From positions 1-11,268 of the forward strand of contig JAVKIP010000041.1 in NCBI GenBank assembly GCA_031459385.1: a stretch of DNA of 11,268 nt. Direction: 5' to 3'. The notes under the pieces were generated by a model. It had not been told where the DNA came from, ran no database searches, and saw only the letters and a list, made by a program, of their open reading frames with translations. Position 1 is the first letter of the stretch. Every line of letters starts with the position of its first letter. The translations under genes and the position numbers were made by a program. Origin of the DNA: Candidatus Fervidifonticultor secundus (lineage in GTDB: Bacteria; Sysuimicrobiota; Sysuimicrobiia; Sysuimicrobiales; Humicultoraceae). Positions 1-11,268 of this stretch are shown piece after piece.

Positions 1-159
1 GGCGGCCCCATTGAAGCTCCTCTCCTGTTTCTTCTGTTTCGCTCTCTGTGTGGTTTCCGCCGTTGAGAGACGGCGGCCCCATTGAAGCCACGTTGAGGCG
101 TACACAGTCGGAATGCCATATCGGTTTCCGCCGTTGAGAGACGGCGGCCCCATTGAAGC
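1..159 (+). CRISPR. CRISPR array, probable trailer end; 36-bp repeat GTTTCCGCCGTTGAGAGACGGCGGCCCCATTGAAGC, type I-G (I-U)-like
   Basis: Identical repeats at 53-88 and 124-159, plus a partial copy at 1-17 cut by the window edge. Unique 35-bp spacers at 18-52 and 89-123. The repeat has a 7-bp stem (CCGCCGT/ACGGCGG, loop TGAGAG) and a 3' ATTGAAGC end. Subtype and orientation are inferred from repeat style only; no cas genes are in the window. Confidence 0.93.
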
Positions 160-227
160 TACGTGCGGGCTTTCGCCATTCCCTTCATCTCCTGTTGCCG
201 CAGGATGGCCGCAGGCCCCGGTCGAGC
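160..227 (+). repeat. Probable last spacer (160-193, 34 bp) followed by a degenerate repeat-like sequence (194-227) that overlaps hicA
   Basis: GTTGCCGCAGGATGGCCGCAGGCCCCGGTCGAGC starts one spacer length after the last perfect repeat. By hand it aligns to the repeat at about 23/36 positions with a 2-nt gap (GTT.CCGC start, GGCCCC, AGC end). The same bases are antisense hicA codons, so part of the similarity may be coincidental. Confidence 0.45.
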
Positions 228-373
228 TCCGCATGGTCCGGAACGAAGACCTGTGCAAACAGCTCATCCCGTCGCAGTATCACGTGGCTGCCGGTCTGGC
301 GCTTGCAGGAAAAACCTGCGCGTTCCAGTGCCACCATGCAATCACGTCCCGAGATGCGTGGAAGTCTGGTCAC
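185..373 (-). CDS. hicA: HicA-family mRNA interferase toxin; C-terminus apparently frameshifted (possible pseudogene)
   Basis: MTRLPRISGRDCMVALERAGF..RQTGSHVILRR...VFVPDHAELDRG shows the HicA GF, GSH (catalytic His30) and VPxH motifs. GTG start overlaps the hicB stop (GTGA, 370-373). The expected LRAILRQ helix continues only in a shifted frame at about 208-210. Confidence 0.82.
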   Translation of the reverse strand: MTRLPRISGRDCMVALERAGFSCKRQTGSHVILRRDELFAQVFVPDHAELDRGLRPSCGNRR

Positions 374-576
374 ACCACTACCACTACGGTTTCGAATCGC
401 TCCGGTGGCACAGGGAGACGGTCTTCCTCAAGGGCTTCGACGTATGCCTGGATGGCCTCCCTGATGTTGGCAATCGCCTCTTCCTTCGTTCTCCCCTGGC
501 TGACGCAGCCTGGAAGGCTTGGGCACTCCGCCACCCAGTAGCCATTTTCACCGGGATACAGCACCACCTGTCTCAT
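370..576 (-). CDS. hicB: HicB-family antitoxin, short 68-aa form with no C-terminal DNA-binding domain
   Basis: MRQVVLYPGENGYWVAECPSLPGCVSQGRTKEEAIANIREAIQAYVEAL...PVP matches the HicB/UPF0150 N-terminal fold signature. ATG at 576 is preceded by GGAGGT with 7-nt spacing, so it is preferred over the ORF-track start at 657. Confidence 0.92.
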   Translation of the reverse strand: MRQVVLYPGENGYWVAECPSLPGCVSQGRTKEEAIANIREAIQAYVEALEEDRLPVPPERFETVVVVV

Positions 577-749
577 GCGTCTTACCTCCGACGGAATGGA
601 TCTCCGAATTCGGCTTCGCTGCAGCTCCCAAACCACCTTTCTGTTGGCTGCGGACAATCAGCGCGCCGACGGCGACACGGAGGCCGATGACGCGCCCGAC
701 GGGCCGTTCCCTGCCCGGGTGTGAACGCTCGGGAGCGCACGTGCAGCGG

Positions 750-2345
750 TCACGCGTGGCGCCGCCACCGCAGCACCCGCCCCGGCCGCGCGCCGGTGAC
801 CTGCCCGTCGCGGACCACGGGCACCCCGTTTACCAGCACGTGGCGGATGCCGGCCGGGTACTGGTGGGGGTCGTCGTAGGTGGCGCGGTCGGCGACTGTG
901 GCAGGGTCGAAGACGACCAGGTCAGCCCAGGCGCCGTGCTGTAGGATCCCGCGGCCGGTCAGGCCGAAACGGGCGGCGGCGGCGGAAGTCATGCGCCGCA
1001 CGGCGTCCTCGAGCCGCAGGGTGCCGCCGCGCACACAGGGGCCCAGCACGCGGGGGAACGTCCCGTACAGGCGCGGGTGGGGCTTCCCGCCGAAGATGCC
1101 GTCGCTACCGACCATCTGCAGGGGGTGGCGCATCGCGTCGGTGATGCGGTCTTCCTCGCCCCAGAACAGAATCATGGTGGCGGCGGCGTCTTCCTCGAGC
1201 AGGAGGTCGAAGAGGGCCTCGGCCGGTGCCTGGCCGCGGGCCTGCGCGATCTCGGGCAGACGGCGCCCCTCGCACCAGCGGTTGGCGTCGGTGCGCACGG
1301 CGGCCACCTGCACGGCCTCCCACCCGCAGGCGTAGACGAAGTTCTCCCAGCGGCCGGGCTGCTCCAGTTCCCTGGCGATGCGCCGCCGCGCCTGTGGATC
1401 GCGCAGGCGCGCCAGCAGGCTCGGAGGGCCCCCGTCGTGCGCCCAGGGCGGCAGCAGCGCGCTCAGAAAGGTGCTGCCCGCGGCGTACGGATACTGGTCG
1501 AAGGTCACGTCGATCCCCGCAGCGCGGGCGCGGTCGAAGCGTTCCAGCACCGTCGCCAGCTTGTCCCAGTTGCGCCGGCCGGCGGCCTTGAGGTGCGAGA
1601 CGTGCAGGGGCGCCCCGCTGGCGCGGGCCACCTCGATCACCTCGTCCATCGCGTCGAGCACGTGCTCGCTCTCGTTGCGCACGTGCACGACGAACGGCGC
1701 CCCCGCGCGGGCGGCGACCCGACACAGCGCGGCCAGTTCGTCGGCGTCGGCGAAGCTGCACGGCGGGTAGATCAGGCCGGTCGAGAAACCCACGGCGCCG
1801 TCGTCGAGGGCGGCGGCCAGCAGCGCCTGGGCGGCGCGCACCTCGTCGGGGCGCAGCGGCCGGGCGTCGAAGCCGGCCACCGCGGCCCGGATGGTACCGT
1901 GCGGCGCCAGGTAGGCGACGTTGGGGGCGGGGCGCGCGGCCTCCAGGCGGGCCAGGAACTCGCCCACGGTGCCCCAGTCCCACGCCACCGCGGCGGTGCC
2001 GGCGAGCCCGGCCAGACGCGCGGGCAGCGTGGCGCGGGTGGCGTCGGTCAGCGGCGCCAGCGACAGGCCATCGAGGCCGACGATCTCGGTGGTCACGCCC
2101 TGGCGGATCTTGGGCTCGAGCAGGGGATCGGTGAGCAGGCGCAGTTCGGAGTGCGTGTGCACGTCGATGAAGCCTGGTGCGACGATATGGCCAGATGCCT
2201 CCAGCACCGCCGGGGCCTCGCCGCCGTCGAGGCAGTCCAGGGCGACGATGCGGCCGCCGGAGATGCCCGCATCGGCGCGATACCAGGGGTTGCCGGTGCC
2301 GTCGACGATCGTGCCGCCGCGGATGATCAGGTCGAAGGTGGCCAT
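750..2345 (-). CDS. N-acyl-D-amino-acid deacylase (D-aminoacylase) family amidohydrolase, 531 aa
   Basis: MATFDLIIRGGTIVDGTG, APGFIDVHTHS, GVTTEIVG, GFSTGLIYPP, HVRNE, SHLK, GSDG, HPRLYGTFPRVLG and ADLVVFDP are family motifs. ATG at 2345 has GGAG upstream. The ORF-track extension to 3506 is low-complexity shadow frame. Confidence 0.92.
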   Translation of the reverse strand: MATFDLIIRGGTIVDGTGNPWYRADAGISGGRIVALDCLDGGEAPAVLEASGHIVAPGFIDVHTHSELRLLTDPLLEPKIRQGVTTEIVGLDGLSLAPLTDATRATLPARLAGLAGTAAVAWDWGTVGEFLARLEAARPAPNVAYLAPHGTIRAAVAGFDARPLRPDEVRAAQALLAAALDDGAVGFSTGLIYPPCSFADADELAALCRVAARAGAPFVVHVRNESEHVLDAMDEVIEVARASGAPLHVSHLKAAGRRNWDKLATVLERFDRARAAGIDVTFDQYPYAAGSTFLSALLPPWAHDGGPPSLLARLRDPQARRRIARELEQPGRWENFVYACGWEAVQVAAVRTDANRWCEGRRLPEIAQARGQAPAEALFDLLLEEDAAATMILFWGEEDRITDAMRHPLQMVGSDGIFGGKPHPRLYGTFPRVLGPCVRGGTLRLEDAVRRMTSAAAARFGLTGRGILQHGAWADLVVFDPATVADRATYDDPHQYPAGIRHVLVNGVPVVRDGQVTGARPGRVLRWRRHA

Positions 2346-2489
2346 GCGGTTCCGCTCCTGCCCCGTCATTGATGCGCGCTGTGCGCGTTCGACGCCGGCC
2401 CGGCGTGCCCTCTCGTGCAGGCTGGAGGATCGCGGCGCGGCGGGGCGGAAATGCCCACTGGGGCTCGGGCGGGGAGCGTGTCTGTGCGC

Positions 2490-3143
2490 ATGGGATCGTC
2501 GCCGCGACCAGTGGGGTTCCGGCGGGGGGACCCCGGGCGCGTTGCTGCTGTCGGCTGTGGGCGGAGCCGCGGCGCGCTCCGGTGCGCGTGGCCGGCGCTT
2601 GTCGCGCTGCTCGCGGCTTGCGCGGTCGTCCTGGCGGGCGAGGGGGCGCGGGGCGGCCCATCGGCGGTATCTGCCGGCCTGGGTGATGGGATGATCGTGC
2701 CCGGGCAGCGCATCGGGCTGCTCCGGCTGGACGCGACCGTCGCCGACCTGCGCCGCCTGTTCGGGCCCGGTCACCGCTGGCTGTTTCTCGCGGGTGCGCC
2801 GCCGACCTCCGACGCGGTCCACGACTACCTGATGCTCTACTGGCACTCGGTGCGCGCCGCCGCCACGACCCTGGACGGACAGATCGTGGCCTCGCTCGTC
2901 ATCCTCTACGATGCGGGGTTCCCCCGCTACCGGACACCGGACGGGCTCGACTTCCGGACGCGGCGCGCGCATGTGCTGGTGGTCTACGGGCCCCCGACGG
3001 CCGAGAACGCGCTGCTGCCCTACGGCATGCGGCTGATCTACGACCAGCGCGGCATCGCCTTCCGCTTCGACGGGGGCGGGTTCCTGCGCGAGATCAACGT
3101 CTTCCGGCCGGGCCGGGCCGGGCGCATCTGGCACCTGCTGTGA
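2490..3143 (+). CDS. Hypothetical exported/membrane-anchored protein with an internal two-fold repeat
   Basis: Strong GC3 codon bias from about 2690 onward. Hydrophobic stretch WPALVALLAACAVVLAG looks like a signal peptide or possible lipobox (LAAC). Two related segments end in LFGPG and VYGPP. Start uncertain: ATG 2490 follows GGGGAG, while the ORF track gives 2415. Confidence 0.65.
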   Translation: MGSSPRPVGFRRGDPGRVAAVGCGRSRGALRCAWPALVALLAACAVVLAGEGARGGPSAVSAGLGDGMIVPGQRIGLLRLDATVADLRRLFGPGHRWLFLAGAPPTSDAVHDYLMLYWHSVRAAATTLDGQIVASLVILYDAGFPRYRTPDGLDFRTRRAHVLVVYGPPTAENALLPYGMRLIYDQRGIAFRFDGGGFLREINVFRPGRAGRIWHLL

Positions 3144-3168
3144 GCCTGCGGCGGTACGAGGCGGTGCG

Positions 3169-4071
3169 GTGCGGGTGGTGATCGCCGGCGCGTCGGGGTT
3201 CATCGGGCGGGCGCTGACCGCCACGCTCGCCCGCCAGGGTGCAGACGTCCGCCGCCTGGTGCGGCGGGCACCTGCCGGGCCGGACGAGGTCCCCTGGGAC
3301 CCCGCGCGGGATACACTCGATCCCTCGGCCCTGGAAGGCGCCGACGCCGTCATCACCCTGGCGGGCCGGACGATCGGCCGCTGGCCCTGGACCCGTCGCG
3401 CCCGCGAAGAGATGGTGTCGAGCCGGGTGCGTTCCACGCGCCTGCTGGTCGAGGCGATCGGGCGGCTGCGTGTGCGGCCGTCGGTGTTCGTCTCGGCGTC
3501 GGCCATCGGCTACTACGGCGACCGCGGCGACGAGGTCCTCACCGAGGCCTCCGGACCGGGACAGGGCTTCCTGGCCGATCTCGTCCAGGCCTGGGAAGGC
3601 GAGGCGCGCAGGGCGCAGGACCTGGGCGTGCGGACCGTCTCCACCCGGTTCGGCCTGATCCTGGGGCGGGGCGGAGGCGTGCTGGCACCGCTGCTGCTGC
3701 CGTTCCGGCTGGGGCTGGGTGGTCGGCTGGGCAGCGGCCGGCAGTGGTGGAGCTGGGTGCACCTGGACGACGTCACGGCCGCCGTGGGGACCGCGCTGCG
3801 CTCGCCGGCGCTGGATGGCCCCGTGAACGTCGTGACCCCGGCCCCGGTACGGCAGCACGACTTCGCCCGCGTGCTGGGCGCGGTGTTGCGGCAACCCGCG
3901 GTGCTGCCCGTCCCGGCGTTCGCCCTGCGCCTGGTGCTGGGGGAGATGGCCGATGAGACGGTCCTGGCGAGCCAGCGTGTAGTGCCGGCCCGGCTGCAGG
4001 CGGCCGGGTTCGCCTTCCGGTGGCCCGACCTGCGGCCGGCACTGGAAGATGTCCTGCGAGTCGCGCCGTAA
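3169..4071 (+). CDS. TIGR01777-family NAD(P)-dependent epimerase/oxidoreductase (YfcH-like)
   Basis: GASGFIG Rossmann motif, SRVRST, SASAIGYYGDRGDEVLTE, GFLA..V..WE, RFGLILG, LGSGRQWWSWVHLDD, GPVNVVTP, and a C-terminal DUF1731-like SQRVVPARL..GF.F. Confidence 0.93.
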   Translation: MRVVIAGASGFIGRALTATLARQGADVRRLVRRAPAGPDEVPWDPARDTLDPSALEGADAVITLAGRTIGRWPWTRRAREEMVSSRVRSTRLLVEAIGRLRVRPSVFVSASAIGYYGDRGDEVLTEASGPGQGFLADLVQAWEGEARRAQDLGVRTVSTRFGLILGRGGGVLAPLLLPFRLGLGGRLGSGRQWWSWVHLDDVTAAVGTALRSPALDGPVNVVTPAPVRQHDFARVLGAVLRQPAVLPVPAFALRLVLGEMADETVLASQRVVPARLQAAGFAFRWPDLRPALEDVLRVAP

Positions 4072-4091
4072 GCGTGCGTGGAGGGAGAGCG

Positions 4092-4586
4092 ATGCTCAAG
4101 GTAGGGGATCGGGCGCCGGCGTTCACGGCGCAGACCGACGGCGGGGAGACGGTCAGGCTCGCCGACTTCCGTGGCAGGAAGGTCGTGCTCTACTTCTACC
4201 CCAAAGACGACACGCCCGGGTGCACCCGCGAGGCCTGCAGCTTCCGCGACCACCACGACGCGCTGCAGGCCGCGGGCGCCGTGGTGCTCGGCGTCAGCGC
4301 CGACAGCGTCGCCTCTCACCGGCGGTTCAAGGAGAAGTACCGCCTGCCGTTCTCGCTGCTCAGCGACCCCGACCGGAAGATCGTCACCGCCTACGGCGTT
4401 TGGAAGGAAAAGACGATCGCGGGCCGCCTGGGGTTCGGGATCGAGCGGACGACGTTCATCATCGACGAGCAGGGCATCATCACCCATATCTTTCCGAAGG
4501 TCCGCGTCGACGGGCACACCGAAGAGGTGCTGGCGGCGTTGGGCGCGCCGGCGCGTCGCAGCGGCGGCGGAGGAGGAGAAGCATGA
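4092..4586 (+). CDS. bcp: Thioredoxin-dependent peroxiredoxin Bcp/PrxQ, 164 aa
   Basis: MLKVGDRAPAF...VVLYFYPKDDTPGCTREACSFRD has the peroxidatic and resolving Cys (CxxxxC). Also GVSADS, LLSDPD and ERTTFIIDEQG. SD-like GAGGGAG precedes ATG 4092. Confidence 0.95.
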   Translation: MLKVGDRAPAFTAQTDGGETVRLADFRGRKVVLYFYPKDDTPGCTREACSFRDHHDALQAAGAVVLGVSADSVASHRRFKEKYRLPFSLLSDPDRKIVTAYGVWKEKTIAGRLGFGIERTTFIIDEQGIITHIFPKVRVDGHTEEVLAALGAPARRSGGGGGEA

Positions 4587-5332
4587 CCCTCGACGTGCGG
4601 GACGTGGAGGCGTACAACTACGCGGCGTTCGAGGGCACCGAGGACTTCCTCGGGTTCCGGACGGTGCTGCCCGTGGGGTCGGCGGCCCCCGACTTCACGG
4701 CGATTTTGCTGGAGACCGGCGAGGAGGTGGCCGTCAGCCGGTACTGGCGCGAGACCGACGTCGTCATCGAATTCGGCTCGTTCACCTGACCGTACTGCGC
4801 GCTGGCGGCGCCGGCGCTGGAGCCCATGGCACGCGAGTACGGCCCGCGGGGCGTGGCGTTCGTCTTCGTCTACACGCGCGAGGCTCACCCCGGCGAGCAC
4901 TACCCCGCGCACCGGAGCATGGCGCAGAAGGTGGCTCACGCGCGGGCCTTCCAGGAATCGTACGGCATCGCGCGCCCGATCCTGGTGGACGACCTGGTCG
5001 GCACCGGGCACCGGCGCTACGGCAACCTGCCCAACATGACCTACCTGGTGGGCCGCGGGGGGAAGGTCCTCTTCCGCGCGGACTGGACCGACCCCGAGAC
5101 GATCCGGCACGTGGTGGACTACGTGCTGGCCGCGAGAGCACGCCGCCGCGAGGGGCTGCGCCTGGCGCCCTTCTACGCGGAGTTCGTCGGCTATCGCTGG
5201 GTCGACGATGCGCGGTTTCGGGAGGGGCTGGTGCGTGCCGGGCCGCAGGCCGTGGACGACTTCATGCGGGTCGTGGCACGCTGGCAGCGGCAGGGGAGCC
5301 GGGGGCCGGGGCGGATCGAACTCGGTACGTAG
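4583..5332 (+). CDS. Deiodinase-like / peroxiredoxin-like thioredoxin-fold selenoprotein, 249 aa, with TGA 4787-4789 read as Sec (codon 69)
   Basis: ATG 4583 overlaps the bcp stop (ATGA) after GGAGGAGGAG. The frame reads ...VGSAAPDF...VVIEFGSFT-TGA-PYC... and continues in frame into ORF 4826-5332 (FVFVYTREAHPGE...ILVDD...YGNLPNMTYLV). This mirrors iodothyronine deiodinase motifs APD/N, FGSCTUP, YIEEAH and YGA.PER.Y. The TGA sits exactly at the Sec position. Confidence 0.88.
4799..4817 (+). promoter_or_regulatory. Candidate bacterial SECIS hairpin
   Basis: GCGCUGGC-GGC-GCCGGCGC forms an 8-bp stem (one G-U pair) with a 3-nt loop starting with G. There are 17 nt between the UGA and the loop, consistent with the general bacterial SECIS model. 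GC-rich DNA forms hairpins easily, so support is moderate. Confidence 0.55.
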
Positions 5333-5395
5333 CGCGCCCGGCGCATCAGGGCCACGAGGACGCCTGCGGCCGCGCCCCGCAGGGAACCCCACCCG

Positions 5396-5470
5396 CGAAG
5401 CGAACAAACACGAACTGTGCGCCGCGTGCGGCGCGTATCGTGGGCGGCCGCGCGTCGGCCCAGGAGGTGA
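5396..5470 (+). promoter_or_regulatory. Putative promoter/operator and RBS of the ABC transporter operon
   Basis: A-rich patch with CGAAC direct repeats at 5401 and 5411 (10-bp period), an inverted repeat GCGCCGC-GT-GCGGCGC (5419-5434), a -10-like TATCGT (5436-5441), and a strong SD AGGAGGT before ATG 5478. Confidence 0.4.
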
Positions 5471-5477
5471 AGAGTAG

Positions 5478-7067
5478 ATGCGAAGAGTTCGCGTGGGACT
5501 GCTGGTGGCGGGCCTGGCGCTGGTGGTGGGTGTGCCGCCGGTGCTGTCGGGCCCGGCGGGCCCCACCCGTGGCGGGACCCTGACCATCGCACGGCCCGTG
5601 GACGCCGTCTCGCTCGACCCGCACTTTGAGACGACGGCGCCCGGGGCCTGGATCTACCAGATGATCCTGGAGCCGCTGGTCACGATGGGCCCCGACATGA
5701 AGGTCCGGCCCGTCCTGGCCACGGGGTACCGGGTCGTGTCGCCGACGCGCATCCGCTTCACGTTGCGGCGCGACGTGAAGTTCCACGACGGCACGCCGTT
5801 CAATGCGGCGGCGGTCAAGTTCACCTTCGACCGGGCCTTCGACCCGCGCACCCCGGCGCGCTGGGCCAGCCTGGCCGGGCCGATCAAGGGCGCCGAGGTC
5901 GTCGACGACCACACGGTGGACATCGTGACGACCGAGCCCTACGCGCCGCTGCTCTACAGCGTCGCCATGGTCTACGCCGGGATCGTCAGCCCCGCGGCCG
6001 TCCAGCGGCTGGGCGCGGAGTTCAGCCGCCGGCCGGTGGGCACGGGCCCGTTCAAGTTCGAGGAGTGGCGGACCAACGACCGGATCTCGGTGGTGCGCAA
6101 CGACGACTACTGGGGACAGAAGGCCCACCTCGACCGGATCGTGTTCCGGGTCATCCCGGAGGAGTCGGCCCGGATGATCGCCCTGCGCACCGGCGAGGTG
6201 GACATGGTGCTGGTGCCCGCCCCCGCACAGCTCGCGGCGTTCCGCCGCGACCCGAACTTCACGGTGGCCGAAGCCACCGGGCTGCGCGTGGTGTTCATCG
6301 GCATGAACCTGACCCGGCCGCCGCTCTCGGACGTCCGAGTGCGCCGCGCGCTGGTCATGGCCGCCAACCGCAAGGCGATCCTGGACAACATCCTGGAAGG
6401 GGCGGCCGGGCCGGCCGACGGGATCCTGGCGCCGGGCGTCTTCGGCTACAAGGCCATGGGGCTGGATAGCCTCTATCCGTACAACCCCGACCGGGCCCGC
6501 CAGCTGCTGCAGGAAGCGGGCTTCCGGCCCGGGCCCGACGGCATCATGCAGCGCGAAGGCCTCCCCCTGGTGCTCACGCTGATCTCGGCCCGCGGGCGCT
6601 ACTTCAAGGACGCCGAGATCTCGGAGGCCTATCAGGCGCAGCTCCGGCAGATCGGCGTGCGGCTGGAGATCTCGTTCCTCGAGTGGGCGACGGTCTTCAC
6701 CACGGTGCGCGCCGCGACCCTCGACTACCACCTGTTCACGCTGGGCTGGGTGACGACGACCGCCGACGCCGACTACAGCCTGCTGCCCATGTTCCGGTCG
6801 GACCAGGCCCCGCCGCGCGGGTGGAACACCTGGCGCTACGTCAACCCGGAGTTCGACCGCCTGGTGGATGCCGCGCGCCGCAGCCTGGACCCCGGCGAGC
6901 GCCAGACGCTCTACGCCCGCGCGCAGGACATGATCGCGCGCGACATCATGTTCGTGCCGTTCTACACCACCAAGGAGATCGCGGTGATGAAGGCGGCCGT
7001 CAAGAACTTCGTCCCGCACCCGATCGAGTACAATCAGGGCTTCGCCTATATCTGGATCCAGCGGTAG
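5478..7067 (+). CDS. ABC transporter substrate-binding protein, family 5 (DppA/OppA/GsiB/NikA-like), 529 aa
   Basis: Signal peptide MRRVRVGLLVAGLALVVG, then GGTLTIA...SLDPH, FTLRRDVKFHDGTPFNAAAVKFTFDR (family 5 signature), PVGTGPFKF, DVRVRRAL and YNPDRARQLLQEAG. Confidence 0.95.
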   Translation: MRRVRVGLLVAGLALVVGVPPVLSGPAGPTRGGTLTIARPVDAVSLDPHFETTAPGAWIYQMILEPLVTMGPDMKVRPVLATGYRVVSPTRIRFTLRRDVKFHDGTPFNAAAVKFTFDRAFDPRTPARWASLAGPIKGAEVVDDHTVDIVTTEPYAPLLYSVAMVYAGIVSPAAVQRLGAEFSRRPVGTGPFKFEEWRTNDRISVVRNDDYWGQKAHLDRIVFRVIPEESARMIALRTGEVDMVLVPAPAQLAAFRRDPNFTVAEATGLRVVFIGMNLTRPPLSDVRVRRALVMAANRKAILDNILEGAAGPADGILAPGVFGYKAMGLDSLYPYNPDRARQLLQEAGFRPGPDGIMQREGLPLVLTLISARGRYFKDAEISEAYQAQLRQIGVRLEISFLEWATVFTTVRAATLDYHLFTLGWVTTTADADYSLLPMFRSDQAPPRGWNTWRYVNPEFDRLVDAARRSLDPGERQTLYARAQDMIARDIMFVPFYTTKEIAVMKAAVKNFVPHPIEYNQGFAYIWIQR

Positions 7068-7085
7068 CCGCCTGCGTCCGGCGGC

Positions 7086-7124
7086 GTGCGCGGGGCCGGG
7101 GCCGGCGGCCCCGCCCCCGCGCGC
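7086..7124 (+). other. Strong intergenic stem-loop between the binding-protein and permease genes (probable mRNA stabiliser or attenuator)
   Basis: GTGCGCGGGGCCGGGGCC-GGC-GGCCCCGCCCCCGCGCGC: 18-position stem with one C-C mismatch and one G-U pair, 3-nt loop, no U-tract. Confidence 0.6.
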
Positions 7125-7148
7125 CCGCGGTCTGCGTCGCTCGCTCTC

Positions 7149-8069
7149 GTGACGCGCTTCCTGGTCCGCCGGCTCGTGGCCGCCGTGCCCGTCGTGCTGG
7201 GCGTGGTGCTGCTGATCATGGCCACCATCGACCTGATCCCGGGCGACCCAGCGGCGCTGATGCTGGGGGAGGGGGCGACCGCCGAGATGGTCCAGCGGTT
7301 GCGGCAGTCGCTGGACCTGGACCAGCCCCTGCCGGTGCGCTACGTGCGGTACCTGGGCCGGCTGGCGCAGGGCGACCTGGGGCGATCGATCCGGGAGGGG
7401 CGCCGCGTCAACGAGGAGATCGCCGACGTCTGGCCGGCGACGGCGCAGCTCGGCCTGACGGCCCTGGCCCTGGCCACTGTCGTGGGCATTCCTCTGGGAG
7501 TGCTCTCTGCGCGGTGGCCCTACTCGCTCTTCGACAACCTGGTGCGCATCATCTCGCTGTTCGGCCTCTCGATGCCGATCTTCTGGACCGGCATCGTCCT
7601 CATCGTGGTGTTCAGCCTGTGGCTCGGGTGGCTGCCGGCAGGCGGCCGGGGCACGTGGTTGCACCTGGTGCTGCCCGCGGCGACCCTGGCCGCGCCGACG
7701 ATCGCCATGCTGGCGCGCATGACGCGCTCCACTATGCTGGAAGTGCTGCGCGAGGACTACATCCGCACGGCGCGAGCTAAGGGCGTCGGGCTGCGCCGCG
7801 TGCTCGCCCACCACGCCCTGCGGAACGCGCTGATCCCGGTGGTGACCGTGATGGGGTTGCAGACCGGCCAGCTGCTGGGCGGCGCGGTGCTCACCGAAAC
7901 CGTGTTCGCCTGGCCCGGCATCGGGCGGATGCTGGTGCGCGCCATCTTCGCCCGCGACTACGTCCTGCTGCAGGGCGGTGTCCTCGTCCTGGCGGTGACG
8001 TTCGTCGTGATCAACCTGCTCGTGGACCTCTCCTACGCGGCGCTGGATCCGCGGATCACCTACCGATGA
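7149..8069 (+). CDS. Peptide/nickel ABC transporter permease (DppB/OppB/NikB-like), about 306 aa
   Basis: Starts (M)TRFLVRRL...PGDPA..., with GDLGRS, SMPIFWTG, HLVLPA, EAA-type loop EDYIRTARAKG, HALRNALIPVVT and ETVFAWPGIG. GTG 7149 was chosen by family N-terminus; the ORF-track start at 7086 lies in the hairpin. Confidence 0.93.
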   Translation: MTRFLVRRLVAAVPVVLGVVLLIMATIDLIPGDPAALMLGEGATAEMVQRLRQSLDLDQPLPVRYVRYLGRLAQGDLGRSIREGRRVNEEIADVWPATAQLGLTALALATVVGIPLGVLSARWPYSLFDNLVRIISLFGLSMPIFWTGIVLIVVFSLWLGWLPAGGRGTWLHLVLPAATLAAPTIAMLARMTRSTMLEVLREDYIRTARAKGVGLRRVLAHHALRNALIPVVTVMGLQTGQLLGGAVLTETVFAWPGIGRMLVRAIFARDYVLLQGGVLVLAVTFVVINLLVDLSYAALDPRITYR

Positions 8070-8986
8070 GCCTGCCCGGGCGCGCCGACGACGCGGCCGT
8101 CGCCGAAGGGGTGGCGGCGGGGCCGGCGGCCCGGCCGGCGACCTACATCTCGGCCGGGGGCGCGGCGTGGCGGCGCTTCCGGCGCAACCGCCTGGCGCTG
8201 GCAGGCCTGGGCATCGTGAGCCTGCTGGTGCTCGCGGCCGTCCTGGCGCCGTGGCTGGCGCCGGCCGACCCGGCGCGGCAGGTCCTCGAGGACAAGCGCA
8301 CCCCGCCCGGCCCGAAGTACCTGCTGGGCGCCGACGAGTTCGGCCGCGACATCGCCAGCCGGCTCGTCTACGGCAGCCGGGTGGCCTTGCTGGTGGGCGT
8401 GGTGTCGGTGCTGATCGCGCTGGTGCTCGGCACCGTGCTCGGCACCCTGGCCGGCTACCTTGGCGGCGGCGTGGACGAGGCGCTGATGCGCGCCCTCGAC
8501 GTCCTGCTGGCGTTTCCGTACCTGCTGCTGGCCATCGCCATCGTCAGCGCTCTGGGCCCGGGGCTCGAAAACACCATCCTGGCCGTGGGGGTGTGGGCCA
8601 CACCTGGCTTCGCGCGCGTCATCCGCGGGTCGGTGCTGTCCATCAAGGAGCAGGAGTACGTGCAGGCCGCCAGGGCCCTGGGGGCCGGAGCAGCCCGCAT
8701 CGTCATCCGCCACATCCTGCCCAACTGCGTCTCGATCCTGATCGTGTACTCGGCGCTCTACATGGCGGGTGCGATCCTGCTGGAGGCCGCGCTGTCGTTC
8801 CTGGGGCTGGGCGTGCAGCCGCCGACGCCCTCGTGGGGCCTGATGGTCAGCACGGGGCGCGACTTCCTGCTGCTCGCGCCGCACATCGCGACCTTCCCCG
8901 GGCTGGCCATCGCGCTGGCCGTGCTGGGGTTCAACCTGCTGGGCGACGGGCTGCGCGACGCCCTGGACCCGCGGCTGCGCCTGTAG
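8066..8986 (+). CDS. Peptide/nickel ABC transporter permease (DppC/OppC-like), 306 aa
   Basis: WRRFRRNRLA, LLGADEFGRDIASRLVYGSRVAL, EAA loop EYVQAARALGA, RHILPN, EAALSFLGLGVQPPTPSWG and FNLLGDGLRDALDPR. ATGA overlap with the upstream permease. Confidence 0.95.
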   Translation: MSLPGRADDAAVAEGVAAGPAARPATYISAGGAAWRRFRRNRLALAGLGIVSLLVLAAVLAPWLAPADPARQVLEDKRTPPGPKYLLGADEFGRDIASRLVYGSRVALLVGVVSVLIALVLGTVLGTLAGYLGGGVDEALMRALDVLLAFPYLLLAIAIVSALGPGLENTILAVGVWATPGFARVIRGSVLSIKEQEYVQAARALGAGAARIVIRHILPNCVSILIVYSALYMAGAILLEAALSFLGLGVQPPTPSWGLMVSTGRDFLLLAPHIATFPGLAIALAVLGFNLLGDGLRDALDPRLRL

Positions 8987-10712
8987 CCGCGCGCTCGGCG
9001 ATCTCCGCCGCCTGCGCCAGCGCGTACCGGATGGCGTTGAGGTCGCGCACCGCGCGCACGGCCAGGTGCTTCGCCTCGTCGCCCGATGCCCGCGCCAGCG
9101 CCCGCAGCGCGGCCAGGCGCGGCGGGTCCCGGTGGGACAGGGCGGGGTCGTGGTCGAAGCGGCCGGTCTGCGTGTAGTCTACCGGAATGAGCGCGCGGCC
9201 CATCGCCATCAGCGCCTGGTTGAGCGCGCGGATCGCGCGGCGGTCGCCGGTGCGCGCCAGCGTGTGGCCGCGCCGCTGCAGGGCCCCCGCCGCCCGGAGC
9301 AGGCGGCGGGCCTCGGCGAGCGCCGGCCGCACGTCCACCCGGCGGCCGGCGCCGGCCGCCACCGCGCGCAACGCGTCCAGCCAGGCGCGGGCGGTCGCCG
9401 TGTAGTCCAGCGGCAGGACCGGCGCGGTGGCCAGCGTGTGCACCACGCCCAGGTAGATCCGGCAGTCGCGTACCAGCAGCGCCGGGTCGATCTTGTCGGG
9501 GGTGTCCTCGGTCGTGTGCCACCACCAGCCCAGCCCGCCGGTGTCCCCGCCCGAGAACACGCTGAAGTCCCGGCTGGCATGGGGCGAGTCGCCGGGCTGC
9601 TCGGAGATGTCCATCAGCAGCGAGGGGATGCCGATGCCCAGGAACGACTGGTCGCCCATGCGGCCGGGGCGCGTGCCCTCGAACCGCCCCCCGGCCACGG
9701 CGCGCACCGCCGCCTCGACCACCGCGCGCGCCTCGGGCATGACGTACGCGTGGCGGTTGACCACGGCCCCCAGGCCCCCGGTCGAGTCGACGTTGACGTG
9801 GGCGACACACCGCGCGTTCAGCTCGTGCCAGAAGGTGTCCGCGTACCAGGTGGAGCCCGAGTACCGGCCGTGCGAGTGTCCGGACCAGAAGGCGAACCGC
9901 ACGCCCCGGTAGCGGCGGGCGCGGCCCAAAATCCGCGCGATCTCCAGCATCGTGGCGTTGGCCGTGCCGTTGTCCATGGCGCCGCGGTGCCACGAGTCGA
10001 GGTGCCCGGAGAAGAGCACGAACGTGTCCTCGACCGCCCCGGGCAGGTCGCCGATCACCAGCGGGGTCGTGCGCCAGCCCGTCTGCACCTGGGTCACCAG
10101 GCGCGCTCGCGCGCCCCCGCTGCGGGTGGCCTCGCGCACCGGGCCGGCGTCGCGGCCGGCCACCGAGACCACGGGGATCTTCGGCAGCCGGTCGAGCGCA
10201 TCCAGCGGCGGGCTGCCCCAGATCGTCGAGACGATCATTTCGTGCACGTGCGGGTCGTAGTTCAGGCACACGACGCCGGCGGCGCCGGCGCGCTCGGCGG
10301 CGGCGACCACGCCGGGGCTGGCGAGGCCGTCGACCACCGCGACCTTGCCCGCCACGCCCGCCGCCGCGAAGCCCGCGGGGGCGCCGCCCGCGTACACCGC
10401 CTCGGCCTCCAGCCCCGCCGGGCCCGTCGACGCGGCGAACGAGTGCGTCACGCACGCCACCTCGCGCGAGGCGCCCTCGGCGGTGAGCGTGAGCGCGGCC
10501 GGCCCCGGCAGGCTGATGTAAGCGTCGTGCATGAGCAGCCGGGTGCGGCACCCGGCCCGCCGCAGCTGCCCCTGCACGTAGCGCGCGGCCTCCAGCTCCT
10601 CGGGCGTGCCCGACAGCCGCACCCACCGCGCGATAGCCTGGGTGTCGGCCATCAGGCGGTCGGCGCTGACCTGCTCGAACGGGACCTGGCTCGGGGTGCT
10701 CTGGCGTGGCAT
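8931..10712 (-). CDS. M28-family metallopeptidase-like hydrolase with PA domain, 593 aa
   Basis: RLSGTPEE N-terminus, PA-like insert (AEAVYAG...GKVAVV...AERAGAAG...IPVVSV), GHLDSW..GAMDNGTAN, NVDSTG, GDQSF...GIPS and WWHTTEDTPDKID. SD AGGAGG precedes ATG 10712. Confidence 0.85.
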   Translation of the reverse strand: MPRQSTPSQVPFEQVSADRLMADTQAIARWVRLSGTPEELEAARYVQGQLRRAGCRTRLLMHDAYISLPGPAALTLTAEGASREVACVTHSFAASTGPAGLEAEAVYAGGAPAGFAAAGVAGKVAVVDGLASPGVVAAAERAGAAGVVCLNYDPHVHEMIVSTIWGSPPLDALDRLPKIPVVSVAGRDAGPVREATRSGGARARLVTQVQTGWRTTPLVIGDLPGAVEDTFVLFSGHLDSWHRGAMDNGTANATMLEIARILGRARRYRGVRFAFWSGHSHGRYSGSTWYADTFWHELNARCVAHVNVDSTGGLGAVVNRHAYVMPEARAVVEAAVRAVAGGRFEGTRPGRMGDQSFLGIGIPSLLMDISEQPGDSPHASRDFSVFSGGDTGGLGWWWHTTEDTPDKIDPALLVRDCRIYLGVVHTLATAPVLPLDYTATARAWLDALRAVAAGAGRRVDVRPALAEARRLLRAAGALQRRGHTLARTGDRRAIRALNQALMAMGRALIPVDYTQTGRFDHDPALSHRDPPRLAALRALARASGDEAKHLAVRAVRDLNAIRYALAQAAEIAERAATGAAAGPGRRAARRPAG

Positions 10713-10727
10713 CGTCAGCCTCCTGTT

Positions 10728-11268
10728 CTACCCCAGCATCCACCGGCCGCCGTCGGCGCTCAGCGTCTGCCCTGTGATGTAGCCGGCGTGCGGCGAGGCG
10801 AAGAAGAGCACGGCGAAGGCGACATCCTCGGGCTCGCCCAGCCGCTTGATCGCCAGCGCGTCGAAGAACCGGCGCTGGCCCTCGGGCCCCAGGTCCTCCC
10901 ACTGCCGGATCGACGCGGGATTGGAGAGCACGAAGCCCGGCGCCACCGAGTTGGCAGTGATCCCGAACGTCCCCAGCTCGCGCGCGATCTGCCGCGTGAA
11001 GCCGATGAGCCCGGCTTTGGCGCTGGCGTAGGCCTGGATGCCGGTCTGGCTGTAGGAGCGTCCGGCGCCCGACGAGATGGTCACGATGCGTCCCCAGCCC
11101 CGGGCCTTCATCTGCGGGACCACGGCGCGCACCAGGTGGAACGCGCCGGTCAGGTTGGCGTCCACGATGGCGTGCCACTGCTCGGGCATGACGCGCTCGA
11201 CGGGCTGCATCACCTGCCCGCGCACGCCCCCGGCCGTGTGCACCAGGATCTCCACGCCGCCGCAGGCG
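10728..11268 (-). CDS. Short-chain dehydrogenase/reductase (FabG-like), 5' end outside the window
   Basis: The frame is open to the window edge (ACGGVEILVHTAGG). Motifs: NLTGAF, GRIVTISS, catalytic YASAK, GITANSVAPG, RLGEPEDVA and YITGQTLSADGG. Confidence 0.92.
   Translation of the reverse strand, partial: ACGGVEILVHTAGGVRGQVMQPVERVMPEQWHAIVDANLTGAFHLVRAVVPQMKARGWGRIVTISSGAGRSYSQTGIQAYASAKAGLIGFTRQIARELGTFGITANSVAPGFVLSNPASIRQWEDLGPEGQRRFFDALAIKRLGEPEDVAFAVLFFASPHAGYITGQTLSADGGRWMLG

Follow-up and report, generated by a model that had tools for sequence, protein, structure and literature searches.

In many CRISPR arrays the terminal repeat keeps its 5′ end and loses identity towards its 3′ end, through substitutions or truncation (PMC8047081). 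CRISPR arrays have also been described beside toxin genes. In the Cas13a-HicAB locus of Leptotrichia (PMC13448076), a type VI array is reported to lie immediately downstream of hicA, which there encodes an intact toxin. In CreTA (PMC8501985, PMC9458426), a spacer-like unit is reported to sit between a good and a degenerate repeat beside a toxin gene, and the toxin is an RNA. HicA and HicB (PF07927 and PF15919) form type II toxin-antitoxin pairs.

Here we describe a locus in which the end of a CRISPR array runs directly into the 3′ part of a hicA gene. The junction involves the last, leader-distal unit of the array and, like a degenerate terminal repeat, retains identity at the 5′ end and loses it at the 3′ end; unlike such repeats, it keeps only 1-3 bases of the repeat (8 of 10 when bases shared with hicA are included) against at least 24 in relatives, and the rest is replaced by nameable coding DNA of the neighbouring gene, so that the cause of the “degeneration” is visible. 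The toxin-antitoxin genes are arranged as in other type II HicA/HicB pairs, in the order hicB-hicA with overlapping stop and start codons and with the invariant columns kept, but hicA has lost two predicted C-terminal helices and its frame is shifted. As in Leptotrichia, hicA directly adjoins the array, whereas here the two are convergent, hicA is broken, the repeat is type I-G-like, and Cas1, Cas2 and Csb2 were not found in the assembly. The likeness to CreTA, namely a spacer-like unit between a good and a degenerate “repeat” beside a toxin gene, is superficial: the toxin is represented by the remnant of a protein-coding gene and not by an RNA, the spacer-like unit carries no partial promoter match, the second “repeat” has no processing hairpin, and Csb2 was not found.

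Anatomy of the array end

The window, the whole 11,268-nt stretch analysed here, comprises the first 11,268 bases of contig C36 in a 3.3-Mb draft assembly of 59 contigs (97.6% complete, 5.5% contamination). Because the contig starts inside the array, which was cut by the assembly, positions 1-17 (+ strand) hold only the 17-nt 3′ part of a repeat, and no more than two full array units follow. These consist of spacer 1 (18-52, +; 35 nt, 49% GC against 72% for the genome), a perfect 36-nt repeat (53-88, +), spacer 2 (89-123, +; 35 nt, 54% GC) and the last full repeat (124-159, +), which is likewise perfect, 36 nt long and identical to the copy at 53-88. Over the two full units and the 17-nt part, the direct repeats are identical, the period is 70-71 nt and the spacers are mutually unrelated. 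Folded on the copy at 124-159, the repeat forms a hairpin with an 8-bp stem (−14.1 kcal/mol, z-score −2.78).

The last full repeat is followed by a terminal segment of 34 nt (160-193, +; 35 nt with base 194) that is spacer-like in length and GC content, its 56% GC being matched or undercut by only 3.6% of random genomic 34-mers. Spacer lengths thus run 35, 35 and then 34-35 nt, and the position at which the sequence-only reading had expected the next repeat, 34 nt past the last perfect one, is borne out: GTTGCCGC starts at 194, in phase with the array. Exact searches with 160-193 and with the spacer at 89-123 gave no match for either in viral_contigs; as the bona fide spacer went unmatched too, the outcome carries no information on 160-193.

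On the opposite strand lie the hicA remnant (185-373, −; PF07927), an open frame of 62 codons of which residues 1-53 are homologous to HicA, and an intact hicB antitoxin gene (370-576, −; 68 aa, PF15919) whose stop overlaps the hicA start. The remainder of the window is ordinary chromosome, encoding an amidohydrolase, an epimerase, a peptide ABC transporter, an M28 peptidase and a short-chain dehydrogenase.

Type and orientation of the array

A repeat identical at 36 of 36 positions occurs on contig C1 of G016, a relative from another genus of the same family, where it is the first repeat after a Csb2/Cas1 operon and a leader. On one strand, the order in G016 is Cas_GSU0054/Csb2 (E 4.8e-45), a 583-aa frame with a Cas1 domain (E 2.1e-96), a short ORF, ∼230 nt and the repeat. 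The length of the 583-aa frame suggests a Cas4-Cas1 fusion, the short ORF is by its position a putative cas2, and the ∼230 nt are a putative leader. Csb2 is the signature of subtype I-U, now named I-G, and the repeat of the window is accordingly called type I-G-like. In three relatives, the array ends at its 3′ side, in the same orientation, with a degenerate last repeat that keeps 24, 27 and 31 of 36 positions; these supply the normal terminal repeat that the sequence-only reading had proposed to look for. The leader side in G016 and the degenerate repeats at the 3′ end in the three relatives together indicate that the + strand of the window is the sense strand of the array, which puts hicA tail to tail with the array, on the side away from the leader.

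Cas1, Cas2 and Csb2 gave no match in the window's own 97.6%-complete assembly, and the six weak matches to the cas3 core were all below cut-off; since this is a draft in 59 contigs and cas genes may be unbinned, their absence is not proven. The Csb1 model (PF09617) matched nothing in any genome, controls included, and carries no information. The repeat is absent from the same-genus genomes G001 and G002 with up to three mismatches allowed. Its words in the four sequencing runs of the hot-spring study described below reach summed depths between thousands and tens of thousands, whereas the contig has 7-13; together with the 36/36 identity in G016, this points to a type I-G-like repeat that seems widely shared in the community, suggesting horizontal spread. 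Counts over the 41 genomes compared include two unpublished genomes (G010 and G019), and none of the conclusions depends on these two.

Another orphan array of the same repeat family is present in the relative G031; its flanks, covered over 17 kb and 9 kb, contain no cas genes, and Cas1 was not found in the genome. This array was of no help in assigning the subtype, for which G016 sufficed. Its leader-side repeat (locus L049, contig C1, about 593-626) has lost one arm of the hairpin through an internal deletion.

In the window's own genome, the only trace of the repeat on other contigs is a lone 29-nt 3′ part on contig C42 (locus L050, 1-781). There, the contig begins within a transposase gene of the IS256/Mutator family (PF00872, E 5.4e-33); the repeat part lies at 753-781, ∼50 nt past the 5′ end of the transposase gene, and is followed by non-array DNA and then an ABC-transporter permease gene. 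This looks like an insertion sequence in a repeat of another array end, or in a solitary repeat. The 29-nt part was considered as the reciprocal product of the array-hicA junction and rejected, as it starts at repeat base 8 and adjoins the IS256-family transposase gene.

The truncated hicA gene

The hicA product matches PF07927 with 43.1 bits (cut-off 27, E 4.6e-11), over profile positions 1-48 of 58 only, while hicB matches PF15919 with 37.5 bits (cut-off 27) and aligns end to end with hicB of three relatives. Of 27 candidates from a search of 5.8 billion proteins, 26 were hits, including the window's own product. The other 25 HicA homologues are 71-82 aa long and align mostly to about the first 53-54 of the window's 62 residues; the aligned share of the window protein is at most 85% for 22 of the 25 and 87-94% for the other three. 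Residues 1-53 are 64-79% identical to 73-aa homologues, retain the GSH histidine, and keep nine of nine invariant and six nearly invariant family columns, which implies a recent break in hicA or continuing selection on the remnant.

The tail TLRAIIRxAGLSVDEFxxLL, conserved as far as the solved HicA-like protein 1WHZ, is present in all 25 homologues, which answers the earlier suggestion to look for an intact hicA 3′ end elsewhere. At the same place the window has ELDRG-LRPSCGNRR followed by a stop, and its DNA one frame over still encodes AILRQ. Aligned with hicBA of the three relatives, the window is 4 nt short inside the GTLRA codons (near 210/211), and beyond the codon for Q (197-195) no likeness is left; relative to the 73-aa form, the 12 final codons and the stop codon are missing. 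Compared with 17 homologous hicA genes, one of which (L008) is itself frame-broken, identity is 62% over codons 1-53 and 69% at 195-209 and falls to 26%, the random level, at 160-194. DNA-level BLAST matches to hicBA of the three relatives likewise begin at query 195/196. The claim that HicA similarity stops at the array junction is thus upheld, as is the claim that the C-terminal end has given way to spacer-like DNA, 160-193 being unrelated to the 3′ ends of the homologues. The loss goes beyond the single helix then named: in an AlphaFold model of a 73-aa homologue (26-row alignment, pLDDT 94.9), helices are predicted at 52-61 and 66-72, and both are missing from the window's present frame. 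From the end of homology at 195-197 and the frame-shifting 4-nt deficit it follows that hicA is a pseudogene, and its toxin function has presumably been lost.

The heptamer CCGCAGG occurs twice, at 198-204 and 209-215, 11 nt apart and flanking the 4-nt deficit. Slippage between these direct repeats could have produced the frameshift.

The missing 3′ end was not recovered elsewhere in the own genome by tblastn with five C-terminal peptides (best E 0.35; at ∼23 aa their sensitivity is low). Scans of metagenomes and genomes for hicA returned no copy of the fused form, though records of the own genome may be excluded from them, and no match extended past query residue 54 except at L044 (residues 1-61, 43% identity). 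An identical 50-aa product is also encoded on a 26.6-kb contig. A second, independently decayed hicA was seen among the relatives at L008 (G020:C180), where a 7-nt gap against the other genes breaks the frame; G020 is a 76%-complete draft, and an assembly error is possible there.

The repeat-like stretch at 194-229

The stretch at 194-229 (+) had been described as a 23/36 mimic of the repeat that is at the same time antisense to hicA. The second part of this description holds: the DNA is antisense to codons E49 to R55 and then, after the frame slip, to AILRQ, and is therefore hicA-derived, as its description already implied. The first part holds only in places. Ungapped, 14 of 36 positions agree with the repeat, and 23 shared bases are reached with four gap columns, a gapped score equalled by 0.42% of 40,000 random 36-mers of the genome (0.76% of 40,000 48-mers in a semi-global version). 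The likeness is concentrated in a junction patch at 194-203 (+), where 8 of 10 bases equal the first 10 of the repeat, a match reached by 0.1% of 200,000 random 10-mers; the score of the last 26 nt is no better than chance (18% attain it). No repeat-type hairpin was found in 194-229 (z-score +0.87 against −2.78 for the true repeat), and the 3′ handle bases of the repeat are lacking. The stretch accordingly does not show the retained 5′ half with hairpin that marks a terminal degenerate repeat.

It had been allowed that close HicA homologues might show the same repeat similarity and the same tail. The tail differs in 25 of 25, and at the same hicA site in 18 homologous loci, those whose match covers residues 1-53/54 after 15 of 33 loci with partial matches had been dropped, the repeat likeness is 13-19 against 21 in the window, with a background mean of 16.7 (sd 1.4); two of the 18 (L025 and L039) have disrupted frames, and their segment may not be homologous. 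Since the homologues are at background level, hicA carries no hidden repeat. Bases 195-203 are hicA coding sequence, present in homologues too, and the same site in relatives has 6 of 10 bases equal to the repeat start (counted by eye). Peculiar to the window are the join itself (G194, a shared TT, then GCCGCAG of hicA) and the small deficit that creates GGCCCC. The crossover point probably lies within GTT.

The junction in four sequencing runs

The join between array and hicA is not an assembly artefact. In four of four sequencing runs from one hot-spring study, one of which may be the window's own source, a contig extends from 130-134 across 160-229 into hicA with no differing letter. These contigs are 3,624 nt (X1, covering 132-1000), 2,050 nt (X2, 130-1000), 482 nt (X3, 131-612) and 578 nt (X4, 134-711) long. 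No loose contig end at 193-197 that would mark another form was found in the four runs. The leftward link of the last repeat to spacers 1 and 2 comes from the original assembly only.

Genomic context and conservation

In the same-genus genomes G001 and G002, similarity to the window begins only at 760/763, and the stretch between hicB and the amidohydrolase gene (577-749) is for this reason taken as specific to this genome. In G002 (locus L004, contig C1), the region downstream of the orthologous amidohydrolase gene (2662-3398) contains, by eye, a different toxin-antitoxin-like pair of AbrB/MazE-like and PIN-like ORFs and neither hicBA nor an array, which makes the site look like a small variable islet.

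DNA relatives of hicBA, at 71-75% identity, are found in three relatives belonging to other genera, where hicBA is complete and has no array nearby. At 33 further hicA loci from metagenomes and genomes, the repeat was not found at a threshold of at least 24 of 36 positions, and a general array finder placed a CRISPR array next to none of 36 related hicA loci. The proposed survey of how often hicBA abuts such arrays therefore yielded this locus and no other among those covered. The GC content of hicBA is 59-63%, against 72% for the genome.

Origin of the junction

The joining of the array to hicA is probably the scar of a microhomology-guided deletion, or of illegitimate recombination, at the 5′ edge of a repeat. 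A single illegitimate recombination would have involved the start of an array repeat and a site in hicA that agrees with it at 6-7 of 10 bases, linking the leader-distal (trailer) end of the type I-G-like array to the 3′ part of the convergent hicA. The array-side break would lie within the first 1-3 bases of a repeat and the hicA-side break after the codon for Q of AILRQ, and the DNA lost between them would comprise the remaining repeats and spacers of the array, its trailer and the final 12 codons of hicA. The frameshift may have arisen in the same untidy repair or later. The 8/10 likeness to the repeat 5′ end probably guided the join and would partly have been created by it. A microhomology-driven join was among the options first put forward for this locus, and it fits every test applied, namely the sharp break, the 8/10 patch, the lost 3′ end and the presence of only the fused form in four runs. 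The homology break falls within 1 nt of the expected start of the next repeat; by a rough estimate, a break within 2 nt of a repeat start has a chance of ∼5 in the 70 positions of an array unit, so that the phase by itself says little. A simple two-ended deletion does not account for the 4-nt deficit 13-17 nt from the join, and the spacer-repeat boundary is also the cut site of Cas1-Cas2, of which a plain deletion model makes no use. A relative in the pre-deletion state was not found; we infer the ancestral state, the direction of the event (a deletion, not a capture of hicBA) and the role of microhomology from the features above.

The same scar would also result from an event in the opposite direction, in which a hicBA segment, already truncated or truncated in the act, was captured beside the end of the array, either through illegitimate recombination or within a mobile islet, while the array lost nothing. 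The foreign-looking GC content of hicBA, the occurrence of its DNA relatives in other genera, the different toxin-antitoxin-like pair at this site in G002 and the IS256-family element that struck another repeat copy in the own genome all favour such a capture. Against it, 160-230 contains no mobile-element end, integrase or target duplication, and the normal array ends of the three relatives keep at least 24 nt of the last repeat where at most 3-8 nt are left here, so the array side must have been cut as well; we regard a capture as unlikely. The join might alternatively have been made by the integrase, in a half-site or ectopic integration, Cas1-Cas2 linking a spacer end at the array repeat to the repeat-like hicA site and deleting what lay between. 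Off-target integration by Cas1-Cas2 has been reported (PMC6698737, PMC6895254, PMC8390005), the join lies within 1 nt of the spacer-repeat boundary, and the hicA site shares 8 of 10 bases with the repeat start. The other 26 nt of the target are, however, neither repeat-like nor able to form the hairpin, no Cas1 or Cas2 was found in the assembly, and, judging from the leader upstream of the repeat in G016, the join sits at the end away from the leader, the wrong one for the integrase. Full-site integration, moreover, duplicates the 36-nt target on both sides of the spacer. Here the spacer-like segment is not flanked by such a duplication and has a perfect array repeat on its left, which also goes against the earlier proposal that the array or a spacer was integrated within hicA, and an integrase-made join is thus very unlikely; if correct, the locus would document a chromosomal rearrangement brought about by Cas1-Cas2 in nature.

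A working link between array and toxin had been envisaged as well, in which read-through pre-crRNA, antisense to hicA/hicB mRNA, is processed at the pseudo-repeat into a crRNA-like RNA against the toxin; in a variant of it, the array RNA tempers HicA as in the Cas13a-HicAB locus. Since array and hicBA are convergent and no terminator-like site was found within 1-900, read-through in both directions is plausible, and in the published locus, with an array immediately downstream of hicA, a crRNA is reported to lower HicA toxicity (PMC13448076). In the window, by contrast, hicA is truncated and frameshifted, 194-229 lacks the repeat hairpin and the 3′ handle bases, Cas1, Cas2 and Csb2 were not found and no cas3 core rose above cut-off in the 97.6%-complete assembly, and the arrangement is not conserved (0 of 36 related hicA loci beside an array). 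Type I effectors, furthermore, target DNA and not mRNA. No promoter-like site was found in 577-749, and the longest matches of 160-193 to other parts of the window measure 9 nt, with none of them in 577-749; the segment is therefore no CreA-like guide directed at the hicBA promoter. Taken together, the two versions are extremely improbable, and judged from sequence a CRISPR-toxin coupling would be unsupported rather than disproved. Next to no credence attaches to the remaining explanations, that the junction is a chimeric assembly, or that 194-229 is an ordinary terminal repeat decayed by point mutations which merely resembles hicA. A contig start in the array and a repeat common to far more abundant populations in the same samples do invite mis-joins, and terminal repeats are often degenerate (PMC8047081). 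The contigs of four of four runs nevertheless cross 160-229 without difference, which disposes of the doubt already voiced about the assembly, while 195-229 is at least 69% identical to hicA of other genomes and continues into a full hicA/hicB match, and true terminal repeats in the three relatives keep 24-36 nt.

Implications

For annotation, the array end should be placed at 193/194 and hicA called a pseudogene. A CRISPR-toxin coupling finds no support at this locus, given that hicA is broken, that related hicA loci do not share the arrangement, and that Cas1, Cas2 and Csb2 were not found in the assembly. If the join is the deletion scar favoured here, the locus would be a clean natural example, of little mechanistic weight, of how a deletion or join extending into a neighbouring gene can remodel the far end of an array. 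What looks like a degenerate last repeat can be foreign coding DNA and not a decayed repeat.

Follow-up and report, generated by a model that had tools for sequence, protein, structure and literature searches.

Bacterial deiodinase-like proteins in selenocysteine (Sec) and cysteine forms were reported in 2005 by Zhang, Fomenko and Gladyshev, a paper that first describes the prokaryotic family from four marine sequences and suggests for it a redox function distinct from the metabolism of thyroid hormones (PMC1088965). In two later reviews, from 2022 (PMC9312934) and 2026 (PMC13188914), the bacterial deiodinase-like protein is tabulated under PF00837 with the motif UxxC, DUF3179 is tabulated as a separate selenoprotein family, and MFL2763324.1 and MBO99264.1 appear as review representatives of the prokaryotic deiodinase-like family. 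The functions of predicted selenoproteins such as these are described there as still largely unknown (PMC13188914). The same two reviews were the only sources found in the literature in which DUF3179 occurs together with the deiodinase. No biochemical study of a bacterial deiodinase-like member was found in a literature search that lay mostly outside subscription journals, and the word 'deiodinase' gave no match in the text portions and the one supplement of BSepDB that were covered (PMC13326102).

The locus described here lies in the window, that is, the whole stretch of 11,268 nucleotides analysed, and the following features are referred to throughout.

4092..4586, plus strand: upstream gene for a BCP/PrxQ-type peroxiredoxin, overlapping at its stop with the start of the next gene (ATGA), an adjacency found only within the genus
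4569..4578, plus strand: Shine-Dalgarno-like GGAGGAGGAG, a putative ribosome-binding site ahead of ATG 4583, rated strong
4583..5332, plus strand: deiodinase-like selenoprotein gene, 249 aa, with a PF00837 match, an AlphaFold model and a Dio3 fold match
4787..4789, plus strand: in-frame TGA at codon 69, predicted Sec69, opposite Sec170 of mouse Dio3 in the alignment
4796..4798, plus strand: Cys72, a +3 resolving-type cysteine and the sole Cys in the protein
4800..4816, plus strand: SECIS upper stem-loop, 4800-4805 pairing with 4811-4816 around the loop 4806-4810 with conserved G 4807
4871..4930, plus strand: deiodinase-type anchor and short omega-loop, with Tyr97, Glu100, His102, His110 and Lys116
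5030..5032, plus strand: Pro150, aligned with the cis-proline of TlpA/thioredoxin (position of Phe258 in Dio3) and found in 72 of 82 Sec loci

Translation of the window gives one frame of 249 codons from ATG 4583 to TAG 5330-5332, interrupted by a single in-frame TGA in the context EFGSFT*PYC, so that the active site reads SFT-U-PYC; YTREAHP occupies residues 97-103 of the read-through protein. The original prediction had described the frame, the TGA and YTREAHP in these terms, accurately as judged by re-translation. The GC3 is high on both sides of the TGA (0.97 on the 5' side and 0.93 on the 3' side), and both halves therefore look coding. A scan for a sigma-70-type promoter found none. The protein is made up of a thioredoxin/peroxiredoxin-type fold (about residues 26-190) and a helical C-terminal extension (about 190-249) of two or three helices, barely covered by structure matches, and it contains no transmembrane anchor, the top 19-residue hydropathy being 1.29, at the active-site strand.

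Judged by comparison with its relatives, the gene is real and its internal TGA almost certainly a selenocysteine codon. Among the 80 GTDB loci fetched, 77 align at the Sec column and carry TGA in 74 cases, TGT in two, both from haloarchaea, and GGT in one, and TGA is found there in 80/80 metagenome loci, some of them near-duplicates. In the 169 best alignments, stops fell on the Sec column 160 times and elsewhere four times (query positions 198-238). Cysteine occupies the column in 75 of the 85 cluster representatives that reach it, and two full-length Cys homologues (P0005 and P0006) are 63-65% identical to the window protein. Homology runs unbroken across the TGA, and the pattern of Cys or TGA aligned at codon 69 with conservation on both sides, proposed in advance as a check, was found among the genome loci, the metagenome loci and the cluster representatives. 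DNA contigs from three runs, one of which possibly gave rise to the window, showed no difference at the TGA among the matches listed. Together with the covarying SECIS and the host Sec genes discussed below, these observations bear out the claim that the gene encodes a selenoprotein.

Several variant copies were also observed among the relatives. L099 and L100 are TGA-bearing copies that stop prematurely past the Sec codon (98 and 30 codons) and are probably frameshifted. In the haloarchaeal L096 and L097 the protein is a Cys form that lacks the +3 Cys (SITCPIT). A Dehalococcoidia (SAR202-type) branch (L084-L091, L093 and L095) displays U-P-P-C, which is the Pro-Pro of Dio2/Dio3 plus the +3 Cys. 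In homologues P0147, P0148, P0191, P0217 and P0209, Ala stands at the Sec column with a Cys three residues before it, and four of the five also have a Cys three residues after (C-x-x-A-P-P-C), a different active-site arrangement.

The stem of the SECIS, of 6 bp, starts 10 bases after the UGA. In 79 distinct sequences its columns 14-19 x 25-30 are paired in 91.8% of cells, compared with 76.0% in shuffled controls and 32-54% with slid partners, and double changes occur in 64 cells against 17.8 expected from shuffling, in 4/6 pairs, these covariation counts being inflated by the relatedness of the sequences. One pair is seen as A-U, C-G, G-C and U-A, with double changes that alter the encoded residues; RNAalifold recovered four of the pairs unaided, and the loop G21 is at least 90% conserved. 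Single-sequence folding in four windows of this 72% GC DNA was no stabler than shuffles (z = 0.56, 1.60, 1.16 and -0.49), and the support for the SECIS is therefore the comparison across relatives, stability being left unused as evidence. The G-loop hairpin of the original prediction was thus sustained by covariation and by the conserved loop G, and its stability alone proved no better than that of shuffles. As the SECIS lies in coding sequence, where compensatory changes track amino acids (ALAAPA, GMAAPS, SLAAPM), it shows clearly how an RNA structure can constrain the sequence of a protein.

The host genome, listed as 97.6% complete with 5.5% contamination, contains all the Sec genes that had been proposed for checking, each over its family cut-off: tRNA-Sec (selC; 64.5 bits), selA (549), selB (368) and selD (388). 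The first three are clustered within 6 kb of a single contig; selD, which itself has an in-frame TGA, is on another. A same-genus genome carries the same gene in the same place at 83% identity and also has selA, which makes mis-binning unlikely. Among 41 related genomes, eight including the host have a full-length TGA copy and one has a partial copy; selA is over cut-off in 37 of the 41, as against the nine carrying the deiodinase-like gene. In a same-genus genome (L114, G002, ~1500-1700), judged against L103 and window positions 4470-5240, roughly 740 bp, and with them most of the gene, are missing; the deletion is joined at a 9-base direct repeat, with the 3' end of the gene left behind BCP, and is possibly an assembly error. 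Since this genome lost the stretch while keeping selA, the gene looks dispensable.

The deiodinase-like assignment was likewise supported. The protein matches Pfam T4_deiodinase PF00837 at 31.3 bits (cut-off 27), and AhpC-TSA (33.2 bits) and Redoxin (33.7 bits) also exceed their cut-offs over shorter spans, so that both profiles suggested for the search, T4_deiodinase and AhpC-TSA, were matched. A sequence search of the PDB is led by mouse Dio3 (E 5e-7; 22% identity), which also ranks first by profile (E 1.6e-23), followed in the latter search by Dio2 and then by a TlpA-type protein as the best non-deiodinase (5e-13). The AlphaFold model (pLDDT 96.5) is closest in VIA-align to 4TR4 (Dio3; Z 18.3, rmsd 3.2, 161 aligned), with DsbE next (Z 16.0), and in Foldseek ResA is level with Dio3 (E 5.8e-11 vs 6.6e-11). 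Among NCBIfam models the best match is NF038285 (deiodinase_rel), which all 106 alignment members match at E <= 0.001; the window protein scores 63 bits against a cut-off of 250 and covers only model positions 178-324 of 347, and is therefore not a member of NF038285. In a quick-method tree it falls into a 44-row group (38 Sec, 3 CxxC, 3 other; support 97), which takes in most of the Sec forms, and the Cys forms are nested among the Sec forms. The motif labels on this tree were read from a MAFFT alignment in which some rows are out of register, and for this reason Cys counts were taken from BLAST alignments. As for fusions, one match among 8000 scored candidates was an ankyrin fusion (longer proteins; weak evidence), and twenty longer representatives included one with an HD domain and one with a methyltransferase.

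UxxC is present in 74/74 TGA genome loci and in 78 of the 80 metagenome loci. The +3 Cys corresponding to Cys72 occurs in 82/82 Sec loci of the genome set and CxxC in 11 of 77 Cys-form proteins, a distribution in which the +3 Cys travels with Sec; much of the shared pattern of Sec and Cys72 may reflect shared descent. The coexistence of SxxU and UxxC had been considered unusual; UxxC is in fact the family's tabulated motif in both reviews (PMC9312934, PMC13188914) and the rule in this clade.

In comparison with the animal deiodinases, the window protein has FGS-x-T-U-P in common with Dio3 (4TR3/4TR4) and Dio2 (9H48). Ser167, Thr169, Sec170 and Tyr197 of mouse Dio3 correspond to Ser66, Thr68, Sec69 and Tyr97, and Glu200, His202, His219 and Arg225 to Glu100, His102, His110 and Lys116. 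S66, T68, Y97, E100, H102 and K116 are present in 82/82 Sec loci, counts that are biased for E100-Y107, a segment inside a search pattern used to find loci; in pattern-free 50%-cluster representatives, E100 is found in 85/85, H102 in 83/85, K116 in 84/85 and Y97 in 81/85. The equivalent of Dio3 His219, part of a proposed proton relay according to PMC12025243 and PMC7506546, is less constant, being His in 38 and Leu in 36 of the 82 Sec loci. The Ser/Thr/Tyr/Glu/His/Arg network is described in the same papers as shaping the pocket of the animal enzymes, and it has been argued to be structural (PMC7506546), so that conservation of the anchor need not mean shared chemistry. Other parts of Dio3 are missing. 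The N-terminal membrane anchor is absent; Cys168 and Cys239 are replaced by Phe67 and Arg131, with a Cys at +3 instead; the omega-loop is 9 residues shorter, the deletion including Asp211; Tyr257/Phe258/Glu259 become Leu149/Pro150/Asn151; and Arg275 probably corresponds to the invariant Trp168, as placed by ungapped extension. The window protein has in addition a 60-residue C-terminal helical extension. The thyroxine-binding residues Asp211, Tyr257, Glu259 and Arg275 are thus not retained in the window protein, and for this reason iodothyronines are unlikely substrates; thyroxine itself would not be the one.

From these comparisons we hypothesize, giving it an even chance of being correct, that the product is a soluble cytoplasmic PF00837 selenoenzyme that reduces a small molecule and is reset through a Sec69-Cys72 bond. 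The first step is strongly supported: SelB would read the hairpin 10 bases past the UGA, leading to insertion of Sec at position 69. The selenolate, held in the conserved network of Ser66, Thr68, Tyr97, Glu100, His102 and Lys116, would then attack the electrophile of a small substrate to form Se-X; Cys72 would displace X to give a selenenyl-sulfide, taking the role of the absent Cys168/Cys239 of Dio3; and a cellular thiol system would approach the thioredoxin-type face at Pro150 and reduce the Se-S bond there. The intramolecular selenenyl-sulfide cycle of the original prediction is, with Sec69 and the conserved +3 Cys72, a reasonable suggestion. As most Cys-form relatives are without the +3 Cys, the core chemistry of the family seems to need a single nucleophile, and this fits a half reaction of the deiodinase or peroxiredoxin type better than dithiol exchange.

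The choice between reductive dehalogenase and peroxidase that had been offered for the protein fared less well, since the protein lacks the residues that bind thyroxine as well as the Pro and Arg of peroxiredoxins, and the neighbours give no hint of halogenated substrates. Dehalogenation by the window protein is plausible, and the gene neighbours lend it no support. An aryl halide would be the leading named candidate substrate, albeit an unlikely one, and another oxidised small molecule appears at least as likely.

The genomic neighbourhood was studied by clustering the ORFs of 90 loci all against all and by a Pfam scan of 82 of the 107 flanking ORFs, which left out near-duplicates and families scanned earlier and in which many ORFs are not real genes. 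Beyond close kin, the flanking genes of the 90 loci share no pathway, and no aromatic or halogen pathway recurred in the clustering or among the 82 ORFs scanned. The gene sits between an epimerase-family gene plus BCP, with which it is probably co-translated, and a peptide-type ABC transporter, in an order found only within the genus. The transporter run (5478-8986, plus strand) comprises a binding protein and two permeases with no ATPase gene, and is faced by an M28 peptidase with a PA domain and an SDR (8931-10712 and 10728-11268, minus strand). Further upstream, the window contains a HicA/HicB toxin-antitoxin pair (PF07927, PF15919; 188-657, minus strand) at the end of the contig, where GC is lower, an ORF at ~750-2350 (minus strand) that we take to be an N-acyl-D-amino-acid deacylase-type amidohydrolase, and a GTG-started ORF at ~2590-3143 (plus strand), which precedes the epimerase gene and whose N-terminal segment is hydrophobic.

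DUF3179 is the only neighbour that recurs across groups, in 12/89 genome loci and 7/80 metagenome loci, and nine of these DUF3179 neighbours carry their own TGA in UxxC, several of them directly upstream on the same strand. The two genes form a two-selenoprotein unit, with DUF3179 (W-U-P-x-C) directly upstream on the same strand, at L036:1054-1884, L050:4160-4987, L062:47-892, L164:356-1168, L176:1321-2154 and L184:2081-2908; at other loci DUF3179 is of the Cys form, in some cases with a TlpA-like gene close by. The host's own DUF3179 gene is of the Cys form and lies on a different contig.

These neighbours bear on a different possibility, namely that the protein is a TlpA/ResA-like selenol-disulfide oxidoreductase acting on proteins, recycling for example BCP or DUF3179, with the loop serving partner recognition. 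The UxxC at the thioredoxin position and Pro150 in the cis-Pro column are the classic kit of thiol-disulfide oxidoreductases, and in this respect count against the small-molecule reading. TlpA, ResA and DsbE share with the window protein the fold with its N-terminal hairpin (Z 15-16, rmsd 1.6-1.9), the (C/U)xxC and, by alignment, the proline in the cis-Pro column; ResA and DsbE are close in the fold searches, PRK03147 (ResA) is weakly matched by 50 of 106 alignment members, BCP overlaps the gene start, and DUF3179 recurs as described. In contrast to these proteins, the window protein has no membrane or signal segment, has GSxT rather than AxW ahead of the nucleophile, carries the deiodinase insertion after strand 2, and scores 17 bits on the TlpA/ResA family model PRK03147, far under the cut-off of 170. 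Moreover, the second Cys is missing from most Cys-form relatives, the adjacency of BCP is confined to the genus, the link to DUF3179 is limited to a minority of loci and lacking in the host, and the deiodinase pocket residues are better conserved family-wide than Pro150 or the +3 Cys. We consider a protein-disulfide role possible, if rather improbable; it and peroxidase activity are genuine competitors of the small-molecule reading.

A Sec peroxidase for hydroperoxides, of an atypical 2-Cys peroxiredoxin-like kind and working with BCP in oxidative-stress defence, seems doubtful. Peroxiredoxins are characterised by the pattern Pxxx(T/S)xxC plus a catalytic Arg. The BCP/PrxQ proteins share the fold (Z 13-14.6) and a hydroxyl residue three positions before the nucleophile, where Ser at -3 fits the T/SxxC part of the pattern; the AhpC-TSA and Redoxin scores and the adjacent, probably co-translated BCP are in line with such a role. 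However, the Pro at -7 is Ile62, the column of the catalytic Arg is the invariant Asn151, the resolving Cys is at +3 and not at +5, and peroxiredoxins ranked under Dio3 and the TlpA-type proteins.

A role of the UxxC pair in the binding or transfer of soft metals or metalloids, in place of reductase cycling, is very improbable. Several newer bacterial selenoproteins are tied to Hg or As handling in the 2026 review (PMC13188914), and the conserved His102 and His143 are potential ligands; against this, metal-resistance genes do not recur, a single chromate transporter having been found among the 82 flanking ORFs, and fold and motif belong to redox enzymes. Finally, a TGA acting as a true stop (a pseudogene, a split gene yielding 168 aa from Met82 onward, or a sequencing error) or as a Trp codon is refuted by comparison across relatives: databases mostly contain the 167-168 aa downstream piece, Met is common at residue 82 and Trp stands at the Sec column in three database proteins (P0003, P0008 and P0206), but TGG is found there in 0/157 genome and metagenome loci, so that these Trp residues are probably TGA read under another table, TGA terminates many genes in the host genome and in the relatives' loci, the continuous homology, Cys homologues and SECIS covariation speak for Sec, and a split would, according to the model, sever the thioredoxin fold at its active site.

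Returning to the small-molecule selenoenzyme, its gene is of the kind that gene callers truncate, as had been anticipated: the Sec column is missing from 115 of the best 120 database matches, most of which start near residue 80. As these matches are without the active site, the spread of the family is under-counted. The window protein is a soluble, single-domain and confidently modelled relative of the animal deiodinases, which are hard to study since they are membrane-bound, and the natural Cys orthologues with 63-65% identity make the function of the bacterial proteins easy to test. A bolder and, in our opinion, improbable extension is that the clade represents widespread, nearly Sec-obligate soluble reductive dehalogenases, which would apply the halogen-bond chemistry of animal deiodinases to natural or pollutant aryl halides and use UxxC for the reset. 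If true, this would mean a bacterial route of dehalogenation that needs neither cobalamin nor flavin and is concealed in databases as fragments of 167 residues. Dehalogenase activity, if shown, would be relevant to how thyroid-hormone deiodinases arose and to the cycling of halogens by microbes. The interest that remains, in the function, the under-annotation and the covarying SECIS, is modest.

Compared with the described systems, the window protein shares with the prokaryotic deiodinase-like family PF00837 over cut-off, one Sec, UxxC, a SECIS just after the UGA, Cys homologues and a presumed redox role. It differs from the first-described marine members in belonging to a genome of high GC that turns up in DNA runs from hot springs, and its nearest relatives are found in Chloroflexota and others. 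Family and hybrid motif were already known, and the window gene adds a member; the comparison of sequences adds the retention of the anchor network, the loss of the membrane anchor, of the Dio3 Cys and of the thyroxine residues, the TlpA-type proline and the Sec-linked +3 Cys. If the clade does consist of dehalogenases, it would stand between the TlpA-type oxidoreductases and the thyroid-hormone deiodinases.
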